Positions 1 to 64,000 of a stretch of 64,000 bases of DNA are shown one piece after another. A program made the position numbers and the translations under genes. This DNA is from Longimicrobiales bacterium (GTDB lineage: Bacteria; Gemmatimonadota; Gemmatimonadetes; Longimicrobiales; Gaopeijiaceae), in contig JAWLHJ010000004.1 in assembly GCA_041690395.1 (NCBI GenBank), forward strand, positions 337,365-401,364, written 5' to 3'. Numbering within the stretch: position 1 is the first letter of the stretch; the number at the start of each line of letters is the position of its first letter. Below the pieces are notes generated by a model that saw only the letters and a list, made by a program, of their open reading frames with translations, had not been told where the DNA came from and did not search any database.

Positions 1-512
1 ATGTCGGTCAGGTTCAGGTCCGTGAACATGTTCGACATGAGGGTGAGCACGCGGTTCCCGATGGAGTGCCAGAAGAGGAGCACCCGGTGCGGGCCGCCGA
101 GGAAGCGCGAGCCGTACACGGCATCGGCCTTGCCACTCAGAATGGGTTCGAGCAGGTAGGGGAGCTCGTACGGGTCGTACTCGAGGTCGGCGTCCTGCAC
201 GACGACCACATCCCCCCTGGCGTGCTGGAAACCGGTCCGGAGCGCCGCCCCCTTCCCCTGGTTCCGCTCGTGCATGACGAGCCGGTCGATCAGACTCCCT
301 TCGAGGGTCGGCAGGAGGTCACGCGTTCCGTCGGTGGAACCGTCGTCGACGACGATCACCTCGAGCCGGAGCGGGACCTCGCGGACTCGCTCCAGGAGCT
401 GCTCGACGGTCTCCCTCTCGTTGAAGACCGGAATCACGACACTCACCCGCACGGAGTCCCATGCGAGCGGCTCGTGCGGAAGCGCGTCCGGACCTAGGGG
501 TCTGCTATCCAT
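1..512 (-). CDS. Glycosyltransferase family 2 (DPM1-like), runs off the left edge
   Basis: Not in the ORF track. Manual translation from ATG at 512 gives ...[14 protein letters not shown]...[12 protein letters not shown]...[12 protein letters not shown]...VYGSRF, with the GT2 DxD and VIPxxNE motifs. Confidence 0.92.
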
Positions 513-583
513 GGATGACTCGATCTCGTTCAGGGTCGGGGTCGGAGTCAGGCACGGCCGCGGGGGCCGGCGCTCGAGCGGCG

Positions 584-1957
584 TCAGTCGCCGACACCAT
601 AGCGGTTGAGCTTACGGTACAGCGTGGACGGATCGATGCCCAGCACCTCGGCGGCGCGCGTCTTGTTCCCGCCCTCCGCCTGGAGCACCCAGAGGATGTA
701 GGCCTGCTCGATCGTCTCCATGGTGGGATTCGCCGGTGCCTCGTCGTTCTGGACGAGCCTGGGCGTGGGACGCTCGCGCACCCGGGTCGGAAGCTCCTCG
801 GGGCGGATCTTCTGCCCGGACACCACGACGGCGGCCCGCTCCAGCGCGTTCTGTAGCTCACGCACGTTGCCGGGCCAGTCGTACTCGGTCATCACGCGAA
901 GCGCGTCCTCCGTGAGCTCCAGCGGCTTCTTCCGCTCCCGCTGCACCGCTTCCTGCTCCAGGAAGAACCTCGCCAGGAGGGGGATGTCGTCCTGACGCTG
1001 GCGGAGCGGCGGAAGATGGAGCTGGATGACGTTGAGCCGATAGTAGAGGTCGCTCCGGAACGCCCCCCGCTCGATCTCGGCCTCGAGGTCCCGGTTGGTG
1101 GCAGCCACGATCCGGACGTCCACGGGCACGGCTTTCGTCGCCCCGACGGGGATGACCTCCCGCTCCTGGATCGCGCGGAGGAGCTTCACCTGGATGGCTG
1201 GCGACATCTCGCCGATCTCGTCCATGAAGAACGTGCCGCCCTCGGCGGCCACCAGGAGCCCGTCCTTGTCCTTCACGGCGCCGGTGAACGACCCCTTCAC
1301 GTGACCGAACAGCTCGCTCTCGAGCAGGCTCTCCGGCAGCGCGCCGCAGTTGATGGAGAGGAACGCGTGGTCCGACCGGTGTGAGGTGGCGTGGATGTAG
1401 CGCGCCAGCACCTCCTTACCCGTGCCGCTCTCTCCCGAGATGAGCACGGTGGAGTCGGTCGTGGCGACGGTTTCCGCGAGCTCGATGACTTCCTCGAACG
1501 CCGGCGCCGACCCGATGGGACGCTCCGCCCGGCCCGCCGACCGCTCGCCGATCTCCTTCTTCAGGGCCCGGTTCTCGGCCTTCAGCTGCCGGGTCTCGAC
1601 GGCCCGCCCGCAGAGCGCCAGGAGCTCGTCGTTCGAGAACGGCTTCTGAAGGTAGTAGTAGGCGCCCTCGTTCACGGCCCGAACGGCCGACTGGAGCGAG
1701 GCCTGGGCCGTCATGAGGATCACCGGCAGCTCGGGGTCGATCTCGCGCGCGGCGGCGAGCACCTCGAGTCCGGTCTTGCCGGGCATGCGGATGTCCGTCA
1801 GCACGAGGTCCGGCTTCTCCGCCTCCAACGCGTCGATCGCCTTCTGCCCCGAATCGGCCACCGACACCCGGTACCCCTCCCCACGGAAGAGGACCTGGAG
1901 CGTGTCCAGGATCGACGTCTCGTCGTCCACCAGCAACAGCTTCGGTCCTTCGCTCAC
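584..1957 (-). CDS. Sigma-54-dependent response regulator (NtrC/PilR-like)
   Basis: REC domain (LLVDDE, DIRMP), AAA+ Walker [15 protein letters not shown] loop, WPGNVREL and a C-terminal Fis HTH. The GTG start at 1957 overlaps the kinase stop (GTGA). Confidence 0.93.
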
Positions 1958-3624
1958 ACGCCGTCTCCCCATTCACCTTCCGGAATCCCCGGAAGGAAGA
2001 TCACGAATTGCGCTCCACCCTCGATGCCCCGCTCGACGAACACCACCCCAGAATGGGCCTCGACCGCCCGATGGACCAGCGCCAGCCCCAGCCCGCTCCC
2101 TCCCTTCCTCGTCGAGAAGAACGGGTCGAAGATACGCGCTTCGATCTCCGGCGGGATCCCGGGGCCGGAGTCGCGGACGGCGAGCCGGACCGGGTTTCGG
2201 ATGTTGACCCCCCTCGGCGTGTGCCGGTAGCGCTCGTCCTCCAGGGACACCACGACCTTTCCGTCGGGCCCGGCGTGCTGTGCCGCGTTCAGGACCAGAT
2301 TCAGGAGCGCCCGGTGCAGAAGGTCCGGGTCGCCCAGGACCGGGACGATGTCCTCGTCGACTTCCGTCTCGAGCGTGACGCCCTCCAGATCCGGGTGCTG
2401 CCTGGCCACCGCCACGCAGTCGAGCACCAGCGACCGGAGCTCGACCCTTTCCTTCGCGCCGAGCCGGACGCCCGAGTAATCGAGGAACTCCGACAGCAGA
2501 CGGCTCAGCCGGTCCGACTCGGTGATCACCAGCCGGCGCAGCAGGGCGCGGTCGTCGGGCCCGAGACGCTCGCCGCCGAGCTGCTCGATGGCGCTCCGGA
2601 TCGAAGCCAACGGGTTCTTGATCTCGTGCGCCAGCGAGGCGGACAGCGCGGCCACGGCCTCGAGGCGTTCCGTGCGCAGGTTCAGCTCGTCGATACGCTC
2701 GAGGTCGGTGACGTCCTCGAAGATGGCCGTCATGGACGGCGGCCGATCGTCCCCACGGTCGAGAAGCGCGGTGCTGATGCCGAGGCGCACGAGCTCGCTG
2801 CCGCGGTGCACGGTCGCCCGTGAGCGGGTGCGGGTGCGACGGTCGCCGAGGGCGCGAGCCAGCGTCTCACCCATCTCCGGAGACTCCTCCTGGATCGTAA
2901 GAAGCACGGGCTCCCCGAGGCGGTCGGCCAGATCCAGCCCGAGCAACGCCTCCGCGGCGGGGTTCACGTACACCAGCCGCCCGTCTCCGTCGAGTGTGAG
3001 CACTCCGGTCGAGAGGTGGGCGAGGATGTCGCTCGTGTCGAGCCGGAGCTGCTCGAGCTGCGACGCGACGACCCCGAGGGCCTGCCCGGCGCGCCTCAGC
3101 CGGTCTCCGAGCAGCCCGGTGATGAGGGCCACCATGGCGAACAGGCCGATCCGGAGCGCAACTTCGAGGGTGAACTCGCTCTGGTGGCCCCAGGCGAGAT
3201 CCGCGAAGTAAACGATGCTCGCGAGCGCACCGATCAGCACACCGCCGGGCAGCGGCAGCAGGAGGGCGCCCGCGCTGATGACCAGGATGTAGAGCGGAGC
3301 GAAGCTGCTCTCGGGCCCGCCGGTGACGTGGACCACTCCGGTGACGAGCAGGACGTCGAGCACGACCTGGCCGTACCGGAACGCCTCTCCGGGCTCGCGC
3401 CGCAGCAAGTGCGTGTACCAGAAGGAGGCGGCGGTCACGACCAGCGCCACGAGGAACATGACGGTCGCGACGAGGGTGTCCGCGGGCGCCGCGTCCGCCC
3501 AGGCGAACAGGGCTCCCGCCAGGATTCCGGACACGAGCGTGAGGCGCCCGACGTACAGCCACCGGAAGATGTCGGCTCGGAGGAACGCCTCCTCGGGCGC
3601 ACCCAGCCACGCCGCTCGCATCAT
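1954..3624 (-). CDS. Membrane sensor histidine kinase with PAS domain (PilS-like)
   Basis: About 6 N-terminal TM helices, a PAS-like segment, H-box LAHEIKNPL, N-box NLVLNA and G-boxes DSGPGI / GSGLGL. Confidence 0.9.
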   Translation of the reverse strand: MMRAAWLGAPEEAFLRADIFRWLYVGRLTLVSGILAGALFAWADAAPADTLVATVMFLVALVVTAASFWYTHLLRREPGEAFRYGQVVLDVLLVTGVVHVTGGPESSFAPLYILVISAGALLLPLPGGVLIGALASIVYFADLAWGHQSEFTLEVALRIGLFAMVALITGLLGDRLRRAGQALGVVASQLEQLRLDTSDILAHLSTGVLTLDGDGRLVYVNPAAEALLGLDLADRLGEPVLLTIQEESPEMGETLARALGDRRTRTRSRATVHRGSELVRLGISTALLDRGDDRPPSMTAIFEDVTDLERIDELNLRTERLEAVAALSASLAHEIKNPLASIRSAIEQLGGERLGPDDRALLRRLVITESDRLSRLLSEFLDYSGVRLGAKERVELRSLVLDCVAVARQHPDLEGVTLETEVDEDIVPVLGDPDLLHRALLNLVLNAAQHAGPDGKVVVSLEDERYRHTPRGVNIRNPVRLAVRDSGPGIPPEIEARIFDPFFSTRKGGSGLGLALVHRAVEAHSGVVFVERGIEGGAQFVIFLPGIPEGEWGDGV

Positions 3625-4259
3625 GGGCGCGGGATCTCGCGGAACACTCCGGGGAGCATGTATCCGCTCCCCCCCAGCCGACCGACCGGTCGGAGTCGCT
3701 CGGGATCGATGCCGTATCCGTCGGGAGGCGTGAGCTCCGGGTCGAGCAGGATGCCGACGACCTCGGCGATGATCAGGGTGTTCCTGGAGCCGGTGAGATC
3801 CACTTCCTTGCGGACCTCACATTCGAGCACGGCCGGGCACCCCGCGACATAAGGAGCGTTCACGCGGCCGGACGGCACCGCTTCCAACCCGGCCAGCGCG
3901 AACTCGTCCACGCCGGGCGCGACCTCGGCCGACGTCGCGTTCATGGCTTCGAGCTGTGACTCGGTCACCACGTTCACGCAGAGCGCGCCGGTGGCCCGAA
4001 CGTTGACCAGGGTATCCTTCGGATGGTCACCTCTCGATCCGATCGAGATGCCGACCAACGCCGGGGTCGCGGACAGGGCCGCATAGTAGCTGAAGGGCGC
4101 CAGGTTCGCCGAGCCCGCCTCGTTCCAGGTCGATGCCCACCCGATCGGGCGGGGCACGACGAGTGACGTGAGCAGGCGGTAGCGGTCGCGGCCGGAGAGG
4201 TCGCCCGGGCCGATGGCTACCGGCGGCTCGGACGCCGCCGGACCACCGTGTTCAGCCAC
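3621..4259 (-). CDS. Flavin reductase-like family protein
   Basis: Motifs VVPRPIGWAST, NLAPFS, KDTLVN and PVGRLGG are typical of FMN-binding split-barrel flavin reductases. Confidence 0.88.
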   Translation of the reverse strand: MAEHGGPAASEPPVAIGPGDLSGRDRYRLLTSLVVPRPIGWASTWNEAGSANLAPFSYYAALSATPALVGISIGSRGDHPKDTLVNVRATGALCVNVVTESQLEAMNATSAEVAPGVDEFALAGLEAVPSGRVNAPYVAGCPAVLECEVRKEVDLTGSRNTLIIAEVVGILLDPELTPPDGYGIDPERLRPVGRLGGSGYMLPGVFREIPRP

Positions 4260-4989
4260 CGAGGGGCACGTCGATCACCTGGCCGGCATAGATGCTGTTG
4301 CCGTCGATTCCGTTGACGGCCTTGATCTCGTCGACGGTCGTCCCGTGCTGACGAGCGATCTCCCAGAGCGAATCGCCCGGCTCGATGGTGTAGGCGAAGC
4401 GGTCGGCCATGCGCGTCGTCTCACGGGCCAGCAGGTTGCCGACATACGAGGCGTACTGCTGCGGGAAGAGCGCGACGTGATAGTGGCGCGGATACCGCTC
4501 GAGGGTCACGTCGAGCACCCCGCCCCGCTCGAGACTCAGCAGGACGTCCTCCAACCAGGCCCGGCAACGGCGGTCTCCGCTGTAACGGAGGTCGATGGCC
4601 ATCCCGGTCGGATGGACCGAGCGGGCGGAGGCGTTGCGGGGCTGGCGCGTGCTCGGACGGGTCAGGCTCGTGACGACGAGCTGCTCGCCGCACGCCGCGC
4701 GGTACTGCCGGCCGAGGCGCTCGAGGAACAGCGCGACCTCGGGCCGAGCATACGGGAACGACACCGCGTGGAGCGTGAAATCCTCGGTCGGGCGCACAGG
4801 CACGAGCCAACCCTGCTCCGCGAAGTACCGGACGCGGTCGGCCGTGTCGATGTAGCTGTAGTCGTGCGCGCGGGCCATCCGGTTCTGGATGTCGAGCGAC
4901 CTGGGGGAACCGCGCAATGACTGGGCCTCCGCCAGTCCCGGAGCGAAGCCCACGAGGAAGAGCGTCAGCGCGGCGGAAATCCTTCTCAT
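4252..4989 (-). CDS. Secreted putative M15-like (DUF5715-type) peptidase with C-terminal LysM domain
   Basis: Signal peptide, SLTR...SVHPTGMAIDL and E..PRHYH zinc-peptidase-like motifs, and LysM (YTIEPGDSLWEIARQHGTTVDEIKAVN). Start placed at MRRISAA; the ORF extends to 5031. Confidence 0.75.
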   Translation of the reverse strand: MRRISAALTLFLVGFAPGLAEAQSLRGSPRSLDIQNRMARAHDYSYIDTADRVRYFAEQGWLVPVRPTEDFTLHAVSFPYARPEVALFLERLGRQYRAACGEQLVVTSLTRPSTRQPRNASARSVHPTGMAIDLRYSGDRRCRAWLEDVLLSLERGGVLDVTLERYPRHYHVALFPQQYASYVGNLLARETTRMADRFAYTIEPGDSLWEIARQHGTTVDEIKAVNGIDGNSIYAGQVIDVPLGG

Positions 4990-5050
4990 CGCACCCATCG
5001 AGAAACGTAGCGTTGAAGGGTCGGCGTGCATGCGGCTCGGTTGGAGCCAC

Positions 5051-5079
5051 AGTTATAAACATATGTTTAGCGCGCCGCA
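5051..5079 (-). promoter_or_regulatory. Putative sigma70 promoter with palindromic operator for the LysM peptidase gene
   Basis: Minus strand reads TTGCGG-17nt-TATAAC. A perfect palindrome TAAACATATGTTTA (5056-5069) lies in the spacer and overlaps the -10. Confidence 0.5.
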
Positions 5080-5154
5080 AGCGATGTCTTCAGGGGGCTG
5101 CCCGCGCCCCCGGCGCGACGGGGGCCGACCGGGGGCGGGGAGCTCCGGGTGGGA

Positions 5155-5775
5155 TCAGCCGCGAGCGTCCGCGTACCTTTTCCCTACCACGTCCCAGTTC
5201 ACGACGTTCCACCACGCGCTGAGGTAGTCGGGGCGTCGGTTCTGGTAGTGGAGGTAATACGCATGCTCCCAGACATCGACCCCGAGGATCGGCTGGAGGC
5301 CCTGCGACAGAGGCGAGTCCTGATTCGCGGTCGACAGCACCCTGAGGCCGCCGTTCCCGTCCACGGCGAGCCAGCCCCAGCCGGATCCGAACTGCCCGCC
5401 GGCCGCACCCTGGAGCTTCTCCTTGAAGTCGTCGAACGACCCGAAGGCCCCGTCGATGGCCTTCGCGAGGTCGCCGCCGGGCTTCTTCGCGCCACCAGGA
5501 CGCATGATGTCCCAGAAGAGCGCATGGTTCACGTATCCACCACCGTTGTTCCGAACCGCGGTGCGGATCGCTTCCGGCAGTGCCGCGAGGTCGGACACGA
5601 GCGCCTCGGCGGACTTCCCGTGGAGATCCGGATGCCCCTCGAGCGCGCTATTCAGCTTGCTCGTGTAGCCGGCGTGGTGCTTGCCGTGGTGAATTTCCAT
5701 CGTGCGCGCGTCGATGTGCGGCTCGAGCGCGTCGAATGCGTATCCGAGCTCGGGCAGCGCGAATGGGTAGCCCAT
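5155..5775 (-). CDS. sodA: Superoxide dismutase (Mn/Fe family)
   Basis: [10 protein letters not shown]...[42 protein letters not shown]. The GGG and NQD residues suggest the Mn type. Confidence 0.93.
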
Positions 5776-5863
5776 AGAGCGTGACTCCTTGTATGGATCG
5801 TCAAGCAGGATTCGAACGGGCCACGGGACCCCGCGGACATGCCACCGTAGGGGGCCGTCCGCT

Positions 5864-7282
5864 ATGTTGGTCGCGCGGGCCGCAGACCTGGATCTTACCC
5901 CGCTGGACGGCTTACGGCAAACCGAGGCGCAACCGATCGACACCTCCCCGAACCCCAAGCAACCCGCGGCGTCCCGGGGATCGACGCGCCGGATTCTGCA
6001 CGTCGATTGCGACGCCTTCTTCGTCCAGGTGGCGCGGCTCGAGGACCCCGAGGGAGCCGGGAAGGCCAGCCTCCTCATCGTGGGCGGGTCGCCTTCCGGC
6101 CGCGGGGTGGTCACGTCGGCCTCGTACGAGGCGCGCGCGTACGGGGTCCGGTCGGCCATGCCGACCGGGCAGGCCCTCCGGCTCTGTCCGAACGCCACCG
6201 TCGTGTCGGTCCCGCGCGGCGCCGTGGGCACCAGGAGCCGATCGGTCCGGCACGCGCTCGAGGATCTGGCTCCCGTGGTCGAGGCCGCTTCCGTCGACGA
6301 GTTCTACCTGGATCTGACCGGGACCGAGCGCCTCTTCAAGGGCGAGTCGTTGACGGACACGGCCGACCGCATCCGGCGCACCGTCCTGGAGCGCACCGAG
6401 ATCTCGACCTCGGTGGGCGGTGGCTCCAACCGCCTGATCGCGAAGCTCGCCACGTCCCGGGCCAAGCCCGCCGGCGTGCACATCGTCGCGGCGGGCGCGG
6501 AGGCCGCGTTCATGGCGGAGCTCGAGTTGGGCGCCATCCCGGGCGTCGGCCCCGCGCTCCTCGCCGAGCTCGAGAAGCGCGGCCTGCGCACGGTCCGTCA
6601 GGCGCTCGACGTCGGGCCCGAGTGGCTCGAGCGGTGGCTCGGAGCTTCGCGCGGCGCCTGGCTCCACGCTCGTCTCCAGGGCATCGGGAACGACGAGGTC
6701 GACCCGGAGCGCGAGCGGAAGTCCATTTCGTCGGAGCGGACGTTCCACAGGGACATCGACGAAGACGAAGCGCTGGAGTTGTGGCTCCTCAGGCTCGTCG
6801 AGAGCCTTGGGCACACGCTCCGGGAGAAGGGCCTCAGAACCCGCACGGTGACCGTCAAGCTGAAGGACTTCGACTTTCGCGTCCGCTCGCGCGCGCACAC
6901 GCTACCCGAGCCCGTAGAGTCGGACCGAGCCATCCGCGACACCGCCCACCCCCTGCTCCGCGACCTGCGACGCGACCGGCCCGTTCCGGCCCGCCTCCTC
7001 GGGGTCGGGCTAGGCGGGCTCGAGGCCGGTGACGGCCCCCGGCAGCTCGCCCTCTTCGACGAGGTCGCGGGTCCCGGAGAAACCGACCGCGAGCGGGAGC
7101 TCTCGCGTGCCGTGGACCGGGTGAGGGAACGCTTCGGGCGCGACGCCGTGGCCGCCGCGCGACTGGCCGCGAGCACGAGGACACGGCGTGAGCGCGACTC
7201 CGAGGACCCACCACCTCCCGCCGGCGAAAGGCAGGGCTCCAGCAACGAAGGCGAACGACCGGGAGAACGCACCGATGGATGA
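5864..7282 (+). CDS. dinB: DNA polymerase IV (Y-family)
   Basis: [46 protein letters not shown] and the beta-clamp motif QLALF. Start uncertain. Confidence 0.93.
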
Positions 7283-8099
7283 CGACCGCATCCGATACCT
7301 CGACCACATCTGGCCCGCGGACCGAGCCCCGGTCCTGATCGGCATGGTCCACCTCGCGCCCCTCCCCGGCGCGCCCCGGTCGAGGGATGCGCTCGCCGAC
7401 GTCACGCGTCGGGCCGTGGCCGACGCCGCGGCTCTGGAGCGCGCCGGGTTCGACGGACTCATCGTCGAGAACTACGGAGACGTCCCCTTCCACCCGGGCG
7501 AGGTGCCTCCGGTGACGGTCGCGGCCATGACGCGCATCGTGTCCGCGGTTCTCGACGTAGTGTCGGTCCCGGTCGGCGTGAACGTGCTCCGCAACGACGC
7601 CGGGGCCGCCCTCTCCATCGCGGCCGCCACGGGCGCGGCGTTCGTACGGGTGAACGTCCATTCCGGATCCATGTGGACGGACCAGGGGCTCCTCACCGGC
7701 GCGGCCCATGACACGCTCAGGCTACGCGCGGCGCTCGGCACGGACACGGCGATTCTCGCGGACGTGCACGTCAAGCACGCCGTGCCCCCACCCGGCACGA
7801 CCATCGATCAGGCCGCCGCCGACGCCTGGCACCGCGGCCTCGCCGACGGCCTGATCGTGTCCGGCTCGGGCACGGGCCTCCAGACCGACCACCGTGACGT
7901 CGAGGCGGTCGCCGGAGCCGTGCCCGACGCGCCGGTCTTCCTCGGGAGCGGGGTGACAGCGGAGACGGCCGGCACGCTCCCCACGGCCGCTCGAGGCGCG
8001 ATCGTGGGGACCGCCGTCATGCACGGGGGCGTTGCCGGCTCAGGCGTCGACGAAGGCCGGGCCGAGGCGCTCGTACGTGCCGCTCACCCGGCGCGCTGA
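7275..8099 (+). CDS. BtpA/SgcQ family protein
   Basis: IGMVHLAPLPG, ENYGDVPF, GVNVLRND, ADVHVKHA, DGLIVSGSGTG. Overlaps the dinB stop. Confidence 0.9.
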   Translation: MDDDRIRYLDHIWPADRAPVLIGMVHLAPLPGAPRSRDALADVTRRAVADAAALERAGFDGLIVENYGDVPFHPGEVPPVTVAAMTRIVSAVLDVVSVPVGVNVLRNDAGAALSIAAATGAAFVRVNVHSGSMWTDQGLLTGAAHDTLRLRAALGTDTAILADVHVKHAVPPPGTTIDQAAADAWHRGLADGLIVSGSGTGLQTDHRDVEAVAGAVPDAPVFLGSGVTAETAGTLPTAARGAIVGTAVMHGGVAGSGVDEGRAEALVRAAHPAR

Positions 8100-8166
8100 C
8101 TGCGCCTGCGCCACGCCCGCTGCCCATTCGTACGCCCTCAGGCTTCTCCCGAGCACAGCGCTGGTA

Positions 8167-9927
8167 TCAGCGCGCCCCTCTCGCCGCCGCCTTCGCCGCC
8201 TTCCGCTTCTCCCCTAGCGCGAGCCAGGGCTTACGCTCGAAGTAGCTGTTCGTCTCCTCGACCACCTTCGGCGCGAGCAGGATGAGCGCCAGCAGGTTCG
8301 GAATGATCACGATGGCGAGCGCTACGTCACCGAGTGCCCAGACGACGGCGAGCGGCACCACCGCGCCGAAGTAGTGCATGAGCACGAAGATCAGCTTGTA
8401 CGGCAGTACGGCCCCACCCCCGAACAGATAGTTCGCGCAGCGGTCCCCGTAGTAGCTCCAGGCGATCGAGGTCGAGACCGCGAAGAGCAGCACCGCGACC
8501 AGCACGATGTAGTGCCCCCAGTCGCCCAACGGTGACAGACCCGTGCGGAAGGCGTTCATGGTCATGGGCGCACCGTTCTCCACCGCGTCTCCGTACAGCG
8601 CCGTGTAGCGCGTCCCGTCCTCGGCCACGGCGAAGCCTCCTTCGGTCCCCCGTCGCGGATAGACGACGCCCTCGAACGGCACGGTCTGCCCGGGATCGAC
8701 ATAGAGCTCCTCGACCATGGCTTCGCGCCAGGAAACGAGCGGAGCGCCCGGCCCCACGTCCGCGTGGCGCCCGTCGACGATGACGAGCTCCTCCGGGGGC
8801 TCGACGAAGGTGTACCGGTTCTCCTCCGCGAGCGCCGAGTAGACGATGTCGCCCCGGTCGAGCGTGATCTCGGTCGGGAAGCGCGCGGTATGCGCGTTCG
8901 TCATGATGATGACGAGCCCCGTCATGGAGCAGATCACGATGGTGTCGATGAAGGGCTCGAGGAGGGCGACCACGCCCTCCGACACCGGCTCCTCGGTCTT
9001 CGCCGCCGCGTGCGCGATCGGCGCCGAGCCCTGACCCGCCTCGTTGCTGAACAAGCCGCGCCGAACGCCCCACATAAGCGTCACGACGAAGGCGCCCGCA
9101 CCCATGCCCGCCACGCCGGCCGTCGGGTTGAAGGCCTCGCGGAAGATGATGAGGATGGCCGGCACCAGCTGGTCGAGGTTGAGCCCGATGATCGTGAGCG
9201 CGCCGGCCACGTAGATCGCCGCCATCAGGGGCGCCAGGAACGCGGTGACCTTCCCGATGCGCTTGATGCCCCCGAGGATGACGCCACCCACCACGGCCGC
9301 GGTGACGAGCCCGGTGGCCCAGGGCGGGAACGCGAAGGTCGACTGCATCGTATCCGCGACGGTGTTCGCCTGCACCGCGTTTCCGGTCAGGAACGCCGTG
9401 AAGCCGAGCATGACCGCGAAGAAGACCGCCAGCGGCTTCCAGGCCGGGCCGAGCCCCCGCTCGATGTAGTACATCGGGCCGCCCGCGACGGCGCCTTCCC
9501 ACTTCTTCTCCCCGGCCGAGGTGTCCACCTGTCGGAAGCGTTGCGCGAGCGTCACCTCGGAGAACTTGGTCGCCATGCCGACGAACGCCGTGACCCACAT
9601 CCAGAAGAGCGCGCCGGGACCGCCCCAGTGGATCGCGATCGCCACGCCGGCGATGTTGCCGATCCCGACCGTGGCCGAAAGCGCCGTGGTGAGGGCCTGG
9701 AAGTGCGAGACGTCACCCGGATCGTCCGGATCGTCGTACTTCCCCGTCGTGACCGCGAAGCCGTGGGCCAACCGCCGCAGCTGTATGAAGCCGGTGCGGA
9801 CCGTGAGATAGAAGCCCGTTCCGAGCAGAAGGATCACCATGAACGGGATGTTCTCCCCGCCGATGGAGATGCCGATCTCGATCACGTAGGTGTTCAGGAA
9901 ATCGACGACGCTCTGCAGCCAGGTCAT
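8167..9927 (-). CDS. Alanine/glycine:cation symporter (AGCS family)
   Basis: ALSATVGIGNIAGVA, GGPGALFWMW, GGPMYY, RGLFSNEAGQGSAP, AWSYYG. Confidence 0.93.
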   Translation of the reverse strand: MTWLQSVVDFLNTYVIEIGISIGGENIPFMVILLLGTGFYLTVRTGFIQLRRLAHGFAVTTGKYDDPDDPGDVSHFQALTTALSATVGIGNIAGVAIAIHWGGPGALFWMWVTAFVGMATKFSEVTLAQRFRQVDTSAGEKKWEGAVAGGPMYYIERGLGPAWKPLAVFFAVMLGFTAFLTGNAVQANTVADTMQSTFAFPPWATGLVTAAVVGGVILGGIKRIGKVTAFLAPLMAAIYVAGALTIIGLNLDQLVPAILIIFREAFNPTAGVAGMGAGAFVVTLMWGVRRGLFSNEAGQGSAPIAHAAAKTEEPVSEGVVALLEPFIDTIVICSMTGLVIIMTNAHTARFPTEITLDRGDIVYSALAEENRYTFVEPPEELVIVDGRHADVGPGAPLVSWREAMVEELYVDPGQTVPFEGVVYPRRGTEGGFAVAEDGTRYTALYGDAVENGAPMTMNAFRTGLSPLGDWGHYIVLVAVLLFAVSTSIAWSYYGDRCANYLFGGGAVLPYKLIFVLMHYFGAVVPLAVVWALGDVALAIVIIPNLLALILLAPKVVEETNSYFERKPWLALGEKRKAAKAAARGAR

Positions 9928-10034
9928 GGACGCGTCCGAGTTGGAGCCAGGGAGTCACTCGCGATCCGCCCGCTTTCCCGCGGAGGCCCGCTTCCGGCCC
10001 GCGAGAGCGGGGCCCGGATTCGAAGGGACGAACA

Positions 10035-10079
10035 ATGCCCCCGTCCCGCGCTCCGGGCAAGGAAGCGGGACGGGGGCAT
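10035..10079 (-). terminator. Hairpin / probable intrinsic terminator downstream of the desaturase
   Basis: Perfect 15-bp stem ATGCCCCCGTCCCGC / GCGGGACGGGGGCAT about 40 nt past the desaturase stop, with a weak U-tract on the minus strand. Confidence 0.6.
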
Positions 10080-10116
10080 CGGGACTACTGCGGCTCCGAG
10101 TGGAGCCGGTCAGCGG

Positions 10117-11274
10117 TCAGGCGTTCGCGAGCGCCGAATCGTAGAGGTGCCGCGCGACGGCCTCCGCGAGCATCTCGTGCGCGCGGTTCACGATCAGGTC
10201 GAGCGAGCCGGTCTCCTGGAACATCTCTTCGGCCTTTTCCCGCAACTCGGGGATGGTCGGGAGGTGCGGCATCGACAGCTCGGCCAACCGCTTCTCGGCC
10301 TGTCCGCGAGCCTGACGCGCACGGGCTTGGAGGTCCTCGAGGACGTGGGACTCGTCCCACGCGTCACGCACCGAATGCGCGATCTGCTCGACGCGGAACG
10401 CGCCGGCGAGGTCGCCCGCGACCTTCTCGAGCACCTTGCGCCCGATCGGCTTCTCACCGCGCACGATCTCGGGCGGCGGCGAGCGGAGGTCCCAGACCAG
10501 CCGGAACCACGACATCACCTTGAGCGCGTAGTAGGACAGGTCGACCTCGTACCAACGGAAGCCCTGGCGCGTCGAGCTCTGGTAGTGGTGATGGTTGTTG
10601 TGCCACCCCTCGCCCAGGGTGATCAGGGCGAGCCAGAAGTTGTTCCGCGAGTCGTCGCCCGTCAGATACCGCTGCGAGCCGTGCACGTGCGCCAGCGAGT
10701 TGATGAAGAACGTGCCGTGGTAGAGCGCCACCGTGCTCCAGAAGAAGCCGACGACGAGCATGGTCCAGCCGCCCCACAGGAAGAGGGCCACCCCGAGCAT
10801 GATGGCCGGGATGTAGTTGGTCTTGTTGAGCCACACCAACTCGGGATACTTGGTGAGGTCCTTCACCGTCCCGTAATCCGGCTTCCAGTTGTTGTGGTTG
10901 AAGATCCAGCCCACATGCGAGTACAGGAAGCCCTGGTGGCGTGGGGAGTGCACGTCCTGCTCGGTATCCGAGTACAGGTGATGATGCCTGTGCACGGCGG
11001 CCCACCAGATCACCCCGCGCTGGGCGGACGTCTGCCCGATGAGCGCGATGATGAACTGCATGACCCGGCTCGTCTTGTAGGACCGGTGGCTGAAGTACCT
11101 ATGGTACCCCGCCGTGATGCCCCACATGCGGATGACGTAAAGCGCGACGGCGACCCAAACGGCCGTCCAGGTGACCCCGGTCCAGATCGCGCCCAGACAT
11201 GCCAGGTGCACCAGGATGAATGGAATCGTCGCGGGGTAGACGATGTCGTCGTGCGGGGCGTGGCTATGGCTCAC
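10117..11274 (-). CDS. Delta-9-type fatty acyl desaturase
   Basis: Three His boxes: YHRYFSH, HRHHH and GEGWHNNHH. Also FFINSLAH. Confidence 0.92.
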   Translation of the reverse strand: MSHSHAPHDDIVYPATIPFILVHLACLGAIWTGVTWTAVWVAVALYVIRMWGITAGYHRYFSHRSYKTSRVMQFIIALIGQTSAQRGVIWWAAVHRHHHLYSDTEQDVHSPRHQGFLYSHVGWIFNHNNWKPDYGTVKDLTKYPELVWLNKTNYIPAIMLGVALFLWGGWTMLVVGFFWSTVALYHGTFFINSLAHVHGSQRYLTGDDSRNNFWLALITLGEGWHNNHHHYQSSTRQGFRWYEVDLSYYALKVMSWFRLVWDLRSPPPEIVRGEKPIGRKVLEKVAGDLAGAFRVEQIAHSVRDAWDESHVLEDLQARARQARGQAEKRLAELSMPHLPTIPELREKAEEMFQETGSLDLIVNRAHEMLAEAVARHLYDSALANA

Positions 11275-11383
11275 TCGGTACTGCTCCAGATCGGGTCCGT
11301 ATGTAGTTCACGGGTACTTTGAAGTTAACGGACCGGGGATGCAGGACCAAGCATGGGGGTTGTCCGCACCGAAGGGTGTCATA

Positions 11384-11407
11384 TATTCATATTCGAATCG
11401 ATGAATA
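11384..11407. promoter_or_regulatory. Candidate SahR autoregulatory operator
   Basis: AT-rich inverted repeat TATTCAT-N10-ATGAATA overlapping the regulator start codon. Confidence 0.45.
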
Positions 11408-12368
11408 CATTGACGCCCCCACCCATCCTGGACCATCTGAACGCGCTCGGCGACGAGACGCGGGTCCGTATCCTCGCGTTGCTCGACCGTAGCGAGTTCA
11501 CGGTCGGGGAGCTCGGCGCGGTTCTGCAGATCGCCCAACCGTCCGTGAGCCGGCACCTGAAGACGCTGGCCGACGAGGGGTGGGTGGAGGCGCGCCAGGA
11601 CGGACGGCTCCGCCACTACCGTTTCTCGGCCGGCATCGACGATTCCGCGCGGGACCTCTGGTCGATCGTGCGCGCGCGGCTCGGCACAAATGGTCCTTAT
11701 GCGGCCGACGGTGAGCGGGCGGCCGCGGTGCTGCACGACCGACGGCTGCGCTCCGCCGAGTTCTTCGCGCGTGCCGCGGAGCGCTGGGACGGCCTCCGCG
11801 AGGAGCTGTTCGGGCGCGACGTCCGCTTCGCTCCCCTGCTCGGCCTGCTCGACCCCGACTGGACCGTCGGTGATCTCGGCACAGGGACGGGCGCGCTCGC
11901 CCGCCTCGTGGCGCCGTTCGTCGAGCGCGTCGTCGGCGTCGATCGCTCCGAGGAGATGCTCGAGGCCGCCCGCCATCGCCTCGAAGGGCTGGAGAACGTG
12001 GAGCTCCGGAGCGGATCGCTCGAGGAGTTGCCCATCGAGAACGGAGAGCTCGACATCGCGCTCCTGTCGCTCGTGCTCCACTACGTCGTCGATCCGCCCC
12101 ACGTGCTCGCCGAGGTCCGGCGCGCGCTGAGGCCCGGTGGGCGCGTCGTGCTGCTCGAGATGCGCCTCCACGAGCGGGGCGTCGGCTATGCCGAGGAGAT
12201 GGGTCACGTATGGCCCGGCTTCGAGCCGGGCCGCCTCGACGGGTGGCTGGCCGATGCCGGCTTCGGCGGCATCCGCACGAACCTGCTCGCGCCCGACCCG
12301 TCGGCGAGCGGGCCCCTGTTGTTCCTCACGACCGCTTCCGTATCCACCAAGAAAGGAAGGACATCCAC

Positions 12369-12372
<4 letters not shown>
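11401..12372 (+). CDS. sahR: ArsR HTH + SAM-methyltransferase-domain regulator (SahR-type)
   Basis: N-terminal ArsR ([19 protein letters not shown]) and C-terminal DLGTGTG SAM-binding fold. Coupled to ahcY by an ATGA overlap. Confidence 0.82.
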
Positions 12373-13859
<1,487 letters not shown>

Positions 13860-13941
13860 GCCGGTGACGTACCGGCAAGCGCGCCCGAGGGTGCGGCGTG
13901 CCGATGCGGCGGGTCTTCCGGACCCGGTGAATGCGAAATGG

Positions 13942-13978
13942 GGGGGCGGCGTCCGAGAGGGCGCCGTCCCCTTCTTTT
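13942..13978 (+). terminator. Rho-independent terminator after ahcY
   Basis: GC stem GGGGCGGCGTCC-GAGA-GGGCGCCGTCCC followed by TTCTTTT. Confidence 0.75.
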
Positions 13979-14183
13979 CGCCGACTGGGCTGATCGGTAG
14001 TCGCCGGTAGGGGAGATCCCCTACACGCGGCGTCGACCTTCTCCCGCCACCGCCGGAGCCCGGTGCGAGCCATCTTTTTGTCGTGGGGGGCGTTGCCCTC
14101 CACCTGATCAAGAAGACTACGCCCCGCCGGTCGGGTATCGATCCCGACGCCCGCCTCCGGGACGGTCGAAGGAGGTCGATGCG

Positions 14184-14705
14184 ATGCGCAGCACGAGATC
14201 AATCGCGTGGACGGCCGGAGTGGCCGTCCTTCTCGCGCTCCCGGACATGGCGACGGCTCAGGATCCGGCCGTGGTTCAGCAGCAGATGCAGGAACAGGTG
14301 CAGCGGATGCAGGAGCATGCCCGTCAGCTGACCCAGGCGATGGATCAGATGGCGAACGTGCAGCAGCGCGCTCACCAGATCGAACAGCAGCTCGTTCGTG
14401 AGATGGAACAGCACCGGCTGCAGCGGGACGTCGACGTCCAGGTGGCCGAGCGGTTGCGTTACGAGGAGCGCCTTCGGGAGATGGCGCATTCCATGAACGT
14501 GGGCGCCCAGGAGATGCACCGTGCGATGGAGCAGCTCCGAAACATGGCGGAGCAGGCCGAAGCCCCCTTCCGTGGCAACATGGAGCAGGAGGTCGAGCGG
14601 CTCCGGAACCACTGGGAGTCGATGACCGGCTCCATGGAAGAAGGGCTCAGGCTCCTCGAGCGGTTGAGGGATCGGGTCCAGGCATCGGCGCCGACAGGCG
14701 GCTGA
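14184..14705 (+). CDS. Secreted Gln/Met/His-rich alpha-helical protein, unknown function
   Basis: GGAGG RBS upstream, signal peptide ending ATA-Q, heptad-like helical body with about 13 Met and 6 His. Confidence 0.75.
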   Translation: MRSTRSIAWTAGVAVLLALPDMATAQDPAVVQQQMQEQVQRMQEHARQLTQAMDQMANVQQRAHQIEQQLVREMEQHRLQRDVDVQVAERLRYEERLREMAHSMNVGAQEMHRAMEQLRNMAEQAEAPFRGNMEQEVERLRNHWESMTGSMEEGLRLLERLRDRVQASAPTGG

Positions 14706-14712
14706 GGCTGCC

Positions 14713-15648
14713 ATGAGACCCGAGGCACCCTCGGGCGGCGCCGCGTGGTGGCGCTCGGTCGTGGCCGGGCTGGTCCTGGCCGCGGCCGGCGCTCCCGGCC
14801 TGCCGTGGAGCCCCGAGCCCCTGCTCGGCCAGACCGTCCGCTATTCGGGGTCGGTCAGCTACTCGACCGGCTCCTACCTGTTCGCGGAGCGTACCCATTC
14901 GTTCTGGCTGTCGAACGGGCTCAGCGTCCGCGGCCCGAAGCTCAGCGCATCGGCTACGCTTCCACTGATCCTGCAGAACAGCGGCGTCGTGAGCGTGGTG
15001 GGCGGACAGCCGGTGCCGACGGGGGGCCAGGGCAGCGGTGTGGTGGGTCGGCGGGCGGGTGACGGAACGATCGGCACGAGGCGAGGGGGCGGTAGTGGTG
15101 CGGGTGGAGGCATGCTCCCGACCGACTCCGTGGTCGTGTTCCGTGACCAGTACGCCCTGGAGGTCGGCGATCCATCCCTGCGCCTCGGCTATGACGCGTA
15201 CTCGGGTTTCGGGTTCTTGAGATCGGTCTCGCTCAGCCTCGGGACCAAAGCCCCCCTGCGCGGCCTGGAGTCCGGCGTCGGAACCGGCGAGTGGGATGTC
15301 GGGGCGGGCGCATCCGTCGCCATGGGCGTGGGGAGCACCTGGTTCTTCCTGGACGGCGCACACTGGTGGTTCGGCGACCTCCCGGAGCTCGAGCTCGAGG
15401 ACGGTGTGCTGTATTCCGCCGGTGTTTCCCGGCTCTTCGGTGAGAGCGGAACGTCATTGATCGCGAGCATCTCCGGGAGCAGCCGGATCGTGCCGACGGC
15501 GGCCGCTCCCCTTAGTGTATCTTTGGGCCTGTCACGATTCCTGGACCGGGGGCGGTCCCTCTCGCTCGGCCTGACGGCCGGGCTGAGCGAAGCGTCCCCT
15601 GACCTGTCGGCCTATTTCGGATGGAGTCTTCCCGTGGGAGGATCATGA
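14713..15648 (+). CDS. Putative outer-membrane beta-barrel protein
   Basis: Signal peptide, then alternating hydrophobic/Ser-Gly strands (YSGSVSYSTGSY, SLSLGLTAG, SAYFGWSL). Overlaps the next gene. Confidence 0.65.
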   Translation: MRPEAPSGGAAWWRSVVAGLVLAAAGAPGLPWSPEPLLGQTVRYSGSVSYSTGSYLFAERTHSFWLSNGLSVRGPKLSASATLPLILQNSGVVSVVGGQPVPTGGQGSGVVGRRAGDGTIGTRRGGGSGAGGGMLPTDSVVVFRDQYALEVGDPSLRLGYDAYSGFGFLRSVSLSLGTKAPLRGLESGVGTGEWDVGAGASVAMGVGSTWFFLDGAHWWFGDLPELELEDGVLYSAGVSRLFGESGTSLIASISGSSRIVPTAAAPLSVSLGLSRFLDRGRSLSLGLTAGLSEASPDLSAYFGWSLPVGGS

Positions 15649-16808
15649 CGATGAGCACGACGCGCGTACCGCGGCCCCACCCCCCCGGCGTGCTCGGGGC
15701 GGGACTGTTGCTCACGGCGCTCCTGGCGGGCCCGGCCAGCGCCCAGGTGGGTGAGGGCCCCTGGCCGCCCACGGACTACGCTTCGATGAACGGTGAGGAG
15801 CTCTACCGCGAAGCGTGCGCCGGATGCCACGGCCCCGACGGCACCGGTATGCCGTCGTCCGCGGTGGGCTTCCTGATCCCGCTGCCGGACTTCACCGATT
15901 GCAGCTTCGCGACGCGTGAGCCCGATTCGGATTGGCTGGCGGTCGCGCACGACGGCGGCCCGACGCGGGGCTTCGACCCGCTCATGCCGGCCATCGGCGG
16001 CGTGCTCACCGTCGAACAGCTGCAGCTCGCCCTGGACCACATCCGCACGATGTGCACCGATGACAGCTGGCCCCGTGGCGAGCTCAACCTGCCCCGGGCG
16101 ATGGTGACGGAGAAGGCGTATCCCGAGGACGAAGCGGTCTTTACGTACGGCGCCTCCCTCGACGGGCCGGGCGTGCACACGGGCGAATTCGTCTATGAGA
16201 AGCGGTTCGGGGCCCGGAACCAGATCGAGTTCGTGGTGCCGTTCTCGTATCGGTCCCGAGGGGACGGCGCTTCGTGGCAAGGAGGGCTCGGCGATCTCGT
16301 CGTGGGCGTCAAGCGCGCATTCTACCATAGCATGGAGAAGGGATCGATCTTCAGCGCGGCGGCCGAGATCAAGCTTCCGACGGGTGACTACGAGAGTGGC
16401 TTCGGTGCGGGCACGCCGGTGTTCGAGACCTTCGCCTCCTACGGACACAGCCTGCCCGCCGACGCGTTCCTGCAGCTCCAGGGCGTCTACGAGCGCCCCT
16501 TCGACACGGACCGGGCCGGTGATGAGGCCGCCCTCCGTTTGGTCCTCGGAAAGAGCTTCACCCAGGGTGCGTGGGGGCGGACCTGGAGTCCGATGGTCGA
16601 GGTCCTGTCGAGCCGCGAGCTCGAGGACGGCGCGACGATCCACTGGGACGTGGTGCCGCAGTTCCAGGTGACGCTCAATACCCGGCAGCACGTGATGGCG
16701 AACCTGGCGGTGAGGGTGCCGGTCAACGACACGGCCACCCGCGAGCCCACGCTGCTCGTCTACATCCTGTTGGACTGGTTCGACGGCGGATTCTTCGAGG
16801 GATGGTAA
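15645..16808 (+). CDS. Cytochrome c domain fused to a C-terminal beta-barrel-like domain
   Basis: Signal peptide, GEELYREACAGCHG (CxxCH), candidate axial Met in LMPAIG. The C-terminal half has amphipathic strands, a KLPTG motif and an aromatic end (GFFEGW). Confidence 0.75.
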   Translation: MTMSTTRVPRPHPPGVLGAGLLLTALLAGPASAQVGEGPWPPTDYASMNGEELYREACAGCHGPDGTGMPSSAVGFLIPLPDFTDCSFATREPDSDWLAVAHDGGPTRGFDPLMPAIGGVLTVEQLQLALDHIRTMCTDDSWPRGELNLPRAMVTEKAYPEDEAVFTYGASLDGPGVHTGEFVYEKRFGARNQIEFVVPFSYRSRGDGASWQGGLGDLVVGVKRAFYHSMEKGSIFSAAAEIKLPTGDYESGFGAGTPVFETFASYGHSLPADAFLQLQGVYERPFDTDRAGDEAALRLVLGKSFTQGAWGRTWSPMVEVLSSRELEDGATIHWDVVPQFQVTLNTRQHVMANLAVRVPVNDTATREPTLLVYILLDWFDGGFFEGW

Positions 16809-16810
16809 CC

Positions 16811-18484
16811 ATGCGCATCATGACCTATACGGCATCGCTGACCGCGCTCCTCAGCGTGGGGTACGTGGTGGGCGACCTGTTCGCCCAGACGGCGTCTACC
16901 CCGTTCGAGCCGTCGTCCCAGGAAGCCCTCGCCGCGCACGGCGGCGCCGTGCGCCTCTTCGAGACGAGCGATATGTGCCTCGCCTGCCACAACGGCGTCA
17001 CCACCGCGCTCGGCGAGGACATCTCCATCGGGTTCGACTGGCGGGCCTCGATGATGGCCAACGCCGCCCGCGACCCGTACTGGCAGGCGGCGGTACGCCG
17101 TGAGATCACGGACCACCCCGGTGCACGGGAGGCCATCGAGGACAAATGCTCCACGTGCCACATGCCCATCGCGCGGTACTCGGCCCACCTGACCGGGGGC
17201 ATGGGTGAGGTGTTCGGGAGCCTCCCGCGGTACGGCGCGGACCCGCAGCTCGCCGCCGATGCGCTCGACGGCGTGTCGTGCTCCGTGTGCCATCAGATTG
17301 CAGACTCGAACCTGGGCTCACCGGAGAGCTTCACCGGGGGCTTCGAGGTCGACGAGCGCACGGCGACGGGCGAGCGCACCATCTACGGTCCCTTCGAAGT
17401 CGATGACGGGCGGGTGCGCCTCATGCAGTCCGCGTCCGGCTTCCGGCCCGAAGAGTCGCCCCACATCCAGTCGTCCGAGCTGTGCGCGTCCTGCCACACA
17501 CTCTACACGCACTCGCTCGACGAGGACGGGAACGAGATCGCCGAGCTCCCCGAGCAGGTCCCGTATCTGGAGTGGCTCCACAGCGATTACCGCGAGGACC
17601 AGAGCTGCCAGTCCTGCCACATGCCCGTCGTCCAGGGGGAGGCCCCGGTGACCAGCGTGCTCGGACAGCCTCGCACCGAGGTGTCCCGGCACGTCTTCCG
17701 GGGCGGCAACTTCTTCATGCTCAGGATGCTGAACCGGTACCGGAACGAGCTCGGGGTCACGGCCCTTCCCCAGGAGCTCGACGCCGCGGCGACACGGACG
17801 GTGGAACACCTCCGCTCCAGCACCGCGCGGATCCGTGTCGACGAGCCCCGTCGCACCGACGGGGGCGTCGCCTTCGACGTGATCGTCGACAACCTGGCCG
17901 GGCACAAGCTGCCCACCGCCTACCCGTCGCGGCGGGCCTGGCTGCACGTGACGGTGAGTGACTCGTCCGGACGGGTGGTCTTCGAGTCCGGCGCGCTCCG
18001 GCCCGACGGCTCCATCGTCGGGAACGACGCGGACGCGGATGCGGACGCCTTCGAGCCGCACTACACCGTCGTGCGCGCGGCCGACGAGGTCCAGATCTAC
18101 GAGTCGGTCCTGGGCGATCCGTCCGGAACGCCGACCACGGGCCTCCTCACCGCGATCAACTACCTGAAGGACAACCGGATCCTGCCGACGGGCTTCGACA
18201 AGGCCACCGCTGATCCGGACATCGCCGTCCGGGGGTCCGCGTTCGACGACGGCGACTTCGTCGGGGGCTCGGACCGGACGCGTTACGAGCTCGACGTCCC
18301 GGGGTCGACCGGCCCGCTCACGGTGGAGGTGTCGCTCTGGTACCAGCCCATCGGCTACCGATGGGCACGCAACCTCGACGACTATACCGATCACTTCGAG
18401 CCGGAGCGGTTCGTGCGGTACTACGACAGCATGGCCGAAGGGTCGGGTGTGCGGATCACGGGAGCGGTGGCAGAGGTGCGATGA
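16811..18484 (+). CDS. Secreted multiheme (5 x CxxCH) c-type cytochrome
   Basis: CLACH, CSTCH, CSVCH, CASCH and CQSCH, plus a C-terminal beta-rich domain starting NLAGHKLPT. Start at MRIMTY. Confidence 0.88.
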   Translation: MRIMTYTASLTALLSVGYVVGDLFAQTASTPFEPSSQEALAAHGGAVRLFETSDMCLACHNGVTTALGEDISIGFDWRASMMANAARDPYWQAAVRREITDHPGAREAIEDKCSTCHMPIARYSAHLTGGMGEVFGSLPRYGADPQLAADALDGVSCSVCHQIADSNLGSPESFTGGFEVDERTATGERTIYGPFEVDDGRVRLMQSASGFRPEESPHIQSSELCASCHTLYTHSLDEDGNEIAELPEQVPYLEWLHSDYREDQSCQSCHMPVVQGEAPVTSVLGQPRTEVSRHVFRGGNFFMLRMLNRYRNELGVTALPQELDAAATRTVEHLRSSTARIRVDEPRRTDGGVAFDVIVDNLAGHKLPTAYPSRRAWLHVTVSDSSGRVVFESGALRPDGSIVGNDADADADAFEPHYTVVRAADEVQIYESVLGDPSGTPTTGLLTAINYLKDNRILPTGFDKATADPDIAVRGSAFDDGDFVGGSDRTRYELDVPGSTGPLTVEVSLWYQPIGYRWARNLDDYTDHFEPERFVRYYDSMAEGSGVRITGAVAEVR

Positions 18485-18518
18485 CCGGCGCCTGGCCGGC
18501 CCGGTAGGGGCTCCCCTC

Positions 18519-18950
18519 CTACCGGAGCGCGGCCAGGTACGCCACCAGAGCGCCGAGATCCCCCTCGGTCATCTCCGCGAACTCCGTCTTGGCTCGCGCC
18601 ACCGAGGGGCTCAGCGAGCCTCGCACCGCGTCGTCCGCGACGACGAACGCATGGATCTCCTCGGGGGTGAGCCGGGAGCCCACGCCGTCGAGCGGGCTCC
18701 GGGGGCTCCCCTCACCCGCGACCCGATGGCACCGGAGGCACCCCTGCTCTTCGAAGACCGCCCGCCCGCGCCGGAGCTCCGCAGGGTCCGGAGGCACGTC
18801 CGGCGGAGGCACGACCGGTGCCGCTTCGGTAGCGGCGGGCGTAGCGTCGGGGACGGGGCCCGTGTTCTGCCGTTCGGCGAACAGCGCCGCCAACCCCACC
18901 ACGAAGACGCCGATCCCCAGCGCGTACCAGCGTGCGATGCGTTCCCTCAT
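18519..18950 (-). CDS. Membrane-anchored monoheme cytochrome c
   Basis: N-terminal TM helix, Pro-rich linker, GRAVFEEQGCLRCH, and C-terminal LVAYL. Confidence 0.82.
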   Translation of the reverse strand: MRERIARWYALGIGVFVVGLAALFAERQNTGPVPDATPAATEAAPVVPPPDVPPDPAELRRGRAVFEEQGCLRCHRVAGEGSPRSPLDGVGSRLTPEEIHAFVVADDAVRGSLSPSVARAKTEFAEMTEGDLGALVAYLAALR

Positions 18951-18965
18951 GATTCGGCCATGGCG

Positions 18966-20288
18966 CTACGCCATCTGGAAGAGCTCGGAGTGAATGCGCC
19001 GGAGGGGCACGCCGGCCTCGAGGAGGGCGTCCTGGGCCATGTCCGTCAACGGCTGCGGACCGCACATGAAGCACAGCGCTCCGTCGGGAAGCTCGGATAG
19101 GGCCTCGCGAACGAGCTCCGGCGTGGGCCACCCCACCGCGCCGTCCCACCCCTCGTGGGGCTCCTCGAAGACATGGTGCACGCGGAGGTCCATGCGCGCC
19201 TCGAGCTCCTTCAGGTCGTCCCGGAGCGGCGTCGCGTCCCAGGCACGGGTCCCGTAGACGAGACGCACGGGCCGCTCGTCACCCCGGTCGGCCATAGCCC
19301 GCAGCATACCCACCATGGGCGCGATCCCCACCCCACCGGCGATCATGAGGAAGCCGGGCGCCGACGGGTGACGATCCACGGTGAAGATGCCGTGCGGACC
19401 ATCGACATAGGCCACGGTTCCGACCTCCGTCTCCCCGATGGTGCCGGTGAAGTCCCCGAGCTCCTTGATGGTGAACTCGAGCGCCGGAGCGTCCTCCGCG
19501 CTCCCGGAGATCGAGAACGGATGCTCCTGCGCACGCAGGGGGGAGCGGCCCAGGGAGATCCAAACGAACTGACCCGGAGCGAAACGGAATCCCTCATGGC
19601 CCTCCGGCTCGAGGCGCAGCCGCCAGCACCGTCCTGGTTCCGCGCTGACCTCCGCGACGCGGTAGGGACGCGCCATCAGGGCGATGGGCTTCATCACCCG
19701 CACGTAGGCCACGATGGCGATGAGGGACCCCAGGACGAAGTCCAGCACGATCCTGGTCCAGAAGAGGCCCGAGTGATATCCGACACCCACCACGTGTACG
19801 AACGCGAGGGCCATACCCGCGACCGCCAGCACGATATGGGCGACGCGCCAACGGTCGTAGGAGATGCCGAAGGTCTTCCGCCAGAGCGAGGAGGCCACGA
19901 GCACGACGAAGATGGCGAGGGCCACGCGGCCCGCCGTCATGTGGAAGGGCGCGTCCCCCGGCCAGAACGGCTCCAGAGTGCGCGGATAGGCCACGCGGAG
20001 GATGGCGTAGTGCGCGACGACCAGCAGAAGCCCGACGACGGCCAGCCAGCGGTGGAGCATGTACAGCACATCCATGCCGAACGGGGCCGTTGCCCGCCGG
20101 AATCGGGCCGTCAGCCAGAACTGTCCACCCATGAGGGCCAACGCCCCGAATCCGAGCCCCATGGAGAAGTCGAACCACCACCCTGCGCCCCGAGCGACGA
20201 CGAGGCCGCTCCCGAGCACGACGAGAGGCGCGGCGATCAGTGCCCCGTAGGCGAACGACCAGAGGAGGCCTGGAACACGGCCCTTCAT
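18966..20288 (-). CDS. Ferric reductase-like / bacterial NOX-like flavocytochrome
   Basis: About 6 TM helices with two H-x13-H heme b pairs, FAD motif HPFS, and NAD(P)H motifs AGGVGIAP and CGP. Confidence 0.88.
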   Translation of the reverse strand: MKGRVPGLLWSFAYGALIAAPLVVLGSGLVVARGAGWWFDFSMGLGFGALALMGGQFWLTARFRRATAPFGMDVLYMLHRWLAVVGLLLVVAHYAILRVAYPRTLEPFWPGDAPFHMTAGRVALAIFVVLVASSLWRKTFGISYDRWRVAHIVLAVAGMALAFVHVVGVGYHSGLFWTRIVLDFVLGSLIAIVAYVRVMKPIALMARPYRVAEVSAEPGRCWRLRLEPEGHEGFRFAPGQFVWISLGRSPLRAQEHPFSISGSAEDAPALEFTIKELGDFTGTIGETEVGTVAYVDGPHGIFTVDRHPSAPGFLMIAGGVGIAPMVGMLRAMADRGDERPVRLVYGTRAWDATPLRDDLKELEARMDLRVHHVFEEPHEGWDGAVGWPTPELVREALSELPDGALCFMCGPQPLTDMAQDALLEAGVPLRRIHSELFQMA

Positions 20289-23059
20289 CCGAGCCCCGTC
20301 CCGCGTCGGCGCTGCCAGGCCTTGTCCAGCTCACCACCCAGGATGACGGTGGCGCCCACGCCCACCACGATGCCCCACTGAGCCGGGTCGAGCGGCACGG
20401 TCCGGAAGACGGTCTGCAGTGGCCCCCAGTACAGCACCGCGATCTGCGCCAGGAGCGCCGCGGACAAGCTCACGAACAGGAAGCGGTTGGAGAACGGCGG
20501 CACACGGAGGATCGACCGCTCGAGCGACCGACAGTTGAAGACGTGGAAGAACTGGAAGACCACCATCTGGGTCATCGCCATGGTTCGCGCCGTGTCGAGA
20601 TCTCCGGTGGCCTCCATCGTCCACCAGAACGTGCCGAGGGTACCGGCGGCCAGGACGACACCGACACCGCCCAAACGCTCGAGCAACCTCCACGGGAGGA
20701 TGCCCTCTCCACGGGGTCTCGGCTTCTTGCTCAGGAGACCCGGCTCACCCGGCTCCACGGCCAGCGCGATGTCCTGCAATCCGTTGGTCACGAGGTTGAT
20801 CCAGAGGATCTGTGCAGCCACGAACGGAAGCGGCCATCCCGCGGCCAGAGCGACGAGAATGGTGATGACCTCCCCCACCGCGGTGGAGAGCAGGAAGAAG
20901 GTGACCTTCCGGATGTTGGCGAAGACCACGCGCCCTTCCTCCACCGCCGCGCGGATGGTGGCGAAGTTGTCGTCCTGCAGGACCATGTCGGACGCTTCGC
21001 GAGCCACGTCGGTTCCGGTGATACCCATGGCGATCCCGAGGTGAGCGGCCCGGAGCGCCGGGGCGTCGTTGACGCCGTCCCCGGTCACCGCGACCACTTC
21101 GCCCCGGATCCGCAGCCGCTCGACGATGCGCAGCTTGTGCTCCGGGGCCACGCGGGCGAAGACGCGCACGCCCTCGTCGAGCACACGGTCCAACTCCTCG
21201 TCGGAGAGCTCGGCGAGCTCCGCGCCTTCGACCGCGCGACTGTCGGACCGGGCCAGCCCCAGCTGCACGCCGATGGCGAGTGCCGTGGCGAGGTGGTCGC
21301 CGGTGAGCATCATGACCGCTACGCCCGCGCCCTGCACGGCGGCGACCGCGTCGATGGCCTCGGGCCTCACCGGATCCTCCATGCCCTGGAGCCCGCAGAA
21401 CACGAAGCCGTCCTCCGTCGCCTCGGCCCCCAACGCCGACTCCGTGGTGTCACGGTACGCCATGGCCAGAACCCTCAGCCCCTCACCTGCCAGATCATGC
21501 GCGGCCTTCCGTATCTCGCGCTCCCGCCCGCGGTCCAGCGAGGCCGTCCCGTCCTCACCCGACACGGCGATGCACCGGGCGAGGACCGCCTCCGGCGCCC
21601 CCTTCATGTAGATCCGGAATCCCTCACCGAACCGCACGAGCGTCGCCATGAACTGCAGCTCGGGCTCGAACGGAAGCAGGTCGAGCTCGGGAAAGAGCTC
21701 CCGCTCGGACTTCGGCGCGATACCGGCCTTGGCCGCGGCCACCAACAGGGCGACCTCCGTGGGATCGCCCAGGGGATTTCCATCGTCTCCGACGATGCGC
21801 GCATCCGCTTCGCTGGCGAGCACACCGGCACGCAGCGTCTCCAGTAGAGGCGGGCGATCGTCGGCGTTCACCGGCTCCCCGTCGGCCTGGATCCCCCCTT
21901 CCGCATCGTATCCCACGCCCGTGACGTCGAAGCGCGCCCCCGACGTCCAGATGGTCCGCACGGTCATCTCGTTCCGCGTGAGGGTCCCCGTCTTGTCCGA
22001 GGCGATGACCGTCGTGCTGCCCAGCGTTTCCACCGCCGGGAGCCTGCGGACGATTGCCTTGCGCGCCGCCATCCTGCGGACGCCCACGGCGAGGGTGACC
22101 GTCAGCACCACCGGAAGACCCTCGGGAATCGCAGACACCGCCAGGGCCACCGTCGTCATGAAGACCTCGGCCCACCCCAGGCCACGGAGGAAGCCGAGCA
22201 CCGCGGCGACCAGCGACAGCCCGACCAGGGCAATCCCCACCCGCTTCCCGAAGTCATGCACGCTGACCTGGAGCGGGCTCCGGACCTCGCCCGCCTGCTG
22301 GACGGCCTCGGCGATCCGGCCCACCTCGGTGCGGCCGCCGGTGAGGACCACCAGGCCGCGCCCCCTTCCCCGCGTCACCATCGTCGCGCCGAACGCCATG
22401 TTGATCTGGTCGCCGGCCACGGGGGTGCCCTCGAGCTCCGCCTGTGGATCCTTGCGCACCGGGACGGACTCACCGGTGAGCATGGACTCGTCGACCTCCA
22501 GGTCCACGGACCGGAGCAAGCGCAGATCCGCCGGCACCCGGGCTCCGGACGCCAGAAGCACCACATCTCCCGGGACGAGGTCCTCCGCGGCCACTTGCCG
22601 AACTTCTCCGTCCCGGAGCACCTCGGCCTTGGGCGCGCTCAGACGGGCCAGCGCCAGCATGGCCTGACGCGCCTTGAACTCCTGCACGAACCCGATCAAG
22701 GCGTTGAGGAGCACCACCACCAGGATGACCGCGGCATCGACGTAATCGTCCAGGGCGATGGTGACGGCCGCCGCTACCAGGAGGATATAGATGAGGGGAT
22801 CACGGAACTGGTGGATCGCCAGCGACCACCACGGCTCCACCTCTTCCACACGGATCGTGTTGGGGCCGTAGCGCCCTAGACGGGCCCGGGCTTCCTCCGA
22901 GCCAAGCCCGTCGGCAGTGCTCTCCAGCCGCAGGGTGGCCTCGTCGGACCGGAGGGACCACCAGGGTGTGGGCTCCGCGTCACCGGCCTGACCGGTCGCG
23001 CCAGCCCCTTCGGGCGCGGAGGGCCCTTCGTCTGGGGACCTGAGGGACCGGTTCGGCAC
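20285..23059 (-). CDS. Cation-transporting P-type ATPase (P2A/Ca2+-like)
   Basis: TGES, AIPEGLP, DKTGTLT, KGAPE, TGD, GDGVNDAPAL, QILWINLVTN. GTG start at 23059 inferred; the longer ORF runs through the divergent promoter. Confidence 0.93.
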   Translation of the reverse strand: MPNRSLRSPDEGPSAPEGAGATGQAGDAEPTPWWSLRSDEATLRLESTADGLGSEEARARLGRYGPNTIRVEEVEPWWSLAIHQFRDPLIYILLVAAAVTIALDDYVDAAVILVVVLLNALIGFVQEFKARQAMLALARLSAPKAEVLRDGEVRQVAAEDLVPGDVVLLASGARVPADLRLLRSVDLEVDESMLTGESVPVRKDPQAELEGTPVAGDQINMAFGATMVTRGRGRGLVVLTGGRTEVGRIAEAVQQAGEVRSPLQVSVHDFGKRVGIALVGLSLVAAVLGFLRGLGWAEVFMTTVALAVSAIPEGLPVVLTVTLAVGVRRMAARKAIVRRLPAVETLGSTTVIASDKTGTLTRNEMTVRTIWTSGARFDVTGVGYDAEGGIQADGEPVNADDRPPLLETLRAGVLASEADARIVGDDGNPLGDPTEVALLVAAAKAGIAPKSERELFPELDLLPFEPELQFMATLVRFGEGFRIYMKGAPEAVLARCIAVSGEDGTASLDRGREREIRKAAHDLAGEGLRVLAMAYRDTTESALGAEATEDGFVFCGLQGMEDPVRPEAIDAVAAVQGAGVAVMMLTGDHLATALAIGVQLGLARSDSRAVEGAELAELSDEELDRVLDEGVRVFARVAPEHKLRIVERLRIRGEVVAVTGDGVNDAPALRAAHLGIAMGITGTDVAREASDMVLQDDNFATIRAAVEEGRVVFANIRKVTFFLLSTAVGEVITILVALAAGWPLPFVAAQILWINLVTNGLQDIALAVEPGEPGLLSKKPRPRGEGILPWRLLERLGGVGVVLAAGTLGTFWWTMEATGDLDTARTMAMTQMVVFQFFHVFNCRSLERSILRVPPFSNRFLFVSLSAALLAQIAVLYWGPLQTVFRTVPLDPAQWGIVVGVGATVILGGELDKAWQRRRGTGLG

Positions 23060-23190
23060 GAAGTCAGCCTGGGAAAGGAACGAGCGTCGGGGCGGGCGGA
23101 GGGTCCGAATCACGCTAGCGACGGAAGGGATCGGCGGCAACGAGGGGGGGCGGGCAACAGATGGCCGACCGGTCAGACCGGATGCCGTGG

Positions 23191-23240
23191 TTGACACGAT
23201 TTTAGGACGACCTAATATTTCTATTTGAGGCCGTCCTAAA
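23191..23240 (+). promoter_or_regulatory. Sigma70 promoter overlapped by a tandem DtxR/MntR-like operator
   Basis: TTGACA (23191)-16nt-TAATAT, with TTTAGGACGACCTAA and TTGAGGCCGTCCTAAA boxes. Confidence 0.7.
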
Positions 23241-23258
23241 CCATGCAGGTATCCTCTC

Positions 23259-25478
23259 ATGCCCATGCATGCTTCCTTGTTGATCCCGACGCTGATTATC
23301 GGCTTCGCGCTCCCACCCTCAGGCCTGCGCGCCGCTCAGGACGCCGAGGTGGGGCACGCCCTGGCCGGCCGGGTGGTCGACGAGGCGGGCGCTCCCGTCG
23401 CCTTCGCGGAGGCCTCGCTCGCGGGCCGCCAGGGCTCGGCGCTGGCGGACCGGACCGGCCTGTTCCAGCTACGGGGGCTCCCCGTGGGCGGGCACCGGCT
23501 CGTCGTGTCCGCCACGGGCTACGCCACCACAGAGCACGAGGTCGACGTTCCGGCGGGCGCGCCCGCGACCATCGTGCTCAGGACGGACCCGGTCGCTCTC
23601 GAAGCGCTGACCGTGACCGGCACGATGCAGCGGACCTCGGTTGCCGAGTCCCCGGTCAAGATCGACGTCGTGCCCGGTCGTGTGCTCCAGCGCAACGCGA
23701 CGAACAACCTCACGGAGGCAATCCAGTACGTGAACGGCCTCTATACCCAGATCGACTGCGGCGTCTGCTACACGAACAGCATTCGGATCAACGGGATGGA
23801 GGGTCCCTATACCGCGGTCCTGATCGACGGGATGCCGCTGATGAGCGCGCTCGCTTCCGTATACGGACTCAACGGTCTGAACCCGGCGCTCATCGAACAG
23901 ATCGAGATCGTGAAGGGACCGGCCTCGACGCTGTACGGCTCCGAGGCGATGGCGGGGGTGATCAACGTGATCACCAAGGACCCCCGCTTCGCCCCGAAGC
24001 TCTCGGTCGATGCCCGCGCCACGTCGGATGCGGAGGGGAACCTGGACGGCGCCGTGGCCTCGGAGCCCGGAGACGTGAGCGGTTTCGTCAGCGGCAACGT
24101 GGCGTACAACCAGAGGTTCGTGGACGAAAACGGCGACGGGTTCACGGACTTCCCCCTGACCCGGCGCGCGGTCGTGTTCGCCAAGGTCGATAGATCCATG
24201 GACGGGATGCGGCGCGGAGGCCTGAGCGCCCGTTATCTCTGGGAGGATCGCTTCGGAGGCGTCGAGGCGTGGACTCCCGCCGACCGCGGAAGCGACCAGG
24301 TCTACGGCGAGTCGATCGTCACGCGACGGGCCGAGCTCATCGGCTCCTGGACCCCGGAGTGGAGCCCAGGGCTGCGGGTCGAAGGGTCGTACACGTGGCA
24401 CGACCAGCGGAGCCATTACGGCGACGCCTCGTTCGATGCCACCCAGCACGTCGGCTTCGCGAACGTGCTCCTCACGCGGCGCGTCGGGGCGCACGCGCTG
24501 CTCTTCGGCGCCACGACCCGGCTCGAGTCGTACGACGACGACACGCCCGCGACGCCGAGCGCCGACCGGCGCTGGGTGCCGGGTCTCTTCGTTCAGGACG
24601 AGGTACGGTTCGGGGGTGGCTCCACGGTGCTCGCGGGGGCACGAGTCGATCGCTACGGAGCGCACGGCCTCGTGGTCTCGCCTCGCCTGGCCCTCAAGTG
24701 GGAGCCCCTCGAGCACACGGCCCTCCGCCTGAACGCCGGCACCGGATTCCGGGCGGTCCATCTCTTCACCGAGGACCATGCCGCCCTCACGGGGTCCCGC
24801 GAGGTCATCATCGCGTCCGAGCTCGAGCCCGAGCGGTCGAGGAGCGTCACGCTGAACGTGAACCAGGTCGTCGAGTTCGGGCCGAACCCGATGATGATCG
24901 ACCTGGACCTGTTCCATACGCGCTTCAGCAACAAGATCGTCCCCGACTACGACGTCGACCCTCGGTGGATCGTGTACGACAACCTCGGGGGACACGCGGT
25001 GAGCCGGGGCATCTCGCTGTCGCTGAACCAGAACGTGGACTTCGACCGCTTCCTCTACTCGGTGGGCGTCACGTTCCAGGACGTCTTCACCGAGCGCGGC
25101 GGGACGCGGGAGGACGAGTTCTTCGCGCCGAGCACGCGCGCCGTTCTGGGCGCCACCTACAACGCGCGAGACCTGCCGTTCTCGCTCGATTACACCGGGT
25201 CCGTGACAGGGCCGATGCGGCTGCCGAGCTACGCGGCTCCGTTCGAGAGACCCGAGCGCTCAGCGACGTATTCGGTTCACAACCTGCAGGGCACGTGGCG
25301 GCTCGAGAACGGCACCCAGCTCTACCTGGGCGTGAAGAACCTGCTCGACTTCGTGCAGCCGAGCGCGCTCGTGAATCCGGCGGAGCCATTCAGCGACAGC
25401 TTCGACACGGCCTACGTATACGGGCCGCTGCGGGGTCGGCACCTCATGCTCGGGGTCCGCTACGGGCTTGCGCGATGA
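23259..25478 (+). CDS. TonB-dependent receptor
   Basis: Signal peptide, carboxypeptidase-regulatory-like N-domain, TonB box-like LTVTG, plug (VLIDG, IEIVKGPASTLYGSEAMAGVINVITK) and barrel ending with KNLLD...GVRY. Confidence 0.93.
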   Translation: MPMHASLLIPTLIIGFALPPSGLRAAQDAEVGHALAGRVVDEAGAPVAFAEASLAGRQGSALADRTGLFQLRGLPVGGHRLVVSATGYATTEHEVDVPAGAPATIVLRTDPVALEALTVTGTMQRTSVAESPVKIDVVPGRVLQRNATNNLTEAIQYVNGLYTQIDCGVCYTNSIRINGMEGPYTAVLIDGMPLMSALASVYGLNGLNPALIEQIEIVKGPASTLYGSEAMAGVINVITKDPRFAPKLSVDARATSDAEGNLDGAVASEPGDVSGFVSGNVAYNQRFVDENGDGFTDFPLTRRAVVFAKVDRSMDGMRRGGLSARYLWEDRFGGVEAWTPADRGSDQVYGESIVTRRAELIGSWTPEWSPGLRVEGSYTWHDQRSHYGDASFDATQHVGFANVLLTRRVGAHALLFGATTRLESYDDDTPATPSADRRWVPGLFVQDEVRFGGGSTVLAGARVDRYGAHGLVVSPRLALKWEPLEHTALRLNAGTGFRAVHLFTEDHAALTGSREVIIASELEPERSRSVTLNVNQVVEFGPNPMMIDLDLFHTRFSNKIVPDYDVDPRWIVYDNLGGHAVSRGISLSLNQNVDFDRFLYSVGVTFQDVFTERGGTREDEFFAPSTRAVLGATYNARDLPFSLDYTGSVTGPMRLPSYAAPFERPERSATYSVHNLQGTWRLENGTQLYLGVKNLLDFVQPSALVNPAEPFSDSFDTAYVYGPLRGRHLMLGVRYGLAR

Positions 25479-26071
25479 GGCGAGCCGCCTCCCTCCTGCC
25501 GCTGTCGCTCGCGGAATGCCCGACCCGGTTCATGGCCGTGGTCCTGGTGGCCCTTGGCGCGGCGTCGACCCTCGGGCCCGAGTCCGTCGATGGCCAGACG
25601 TCATCCTCCGGGATCGACGCCACGATCGACACCGCGCTCGTCACGTTCGGCGACGCGGACTACTCGTGGAAGATCCGGCCAATGGAGGGCGCCACCACGA
25701 CACTCGGGTCATTCCAGGGCGAAGTCCTCTTCATCAACCTGTGGGCGTCGTGGTGCGCGCCGTGCGTGCGCGAGCTCGCGAGCATCGAGCGGCTTCGTGA
25801 GCGACTCCGGGACACGGACGTGCGCTTCCTGATCGTGGCGGCCGAAGGAGAGCGGCCCGTCCGACGGTTCCTGCGTCGGTACGGCTATGACCTCCCCTTC
25901 TACCTAGAGGTATCCCGCATGCCCGCGACCTTCGGGCTCCGTGGGCTCCCCACCACCTGGGTCATCGACCGCGACGGGCACATCGTCCTGCTTCGACATG
26001 GCGAAGCGGTGTGGGACACGGACGAGGTGGAGGCCCTTCTACGGCGGGTCCGGGAGACAGACTCGCTCTAG
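25475..26071 (+). CDS. TlpA-family thiol-disulfide oxidoreductase
   Basis: [15 protein letters not shown] and [16 protein letters not shown] overlap with the receptor stop. Confidence 0.88.
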
Positions 26072-26072
26072 A

Positions 26073-26103
26073 TCTGGATCAATTCCAAATCTCAGGCTAT
26101 CTT
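26073..26103 (+). promoter_or_regulatory. Candidate FurA/PerR operator and -10 element
   Basis: Imperfect inverted repeat TCTGGA-TCAAT-TCCAAA, and TATCTT ending 5 nt before the fur ATG. Confidence 0.4.
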
Positions 26104-26108
26104 GTCGC

Positions 26109-28821
<2,713 letters not shown>

Positions 28822-28848
28822 TCACCGGCGGAGTGGTACAGGAGGGTC

Positions 28849-28887
28849 GAAGAGGGCGTCCCGGTCGGCGATCGGGGCGCCCTTTTC
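28849..28887 (+). terminator. Rho-independent terminator after katG
   Basis: Stem GAAGAGGGCGTCCCGGTC / GATCGGGGCGCCCTTTTC. Confidence 0.7.
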
Positions 28888-28985
28888 GATTACGAGAGTG
28901 CAGGCCTCATTCCTGGCACGATGGCGCACCGAGCGGTACGCGCGCCATCCTGATCGGCATGGATTCACCCGAACGGAGGCCACGG

Positions 28986-29732
28986 ATGAGTGAGCTCGCC
29001 TGGATCGTCGCCGGCGGCGTCGCCATGACGGCGATCGCCCTCGTCGGAAGCATTACGCTCCTCGTGCGGCCTTCGACGTTGGAGCGGCTCCTCCTCCCCC
29101 TCGTGGGCCTGGCGGCCGGCTCGCTCCTCGGCGGAGCGCTGTTCCACATGCTGCCCGAGGCGCTCGCTCGGGCGGAGAACGCCATGGGTCCGTGGGTCTG
29201 GGCCGCAGTCGGATTCACCTCGTTCTACGCGTTGGAACAGTTCATCCACGGCCACCACCGGCACCGTGACGCGGCGGCCGGGCGCGAGCCCGTCACGTAT
29301 CTCATCCTGGTCGCGGACGGTCTGCACAACTTCCTCGGGGGCCTCGCCGTCGCGAGCGCATTCCTCGTCGACATCCCCCTGGGGATCACGACGTGGCTGG
29401 TGGCGGCCGCGCATGAGGTGCCGCAGGAGCTGGGCGACTTCGGAGTTCTCGTGCACGGAGGATGGAGCCGCGGCCAGGCCCTTCTCGCGAACGTCCTCTC
29501 CGGCTCGACGTTCCTCGTCGGCGGACTCATCGCGTACATGGCGTCGCGATCGTTCGACGTGGCGTTCCTGCTCCCGTTCGCGGCGGGCAACTTCCTCTAC
29601 ATCGCGGCGGCCGACCTCGTCCCCGAGACCAATCGACCGCGAGGGACGGCGAGCGATTCCGTGGCCACGCTCGGGGCATTCCTCCTCGGCCTGGCGCTCC
29701 TGTACGTGCTCGCGATCGGCGTGAGGGGTTGA
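28986..29732 (+). CDS. ZIP-family divalent metal transporter
   Basis: AAGSLLGGALFHMLPEA, His-rich loop HGHHRH, DGLHNFLGG and AHEVPQELGDF. Confidence 0.92.
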   Translation: MSELAWIVAGGVAMTAIALVGSITLLVRPSTLERLLLPLVGLAAGSLLGGALFHMLPEALARAENAMGPWVWAAVGFTSFYALEQFIHGHHRHRDAAAGREPVTYLILVADGLHNFLGGLAVASAFLVDIPLGITTWLVAAAHEVPQELGDFGVLVHGGWSRGQALLANVLSGSTFLVGGLIAYMASRSFDVAFLLPFAAGNFLYIAAADLVPETNRPRGTASDSVATLGAFLLGLALLYVLAIGVRG

Positions 29733-29961
29733 ACGGACCGACCAAACGTTCCTTCCCTGACCTTCCGGGGCGAGCCAACACCTCCCATTATGAGACGTCG
29801 TGGCTCGCCCCTCGAGAGGCCACGCTCACTGGTTGTCGGATGGGACTTGCACGCGCTTCACCCCCTGGGCACCGCAGCTAGGCCGGACGGGATGACCGCT
29901 GATGGGACAACATGTCCCATGCACGCCAGGGCGGGCCGACCCACTGTAGACCGGAGGACCG

Positions 29962-32004
29962 ATGGGAACCGATGGCCGATGGGGCGACCGGAGCGCGGAG
30001 CGACACCACATGGTCGAGCACCAGCTCGCGCGCCGAGGGATCCGCGACAACCGCGTGCTGGATGCCATGCGCACGGTGCCGAGGGAGCGATTCGTCGGGG
30101 GGGACATGTCCGAGTTCGCCTACGACGACACACCCCTTCCCATCGAGGAGGGGCAGACGATCTCCCAGCCCTACATCGTGGCGGTCATGCTCGAGGCGCT
30201 GCAACTCCGCCCGGACGACCGGGTCCTCGAAGTCGGGGCCGGGTCGGGATACGCCGCCGCCGTGCTTGGCCGAATCGTGGCCCAGGTCTGGGCGATCGAG
30301 CGCTACCGGGCGCTCGCCGAGCGAGCGAGAAGGCGCACGGCCGAGCTGGGTTACGACAACGTCGAGATCGCGGCCGGTGACGGGACGCTCGGTTGGGGTG
30401 AGCACGCCCCGTTCGACGCGATCGTGGTGGCCGCCGGCGGGCCCGAGGTGCCGAAGCCCCTGCTCGACCAACTCGCGATCGGAGGGCGCCTCGTGATCCC
30501 GGTGGGCGTGGAGGCCCGGGCGCAGGAGCTGGTTCGCGTGACTCGCGTCGCCGAGCACGAATACGTCGAGGATCGTCTCGGCCGGGTGCAGTTCGTTCCC
30601 CTGATCGGGAGCGCGGGCTGGGCGATCGACGCCGGCGCGGAAGTGCGCCACCGCGCCGCGCGCCCGCTCCGGATCGCCACCGAGGACGGAGAGGAGGTCA
30701 GCGCGCTGATCGCCCAGCACTGTGCCCCGTTCGGTGCGCTCGAGCAGGCTGACCTCGCACCGCTCCTCGAACGGATCGGCGACGCGCGCATCGTGATGAT
30801 CGGGGAGGCCACGCACGGCACGTCCGAATTCTACCGCATGCGCGCCCGCATCACGCAGGCGCTCATCGAGGAGAAGGGATTCAACATCGTCGCCATCGAG
30901 GGCGACTGGCCCGACGTCGCGGCCCTCGACGCGCACGTTCGTCCAGAGGCGCGCAGGCCGCCCCCGGGACCTGCCTTTCAGCGCTTCCCCGCCTGGATGT
31001 GGCGGAACGAGGAGACCCGCGCCTTCGTGGACTGGCTTCGCCAGCACAACCAGGAGAGCTCGGACACGGCCCACCAGGTCGGGATGTACGGACTCGATCT
31101 GTATAGCCTGAACGCCTCGATCCGGGCAGTGCTCCGATTCCTCGACGAGGTCGACCCCGAGGCGGCCGAGTCCGCGCGCGTCCGATATGGGTGTTTCAGC
31201 CCATGGGAACTCGATCCCGCGGTGTATGGCCGGGCGGCCGCGGCTGGGCGCCTCGATGGCTGCGAGGAAGAGGTCCTCGATGTCCTCGACGAGCTGTTGA
31301 CGAGGCGTCTCGACTATGAGCTGCACGACGGTGCGAGCGTGTTCGACGCCGAGCGCAACGCCGTCGTTGTCCGCGAAGCCGAGCGCTACTACAGGGTCAT
31401 GTACCGGGGTTCCCGCGAGTCCTGGAACCTGCGAGACGCCCACATGTTCGACGTGCTCTCGGCGACGATGGAACATCGCGGTCCCGACGCGCGTGCCGTG
31501 GTCTGGGCCCACAACTCGCACGTGGGCGACGCGCGCGCGACGGAGATGGGTCAGCGCGGCGAGCACAACATCGGGCAGCTCGTGCGCGAGTCGTATGGTG
31601 AGGCGGCGTACAACATCGGATTCGGGACGCACCGCGGGACTGTGGCCGCGGCCGACGACTGGGACGGACCGATGCGGGTCATGCAGGTCCGTCCCTCCCA
31701 CCCGGACAGCTACGAGCGTCTCTGCCACGGCGCCGCCGTCGGGAACTTCATGCTCCCGCTCCGGCATCCCGCCGTGCCAGAGATCCGCCGGGCGCTGCTC
31801 GAGCCACGGTTGGAGCGCGCGATCGGAGTCGTGTACCGGCCGAGCACGGAGCTCGTCAGCCACTACTTCCAGGCGGTCCTTCCCGTCCAGTTCGACGAGC
31901 TGATTTGGTTCGAAGAGAGTAACGCGGTGCGCCCCCTGCCCGAGCGCGTCGTCGGCTCCAGGAGAGACGAAGATGTGCCCGAGACTTATCCGTTCGCCCT
32001 TTGA
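29962..32004 (+). CDS. Protein-L-isoaspartate O-methyltransferase fused to an erythromycin-esterase-like domain
   Basis: N-half: AYDDTPLPI, QTISQPY, LEVGAGSGY, APFDAI, VQFVPLIG. C-half: IGEATHGTSEFY, IEGDWPD, WNLRD, WAHNSH, PETYPF. Confidence 0.9.
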   Translation: MGTDGRWGDRSAERHHMVEHQLARRGIRDNRVLDAMRTVPRERFVGGDMSEFAYDDTPLPIEEGQTISQPYIVAVMLEALQLRPDDRVLEVGAGSGYAAAVLGRIVAQVWAIERYRALAERARRRTAELGYDNVEIAAGDGTLGWGEHAPFDAIVVAAGGPEVPKPLLDQLAIGGRLVIPVGVEARAQELVRVTRVAEHEYVEDRLGRVQFVPLIGSAGWAIDAGAEVRHRAARPLRIATEDGEEVSALIAQHCAPFGALEQADLAPLLERIGDARIVMIGEATHGTSEFYRMRARITQALIEEKGFNIVAIEGDWPDVAALDAHVRPEARRPPPGPAFQRFPAWMWRNEETRAFVDWLRQHNQESSDTAHQVGMYGLDLYSLNASIRAVLRFLDEVDPEAAESARVRYGCFSPWELDPAVYGRAAAAGRLDGCEEEVLDVLDELLTRRLDYELHDGASVFDAERNAVVVREAERYYRVMYRGSRESWNLRDAHMFDVLSATMEHRGPDARAVVWAHNSHVGDARATEMGQRGEHNIGQLVRESYGEAAYNIGFGTHRGTVAAADDWDGPMRVMQVRPSHPDSYERLCHGAAVGNFMLPLRHPAVPEIRRALLEPRLERAIGVVYRPSTELVSHYFQAVLPVQFDELIWFEESNAVRPLPERVVGSRRDEDVPETYPFAL

Positions 32005-32013
32005 CCTCCGGCG

Positions 32014-33213
32014 GTGGCGGTCGGCCCTCTGCGGCGAGAGAAGACGACCTTGAGCCGGGAGGAGCCAGGGGCCCGCGTCGACGAGGCGGTGCGGCTCATG
32101 GACGGCTTCGCCACCCGAACGGGCTTGACGCCGGGCCGGCCGCCCCGACGGTACTTGTGGACCGACGCGTTCGCCGTCTGCAACGACCTCGGCCTGCACC
32201 GGGTCACAGGTGAGCGCCGCCACCTCGAGCGAGCCCTCGCCTTGGTCGACCAGGTGCACCGGGTGCTTGGGCGACATCGGGCGGACGACCGTCGGGAAGG
32301 CTGGATCAGTGGCCTCCCGGAAGGTGAGGGATCCCTTCGCCCGACCGCCGGCGGGCTGCGCATCGGCAAGGCGCTGCCCGAGCGTGCCCCTGATGAGCCT
32401 CCGGACCCACGGCGGGAGTGGGATCGTGACGGGCAGTACTACCACTATCTGACACGGTGGATGCACGCTCTGAACCGCGCCTGGCGGCCAACGGGGGACC
32501 CGGCGTACCACGGGTGGGCCGTCGACCTCGCCCTAGCCGCCCACCGGGGGTTCCGGACCACCAACGGGGCTACCCGACTGTGGTGGAAGATGAGCATCGA
32601 CCTGTCCCGACCGCTGGTTCGTTCCAGCGGGCACCACGATCCTCTCGACGGGCTGCTCACTACGTGCTCGCTCATGGACGGGGCACCGCAGACCCGGTCC
32701 GTCGAGCCGGCGGCCTTGCATGCCGTCGCCGAGGACCTTCGGGCGATCTGCCGCGACCGATCCTGGGCGACGAACGATGCGCTGGGCGCCGGAGGCCTGC
32801 TGGTGGACGCCCAGCGCTGCCACCGCTTCGGGGGCGATCTTCCCCTCTTGGATCCTCCGTTCCGGAAGGCCGTCCTCCATGACGCGGCCGTCAGCCTGGA
32901 AGCCGTCGTCGCGTCCGGGCTACTCGGGCTGCCCGCGCGGGCACGACTGGCGTTTCGCGAGCTCGGTCTGGCCATCGGAGTGCGGGCTGCGGAAAGGATC
33001 CTGCGTGATCCGGCCGTCGCAGACGAGGGGAGCGCTGAAGGATCCACCAGACGGGCCCTCGCTCGATTCCGGCTCCACATCCATGCCGCAGAACGAATCG
33101 AACGCTTCTGGCTCCGCCCGGAACATCGCGCCGAGCCCGGATGGCGCGACCATGAGGACATCTCGGACGTGATGCTCGCGACGTTGCTCGAGCCCTCCGG
33201 CTACCTCGACTGA
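32014..33213 (+). CDS. Conserved hypothetical protein (possible alpha/alpha-toroid fold)
   Basis: Protein-like motifs RYLWTDAFAVCN, DGQYYHYLTRWMHAL, WKMSIDLSRPLV and LAFRELGLAIG. Co-oriented 9 nt after the pcm fusion; start uncertain. Confidence 0.75.
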   Translation: MAVGPLRREKTTLSREEPGARVDEAVRLMDGFATRTGLTPGRPPRRYLWTDAFAVCNDLGLHRVTGERRHLERALALVDQVHRVLGRHRADDRREGWISGLPEGEGSLRPTAGGLRIGKALPERAPDEPPDPRREWDRDGQYYHYLTRWMHALNRAWRPTGDPAYHGWAVDLALAAHRGFRTTNGATRLWWKMSIDLSRPLVRSSGHHDPLDGLLTTCSLMDGAPQTRSVEPAALHAVAEDLRAICRDRSWATNDALGAGGLLVDAQRCHRFGGDLPLLDPPFRKAVLHDAAVSLEAVVASGLLGLPARARLAFRELGLAIGVRAAERILRDPAVADEGSAEGSTRRALARFRLHIHAAERIERFWLRPEHRAEPGWRDHEDISDVMLATLLEPSGYLD

Positions 33214-33309
33214 CCGCGACGGTATCGACCCCGGTCCCACCCGTGGCCACACCTAGTATCAGTCGCCGGCACCCGCTCGGGGACGGCGACGTAGGTGCCC
33301 CGTGACCGA

Positions 33310-34293
33310 TTACCGGCCGGGCGGACGGCGGTCTGAGGCGGTCGATATCCTGATGCTCGGGTCCACCGGGACGGCCGCCTCGTGAGACTCGTCCCGGGCG
33401 GCCTCTTCTTCTTCCTCCTCCGATGCCAGGAATCCCGTCACGAGATCCAGGAGCTCCTCGGTGATCTTCTGCTGGCGCTGCTGATTGAAGCGGCCACGGA
33501 GCTCGTCGATGCGCTCCTCGATCCGTCGCTCCGCGGCCTCCATGGACGCCAGGCGACTGGCGTTCTCGGCAGCCTGTGACCGGGCGGCGGCGGAGAAGAG
33601 AGAGATGAAGAGGTGCTCCCGCACGAGCTCGGAGAAGAGGCGCTCCCAGGAGACGCGGAACCGGGGCAGCACGGGGCTGGGCCAGGGACGCTTCTCCAGC
33701 CCGGACAGCCATGCTTCGTTGAGAGGGAGCAGGTGGACCATGTGCGGCCGGTACGTCGCCCCGGAGTGGTAGTGGTTGTAGAAGAGATAGAGTCGTTCCA
33801 CCCGGCGTCGGGCGCGCAACTCCTCGATGGCCAGGAGAAGCTCCTGGACGGTCTGGACGACGGCCTCGATGGAGTCGGGCGCCGCGAAGGTGTCCGAGAC
33901 CCGCGCCCCGGCCCCCTTCAGCGCCCCCTCGACCCTGGAACCTACGGCCAGCACGAAGCGGTCCTCGGGCTCGGGGTGGAGCTCGTCGAGGTGCTGCAGG
34001 GCGTACTCGGTGATCCGGATGTTGAAGCGGCCCGCGAGCCCCATGTCCGAGCCGAACACCACCGCTCCCGCCCGGGAGCCTACGTCCTCGTCGGTGAGAC
34101 GGACCCCCGAGGGTCGTTGGGTGAGGGCCACCTGGAGCGCCAGCTCCACCGTCCGACCGTACCGCTCCAGGGATTCCACGGCCTTGCGGCTGTGCCGGAT
34201 GCGCACGGCGGAGAGGGCCTTCATGGCGCGGCTGATGGAGTGGAGATCCCGAGCGCTGTGGAGCTGTCGGCCCACCTGATCGATGGTCAGCAC
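33310..34293 (-). CDS. atpG: N-ATPase gamma subunit
   Basis: ISRAMKALSAV, GSDMGLAGRFN, AENASRLASM, RQQKITEELLD. Confidence 0.93.
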   Translation of the reverse strand: MLTIDQVGRQLHSARDLHSISRAMKALSAVRIRHSRKAVESLERYGRTVELALQVALTQRPSGVRLTDEDVGSRAGAVVFGSDMGLAGRFNIRITEYALQHLDELHPEPEDRFVLAVGSRVEGALKGAGARVSDTFAAPDSIEAVVQTVQELLLAIEELRARRRVERLYLFYNHYHSGATYRPHMVHLLPLNEAWLSGLEKRPWPSPVLPRFRVSWERLFSELVREHLFISLFSAAARSQAAENASRLASMEAAERRIEERIDELRGRFNQQRQQKITEELLDLVTGFLASEEEEEEAARDESHEAAVPVDPSIRISTASDRRPPGR

Positions 34294-34297
34294 CCTG

Positions 34298-35851
34298 TCA
34301 CTCTCCGCTCTCCAGGGCCTCTGCGGCCTCGCGTGTCATGGCGGCGCGGTCGTCGTCGGAGAGCTTCTCCCCGTCGAGGATCCGGCGCCGGACCTCGGGA
34401 AGCCGTTGTTGGACCCGCTCCAGGACCCGTTCCTGGGCTCCCTCCATGTCGTCGAGGGGCACCTCGTCGAACAGTCCCTCCGTGGCCGCGAGCAGCACGG
34501 AGATCTGCTGGGCCACGTCCATGGCGGCGTTCTCCTTCTGCTTGAGGACCTCCCGCACCCGTCGTCCCCGTTCCAGGCTCTGGCGGGTATCCTCGTCCAG
34601 CTGGGCGGCGAACCGCGAGAACACCTCCAACTCCTCGAACTGCGCGTAGGCGAGCTTCAGGTCCCGGACCACCGCCCGGTAGGCGGCGAGCTGCGCGTTC
34701 CCGCCCACCCTCGAGACGGAGCGCCCCACATCCACGGCGGGCAGCACCCCCTTCTGGAAGAGGCCGGGAGAAACGTAGATCTGTCCGTCGGTGATGGAGA
34801 CCAGGTTGGTGGGGATATAGGCGGAGAGGTTCCCTGCCTGGGTCTCCACCACGGGGAGGGCGGTGAGGGAGCCGCCGCCATATTCGTCCCTGAAGCGGGT
34901 CGAGCGCTCGAGGAGGCGAGCGTGCACGTAGAAGATGTCCCCCGGATAACCCTCCCGGCCCGGCGGACGCCGGAGCAGGAGGGAGAGCTCGCGATACGCC
35001 CGGGCGTGCTTGGTGAGGTCGTCGTAGACCACGAGCACGTCCCGGCCCTCTTCCATGAAGTGCTCGGCCATGGCCGTGGCGGCGTACGGGGCCATGAACT
35101 GAAGCCCCGGCGGATCCTCTCCGGACGCCACCACCACCACCGTGTGGGCGAGGGCGTCATGCGCCTTCAACTCGTCCACGACGCGTGCCACCGCGGCCCC
35201 TCGCTGACCGATGGCGCAATACACGCACACGACATCGGTGTCCCGTTGGTTGATGATGGTGTCCGTGGCGATGGCCGTCTTGCCCGTCTGACGGTCCCCG
35301 AGGATGAGCTCCCGCTGACCACGTCCGATAGGGACGAGGGCGTCCACGACCTTGATCCCCGTCTGGAGGGGGACGCGCACCGGCCCGCGCTTCATGATGG
35401 CGGGTGCGGGAGACTCCGCGTCACGCCAACGCGACGCCTGGGGCTCCGGACCTCCGTCCAGCGGGCGGCCCAGCGGGTTCACCACCCGGCCCAGGAGATC
35501 GTCCCCGGTGGGGACGCGAAGGGGCCGGCCCGTGCCCCGCGCTTCGGCACCGGCTTCGACCTTCTCTTCGTCCCCCAGCAGGATGAGGCCCACCTCGTGG
35601 GGATCGAGGTTGAAGGCGATCCCCAGGACGCCGCCCTGGATACGAACGACCTCGTCGGTGGTGATGCTCGAGAGGCCGTCCACCCGTGCGGTGCCCTTGC
35701 CCACGGAACGCACGACGCCGACCTCGTGCACATCGAGCTCCGGGGCGTGGTCTTCTCTGGCCCGTGCCAGCTCCCGGGCCACGTTCTCGACCTCGGCCCG
35801 CAGGTCCGGGGGACCGGACGCCAGCGGGCGATCCTCCGTCGCTTCCGTCAT
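34298..35851 (-). CDS. atpA: N-ATPase alpha subunit
   Basis: [43 protein letters not shown]. Confidence 0.96.
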
Positions 35852-36612
35852 CGCCCCTCGGCTTCCAGGAGGCGGCTCGTCCGGGCTTCCAGGCCGTCGA
35901 GGTAGCTGCCCACGCTCCATCCCACCTTGCGGTCTCCCGCACGCATCTCGATGCCCAGGGCGAGATCGGGATCTTCTTCGAAGTGGAGGTCCACGTCCGA
36001 TTCCGCCCACGCCCGCACCGTATCCTCGATCTCACCGCGGTGCTCGGACGGGACGGCAAACGCGGTGCGGATACCCAACCGCCCGGAGGCCTCGGCGAGG
36101 GCGGTGAGGAACTCGTCTCGGGCCTCTTCCTTCATGCCCTCCATCCGTTGCAGGAAGACCCGGATGACCCGGCCTTCCAGCTCCACGTCGGCCAGGTCCC
36201 GGAGCGCCTGGGCGGCCACGTGCACCGTCTCTTCTCCCATGCGCCGTCTCAGCTCCTGGAGGAAGCTTTCCTGCTGCCGTCGCAGGGACTCCTTCCAGTC
36301 CTGCTTCACCCGGTCCGCGTGGGCGCGCACCTCCTCGGTGAGCTCCTGGCGGCGCTCGTCGGCCTCCCGCTCCGCCTCTTCCAGCAAGCGGTCCCGACTG
36401 GACTCCAGCTCGGCTCGCTCTTCGCGCAGGGCGCGTGCATCGGCCTCGGCCTTCTCCTCCTTCCGTCGGGCGTCGTCGAGCTGATCCCGGATCCCCTCCT
36501 CCCGTCGAGCGATGGCGTCGAGGACGGGACGGTAGAGGAAGCGCTTCAGGAGAAAGAGGAGGATGACGAAGTTCAGGATCTGCGCGACGAACGTGAACCA
36601 GTCGATCCCCAT
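35848..36612 (-). CDS. atpF: N-ATPase b subunit with delta-like C-terminal extension
   Basis: [22 protein letters not shown], coiled coil, and C-terminal [20 protein letters not shown]. Confidence 0.92.
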
Positions 36613-36615
36613 GGA

Positions 36616-36891
36616 TCAGCCTCCCGCCTGGATCACTTGCGTCCAGAACGGGTTGGCGAAGATCAGGATGAGCGAGACCACCAGGCAGTAGATGGCCGTG
36701 GACTCCACCATGGCCATGCCGACGAACAGGGTGCGGGTGATGGTGTTCGCCATGTCCGGCTGCTGGGCAATGGAATCGAGGGCCTGAGCCAGGGCGCGGG
36801 CTTCACCCAGCGCAGGCCCGATACTCCCGATGGCGATGGTCAGGCCCGCGATGGCGATGGAGACGGCGGCGATGAGCTCCATGCTTTCCAT
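36616..36891 (-). CDS. atpE: N-ATPase c subunit
   Basis: GPALGE...IAQQP...ESTAIY. Confidence 0.95.
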   Translation of the reverse strand: MESMELIAAVSIAIAGLTIAIGSIGPALGEARALAQALDSIAQQPDMANTITRTLFVGMAMVESTAIYCLVVSLILIFANPFWTQVIQAGG

Positions 36892-36930
36892 GTGTTCTCC
36901 TTGGTCTGGACGGTGGATCCGGGGTGGGGC

Positions 36931-37611
36931 TCAATCTTCCTCCGGCCGCACCGTGCGTGCACCCGAGGCGATGTAGACGAGGGCGAGGATGGCGAAGACA
37001 TACGCCTGGATCATCCCGATGAGCAGCCCGAAGGCTTCGAGGACAGCCGGAAAGATGAACGGCGCTACCGTGAGGAGGATGGCCACGATGACCTTCCCGC
37101 TCATGAGGTTGCCGAAGAGTCGGACGGCCAGGGCGAGGGTGCGGGACAGCTCCCCGATGATGTGGAAGGGGGCCATGAAGAAGCTGGGCTGCACGTACCG
37201 CCTGAGGTACCTACCCACACCTTCGTGGGCGATGCCGAAGAGGGGTACCGCAACGAACACGCATGTGGCCAGCGCTGCGGCAGTGGACAGGGAGGCGGCC
37301 ACGACCTGGACTCCGGGAATGGCGCCCAGGAGCGTCGAGACCGCGATGAAGAGGAAGAGGGTGCCGACAAAGGGCAGGTACCGGTCCGGGTCCTCGGGCA
37401 CGGCTTCGTCGATCTGCTTGCGGATCTGCAACACCACGATCTCCAGGATGGCCTGGCCCCGGCCGATCTCCGCCCCCGTGCCGAGAGCCCGGGTGATGAG
37501 CCAGGATCCGGCCACCATGACCAGCATGGTGAGCCATGTGAAGACGAGAGTCGCGTTGACGGTCACGAACCGCCACTGCCAGTAGACCAGCCCATCGGGC
37601 GTCAGCTCCAT
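36931..37611 (-). CDS. atpB: N-ATPase a subunit
   Basis: PFVGTLFLFI, GELSRTLALAVRLFGN, IQAYVFAILALVYI. Confidence 0.94.
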   Translation of the reverse strand: MELTPDGLVYWQWRFVTVNATLVFTWLTMLVMVAGSWLITRALGTGAEIGRGQAILEIVVLQIRKQIDEAVPEDPDRYLPFVGTLFLFIAVSTLLGAIPGVQVVAASLSTAAALATCVFVAVPLFGIAHEGVGRYLRRYVQPSFFMAPFHIIGELSRTLALAVRLFGNLMSGKVIVAILLTVAPFIFPAVLEAFGLLIGMIQAYVFAILALVYIASGARTVRPEED

Positions 37612-37883
37612 GGCGCCTCCATGCCGGCGCGAATCTGCCGCATCACGACGTAGCGCATGGTCACGAAGCCCAGCAGCGCCGCGAGAAGCGCCGGAAGCTC
37701 GCCGAGGCGGAGGATGCCGTAGAACCCGGCGGCGGCCAGCGCCAGGCGGGCGACGTAGCTCACCAACAGGAGGCTCCCCGGGGATCTCGCGTCGGGTATG
37801 CGTCGCACCGTGGCCCACAGGGCGCCGAAATACACCAACCCCACGGCGAGTCCACCGGCCACTCCGAAGATCACGGGCATCAC
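37602..37883 (-). CDS. atpR: N-ATPase-specific membrane subunit AtpR
   Basis: Three-TM protein with GLVYFGALWATVRR, in the canonical position between atpQ and atpB. Confidence 0.85.
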   Translation of the reverse strand: MMPVIFGVAGGLAVGLVYFGALWATVRRIPDARSPGSLLLVSYVARLALAAAGFYGILRLGELPALLAALLGFVTMRYVVMRQIRAGMEAPWS

Positions 37884-38204
37884 CGGCCGTCCTCCAACTC
37901 CCGGGAGATCCAGAACCACGCGTTGAGGCATCCCACGAAGACCCCCACCACCAGGCCGGTGAGGGTCCACGAGATGTCTCCCCCGACGTCCGTGCGGGCG
38001 TCGAGCCAGATCCCCACCGCGATCCCCAGCACCGTCGGGATGGCCACCGACCAGCCCACGACCCCCATCATGCCCAGGCCGAACCAGATTCCCCGGTCGC
38101 CCTCCGTACGCGCCCGGAGCTTCCGCGACGCCTTCCGGGCCAACTCGTCTTCGTAGGCCTGCCGGCGGGCCTGATCGTCACCGGGGCCGTGCCCTTCGTC
38201 GCGC

Positions 38205-38212
<8 letters not shown>
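37880..38212 (-). CDS. atpQ: N-ATPase AtpQ (AtpZ/AtpI-like)
   Basis: WFGLGMMGVVGWSVAIPT...GIWLD...GCLNAWFWI. Confidence 0.85.
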
Positions 38213-41117
<2,905 letters not shown>

Positions 41118-41237
41118 CGCTCGTGCTCACCCTGCTTCCACTGGTTGTCCGCCCGGACGGCGGGACGTCAAGGCCATCGCTGGACCGTGGCGACCCAAGG
41201 GCCGCCGGCATGCCGCCAGGGTGCCGGCGGTCGCGTT

Positions 41238-41744
41238 TCACCGCACTTCAGCCCCCCGATGCGGACGTGACGGCGATTCCCCCTCCCGGACGTACATGAT
41301 GTAGTCCGTGTTGACCGGCTCGCCGCGGCCGCGCCGAACGGCCGCGGCGATCTGGCCCCGGTGGTAGCTGCCGTGCATCGCGACGTGGAGCAGGATGTCG
41401 CCGAGCTCCGTCTGGAACGCGACGCCCTGGCTATTCCGGTACTCGACGACGCGGCTCAGCTCGTCTTCGGCAACGCCTTCGAGGAGTCGCTCGTAGCCCG
41501 CGCGGGTCTCACGCACGACTGCGACCGCGTCGTCGAGCGACCAATCCGGCCAGATGGGTACGCTCGAGGCGTCGCCGCCCATGGCCCGGAGCAGCCACAC
41601 GCGCTCGGCGGCTGCGAGGTGCGCGAACAATCGGGCGATCTCCCGCCCGGCGTCCGCGTCGACGTCGAGGTCCTCCAGAAGGACGACCAGCCGGTCATTC
41701 GCCCAGGCCATGTGGCGGAACAGACGTTGGATGTGCTCGGTCAT
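41238..41744 (-). CDS. DinB/YfiT-fold protein
   Basis: HMAWAN, FAHLAAAERVWL, LLHVAMHGSYHRGQI. Confidence 0.88.
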   Translation of the reverse strand: MTEHIQRLFRHMAWANDRLVVLLEDLDVDADAGREIARLFAHLAAAERVWLLRAMGGDASSVPIWPDWSLDDAVAVVRETRAGYERLLEGVAEDELSRVVEYRNSQGVAFQTELGDILLHVAMHGSYHRGQIAAAVRRGRGEPVNTDYIMYVREGESPSRPHRGAEVR

Positions 41745-42298
41745 CGCGAGGCTTCCTCCTGGTGAGTGGTCGTGGGGTCGGCGGGCCCGGCGGGCGAGTC
41801 GGCGACGGAGTTCTCCCGGACCTGCTCCGAGGTCAACCCGAACATCGGCGGGGCGGACGCTCCGATCAGGCCGAGCATGAGGTAGAGCTGGCCACGGTGG
41901 TGTACCTCGTGCTCCACCATCGCGCGGAGCCATTTCCAGGTGGTGAGGGTCACCCCGGCCGGGGTGCCGCACTTCCGCCGGAGCGCGTCGGCGTCGAGCC
42001 CCCGGAAGATCTCCATGGCCTCGGCATGACGCGCCTCGAAGTACGCCCTCACGGCGTCCGGCCCGTCCGCAAGCTCGGGCCCGTGCCCGGGATAGGAAGA
42101 CGGGCGGCCGGCCACGTTCTCGGCGAACATGTAGCGCTCGATCGCGGCCACGTGGCGGACGAGATCGGCGAAGCTGAAGCGGCCGGGCGCCGGCCGCCAA
42201 TCCATGTGCTCGTCGGGTATGCGGGTCACCACGCGGCGCGTCCGGTCCCGAATGCCCTCGTAGTACTCGAGGAACACGTCGACGGAAGGAATCTCCAC
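41741..42298 (-). CDS. DinB/YfiT-fold protein
   Basis: FSFADLVRHVAAIE, MVEHEVHHRGQLY. GTG start inferred. Confidence 0.88.
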   Translation of the reverse strand: MEIPSVDVFLEYYEGIRDRTRRVVTRIPDEHMDWRPAPGRFSFADLVRHVAAIERYMFAENVAGRPSSYPGHGPELADGPDAVRAYFEARHAEAMEIFRGLDADALRRKCGTPAGVTLTTWKWLRAMVEHEVHHRGQLYLMLGLIGASAPPMFGLTSEQVRENSVADSPAGPADPTTTHQEEASR

Positions 42299-42299
42299 G

Positions 42300-43202
42300 T
42301 CAATCTCCGGTTCTGGCTTCGAGAGCGTGGACGACGGCCGCCATGTCGGCCCCGCCGAGTCCGAGGACGGCGGTCTCACGGTACAGCGCGTGGCACGCAT
42401 CGAGAAGCGGCGTTTCGATGCCGGCGGCGCGGGCGGCCGCGGCGATCAGGTCGTTGTTCTTCAGGACGTCCGCGATGGCCGCCTGGGCATCGAAATCCCG
42501 CGCGACGAGCTTCTCCGCCTTCACCCGCGATACCTCGCTCGCCATCGGGCTCGCGTTCACCAGGGCCAGGAAGACGTCGAGATCGAGCCCCTGACGCTCG
42601 GCGAAGTGCATGGACTCCGCCAGCCCGGTGACCATCGTGATCAGGAAGACGTTGACGGCGAGCTTCATGGTCAGCGCGCTGGGCACCGGGCCGCATTCGA
42701 TCACCGCCTTCCCGACGGGCGCGAGAAGAGGGCGCAGTTCCCCGACGTCCCGGGGATCCCCGGCAGCCATCACCACCAGACGACCCTTCTCCGCCGGGTC
42801 TCTCGATCCGGAGACAGGGGCCTCCACGTAGGAGCCGCCCGCCGCGTCGATCTCGTCGCCCAGCCGTCGCGAATACTCGGGCGAGGTCGTGCCCATGTGC
42901 ACGATCAGGTGCCCGCCCACCCGCCGGTCGAAGTCGGCGCGCCCACGGCCCAGGACGGCGTCGATGGCCGCACCGTCCGCCAGCATCAGGAGCACGACGC
43001 GCGCTCGGGCGAAGATCTCGTCGACGTTCTCCACGATGCTCGCGCCGTCCTCCACGAGCGGTGCGCATCGCTCGGGCGACCGGTTCCACACCACCAGCGG
43101 CGTTCCCGCGCGGGCCAGGTTGCGGGCCATCGGAAAGCCCATGAGCCCCGTGCCGATGAAGCCTGTCTCCCTCGCCGAACGGCTCACCGTCCCCTTGCTC
43201 AT
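42300..43202 (-). CDS. NAD(P)-dependent beta-hydroxyacid dehydrogenase (3-hydroxyisobutyrate dehydrogenase family)
   Basis: [26 protein letters not shown]. Alternative GTG start at 43232. Confidence 0.9.
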
Positions 43203-43232
43203 GCTCCCGTCGCTCACGTTCCCCTCGCTCAC
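43173..43232 (-). repeat. Four degenerate 15-bp tandem units, each starting RTGAGC
   Basis: GTGAGCGAGGGGAAC / GTGAGCGACGGGAGC / ATGAGCAAGGGGACG / GTGAGCCGTTCGGCG. Confidence 0.6.
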
Positions 43233-44428
43233 GTGCGGGGCGCGCCAGTGCCGGCACGCTCGGCGGTCCGGCCGACCTCGCCCTGCAACGCAGCCAGCCC
43301 CGCCGAAGCCGCGAGCACGAGCGCGGACAGCGCGAAGCCGCTCGACAGGCTGCCGGTGACGTCCGCCACCGCTCCGGACACCACCGGCCCCAGCGTCTGT
43401 CCCACGGAGAAGGCCACCGTGAAGAGTGCGATACCGGCCGACCACGCCCGCTCGTCCAGCGCGCGACGAAGGATGTCCGTAATGACCGACACGACACTCA
43501 GGAAGCTCCCGCCGAACAGGACCGCGGACATCGCCACGCCCGCCGGACCGGTGGAGACCAGCGGAACGGCAGCGCCCAGCGTCAGGGCCGACAGGCGGAT
43601 CGCCAGGGCGCGCCCGGGCGCCACGCCCACGAAGAGGCGAGGCCAGACGAACCCCGAGGCCAAGGTGCTCGCACCGAGCAGGATCCAGAACGCGCTCATG
43701 CCCCACGCGCCCCAGGCCCGCTCCCCCAGGAAAGCGATCACGAACGTCATGTAGGTGATGTAGCCGAGCCCGAAGAGGAAGTACGACGCCAACGACGGGG
43801 TGAGCGTGACGCGCATGAACGGCTCGCGTACGCCACCCTCCTTCGGCGCGGGGACGCCCGCCAGGCCCAGGGATACTCGCCTGGCCATCGGATAGACGAG
43901 GACGCCGACGACACCCATCCCGACCCAGGTCTGAGCCCAGTACCCCGGTGTGTTCTCGAGCAGCACCGGTAGCCCCAACCCCATGGCGAGAATGCCCACG
44001 CCGACGCCCCCGAAGTACGTGCCCAGCAGGAGTCCGCTGGAGGACTCACCGACCGTCCCTACGAGTCGGGCCGCGAGCGTCGCCCCGGCGATGAGCGCCA
44101 CGGCGCCCGCGACGCCCGCCGCGGTCCGCAGCGCGAGCAGGAGCCAGAAGTGCGTGGTGAGGCCGGAAAACACCATGCTCCCGGCGGCCACGAGGATGGA
44201 AGCACGAAACGAGGCCGCCACGCCGAAGCTCCGGACGACCGGCGCGGTGACGAGCGCACCAGCCAGATATCCGAAGGAATTCGCGGTGTTCATGGAGCCG
44301 GCCTCGGTATAGCTCCACCCGAGATCCACCTGCATCGCGGGCAGCAGCACCGCGTAGCCGAAGCGTGCCAGACCGATCCCGACGGCCGGGCCGATGGAGA
44401 GAGCGAGGGCACGAGCGACCGGATGCAC
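43229..44428 (-). CDS. MFS transporter (YbfB/YjiJ-like)
   Basis: [46 protein letters not shown] and about 12 TM helices. Confidence 0.88.
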
Positions 44429-44430
44429 GG

Positions 44431-45378
44431 CTACGGCGCCGTGCGGACCGGTGCGCGCACACCCGCCCGCCCCCACCGCCGAGGCATGGTGATCAACGCC
44501 ACACCAGCGATCGTGACGGCCATGGCCCCGAGCATCCAGCCGTCGAGGGGCTCCCCGGCGAACAGCCATCCCAGGAAGACGGCGATGGCCGGGTTCACGT
44601 AGGCATACGTCGACACGACGGCCGGCGTCGTAGCCCGCAGCAGCCAGACGTAGGCGCCGTACCCCACCCAGGCGCCGAAGACGATCAGATACACGAGGGC
44701 GAGGAACGACTGACGGGTGACCGAGGCCAGGTCGACGCGGCCGGGCTCCCCGGTGGCCGCGCCGACGGCGAGGAGCAGCGCTCCCCCTGCGATCATCTGC
44801 ATGGCGGTGAGCTGGAGCGCCGAGGCCGGCGTGTCGAGGGAGCGGGAAAGGATGGACCCGAACGCCCAGGAGAGCGCGGCACCGACGAGCACGGCCGCGC
44901 CCAACAGGTCGACGCGCGCCGCGCTGACCTCCGACTGCCCAGCTGCCACCAGGAGCCCCATACCCAGGAGACCCAGGGCGAGTCCGAGGGTGACGCGGAG
45001 GGTAGGCCGGGGTCCCCCGGGCCGCAGCCAGTCGAAGACGACCATCCACACGGGAACCGTCGCCACGATCAGCGCCGCGATCCCCGACGGCACCCGTTGC
45101 TCCGCCCACGTGACGCCGCCGTTTCCGCCGCCCAGGAGCAACGCGCCGACGATGGCCGACGAGATCCAATGCGCGCGCGTGGGCGCCGGAGCTCCGCGCC
45201 CACGGACGAACGCGTACAACAACCACCCGGCCACGGTGAAGCGCACCCCGGCCATGGTGAACGGCGGGATGGTCGCGATGGCGAAGTGGATGGCCAGGTA
45301 GGTCGAGCCCCACACCACGTAGACAGCCCCCAGCGCCAGGGCGATGGAGAGGACCGGGGGCTTGGCGTCGTCGTGCAT
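44431..45378 (-). CDS. EamA/DMT family transporter (YedA-like)
   Basis: VYVVWGSTYLAI, STYAYVNPAIAVFLG, about 10 TM helices. Confidence 0.92.
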   Translation of the reverse strand: MHDDAKPPVLSIALALGAVYVVWGSTYLAIHFAIATIPPFTMAGVRFTVAGWLLYAFVRGRGAPAPTRAHWISSAIVGALLLGGGNGGVTWAEQRVPSGIAALIVATVPVWMVVFDWLRPGGPRPTLRVTLGLALGLLGMGLLVAAGQSEVSAARVDLLGAAVLVGAALSWAFGSILSRSLDTPASALQLTAMQMIAGGALLLAVGAATGEPGRVDLASVTRQSFLALVYLIVFGAWVGYGAYVWLLRATTPAVVSTYAYVNPAIAVFLGWLFAGEPLDGWMLGAMAVTIAGVALITMPRRWGRAGVRAPVRTAP

Positions 45379-45461
45379 GGGGCGGCATCCGGGGAGGGCG
45401 CTTGTCGCGGTTCGGTCTCTGAAGCTATGCTCTCATTGCGACCACAACAGATACACATCGC

Positions 45462-46889
45462 ATGACATCTGACCAGCACAGTTCCTCATACGCCTACGAG
45501 AGGCTGGCCGAAGAGCTCGCCCGGCAGGTGCGCAGCGGCACGCTCGCGCCCGGCGATCGCATTCCGTCGGTCCGGGAGATGAGTGGCCGCCAGGGCGTGA
45601 GCGTAACGACCGTCCTGCAGGCGTACCGGAAGCTCGAAGCGCTCCACCTGGTCGAGGCCAGGCCGAAGTCCGGCTTCTACGTGCTGCCCGAGCGAGCGCA
45701 CCGGGTGCCGCCTCCCCGTGTCTCGCGTCCGGTCCAGGCCCCGACTCGGGTGACGACCTCCGACCTGATGGACTCAATCGTGGCGGCGAGCTCCGACCCG
45801 GATCTCGTGCCCCTCGGCGCCGCGGTCCCCGACCCCGCCCTGCTGCCCCTCCGGGCCCTCGCGCGACACATGGGCTCCGTGCTGCGCGACGACCCCTCCG
45901 GCGCCTCGGCTTACGGAGCGCCGCACGGCATGGCCGAGCTCAGGCGGGAGATCGCCAAGCGAGAGTGGAACGCCGGGCCGCCGGTCGCGCCGGACGACGT
46001 GGTCGTCACCTGCGGAGCCGCCGAGGGGCTGAGCCTCGCCATCCGTGCCACCACGGAGCCCGGCGACGTCATCGCCGTCGAGTCTCCCGCCTTCTTCGGC
46101 ACGCTCCAGGCCATCGAGGCGTCGGGACGCCGCGCGCTCGAGATCCCCACCTGCTCCGTCGACGGCATCGACGTGAACGCCCTCGAGCACGCCCTCGAGC
46201 AGCACGACGTCAAGGCATGCATCGTCACGCCCAACTTCCACAACCCCCTGGGCTCGCTCGTCCCCGACGCGGACAAGGAGCGGCTCGTGCGGTTGCTGGG
46301 CCCGCGAGAGATCCCGCTCATCGAAGACGACACCTTCGGTGAGCTCTTCTTCGAGGACCAGCAGCCGGCGTCGCTCCGGCGCTGGGACACCCGAGGGCTC
46401 GTCATCCGCATCGGGAGCTTCAGCAAGACCCTGGCCCCTGGATACCGGATCGGATGGATGTTGCCCGGTCCGCGCTACGAGACGGCCGTCCGTCGCCACA
46501 AGCTCGCGTCGACCGTCGCCAACGCCACGCCGCCTCAGCTCGCGGTCGCCCGCTACCTCGCCAGCGGGCGGTACGACCACCACCTGCGGAAGCTTCGCCG
46601 CGTGCTCCGGGACAACGTCGCGCGCCTGCGTTCCGAAGTCGCCGCGCGCTTCCCCGACGGTACACGCCTGAGCCGCCCCCGGGGCGGGTTCCTGCTCTGG
46701 GTCCGCCTCCCCGACGGCGGCGACGCGCTCGCGTTGCATGCCCGGGCCCGCACCCGAGGCATCAGCGTGTCACCCGGCCCCATCTTCTCGCCGAGCGGCG
46801 GGTTCGGGAGCTTCCTTCGGCTCAGCGCGGGCCATCCCTGGACGGAGCGAACCGAGGCGGCGGTGGACGAGCTGGCCGGGATGGTGTGA
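45462..46889 (+). CDS. MocR/GntR-family regulator with PLP aminotransferase domain
   Basis: N-terminal wHTH (PGDRIPSVRE, TTVLQAY), NPLG, IEDD and SFSKTLAPGYRIGW. Divergent from EamA. Confidence 0.93.
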   Translation: MTSDQHSSSYAYERLAEELARQVRSGTLAPGDRIPSVREMSGRQGVSVTTVLQAYRKLEALHLVEARPKSGFYVLPERAHRVPPPRVSRPVQAPTRVTTSDLMDSIVAASSDPDLVPLGAAVPDPALLPLRALARHMGSVLRDDPSGASAYGAPHGMAELRREIAKREWNAGPPVAPDDVVVTCGAAEGLSLAIRATTEPGDVIAVESPAFFGTLQAIEASGRRALEIPTCSVDGIDVNALEHALEQHDVKACIVTPNFHNPLGSLVPDADKERLVRLLGPREIPLIEDDTFGELFFEDQQPASLRRWDTRGLVIRIGSFSKTLAPGYRIGWMLPGPRYETAVRRHKLASTVANATPPQLAVARYLASGRYDHHLRKLRRVLRDNVARLRSEVAARFPDGTRLSRPRGGFLLWVRLPDGGDALALHARARTRGISVSPGPIFSPSGGFGSFLRLSAGHPWTERTEAAVDELAGMV

Positions 46890-46906
46890 CGGCTCGCGCG
46901 TCTGCC

Positions 46907-47776
46907 TCACGCCGCCCCCCACACGTCCGCGTAGTCTCTGGCGAAGCGCTCCATCGTCCGCGGCGGGCGACTGAGCACGGCCTCCACGTCGGGGGAAACC
47001 GGGGCGCACGCGCCGTCGCGCACCAGCCGGTAGAACCCGAGTAGCCTGTCGGCCCGCGTCGGCCCCAGGCCCGCCTCTAAGATGGCCTCCCGGGCCTCGC
47101 CTTCGTCGAGCGACCGGTACTCGATACGGCGGCACGTGGAGCGGGAGAGCATGTCGGCTACGGCCCGGTGGTCAAGGGCCTCACCGCCGGTGAGCGTGTA
47201 AGCCCTCTCCTCGTGCCCCGGCTCGCACAGGGTCGCCGCCGCCACTTCCGCGATGTCCCGGGCGTCGATCCACGAGATTCGCGCGTCCCCGGCGGGCACC
47301 GCGATCCGCCCGGCCGAGCGGATGCCAGCCACGAGGGGGTGCACGGCGAAGATCTGCATGAACCAGTTGGGGCGCAGGTGGGTCCACGCCGGGACCGCCT
47401 CTTCCACCAGCGCCTCCATCCTACCCAGAGGCACGTCCTCCCGGCGCTCCGCGCCCATGGCCGAGAGGCTCACGATGCGTTCGACGCCACTCCCGCGCGC
47501 CGCGTCTACGAAGGGGCCGACCGTGCGCTCCGGTGCCATGTCGCCTGGCGGCGCCACCAGAAAGACCCGGTCCACACCCTCGAGCGCGGCCTGGAAGGTG
47601 TCGGGCCGGTCGAAGTCGAACGGCGTCCACTCGCAACCCGCGGGGCCCGCCCCCGCGACGCGGTCCACGTCGCGCGTTGCGCCCCTCACGGCCCACCCCC
47701 GCTCGAGAAGGGCCTTCACTAGCTCACCTCCAGCATTTCCGCTCGCCCCGGTCACCAGCACCTTTCCCGTCGTCAT
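46907..47776 (-). CDS. NmrA-like / atypical SDR NAD(P)H-binding protein
   Basis: VLVTGASGNAG, LRPNWFMQ, IDARDIA, YTLTG. Confidence 0.88.
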   Translation of the reverse strand: MTTGKVLVTGASGNAGGELVKALLERGWAVRGATRDVDRVAGAGPAGCEWTPFDFDRPDTFQAALEGVDRVFLVAPPGDMAPERTVGPFVDAARGSGVERIVSLSAMGAERREDVPLGRMEALVEEAVPAWTHLRPNWFMQIFAVHPLVAGIRSAGRIAVPAGDARISWIDARDIAEVAAATLCEPGHEERAYTLTGGEALDHRAVADMLSRSTCRRIEYRSLDEGEAREAILEAGLGPTRADRLLGFYRLVRDGACAPVSPDVEAVLSRPPRTMERFARDYADVWGAA

Positions 47777-47808
47777 GCCACCCTCCTTCCCAATTTCGAG
47801 TGAATCGT

Positions 47809-48453
47809 TCACGCCCGGCCACGGCCGGTCTGGCCGACTCCTTCGACCAGGCTCGCCAGACCACCGAGGTGGTATCGCTCAAATGCCGCCGTTGCCTCCC
47901 GGATCTCCCGGGCCCCCTCGAACCGCTCCAGGATCGCCACCAGAGTGGCCACGAAGTTCCGGTAGACCTGCTCGAGGTCGAACGCCAAGACGCGGCTCTC
48001 CGCGGCCCGCCGGCCGAAGACGGGGACGTGCTCCAACGCGGCCGCCACGAGCTCCTCGACGACCTCCTCGGGCACGTCCTCCCAACGGGCGCCGCCTCTA
48101 CCTCCCAGCACGATCACGAGCTCGAGCCGGTGCTCCACAGCGAAGTCCATCAGCGCGTCACTCGCGGTGAGGTAGGGATGGCCCTCGGGGAGGTCACGCA
48201 CATCGCCCGCGCCCCCTGCGGCCCGCAGCCGCTCCTTCAGCAGGTCGCGGAAACGACGCACGAGCCGCTCCGGCACGACGGCGTCGAAGAGCGCCTCCTT
48301 GCTGTCGTGATACCGGTAGATGTTGCCCGCGGCGGTGCCCGCTTGGTCGGCTATGGCGGCTACGGTCGCGCCCTCGTACCCCTCGGCGGCGAATACCCGC
48401 AGGGCCGCCTTCGCAATCCGCCATCGGACCTCGTCCTTCAGAACCTGTGGCAT
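47809..48453 (-). CDS. TetR/AcrR family regulator
   Basis: AALRVFAAEGYEGATVAAIADQAG...NIYRYHDSKEALF. Confidence 0.9.
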   Translation of the reverse strand: MPQVLKDEVRWRIAKAALRVFAAEGYEGATVAAIADQAGTAAGNIYRYHDSKEALFDAVVPERLVRRFRDLLKERLRAAGGAGDVRDLPEGHPYLTASDALMDFAVEHRLELVIVLGGRGGARWEDVPEEVVEELVAAALEHVPVFGRRAAESRVLAFDLEQVYRNFVATLVAILERFEGAREIREATAAFERYHLGGLASLVEGVGQTGRGRA

Positions 48454-48464
48454 GGACTCCCTGT

Positions 48465-48493
48465 TGATAAATGAATACTTGATTCATTTATCA
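48465..48493. promoter_or_regulatory. Probable TetR operator
   Basis: Perfect 12-bp inverted repeat TGATAAATGAAT-N5-ATTCATTTATCA immediately upstream of tetR. Confidence 0.75.
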
Positions 48494-48593
48494 CACGTTC
48501 CGCGCGTCCGGTCAAGCCCATGCCATCTATCGGTCCCTGATCACCGAGCGCCCCTTTCGGGGGAGGGCGCTCCGCCACCCGTCGATCCAGGGA

Positions 48594-49052
48594 TCAACGC
48601 ATCGCGTTCTGCCGCGCCGGTTGCGCGTCGCGGATCTGAACCAGCGTCTGCCGGTCGGCACGTAGGAGGTCGTCGAGCGTGTAGCGGTCCAGCGCGGTGA
48701 AGAAGTCCCGCTGAGCCTCGGCGAGCACGCCCGCGAGGCGGCAGTTTCCGGTGAGCGGGCAGGTCGAGTCCGCCTCGAAGCACTCGGCCATCGCCAGGGT
48801 CGGCTCGAGTTCGCGGACGAGGGCCCCCAGCCGCATCTCCGTACCGTCGCCGGAGAGTGCGTACCCGCCGCCACGACCACGCGAGCTCTCGACCAGGCCG
48901 AGCCCGACGAGAGCCTGGAGCCCCTTCACCAGGTGCTCCTTCGAGACCCTCAGCTTCTCCGCCATCTCGGCCGACGGGATCCTGCGGGCGGGGTCGGAGC
49001 CCAGGTACATCAAGGCTCGCAGCGAGATGTCGGAGAAGCGTGAGATCCTCAT
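48594..49052 (-). CDS. nsrR: Rrf2-family regulator (NsrR-like)
   Basis: FSDISLRALMYL, SSRGRGGG, three Cys in ECFEADSTCPLTGNC. Lies downstream of nirK. Confidence 0.8.
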   Translation of the reverse strand: MRISRFSDISLRALMYLGSDPARRIPSAEMAEKLRVSKEHLVKGLQALVGLGLVESSRGRGGGYALSGDGTEMRLGALVRELEPTLAMAECFEADSTCPLTGNCRLAGVLAEAQRDFFTALDRYTLDDLLRADRQTLVQIRDAQPARQNAMR

Positions 49053-49071
49053 GATCGCGGTCGTGCTGGAG

Positions 49072-50259
49072 TTATCGGACGGTCGAGCCTTCGGCGGCCG
49101 GCCCGCTCGGGCCCGCCGCCGTCGTCAGGGGACGGGGCGCGATGCTCTGGGTCATGATCTCGTCGTCCCATCCCCCCTCGACATGAATGAGGGCCTTGGC
49201 GTCGTAGAGGAAGGCCTTGATCAGGTTGTGGTTGAGGTAGGCATAGACCCCCTCCTGCTCGAAGGTGTAGACGGCGGCCGCCGTGCCTCCCGCCGCCACC
49301 GCCCAGCTCTCCAGGCCTTCGAGGGGTCGGTTGTTGAACTTGCCGTACGGCCAGACCCAGTCGCCGTGCCCTCCGATCAGGTGTGGGTAGGACGGGTTGT
49401 TCGCCTGCGAATGGAGCATGAGGACCGTCTCGCCTACCTCGGCCTCGAGCCGGGTGTCCGCGGTGAGCGCGCCGTACTTTCCATTGAAGGCGATGTGCGT
49501 CGGAGTGAGGCCCTTCATGACGTCCAACCAGTCGCCCATCTGCATCGTGAAGTTGTCGTAGCGCTTCGAGGTGCGGTCGTCGTTCATGGGCACGTAGTAG
49601 TCCTGCTCGCCGAAGTAGAAGGCTCGGTCGTACCGCACGGGCTTCCCGTAGCCGTCACGGAGTCCCTCGCGCGGAAGGACCAGGATGCCGCCGTTTCCGC
49701 CGGTCGTGACGTGGTAGGGCACCATCTCGCCGCCGGGAGCGCAGTGGTAGACGAAGAACCCCGCCTTCAGGGCGCGCCAGAGCAGCCCGACTTCCTGTCC
49801 GGGGGGCACCATGGTGAGCTCTCCGCCGCCCATGGCACCGGTCGCGGCGTGGAAGTCGATGTTGTGTGCCTGGGCGTTAGCGGCGACGCCGAACCGGAGT
49901 GTGTCCGTGGAGCCGTTGACGAGGGTGAGATCGACCCAGTCGTACTGGTGCACGACGGGGACCGGGCCAGGCACGACCCCGTTGAAGGCCATCTGCCAGA
50001 CGAAGACGCCCGGCGCGATCTCCACCTCCTGCTCGATGATCTCCATCCGGATCTCGACGATACGCGGCGGGCCCTCGGCGACCTGCTCGTGCACGGGAAG
50101 GAAGGGCGGATCCACGAGATCCTGTGAGACGCGCTCAGCGTCTTCGAGCGGGAAGTTCACGACCCCCGGGTCCGGGGAGATCTTCCACTCACCGCTTTCC
50201 TGACAGGCGGCCATCCCCAGGAGGGTGAGGACGGCGGCTGTATGAAAGGTGCGCTGCAT
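49072..50259 (-). CDS. nirK: Copper-containing nitrite reductase (lipoprotein)
   Basis: Lipobox MAAC, HNIDFH, YHCAP...YH, PHLIGGHGD and YLNHNL. Confidence 0.9.
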   Translation of the reverse strand: MQRTFHTAAVLTLLGMAACQESGEWKISPDPGVVNFPLEDAERVSQDLVDPPFLPVHEQVAEGPPRIVEIRMEIIEQEVEIAPGVFVWQMAFNGVVPGPVPVVHQYDWVDLTLVNGSTDTLRFGVAANAQAHNIDFHAATGAMGGGELTMVPPGQEVGLLWRALKAGFFVYHCAPGGEMVPYHVTTGGNGGILVLPREGLRDGYGKPVRYDRAFYFGEQDYYVPMNDDRTSKRYDNFTMQMGDWLDVMKGLTPTHIAFNGKYGALTADTRLEAEVGETVLMLHSQANNPSYPHLIGGHGDWVWPYGKFNNRPLEGLESWAVAAGGTAAAVYTFEQEGVYAYLNHNLIKAFLYDAKALIHVEGGWDDEIMTQSIAPRPLTTAAGPSGPAAEGSTVR

Positions 50260-50310
50260 TTTGATAGCTCCGTTGCGGGGCCACCGCCTGGGCGGTAGCG
50301 TCTTCCCTCT

Positions 50311-50333
50311 AACTGGTATTTAAAATACCAGTT
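50311..50333. promoter_or_regulatory. NsrR-type 11-1-11 operator upstream of nirK
   Basis: Perfect AACTGGTATTT-A-AAATACCAGTT. Confidence 0.8.
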
Positions 50334-50378
50334 TCTGTCAGGGGAACAACGGCCAGCTCCGCGGTGCCACGAGGCCAC

Positions 50379-50435
50379 TTTCGATACACTTGCGTTCAGC
50401 AATATTTCGACTATTTTCGATACACTCACGTTTCG
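50379..50435 (+). promoter_or_regulatory. Duplicated candidate TetR operator
   Basis: TTTCGATACACT at 50379 and 50415. The second copy extends to the pseudo-palindrome CGATACACTCACGTTTCG. Confidence 0.5.
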
Positions 50436-50449
50436 TATTGTAGGGAGGG

Positions 50450-51079
50450 ATGATGCAGCGTTCCAACGACGCCGACACCACAGGCCCCGGACGCCCGAGG
50501 AGCGCCAGCGCCGACATAGCCATTCTCGAGGCGGCCATGGACCTCATGGCCGAGGGAGGCTACGGCGCGCTCACGATGGAGGGGATCGCGGCCCGGGCCG
50601 GAGTGGGTAAGGCGACGCTCTACCGTCGATGGAAGTCGCCCGAAGAGGTCGTCGTGGCCGCCGTCAGGGCCTTCGTGGAGGAGATCCGGATCCCGGACTC
50701 CGGGTCCGTAGAGGAAGACCTACGCCTGCTGATGCGCCAGGCCGTGGACGTGTACCGCGGCCGACCCGGGCAGGTGCTTCCCGGCCTCCTCGCCGCGATG
50801 GCCGCCAGCGAGGAGGTCGGGCGCTCTGTGCGCGAGCGATATCTGGAAGGGCGGCGAGCCGCTCTCGCCGCCGTGCTTCGTCGGGGCATGGAGCGCCGGG
50901 AGCTCCGATCCGATCTGGACCTGGAGCTCGTCCTCGACTTCCTGGGCGGCCCCCTCTTCTACCGGATCCTCGTCACGGGAGGCTCTCTCGACCAAAGTCT
51001 CGCAGGCAGGATCGTCGACCTGGTGCTCCGTGGCGCGGCACCGGCTCCATCCGACCTCGGCGAAGGAGGTACGACATGA
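50450..51079 (+). CDS. TetR/AcrR family regulator
   Basis: GRPRS, TMEGIAARAGVGKATLYRRWKS, GPLFYRIL. Confidence 0.92.
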   Translation: MMQRSNDADTTGPGRPRSASADIAILEAAMDLMAEGGYGALTMEGIAARAGVGKATLYRRWKSPEEVVVAAVRAFVEEIRIPDSGSVEEDLRLLMRQAVDVYRGRPGQVLPGLLAAMAASEEVGRSVRERYLEGRRAALAAVLRRGMERRELRSDLDLELVLDFLGGPLFYRILVTGGSLDQSLAGRIVDLVLRGAAPAPSDLGEGGTT

Positions 51080-51912
51080 AGATCCATGCGATTCAAACCG
51101 GGACCGTCCAGGTCCATGAGAGACAGAGGGCCGGCGAAGGTCGGGGGCCCCTTCGGTTTCTGAACACGTTGCTCGACCGCAGCTGGACCCCGCCCCTTCC
51201 CATCTACGCATGGGTCGTCGAGCACCCCGAAGGGCTGATCCTCATCGACACGGGCGAGACCGCTCGAACGGCCCAGCCCGGGTATTTCCCACGCTGGCAC
51301 CCGTACTACCGCCTCGCGGTCCGAGCTCAGGTCGGCCCCGAGATGGAGATCGGCCCGGCCCTCGAGGCCCTCGGCATCCGGACCGCGGACATACGCTGGG
51401 TGGTCATGACGCATCTTCACACGGATCACGCCGGGGGTCTGGGACACGTGACCGGTTCGGACATCCTCGTGAGCCGGACGGAGTACGAGGACGCACGCGG
51501 TCCGATGGGCAGGATCCGGGGCTATCTGCCGCATCGGTGGCCCGACGGCTTTTCCCCGACCCTGGTGTCCTTCCCTCCCGAATCGTTCGGCCCGTTCCCA
51601 GAAAGCCATACGCTCACCCGAGCGGGCGACGTGCGGCTCGTGCCGACTCCCGGTCACACCCGGGGCCACCTCTCCGTCGCGGTGGAGCACGGAGACAGGA
51701 CCTTCTTCTTCGCCGGCGACGCCTCCTACACCGAGGAGAGCCTTCACGCCGGGATCGTGGACGGCGTCGCGTCCATGGGCGGCGGCGAGGACGTGGCGGC
51801 CACGACGCTGGCCCGGATTCGTGCGCTGGGCCAGGAACGCTCCCTCGTCTATCTGCCGTCCCACGACCCGCGATCGGCGAGGAGGCTGGAGGAGGCCGTG
51901 GCGGGCGGCTAA
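51076..51912 (+). CDS. Metallo-beta-lactamase-fold hydrolase, N-acyl-homoserine lactonase family
   Basis: LIDTG, THLHTDHAGG, PGHTRGH, AGDASY, PSHD. ATGA overlap with tetR. Confidence 0.85.
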   Translation: MKIHAIQTGTVQVHERQRAGEGRGPLRFLNTLLDRSWTPPLPIYAWVVEHPEGLILIDTGETARTAQPGYFPRWHPYYRLAVRAQVGPEMEIGPALEALGIRTADIRWVVMTHLHTDHAGGLGHVTGSDILVSRTEYEDARGPMGRIRGYLPHRWPDGFSPTLVSFPPESFGPFPESHTLTRAGDVRLVPTPGHTRGHLSVAVEHGDRTFFFAGDASYTEESLHAGIVDGVASMGGGEDVAATTLARIRALGQERSLVYLPSHDPRSARRLEEAVAGG

Positions 51913-51969
51913 GGGCGGGGCCCCGGAGGAGGATCCCCCGAGGCCCGCCCCCCACCGACGGCCCGCGCC

Positions 51970-53172
51970 CTACTGCACCGCGTTGATCATGTCGAAGATC
52001 GGGAGGTACATCGCCACGATCATGCCACCGACGATCACGCCCAGCACCACGATCATGATCGGCTCCATGGCCGCGAGCAGCGCGTCCACCGCCGCGTCGA
52101 CCTCTTCGTCGTAGAAGTCGGCGATCTTCGTGAGCATCTCGTCGAGCCCGCCGGTCTGCTCACCGACGTTGATCATCTGCACCACCATGGGCGGGAACAC
52201 CCCGGACTCCCGCAGCGGACCCGCGATCGTCTCACCACCCGCGATCGAGGCGCGCGACCCCATGACCGCGTCGTGGATGACCCGGTTGCCCGCCGTCTTC
52301 GCGGTGATCTCGAGACCCTCAAGGATCGACACGCCGGACGACACGAGCGTTCCGAGCGTCCGCGTGAACCGTGCCACCGCGGCTTTGCGCTGCAGGTCGC
52401 CCAGGATGGGCATGGCCAGGATCATCCGGTCGATGAGGAGCTGTCCGCCGTCGGTCGCGTAGAACTGCTTGAGTGCCACGACACCCGCGACGATACCGGC
52501 GCCCACGGCCCACCACCACGCCTGCAGGAAGGCCGACATGCCGATGACGATCTGGGTCGGGAGCGGAAGCGGAATACCCGCCGAGGCGAACATCGTCTGG
52601 AACGTCGGGATGACGAAGATCAGCAGAATGACGATGGCGCCGCCGGCCACCGAGAAGATCACCCCGGGATAGATCATCGCGCCTTTGATCTTCCGGACGA
52701 GCGCGTCGTTCTTCTCCAGGAACGTCGCGAGACGCAGGAGGATCGTGTCGAGGATACCGCCGGCCTCACCGGCCGCGACCATGTTCACGTACAGCTCGGT
52801 GAAGACCTTGGGGTGCTTGCCCATGGCGTCCGCGAGCGTGTTTCCGGACTCCACGTCGTAGAGCACCTCGCCGATGGTCTTGCGGAGCACCGGATTCTCG
52901 GTCTGCTCCGCCAGGATGTCGAGGCTCTGCACGAGCGGCAGGCCCGAGTTGATCATCGTCGCGAACTGGCGCGTGAAGATGACGATGTCCCGCATGCCGA
53001 CACCGCTTCCGAACGAGAAGCTGAGCTCCTTCGGCTTCTCACGAACCGTGACCGGGATGAGCTTCTGCCGGTGCAGGTGTGCGAGCACGTCGTCCTTGCT
53101 GGACAGCTCGATCTCGCCGGTCTGGATGTCACCGCCTGACGCCGGCCTGGCGCTGTAGCTGAATACGGGCAT
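51970..53172 (-). CDS. pilC: Type IV pilus platform protein PilC
   Basis: FTRQFATMINSGLPL, AGEAGGILD, GEQTGGLDEML, YLPIFDM. Confidence 0.95.
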   Translation of the reverse strand: MPVFSYSARPASGGDIQTGEIELSSKDDVLAHLHRQKLIPVTVREKPKELSFSFGSGVGMRDIVIFTRQFATMINSGLPLVQSLDILAEQTENPVLRKTIGEVLYDVESGNTLADAMGKHPKVFTELYVNMVAAGEAGGILDTILLRLATFLEKNDALVRKIKGAMIYPGVIFSVAGGAIVILLIFVIPTFQTMFASAGIPLPLPTQIVIGMSAFLQAWWWAVGAGIVAGVVALKQFYATDGGQLLIDRMILAMPILGDLQRKAAVARFTRTLGTLVSSGVSILEGLEITAKTAGNRVIHDAVMGSRASIAGGETIAGPLRESGVFPPMVVQMINVGEQTGGLDEMLTKIADFYDEEVDAAVDALLAAMEPIMIVVLGVIVGGMIVAMYLPIFDMINAVQ

Positions 53173-53220
53173 GGGCCTATCTGCTCACAGGTCGCTGAGG
53201 GTTGGTATGGCGGGGGGTCT

Positions 53221-54342
53221 TCATTCCGGCGCGGTCTCACCTACCGCGCGCAACAGCTCGTTCGGGTCGCCGGAGCGCTTGAGTGCCTCGTTGAGGGTGA
53301 TCTGGCCCTGGATGTAGAGCATCTGCAGCGCGTCGTTCATGGTCTGCATGCCGTGCTTCTTGCCGGCCTGCATGAGCGAATAGACCTGGTGGATCTTCTC
53401 GTCGCGGATAACCGCCCGGATCGCCGGCGTGCACATCATGATCTCGACCGCCGCGACACGGCCCTTCCCCTTGGCCTTCGGAATCAGCGTCTGCGTCACG
53501 ACACCCTCGAGCACGAAGGCCAGCTGAGCCCGCACCTGCGCCTGCTGATGCGACGGGAACGCGTCGATGATCCGGTTGATGGACTCCGCGGCCGAGTTCG
53601 TGTGTAGCGTGGCGAACACCAAGTGACCGGTCTCGGCAATTGTTAGCGCCGCGGACATGGTCTCGAGATCCCGCATCTCACCGACCAGGATGACGTCCGG
53701 GTCCTGCCGTAGCGCGTACTTGAGCGCGGCGCCGAAACTCTGAGTGTCGGCGCCCACCTCGCGCTGGTTTATGGTGCAATTCTGGTGCCGGTGGATGAAC
53801 TCGATCGGGTCCTCGATCGTGATGATGTGGCTCTTCCGCTCCTTGTTCACCTTGTCGACCATCGCGGCGAGCGTCGTCGACTTACCCGAGCCGGTCGGAC
53901 CCGTGACCAGCACGAGGCCCCGCGGACGCTCGGCCAGCTTGTTGATGACCGGGGGCAGTCCGAGCTTCTCGATCGAGATGATCTCGTAGGGGATCTGCCG
54001 AATGGCCATCGCCACGCAGCCGCGCTGCTTGTACACGTTGCCGCGGAAGCGCGAGAGATTCTGGACGCCGAACGAGAAGTCGAGCTCGTCGTCGGTCTCG
54101 AATCGCTTCTTCTGGTTCTCGGTCAGGATCGAGTACGCCAGCGCCATGGTGTCCTTCGGCGCCAGGACCTGGTTGTGGGCCGAGTTCACCAGATCGCCGT
54201 CGACGCGCAGCTTCGGCGGGCTTCCCACCGTGATGTGCAGGTCGGAAGCGCCCCGCTGGATCATCTCCTGGAGGAGCGCCCGGAGATTGAGTTCCTGCTT
54301 GGGACGTGTCTGTGCGTCCGCCGGAGAGGCCGGCTGATTCAT
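53221..54342 (-). CDS. pilT: Type IV pilus retraction ATPase
   Basis: GPTGSGKSTT, TIEDPIE, LRQDPDVILVGEMRD, TGHLVFATLH, AIRAVIRD and GMQT. Confidence 0.96.
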   Translation of the reverse strand: MNQPASPADAQTRPKQELNLRALLQEMIQRGASDLHITVGSPPKLRVDGDLVNSAHNQVLAPKDTMALAYSILTENQKKRFETDDELDFSFGVQNLSRFRGNVYKQRGCVAMAIRQIPYEIISIEKLGLPPVINKLAERPRGLVLVTGPTGSGKSTTLAAMVDKVNKERKSHIITIEDPIEFIHRHQNCTINQREVGADTQSFGAALKYALRQDPDVILVGEMRDLETMSAALTIAETGHLVFATLHTNSAAESINRIIDAFPSHQQAQVRAQLAFVLEGVVTQTLIPKAKGKGRVAAVEIMMCTPAIRAVIRDEKIHQVYSLMQAGKKHGMQTMNDALQMLYIQGQITLNEALKRSGDPNELLRAVGETAPE

Positions 54343-54379
54343 CTGGTGTCCTCGGGAGAGTTGCAGTCGGCGGTCCGCT

Positions 54380-56101
54380 TCAGTCCTGGACCGTCGTTTC
54401 CTTGACGATTTCCTCGAGCGTGGTCCAGCCCCGCTCGACCTTCTTGAGACCGTCCTCGCGGAGCGTCAGCATGCCTTCATTGCGCGCGAGCTCGCGAAGC
54501 TCGTCGGTTCCCATCTCGTTCATGATCGCTTTGCGGAGCGGCGTGGTCATGATCATGACTTCGTAGATGCCGCACCGGCCCTTGTAGCCGGTACCGCCGC
54601 AATCGTCGCAGCCCGTGCCCTTGTAGAACGTGGTCTTCCCGGCCCAATCCAGCGGAACCTTGGCCGATACGAGGTACTCCTCCTGATACGTCGTCTCGGC
54701 CTTGCAGGTCTTGCAGATACGGCGGGCGAGCCGCTGCGCGGAGACGAGGTTCAGCGCCGAGGCCACGTTGAACGGCTCCAGGCCCATGTCGAGGAGACGC
54801 GTGACCGTTCCGGGACAGTCGTTGGTGTGCAGCGTTGAGAGCACGAGGTGTCCCGTGAGCGCCGCCTTGATGGCGATACCGCCGGTGCCCAGGTCCCGGA
54901 TCTCACCGACCATGATGATGTTCGGGTCCTGCCGCAGGAACGCCTTGAGCGCCGCGGCGAAGTCCAGCCCGATCTCGGAGCGGACCAGCACCTGGTTGAT
55001 CCCGTGGATGTTGTACTCCACAGGATCCTCGGCCGTCATGATGTTCGTGTCGATCGTATTGATCTGCGACAGCGCCGAGTAGAGCGTCGTCGTCTTCCCC
55101 GAGCCGGTCGGCCCCGTGACGAGCACCATGCCGTAGGGCCTCGAGATGGCCCACATGAAGTCCTTCTCGGCCTTGGGCTCGAAGCCGAACGTGGTCAGGT
55201 CGAAGGTCAGGTTCCCCTTGTCGAGGATCCGGAGCACGATCTTCTCGCCGAAGATGACCGGGAGCGTCGACACGCGGAAGTCGACGACCTTGTTCTTCAG
55301 CTTGAGCTTGATGCGCCCGTCCTGAGGGACGCGCCGCTCGGCGATGTTCAGGTCCGCCAGGATCTTGATGCGGGAGGTGAGCGCCGCCTTCATCTTCATG
55401 GGCGGCTTCATGACCTCCTGCAGCGCGCCGTCGATCCGGTAGCGGACCCGCAGCTCCTTCTCGTACGGCTCGATATGGATGTCGGACACGCCCTTGAGGA
55501 CCGCGTCGGTGAGGAGCCCGTTGATGAACTTCACGACCGGCGCGGAGTCGATCTCGGCGGCCAGCGCCGAGTAGTCCTCGTCGTCGTCCTCCTCGATGAC
55601 CTCGACCTCGTCGAAGTCCTCCCACCCGTCGATCAGCTCGTTGATCTGCTCGACTTCGAACGCGCCGTAGTAGTTCTCGAGGTGCTTCCGGAGCGTGTAC
55701 TCGCCCACGATCACCGGCTCGATGTCGAGCTTGGTGATGAACTTCAGGTCGTCGATGGCCGAGAAGTCGGTCGGATTGGTCATCGCGACCGTAAGCGTGC
55801 GCCCGACCCGCCGAAGCGGAAGGACGAGGTGCTTCTGCGCCACGTCGGCGGAGATCAGCTTCAGGATCTTCGGGTCGACGTTGAATTTGTCGAGGTCGAC
55901 CGCGGGCACCCGGTACTGCTTGGCGAGCATGCGGGTGAGTTCCTCCTCGGCCACGAAGCCGAGGTGGACGAGCGCGTACCCGATACGGTGGCCGGTCGCT
56001 TTGGCTTCCGCGAGCCCTTCCTTGAGCTGCGCTTCCGTGATGAGTCCTTCACGGACGAAGAGATCTCCGAGTCGGACTTCCTGGGCGACCTTGGCTGCCA
56101 T
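54380..56101 (-). CDS. pilB: Type IV pilus assembly ATPase
   Basis: N-terminal MshEN-like RLGDLFV, SDIHIEP, GPTGSGKTTT and tetracysteine CKTC...CDDC. Confidence 0.96.
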   Translation of the reverse strand: MAAKVAQEVRLGDLFVREGLITEAQLKEGLAEAKATGHRIGYALVHLGFVAEEELTRMLAKQYRVPAVDLDKFNVDPKILKLISADVAQKHLVLPLRRVGRTLTVAMTNPTDFSAIDDLKFITKLDIEPVIVGEYTLRKHLENYYGAFEVEQINELIDGWEDFDEVEVIEEDDDEDYSALAAEIDSAPVVKFINGLLTDAVLKGVSDIHIEPYEKELRVRYRIDGALQEVMKPPMKMKAALTSRIKILADLNIAERRVPQDGRIKLKLKNKVVDFRVSTLPVIFGEKIVLRILDKGNLTFDLTTFGFEPKAEKDFMWAISRPYGMVLVTGPTGSGKTTTLYSALSQINTIDTNIMTAEDPVEYNIHGINQVLVRSEIGLDFAAALKAFLRQDPNIIMVGEIRDLGTGGIAIKAALTGHLVLSTLHTNDCPGTVTRLLDMGLEPFNVASALNLVSAQRLARRICKTCKAETTYQEEYLVSAKVPLDWAGKTTFYKGTGCDDCGGTGYKGRCGIYEVMIMTTPLRKAIMNEMGTDELRELARNEGMLTLREDGLKKVERGWTTLEEIVKETTVQD

Positions 56102-56220
56102 CAGTGAGCTTTCCCCTTGAGCCGGGACGTGGGAGGCGACGGCACGTCACATGAGTTTCAAAACTACGGGTCCCCCCCGGCACTCTACAAGCTTCCCATT
56201 CTCCTCGTGGTGCCCGCGGC

Positions 56221-56859
56221 TCAGAAGCCACCGGACACTCGGACGCTTCCACGCATGCGTTCGAGGGTCGCCGGCCCGATACCGGGAACACGAAGAAGAT
56301 CGTCAATCGACGTAAACATACGTTTTCTGCGCTCCGCGAGAATGCGCTCGGCGAGCGCCGGACCGATGCCGGGCAACCCCTGCAGCTCCTCCGGGCCCGC
56401 CCGGTTGACGTCGACCGTCGCGGCGGGCACCGCCCGCGAGGCGGCAGTCGCCGTCGCCCGTGCCGGAGGTCGGTCGAGGTCGAGCAGCCCCTCGAGCCGC
56501 TCGACGGTCGCCGGCCCGATGCCGCGCACATGAGTCAGATCGTCCGGCCTACGGAACACGGTGCCCTCCTCCCGCGCACGCACGATGGCCCGGGCCGTCG
56601 CGGCGCCGACGCCCGGCAGCCGGTCGAGCTGGACTTCGTCCGCACGGTTTGGGTCGATCCTCTCCCCCTCCCCCAGCGGCTCCGAGCGGGCCTGCGCCTC
56701 GTCCGCCGCAACCCGGCTGTCCTCCAGCAGCTCTTCCAACACGTCGTCACCCGCGGGGCTCGCCGCGGGCTCGGCCCGCGCCCAGGCCCATCGGGCCGAG
56801 CTCACCAGTAACAGGATCACCACGGCCCGCTTGAGGGCCCGAGCCTCCGCGTCGTGCAT
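56221..56859 (-). CDS. comEA: ComEA-family DNA-binding protein with duplicated HhH domains
   Basis: N-terminal TM helix and two units: IDPNRA..LPGVG..GIGPAT and VDVNRA..LPGIGP..GIGPAT. Confidence 0.88.
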   Translation of the reverse strand: MHDAEARALKRAVVILLLVSSARWAWARAEPAASPAGDDVLEELLEDSRVAADEAQARSEPLGEGERIDPNRADEVQLDRLPGVGAATARAIVRAREEGTVFRRPDDLTHVRGIGPATVERLEGLLDLDRPPARATATAASRAVPAATVDVNRAGPEELQGLPGIGPALAERILAERRKRMFTSIDDLLRVPGIGPATLERMRGSVRVSGGF

Positions 56860-56955
56860 GGCGGAACGATGGCGGGGCGGGCCGGGCGGCGGGATGCCGG
56901 AACGGGACGGGACGGGACGTCCGGACTCAGGGCTCCGGATGGCCCGCCGCCCACC

Positions 56956-59900
56956 TCAGGGCGTGGGGAACGAGCCCGCCGAGAACTCGAGCTGACCGAA
57001 CACGCCGAGCTGCAGCTGGGTCGAGCCGGTCCGGAGCCCCACGAACGACTGGCGGTCGTCGAAGCTGAGCTGCATCCCTACCTGGAAGTCGCCCACGGCG
57101 GTGTCGACGGAAACGCTCAGCGTCCGGCGGATCTGGTCGACGAACGCCACGCATCCCTCCCCCGCACGCGTGATGCGGCAGCTCCGCTCGGAGACGTACC
57201 CGGCGAGGATGGACAGGTCGATGGGGCGGTCGAGGCGACCGGCGAGCGGGCCGGCCGGGTCCCAGCGGCTCCGCACGGAGAGCCGGTGCGTGACCTCTTC
57301 GAGCTCCGTGTCTCCCGTCGGGTCGATGCCCCGTCCGGTACGCACGGCCCCCTGGTACGCGGTGACGAGCGTGCCGAGCCATTGCAGCGTCAGGTCGAAC
57401 GGGACCCGCAGGTCCTCGTCCTCGGACCGCCTCGTCGAGATCCCGCCGAGCTCGGTGTGGCGCACGGTACGCTGTACGCCCGACGTGAGCGTCAGCGTCC
57501 GCATCCCGGTGAACTCGGGGAGGCCGACCGAGGGGAGGCGGGCCTGGACGTTCGGCCAGGTCCGCTGGTGCAGCCGACGGTCGCTCCGGACGTCGAGCGT
57601 GGTCGCGTCGACGATGGCGTATCCGACCTGGAGCGAGGCGGCCCGCGGCAGGTTGAGCCCCGTGCCGAGCGTCCAACTCTGGCGGTCGGTCCAGATCGCG
57701 GCGGTATCCCCTTCGATGACGCGGAACGATTCCTGACCCGCCCAGCCCACCTGATATCCGAAGCCCGGGTCCACGGCCTCACGGCTGAAGCGGGACGTGA
57801 CGCCGTCGCGGTAGGCCGCGGTGAACGGCCGGAGCGCGCCAAGCATGGAGCGGAGCTGGGTCAGATCGTCGGGCTCCCCCGGCGCAGCTTCGCCGAGCCA
57901 GGTGCGCGCGAACTGGCCGGGATCGAGCGCGAGCGACACGCCCCAGTCGCGCTGGCCGCGGGCGTCACGAGCGAGCGCGAGGGCCGTGTCGCCCTCGGTG
58001 ACGGAGCGCGCCAGGAGGTTGGCGCTCCGGTCGGACCGGTAGGTGGTCGTCCAATCGAAATCGTTACGCAGGAACGACACGAACTGCGGGGTGAATCCGA
58101 GCCGGGTACGGATCGTGCGCCCGGTCTCCCAGCCGAGATCGACGCCGGCCGGGCGCGCCCGCTGGCCCCGGAGCAGCGCCTGAACCGCCGGATCGCTCAC
58201 CGCGTCGTCGGCCCCGAGGAGGTCGCGCTCCGACGAGAAGGTGAGCTCGGCGCGGAGCGGAGGAATCGGACGGAGGCGGACGTCCGCCACGCTCCCCAGG
58301 CTTTCGCGTGGCACCAGGGTCGGGAGCGTTCCCGGGTCGTCGGGGCGCTCCACGATCCGCTCGAACCGGAAGATCCGGTCGTCCTGCCGCAGATACGATG
58401 CGCCGATCGACACACGCTCCGGGGTCAGCCGGAGCGGGGTGTCGACCACGCGGTCCTCCAGAAAGCCCGGAAGCAGACCGCGCAGGAAGTCCTTCGCGAA
58501 GTCGGGCACGAGATCGACCTCGCGGGGGGCTGGCTCCCGTGCCCACGCGACCCCCGCGTCCGTGCTTCTGGACGAGTACCGTGACGCGATCGTCGACCCG
58601 CTCGACCGCGTGTAGGCCGCCCGGGCGCTCAGCCCGTCCACGAAGAAGCCCGCCAGCGGATCGGCAGCGGGCGTGCGGCGGCGGAACGCGACCCCCACCC
58701 GCGTCCGGCGGGACGAGGTCTCACGGAGGTCCACGAGCCGGTCCGCCCGCAGGTCCGACCCTTCCAGGAAGCGCGGCGCCTGGCTCGTGCGGTTCACGTC
58801 GAGCGTCACAGGCACCTCGACGCCCCAGTCGCTCGGCATCATCCGGTCGAGCGCCAGCGTCGAGCGGAGATCGATCGAGCGGTCGGTCTGGTACGACGCC
58901 TCCTGCCGGAGCTGACGGAAGTCCGCGCCCCGGTTGGTCACGCTGAGCCGCGTGTTCAGCGCGCCCCCTCCGTCGAGCACGACATCGACCGATCCCGCCA
59001 CGCCCGCCGTCCGCACGGGATCCCCCAGACGCAGCTCGTCGATCCACACTTCACCCGAGATCGGAGCGTCCCCCTCGTTCCAGACGCCCAGGGACAGCTC
59101 GCGGACCGCCGCCAGGTTCGGGGCGCGGCCGCGGTCCTTCAACGACACCGCGTAGGTCGAGTCGGCCGACCACACCATGACGGCCGGGTCGCCGGGCCCC
59201 CGCGGATCGTCGAGCAGGATCTCCTCGGCGCGCTGCCGCAGCGCGAACCACGCGTCGAACTGGACGCGGATCTCGGGGAGCCAGTCCGCTGGCTCGACCC
59301 CGCCGGCCGTCGCGGAGCCGGGGAGGCGCGTGCGGTACAGATAGAAGTTGTCCGGGTCGTTGCCGACCTTGAAGAAGAAGGTCTGGGGGCGTTCCGGACC
59401 GAAGTCGCCCTCCCGCGCCACGACCCAGAGCCGCGCCTGCCGGTACGAGAGGAAGCTGCGTGGGCGCTGCGGGAAGCGCTGGTAGACCTCGGCGCGCGAC
59501 CCGGGGGCGAGATCCTCGAACGCCAGGCCGAGCGACTTCTCGTTGAACTCGATCCCCTGCCCCGCGAAGGCGCTGGTCGGGTCGACGAGCTCCTCGAGCA
59601 CGCCAGGCGGCGAGTTGTACGCCGCGCCCTCGGTCAGCCGTGAGACCGCAGACACCTCCACGCGCCCGGCGATGCCCAACGTGTCGCCGCCGATCCCCGC
59701 GAACACGCCCTCGCCCCCACGCTTGATCCACCGGGAGCCGACGAGGCGCATGCGTGCCAGCCGCACCTGCCGCCCCGACGGACCGACCGCGGTGATCCGC
59801 AGGTGGCGTACGGCCCGGAGATCCGCGTCACCCACGGCCCCGCCCACCTCGATGCCGCCGTCCCGGATGGGGATGCGGTACAGCTCGAAGCCGAGCGGCG

Positions 59901-62900
59901 AGCCCGTCTCGGCGGCCGAGCGCGCCAGGTACGGGGACGTGCCGTCCAGGGTCAGCACGTAGCGCAGATGACGCTCCGCTGTGTCGAGGATGCCGTCCTG
60001 GTCGAGGTCCTCCGAGTCCGGGCGGCCGTTGCCGCGGGTGCACACGCTCCGCGGATCGCCGATGCGGTAGATCCGGCCGCGCTCGGCCACGCACGGCTCG
60101 GCCCACACCCCGAGCTCGTCGGCCGCGTCGTTCCAGAGCTCGCCCCGGGCGGGGTCGGCCTCCTGGTCGAGGATGCCGAGGCCCCAGGGGCGGCCGCCGG
60201 CCCGGGTGCCCGAGGTGTTGCCGTTCGCGTCGACGAAGAACGCGTCCTCACTGACCGTTCCGAGGTCCAGCACCAGCCGCACGTCGTCGCCCGCGGCCAC
60301 GTAAACCTCCAGGAACTCGGTGCGGGTGAGGTCGAGCCCCTGGGTGGAGAGCCCCGTCGTGATCGATCGCCACCCCAGCGACCCTCCACCGAGCGGGCCG
60401 TCCAGGTCGAGGAGCAGTCCCTGCTCCCGCGTCTCGGCGCCCGCGACCCGGATCTGCCGGTCGATGTCCTCCCGAGCGAAGTATCCCTCGTGGATACCGA
60501 GGCTGTCGCCTCCCGGGCCCTCCACGATCCACTGGGTCTGCCACGTCATGGGCGCGGCCGTGGTGGCGTCGAGCACCCCGGGGAGCACACCCTCGGCTCC
60601 GTCCTGGAACGTCGGCGCGCTGCCGAGATTCCAGCTCGACGCGACGAGCGACACGGGGAGCGCCTGCGCCGCGTCGAAGTCGTCGACGAAGGCGCGGCCG
60701 TCGGTGTTCGGGTTGGGCATGGAGACCGCCAGCTCCCCATCGATGTCGAGCGACGTCACGCCCTCGAGGCGGAGGCCGGGCACGACGTCGAGCACGCGGT
60801 CCATCCAGGAGAGGGTGGTCCCATACGTCGCCGTTACCCCTCCGAGCAGCGCCGCGCCGGGCTCGGTCCCGAGCACCGGACGTCGCACGACGGAGCGCTC
60901 GGAGCGATACAACCCCAGCACGTCGAAGCCTCCGGAGCCGCCGAGGTCGGTGTGCGTCCGGAATCCGAAGACCTGGGTCGGTGACACCTCGAAGAGCGAG
61001 CGCTGCTCCCAGGACGCCCGCACGGACGCGGTCGGATCGGTCGCGAAGAGCGCCTCGGCGTCGAGGAGCACCACCTGCCCCACGTCGTAGTCGATCTCGT
61101 AGTCGAGCCCGGGGGTCAGCACCCGGTCGCCGAGCGTGATCCGCTCGCTTCCCTCACGGATGCCGAAGGCGCCGAGGGAGAACGACGAGATGACGCCGGT
61201 CGACTCGAGGCGGTAGGCGATGGTCAGCCGGAAGCGCCCCGCGTTCTCACGCTCGAACGGGTCTTCGTCCTCGTAGATGCGCGGGTTCGCGTCGTCGGCC
61301 AGGATGGCGGCCACCTCCCCGTCGGAGAGCCCGAGCGACGGAATCGGCGGCGGCTGGGCGAACGGACGCAGCGTCGGAAAGACCACGAACGTCCCCTGCA
61401 CCGGATCGTTGTCGGCCAGGCTGAAGAGGTCCCCGCCCGGCTGGTAGACGAACGACGGGTCGATGCGGTCGAGCGGCGCCTCCTCGTCGAGGCCGAAGAG
61501 CCGCAGGAAGGTGAGGCCCTCCCCCGACGGCCGCCGCTTGAACGTCCGGCCCTGGGCCAGCTCGCCGATGGAGACCGTCAGGTCGACCGAGGACGGGTCG
61601 ACGTCCGGCGATCCCGACACCCGGTAGACCTGGTGCATCTCCAGGTCCCACGTGGGGAGCCCCGGCCGGTGGTTCGCGCCGCTCGCCTTGAGGAGCCGGA
61701 GCGTCGGGCGCTCGCCGCGGTTCGCGATCCGCTCCGGGTTGTAGTCCCCCACCGTGTCGCCGACGGCGGTCACGTAGGTGACGGCCAGCATCTCCTCGGG
61801 GCGGAGGGGGGTGCGCAGCGCCACCCACAGACCGCTCGGGTGCACGTAGTAGTCGACGCCGGGCTGCAGGTAGCGGAACCAGCCGGCCTCGCTCACCGTG
61901 TCGGTCGCGCTCTCCGCGACGGCATCGGCCTGAATGAAGCCCTCGACCTGCGACTGCAGCACGGCGTCGTTCTCGAAGCGGTAGAGCTGCACCGGATTGT
62001 TTCCGGGCGCCACGTCGGGGGGCGCGGAGGCCGGATCGAGCGACAGCACGTCCACGTGCGGATACCGGTCGAGGGCCGACGGGTCGAAGAGGAAGAAGAA
62101 CTGGCCCCGCGCGTAGTCGGCGTCGTCGAGCACGAGGGTGTCCTGCTGCACGAAGCCGCGCTGGTCGCCGATGCCGCTCAGCTGAAAGACGCGCGAGTTG
62201 AGGTCGCCCCGCTGCTGCGCCCACACGGTCTGGAAGTCGACCGGCCCGAACTGGCCCTCCGCCTGGAATCCGAAGTTCCCCGCCGGGAGCCCCTCGGTGA
62301 GGAAGCGCGAGCGGGGGAGGCGGAAGGTCACGTCGCCGACCTCGAGGCGCCGCAGGATGTCGTCCTCGCCCCCTTCGTAGAAGATGTTGATGCGGTTCGC
62401 TGCGTCGAACTCCCGCGCCTGGTCGAAGTCCACGTCGACCCGCACCCGCTCGGCGATCGTCCCGTCGAGCTGGACACCGAAGAGGAACTCGGGGCTCAGC
62501 TGCGGGATCAGCGACGAGGTACAGCTCGCCTTGAACTGCACATCGCACGGCTCGAAGCGCGCCCAGTCACCGCCGAGCTCCATGCGGCTCCGGACCCGCA
62601 TGGCCAGGTCGGCGAAGTCGGTGACGAAGCGGTCGTCGTCGGGCGCCAGAACGCGGGGCGCGACGACCGGAGCCGGCGGCAGGAAGCGGGCGGTATCCGG
62701 GATCGGTGGACCGAACGTCGCCACGCGCCACCTGAGGGCGTCGGAGAGCCAGGGGTCGGGCCGGAAGGCCGGTCCCTCGACGACCCGCGCCTCCGCCCTC
62801 CGTCCGACGCCCTCGACCGACACGGGGATCCTCCGGAGACCCAGCCGCACGCTCGGCTCCCCGGGCGCGGCCGACAGCCCGCTCACGACCGCGGCCGGAG

Positions 62901-63039
62901 GCCGGTCGAGCGCCGGACGCAGGATCGTGTCGGCGACGGGCACCGCCACACCCGGGGGCGCGTGTCCGCCGAGCGCGACCGTGCCGGCGAGCGGGGGGAC
63001 GCTCACGCACAGGAGAAGGAGGGAGAGTCGGGCAGTCAC
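56956..63039 (-). CDS. SprA/Sov-like giant outer-membrane protein
   Basis: 2027 aa with signal peptide. NIFYEGGEDDILRRLEVGDV, GNFGFQA, GSERI...DYEIDYDVG, VDDFD, SEDLD and VWIDELRL are recalled as SprA-type motifs; long beta-strand C-terminal region. Confidence 0.8.
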   Translation of the reverse strand: MTARLSLLLLCVSVPPLAGTVALGGHAPPGVAVPVADTILRPALDRPPAAVVSGLSAAPGEPSVRLGLRRIPVSVEGVGRRAEARVVEGPAFRPDPWLSDALRWRVATFGPPIPDTARFLPPAPVVAPRVLAPDDDRFVTDFADLAMRVRSRMELGGDWARFEPCDVQFKASCTSSLIPQLSPEFLFGVQLDGTIAERVRVDVDFDQAREFDAANRINIFYEGGEDDILRRLEVGDVTFRLPRSRFLTEGLPAGNFGFQAEGQFGPVDFQTVWAQQRGDLNSRVFQLSGIGDQRGFVQQDTLVLDDADYARGQFFFLFDPSALDRYPHVDVLSLDPASAPPDVAPGNNPVQLYRFENDAVLQSQVEGFIQADAVAESATDTVSEAGWFRYLQPGVDYYVHPSGLWVALRTPLRPEEMLAVTYVTAVGDTVGDYNPERIANRGERPTLRLLKASGANHRPGLPTWDLEMHQVYRVSGSPDVDPSSVDLTVSIGELAQGRTFKRRPSGEGLTFLRLFGLDEEAPLDRIDPSFVYQPGGDLFSLADNDPVQGTFVVFPTLRPFAQPPPIPSLGLSDGEVAAILADDANPRIYEDEDPFERENAGRFRLTIAYRLESTGVISSFSLGAFGIREGSERITLGDRVLTPGLDYEIDYDVGQVVLLDAEALFATDPTASVRASWEQRSLFEVSPTQVFGFRTHTDLGGSGGFDVLGLYRSERSVVRRPVLGTEPGAALLGGVTATYGTTLSWMDRVLDVVPGLRLEGVTSLDIDGELAVSMPNPNTDGRAFVDDFDAAQALPVSLVASSWNLGSAPTFQDGAEGVLPGVLDATTAAPMTWQTQWIVEGPGGDSLGIHEGYFAREDIDRQIRVAGAETREQGLLLDLDGPLGGGSLGWRSITTGLSTQGLDLTRTEFLEVYVAAGDDVRLVLDLGTVSEDAFFVDANGNTSGTRAGGRPWGLGILDQEADPARGELWNDAADELGVWAEPCVAERGRIYRIGDPRSVCTRGNGRPDSEDLDQDGILDTAERHLRYVLTLDGTSPYLARSAAETGSPLGFELYRIPIRDGGIEVGGAVGDADLRAVRHLRITAVGPSGRQVRLARMRLVGSRWIKRGGEGVFAGIGGDTLGIAGRVEVSAVSRLTEGAAYNSPPGVLEELVDPTSAFAGQGIEFNEKSLGLAFEDLAPGSRAEVYQRFPQRPRSFLSYRQARLWVVAREGDFGPERPQTFFFKVGNDPDNFYLYRTRLPGSATAGGVEPADWLPEIRVQFDAWFALRQRAEEILLDDPRGPGDPAVMVWSADSTYAVSLKDRGRAPNLAAVRELSLGVWNEGDAPISGEVWIDELRLGDPVRTAGVAGSVDVVLDGGGALNTRLSVTNRGADFRQLRQEASYQTDRSIDLRSTLALDRMMPSDWGVEVPVTLDVNRTSQAPRFLEGSDLRADRLVDLRETSSRRTRVGVAFRRRTPAADPLAGFFVDGLSARAAYTRSSGSTIASRYSSRSTDAGVAWAREPAPREVDLVPDFAKDFLRGLLPGFLEDRVVDTPLRLTPERVSIGASYLRQDDRIFRFERIVERPDDPGTLPTLVPRESLGSVADVRLRPIPPLRAELTFSSERDLLGADDAVSDPAVQALLRGQRARPAGVDLGWETGRTIRTRLGFTPQFVSFLRNDFDWTTTYRSDRSANLLARSVTEGDTALALARDARGQRDWGVSLALDPGQFARTWLGEAAPGEPDDLTQLRSMLGALRPFTAAYRDGVTSRFSREAVDPGFGYQVGWAGQESFRVIEGDTAAIWTDRQSWTLGTGLNLPRAASLQVGYAIVDATTLDVRSDRRLHQRTWPNVQARLPSVGLPEFTGMRTLTLTSGVQRTVRHTELGGISTRRSEDEDLRVPFDLTLQWLGTLVTAYQGAVRTGRGIDPTGDTELEEVTHRLSVRSRWDPAGPLAGRLDRPIDLSILAGYVSERSCRITRAGEGCVAFVDQIRRTLSVSVDTAVGDFQVGMQLSFDDRQSFVGLRTGSTQLQLGVFGQLEFSAGSFPTP

Positions 63040-63165
63040 ACGAATCGCGTCAGCGGTTGAACCGTCGGCACACGGTCGGGGTACGGGAGCGACCGAAGCC
63101 GCTCGCGCCGACCCCCGGGGCGCCCGAGCACCAGATCATTCCAGCAGGGATCCACAGACGCAGCC

Positions 63166-64000
63166 ATGCGCCTCAGCGTGCTCACCAGGTACCTGATCCG
63201 GATCCATGTAGGTCCGTTCCTGTTCGCCCTGTGCACGATCACGGGGATGATCTTCCTGAACGCGGTGGCGCAGCGGGTGAACGACCTCGTCGGCAAGGGG
63301 CTGCCCCTGCAGGTGATCGCCGAGTTCCTGGTGCTGTCGTTACCCCACACGATCGCCTTGTCGCTCCCGATGTCCGTGTTGGTCGCCGTCCTCTACGCGT
63401 TCAGCGAGATGACCTCGGCCAACGAGATCACCGCGATGTCGGCGGGGGGCATCCGCCCGAGCCGTGTCCTCGGTCCATTGCTGGTGATGGGCACGCTCGC
63501 GACCGGGGTCATGCTCTACTTCAACGATCGAGTGCTCCCCGAGTCGAACCACGCGCTAAAGAACCTGCTGCTCGACATCGGTCGCAAGAGCCCGACCCTG
63601 GATCTCCAGGAACAGGTGGTGAACGAGATCGCCACCGACGAGGGCTCCGAACGCTACTTCCTCACCGCCGCGCGCATCGACCCGGGGACGAACACCCTGC
63701 ACGACGTCACCATCTTCGACGCGAACGATCCGCAGCGCCAACGCACGACGTACGCGGCCCGCGGCCAGATGGCGTTCAACGACGCGCGCACCGACCTCTT
63801 CCTCACGCTGTACGACGGGGTCGTCCACGAGGTGCAGTCCGAGCGCATCGGGGGATTCCAGCGGGTCTTCTTCGACCAGCAGATCGTCCCGCTCAGGGAG
63901 GTCGGCAACGAGCTCGAGCGCCGGCTGGGGGGGTCCGACCGCTCCGACCGAGAGATGGGCTTCGCGCTCCTCTCGGAGAACGCGAACCGGCGGCGGGCCG
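63166..64000 (+). CDS. LptF/LptG family permease, runs off the right edge
   Basis: Not in the ORF track. Manual translation gives MRLSVLTRYLIRIHVGPFLFAL...LPHTIALSLPMSVLVAVL...NEITAMSAGGI. Confidence 0.9.
   Translation, partial: MRLSVLTRYLIRIHVGPFLFALCTITGMIFLNAVAQRVNDLVGKGLPLQVIAEFLVLSLPHTIALSLPMSVLVAVLYAFSEMTSANEITAMSAGGIRPSRVLGPLLVMGTLATGVMLYFNDRVLPESNHALKNLLLDIGRKSPTLDLQEQVVNEIATDEGSERYFLTAARIDPGTNTLHDVTIFDANDPQRQRTTYAARGQMAFNDARTDLFLTLYDGVVHEVQSERIGGFQRVFFDQQIVPLREVGNELERRLGGSDRSDREMGFALLSENANRRRA

Follow-up and report, generated by a model that had tools for sequence, protein, structure and literature searches.

In the MtrAB/Pcc systems, an outer-membrane barrel is encoded with a multiheme cytochrome; these systems possess a decaheme, a 26-stranded barrel and a surface cytochrome. 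Cyc2, the sole fused cytochrome-porin family described in the literature examined, consists of a signal peptide, a single N-terminal CxxCH and a C-terminal barrel, with the heme on the periplasmic side (PMC8406198); its barrel is 16-stranded and of the OprO/P type, and rusticyanin can be the next carrier. Three other groups resemble parts of the locus analysed here: the COG4313/PF13557 channels (Pput2725, 4RL8; FapF, 5O65; SphA; TcpY; PMC4493636), the PHC family of pentaheme cytochromes (c552, 5ZE8; Geobacter ExtKL/MccSep; GSU2801; PMC11976967; 10.1101/2025.11.18.688581), and the Ptd cluster ptdABCDEFG (10.1101/2023.11.21.568154).

Four ORFs, A to D, occupy positions 14184-18484 of the window, that is, of the whole 64,000-nt stretch of DNA analysed, all on the + strand (Table 1). 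They are as tightly packed as the first-pass annotation had reported, with 7 nt between A and B, an ATGA overlap between B and C, and 2 nt between C and D. Its assignment of a signal peptide to each of the four agrees with a by-eye reading of a hydrophobic stretch followed by cleavage before Gln, with no lipobox Cys. Each ORF has a conserved homologue family, so that A-D are not chance frames. A scan of positions 13700-19100 for promoters and terminators found none.

Table 1. Genes and domains of the locus, in window coordinates.
Feature	Position	Strand	Description
Gene A	14184..14705	+	173 aa; secreted all-helical Gln/Glu/Arg/Met-rich protein; opens the separate A+B pair
Gene B	14713..15648	+	311 aa; probable COG4313/FapF-like outer-membrane barrel, heme-free, long Gly-rich loop, apparently plug-less
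Gene C	15645..16808	+	387 aa; signal peptide, class I cytochrome c, lumen plug and 12-stranded COG4313/FapF-type barrel
Cytochrome c domain of C	15786..16055	+	residues 48-137; fold match, covariation
Conserved linker of C	16056..16130	+	residues 138-162; predicted hairpin plug within the barrel (covariation)
12-stranded barrel of C	16131..16772	+	residues 163-376; model and fold match
Gene D	16811..18484	+	557 aa; secreted pentaheme cytochrome c, C-terminal Ig-like domain, c552/ExtKL/PtdA-like fold

C and D share with MtrAB/Pcc the joint encoding of an outer-membrane barrel and a multiheme cytochrome, but they have no decaheme, 26-stranded barrel or surface cytochrome, and D is predicted to dock outside the pore. 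The likeness of C to Cyc2 extends to the signal peptide, the single N-terminal CxxCH, the C-terminal barrel, the predicted periplasmic heme and the possible use of blue copper as next carrier, which would be amicyanin-like for C. C differs from Cyc2, however, in its barrel (12 strands, COG4313/FapF type), in a full class I domain of ~90 residues with Met114, in a distinct peptide plug that would part the heme from the pore, in the strong conservation of the barrel, in having a pentaheme as its usual partner, and in the lack of cyc1 or oxidase genes nearby. The motif AXPXFAR[Q/K][T/Y], found in Cyc2 five residues before CxxCH, is absent from C and from its family consensus. That the locus matches neither MtrAB nor Cyc2, as had been proposed, thus holds for C+D, with 12 plugged strands, five hemes, and both the Cyc2 motif and the Cyc2 strand count failing. 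Cyc2 was not among the matches of the fold searches, a result that by itself excludes nothing. The Ptd cluster is set apart by its description: PtdB, unlike C, is presented as an ordinary porin, and further members of the cluster are tetraheme, decaheme, Fe-S and flavin proteins. No such protein is a recurrent neighbour of C+D, and the seven-gene order with its tetraheme and decaheme proteins was not encountered at C+D loci.

The four genes are two independent pairs, A+B and C+D, lying side by side. They had been proposed to form one system, but neither A nor B occurs in any of the 60 C loci of an evenly drawn phylum sample, and both are missing from 79 of the 80 best C loci in GTDB. The sole genomes in which all four were seen in succession belong to the source genus, where 4 of 7 have them. 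Of 27 genomes with B, only 4 contain C, where 5.6 are expected by chance, against the co-occurrence of all four genes elsewhere. Conversely, a homologue of A adjoins B in 62 of the 64 metagenome loci with room for it, mostly without C+D. The candidate four-gene system is rejected on the basis of these locus and genome surveys, and the proposal of a distinct outer-membrane redox module survives for C and D while failing for the four genes as one system.

A+B is a separate uncharacterised envelope pair that adjoins C+D in the source genus, and would represent a second, smaller envelope module. The description of A as a Met/His-rich helical protein is half right: A is helical and Met-rich, but it is Gln/Glu/Arg/Met-rich rather than His-rich (mature protein: Q 16%, E 13.5%, R 12.8%, M 8.8%, H 4.1%; medians of 70 homologues: M 13.7%, Q 18.9%, H 2.2%). 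It gave only weak coiled-coil-type matches to Pfam, under the cut-off, and its top Atlas score (0.89) was to clusters without names, which serves as a lead only. The reading of B as a β-barrel is supported by a family profile match to FapF (E 8.5e-4). B itself has no Pfam match, PF13557 is matched by 21 of 113 of its relatives, and its best Atlas match is a PF13557-type cluster (0.99). B thus appears to be of the same kind as the COG4313/PF13557 channels, but it is paired with a secreted helical protein and seemingly lacks the plug, its first strand coming right after the signal peptide. Comparison of the B and C profiles yielded a probability of 5% (E 0.008), reflecting common motifs only. 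At two loci, C+D and A+B lie on either side of a gene for a Cys-tailed ECF sigma factor, one of them with a ferritin-like gene.

C had been read as a CxxCH domain fused to a barrel, and the predicted structure (pLDDT 90) bears this out, with one CxxCH in a cytochrome c domain followed by a 12-stranded barrel. The cytochrome domain matches the fold of 7o38 (Z 11.3, rmsd 1.9, 81 aligned); the heme motif C58/C61/H62, the likely axial ligand Met114 and the likely disulfide C86-C137 are each 96-99% conserved. The barrel matches FapF 5o65 (Z 22.6, rmsd 2.7, 220 aligned) and Pput2725 4rl8 (Z 21.9, rmsd 2.9, 217 aligned), and C scores above the PF13557 gathering threshold (30.5 vs 22 bits). With the COG4313/PF13557 channels C shares the 12 strands and a lumen plug that enters from the periplasm, as described for Pput2725 (PMC4493636); unlike C, none of the members in the literature examined is described with a cytochrome c domain or redox partner. 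In a covariation alignment of 278 rows (effective 200), residues 149-159 are coupled to strands 1, 4, 5, 6, 7, 10 and 11 (plug couplings at ranks 4, 11, 14, 21, 25 and 29), and D162 is coupled to two heme-domain residues, F110 and R91 (ranks 16 and 33). The linker of C is therefore predicted to plug the barrel, and the heme domain to lie on its periplasmic face. Conservation is high in the plug (0.78, among the highest of all parts), in the periplasmic turns T1 and T5 and in the C-terminal tail (0.76-0.79); five of six outer loops are poorly conserved (0.26-0.49). Many charged positions of the barrel do not vary (E185, R187, E195, E241, E261, E294, R298 and E319). With a plug in the barrel and a lone heme that most probably points to the periplasm, C+D would not form a heme wire across the membrane, and a conduit of that kind is not supported.

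D, correctly identified as a 5-heme cytochrome, contains five CxxCH. Its fold is that of T. tepidum c552 (5ze8; Z 26.0, rmsd 2.8, 351 aligned; 17-22% identity), and the helical heme domain and Ig-like C-terminal domain place it in the PHC fold family. In MccSep, catalysis takes place at heme 2 and needs the heme-ligating C239 and U325 (Sec/Cys325), while heme 1 is solvent-exposed and the likely electron entry (PMC11976967; 10.1101/2025.11.18.688581). D differs from MccSep/ExtKL in lacking the Cys/Sec catalytic pair, in carrying a Tyr (Tyr371) aligned at the position of Sec325, and in having a heme-bearing barrel as partner. Like D itself, 93 of 100 relatives have no Cys outside the heme motifs. 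D scores 29.9 bits against the ExtKL model, whose cut-off is 250; a search of the source genome for the ExtKL family gave no match, and no further multiheme gene was found in this genome around C+D. Besides the heme ligands, E248, Q249, H365, Y371, R374, R375 and K453 are invariant, as are M82, M118, M205 and M271.

Of the 80 best GTDB loci, 71 have D next to C, directly downstream in 68 and divergent in 3, and in 6 of the remaining 9 an amicyanin-like copper protein (motif His...Cys-x2-His-x2-Met; best redox match amicyanin, E 2.5e-4) takes its place. Among 60 sampled loci, the 44 with close C members (>=399 bits) have D in 35 and the copper protein in 9; the 16 of a divergent clade have neither partner nearby. 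The D orthologue was missing from 5 of 5 copper-paired genomes tested, and likewise from 5 of 5 genomes of the divergent clade. Replacement of D by a one-electron carrier suggests that C needs an electron partner rather than the chemistry of D. The swap may be a single event, since 8 of the 9 copper-paired genomes in the 60-locus sample come from one genus. In a FastTree phylogeny of 139 C sequences, 15 copper-paired sequences fall in one group, together with 1 D-paired and 3 partnerless sequences, among D-paired C; the support of this group (0.76) is too weak for the order of events to be read from the tree. Fifteen stand-alone C sequences form one clade with a support of 1.0. No third conserved partner emerged, any neighbour family being present in at most 9 of 80 loci, and the 97 ORFs flanking C+D are mixed, without a respiratory, sulfur or iron theme.

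The predicted C-D complex scored 0.76, against 0.00 for the best of three controls, on a scale whose mark is reached by 116 of 157 solved pairs and 2 of 215 mismatched ones. At least 78% of the contacts were common to the runs and partner pLDDT was at least 89. In these models the edge and face of the C heme lie against the side of D that carries heme 1. A covariation analysis of C with D over 102 pairs (effective 74) gave a top z of 6.5, vs 6.1-6.3 with shuffled pairing, and 0 of the top 30 pairs fall in the predicted interface, the alignment being too shallow for a signal.

C+D is thus supported as a predicted, undescribed outer-membrane redox module; a literature search found no paper on the pair. 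The best explanation of its function, which I hold tentatively and at somewhat less than an even chance, is that a small redox-active molecule, let in or retained by the barrel, is oxidised by C, itself predicted to be a 12-stranded outer-membrane barrel, plugged and bearing a one-heme cytochrome on the face that probably points to the periplasm. D would dock on the C heme through its heme-1 face, and electrons would pass inward through it. The chemistry would sit on C and D would be mainly an electron carrier or store, the whole being a channel-gated periplasmic redox station that, by analogy, would work like Cyc2. The substrate could be a metal ion or metal chelate in solution, a compound of the quinone or phenazine type, or a sulfur species. 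The correspondence between the contact face of D and the electron entry point of MccSep counts in favour of this mechanism. The inward direction I infer from the redox centres: class I hemes with His/Met ligation, like amicyanin-type copper, usually have high potentials, and this agrees with electrons moving inward, as from Cyc2 to rusticyanin. Against the mechanism, the neighbourhoods of C+D offer no clue to a substrate, the divergent C clade keeps no partner, and the invariant residues of D look like an active site. Moreover, the closest solved relative of D is titled a low-potential cytochrome and, with MccSep, a reductase belongs to the family; this would agree with electrons flowing outward or with D as the catalyst. 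The COG4313 channels, for their part, have been proposed to pass hydrophobic molecules and to be nearly closed to ions (PMC4493636). Record titles of C+D hosts include both aerobic heterotrophs and anaerobes, with no known iron oxidiser among them.

A second possibility, unlikely yet to be taken seriously, is that D is a periplasmic enzyme reducing or oxidising a small inorganic substrate at an open catalytic heme 2, as in MccSep, and that C serves D: it would tether D under the outer membrane, relay electrons at heme 1 and perhaps feed substrate through the barrel. The common c552/ExtKL fold argues for this, as does the origin of the MccSep heme-2 catalytic residues in the same loop as the invariant Y371 of D; the stretch leading up to heme 5 shows a weak alignment to NrfA (3ubr, E 0.36), a porin gene adjoins Geobacter ExtKL, and the authors of the MccSep work leave open the route of the substrate through the outer membrane. 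D has no counterpart of C239 and U325, however, and falls far below the ExtKL cut-off; a simple copper carrier substitutes for it in 15 loci, and C is kept in genomes without D.

Distinctly less probable is that nothing passes the barrel, which would be a mere anchor or a vestigial channel. C would then act as a periplasmic cytochrome held to the membrane, keeping a redox partner in place against the inner side of the outer membrane; its task might be redox upkeep of the envelope, defence against stress, or sensing. The highly conserved plug could indeed be a permanent seal, the variable outer loops are shortened in the stand-alone clade, and the ECF sigma factor between the two pairs, with its ferritin-like neighbour at one locus, is consistent with such a role. 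The many invariant charged residues of the barrel seem, however, more than a plain anchor should need, and a lipoprotein anchor would be far cheaper. Finally, one four-gene system forming a transmembrane heme conduit is very improbable and largely refuted by the gene surveys: the close packing in the source genome and three others of its genus, and the divergent A+B and C+D pairs within 2 kb in 2 of 80 metagenome loci, above chance expectation, are outweighed by the C loci without A and B, the chance-level co-occurrence of B and C, a plugged 12-stranded barrel that, unlike the 26-stranded MtrB, cannot house a multiheme wire, and a D without lipobox whose predicted docking is to the heme domain rather than the pore.

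The C family comprises at least 4443 protein clusters and at least 553 GTDB loci, with record titles from Gemmatimonadota, Acidobacteriota, Balneolota/Rhodothermota, Myxococcota, Proteobacteria and others, and C is present in 62 of 301 genomes of an evenly drawn sample. It follows the plan of Cyc2 but is assembled from other parts, and it is both common and much more strongly conserved. If C exchanges electrons with an outside compound, an uncounted metal, sulfur or humic redox route would exist in dominant soil and sediment groups. A bolder and rather unlikely reading makes C a second kind of fused cytochrome-porin, of independent evolutionary origin: a surface oxidase derived from a gated small-molecule channel, present in about one fifth of sampled Gemmatimonadota-level genomes and in several other phyla. 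Through an exchangeable pentaheme or blue-copper partner it would supply abundant "heterotrophic" bacteria of soil and sediment with electrons taken from humic quinones, sulfur species or dissolved Fe(II), and current iron-gene screens would miss it. The pair lends itself to direct testing: it consists of two genes, their interface is predicted, and cultured hosts exist, namely Fodinibius sediminis DSM 21194 and Rhodohalobacter sp. 8-1 as well as, for D, Longibacter salinarum. A word search of sequencing runs returned no run with half of the words; in two RNA libraries, short pieces from relatives, assembled as contigs and possibly derived from DNA, cover parts of all four genes.

The four genes are co-oriented and as tightly packed as the first-pass annotation had them, with a 7 nt gap, an ATGA overlap and a 2 nt gap (14184-18484), and all four products start with putative signal peptides, which by eye are of the cleavable type and lack a lipobox. 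GC content is level throughout the region and the closest named homologues lie in Gemmatimonadota genomes. Of the Met/His-rich label given to A, the first half holds and the second does not: the enriched residues are Gln, Glu, Arg and Met, and His makes up 4.1% (family median 2.2%).

Features in the window and at related loci (G000, the genome bearing the window; L, loci fetched from other genomes or metagenomes)
Feature	Position	Strand	Remarks
ArsR-type regulator fused to methyltransferase, then second gene	11353-13859		second gene presumably S-adenosylhomocysteine hydrolase
A	14184-14705	+	173 aa
B	14713-15648	+	311 aa
C	15645-16808	+	387 aa, one CxxCH
D	16811-18484	+	557 aa, five CxxCH
Convergent run: membrane-anchored monoheme cytochrome c, ferric-reductase-like membrane protein with FAD/NAD domains, P-type ATPase	18519-23266	-	
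TonB-dependent receptor, then thioredoxin-like and Fur/PerR-type regulator ORFs	23259-26606		latter two by eye
Multiheme cluster, 16+19 hemes	G000 C3:662060-665013		by motif
Multiheme cluster, 16+17+8 hemes	G000 C6:85635-91865		by motif
4+5-heme pair	G000 C5:506722-508729		by motif; presumably NrfH/NrfA-like
5-heme protein	G000 C1:352930-353547		by motif; presumably ActA-like
ECF sigma factor, four-cysteine C-terminal tail	L182:2926-3744, L201:2118-3002, L262:2-823, L108:4998-5966		just before A+B

C was modelled with AlphaFold from 115 sequences (mean pLDDT 89.7), and the model shows twelve long strands besides a helical domain. Structure searches recovered both folds of the proposed fusion of a CxxCH domain to a barrel-like domain: the helical domain matched class I cytochromes (7o38, Z 11.3), and the barrel matched FapF (Z 22.6, rmsd 2.7, 220 aligned) as well as Pput2725, a channel of the COG4313 type (Z 21.9, rmsd 2.9, 217 aligned). 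Across 278 sequences, each of C58, C61, H62, M114, C86 and C137 shows 96-99% conservation; I infer His/Met ligation of the heme and one disulfide. Topology was examined by covariation. Linker residues 149-159, which read as a hairpin plug inside the barrel, covary with seven strands around it (149 low, 153-154 high, 159 mid), and the heme-domain residues F110 and R91 covary with D162, at the base of strand 1. Short turns T1 and T5 and the C-terminal tail are conserved (0.79, 0.76 and 0.79; T2-T4, 0.53-0.60), whereas five of the six long loops are poorly so (0.26-0.49; L3, 0.65). Taken together, both sets of couplings and this difference between turns or tail and loops make it most likely that the heme of C faces the periplasm, beneath a plugged pore. 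Below rank 40 the couplings are weaker and scattered (one reaches an outer loop) and probably represent noise. A periplasmic-side plug is common to predicted C and Pput2725, which is described as letting little hydrophilic material pass (PMC4493636).

The 5-heme call for D was borne out by its heme motifs and by its model (pLDDT 91.3), the single clear fold match of which is the penta-heme c552 of T. tepidum (5ZE8; Foldseek E 1.9e-17; Z 26.0, the runner-up having 8.7). Its pentaheme and Ig-domain family resembles PtdA as described in 10.1101/2023.11.21.568154 and reportedly takes in Geobacter ExtKL (PMC11976967), the polysulfide reductase MccSep, for which Cys239 and Sec325 are said to be required (10.1101/2025.11.18.688581). 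Cysteines beyond the heme motifs are absent from D and from 93 of 100 relatives, and in an ungapped match to the published MccSep peptide the invariant Tyr371 of D falls at the Sec position. On these two grounds D is not an MccSep; its invariant polar residues may form a different active site.

C shares the overall plan of Cyc2, the fused monoheme cytochrome-porin, but lacks the AXPXFAR motif reported to define Cyc2 and has 12 strands against the 16 described (PMC8406198; PMC13647500); it was rejected as a Cyc2 on these two tests. Nor do C and D match MtrAB/Pcc or the ptdABCDEFG cluster; the pair is indeed unlike MtrAB or Cyc2. A 2026 peat preprint reports new porin-cytochrome clusters with 8-13 hemes (10.64898/2026.05.27.727921); pentaheme, monoheme and fused proteins do not figure in its main text. 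I found no publication on the C+D pair; a mention may exist in subscription journals, in the Ptd tables, in the supplement of the peat preprint or among the MccSep datasets. The present analysis adds a complex prediction with controls, evidence on the plug and topology of C, its three alternative partner states, and the separation of A+B from C+D.

A score of 0.76 was obtained for the modelled C-D complex, against 0.00 for the best control; 116 of 157 solved pairs and 2 of 215 mismatched ones reached the mark for such scores, rates that are only rough for the alignments used here. At least 78% of contacts agree between runs. The predicted interface joins C 56-61, 72-77 and 112-121, round its heme, to D 53-66, 199-210 and 277-287, round heme 1, whose MccSep counterpart is reported to be exposed (10.1101/2025.11.18.688581). 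The prediction is support for, not proof of, C-D binding; no covariation signal was found between the two proteins.

D lay within the fetched locus for 71 of the best 80 of at least 553 confirmed GTDB loci of C; in six of the other nine, C is immediately followed by the gene of a secreted, amicyanin-like copper protein (motif His...Cys-x2-His-x2-Met; best redox match, amicyanin), and three have neither partner. In an evenly drawn sample C occurred in 62 of 301 genomes. Sixty of these loci were fetched, leaving out this genome and one congener, already examined: D was found at 35, the copper protein at 9 and neither at 16. The partnerless loci, three of them near contig ends, form a divergent, shorter clade (162-219 bits), and a partner gene is present at all 44 close members. 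Because the two sets partly overlap and several genera are repeatedly sampled, the counts cannot be taken as independent. Searches for D in ten genomes, five of the copper type and five stand-alone, gave only weak matches (E 1e-5 to 6e-11) or none. The copper protein in D's place carries a carboxypeptidase-regulatory-like domain (L034, L049, L053, L067, L078, L093; L116-L125, L152). Members of the divergent clade (L156-L171; ~330 aa) have trimmed outer loops, keep the heme ligands, plug and tail, and lack a partner gene in the vicinity. Eight of the best 80 records (of at least 553), all with C+D, are titled Eubacteriales or Dehalococcoidia, groups expected to lack an outer membrane (L023, L032, L033, L035, L036, L039, L088, L086); they are probably mislabelled bins, since a gene family neighbouring three of them recurs in a record titled Aminicenantes.

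C would be the constant component: its heme, held under a gated small-molecule barrel, would exchange electrons, in one direction or the other, with the carrier that the adjacent gene encodes. By analogy with Cyc2, reported to feed rusticyanin (PMC10654088), a small outside compound might be oxidised at C, electrons flowing inward. I favour this reading, tentatively, on two grounds: a one-electron copper protein can replace D, and high potentials are usual for class I hemes with His/Met ligation and for amicyanin-type copper sites. That D, with its invariant polar residues, is instead the enzyme and C its tether and relay is rather unlikely, and that the barrel of C, with its predicted plug, is an anchor only is more doubtful still. 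The neighbourhood gave no hint of a substrate: no family occurs in more than nine of the best 80 loci (of at least 553), and 97 flanking ORFs share no theme.

A wire of all four proteins is very improbable, and the four genes did not hold up as one module: A and B occur at 1 of the best 80 GTDB loci of C (of at least 553) and at none of the 60 even-sample loci, and C is present in 4 of 27 sampled B-bearing genomes, against 5.6 expected, on separate contigs in two. The A-B-C-D string is found in four of seven genomes of this genus; of the remaining three, one has C+D and a B fragment and two lack a full C match. Among the metagenome loci of B (80, of which 65 distinct), 64 had 600 nt of space for a neighbour, and an A homologue adjoins B in 62 of these; for genome loci the figure is 11 of 15. 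Profile and embedding comparisons agree with the putative barrel call for B, pointing to a COG4313/FapF-like barrel, which seems to lack a plug because its first strand follows the signal peptide. A+B and C+D are not one machine. Complete independence is opposed by 2 of 80 B loci in which C+D lie less than 2 kb away, divergent, with a Cys-tailed ECF sigma factor gene between; the same gene precedes A+B in two further loci, and both pairs may belong to one stress regulon. C+D lie divergently on its far side in L182 and L201; this genome has no close copy. As a module of its own, A+B (14184-15648; L175-L270) is conserved and uncharacterised, pairing a secreted helical protein rich in Gln and Met with the apparently plug-less barrel encoded after it; B might export A, or be plugged or capped by it. 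A multicopper oxidase gene follows B in three loci (L176, L181, L185).

The convergent run beyond D could be its local electron source; of its genes, those for the ferric-reductase-like protein and the P-type ATPase stay beside D in three congeneric genomes but are not a recurring feature of the wider set of loci. The genes preceding A are ordinary, and lie upstream of A in congeneric relatives.
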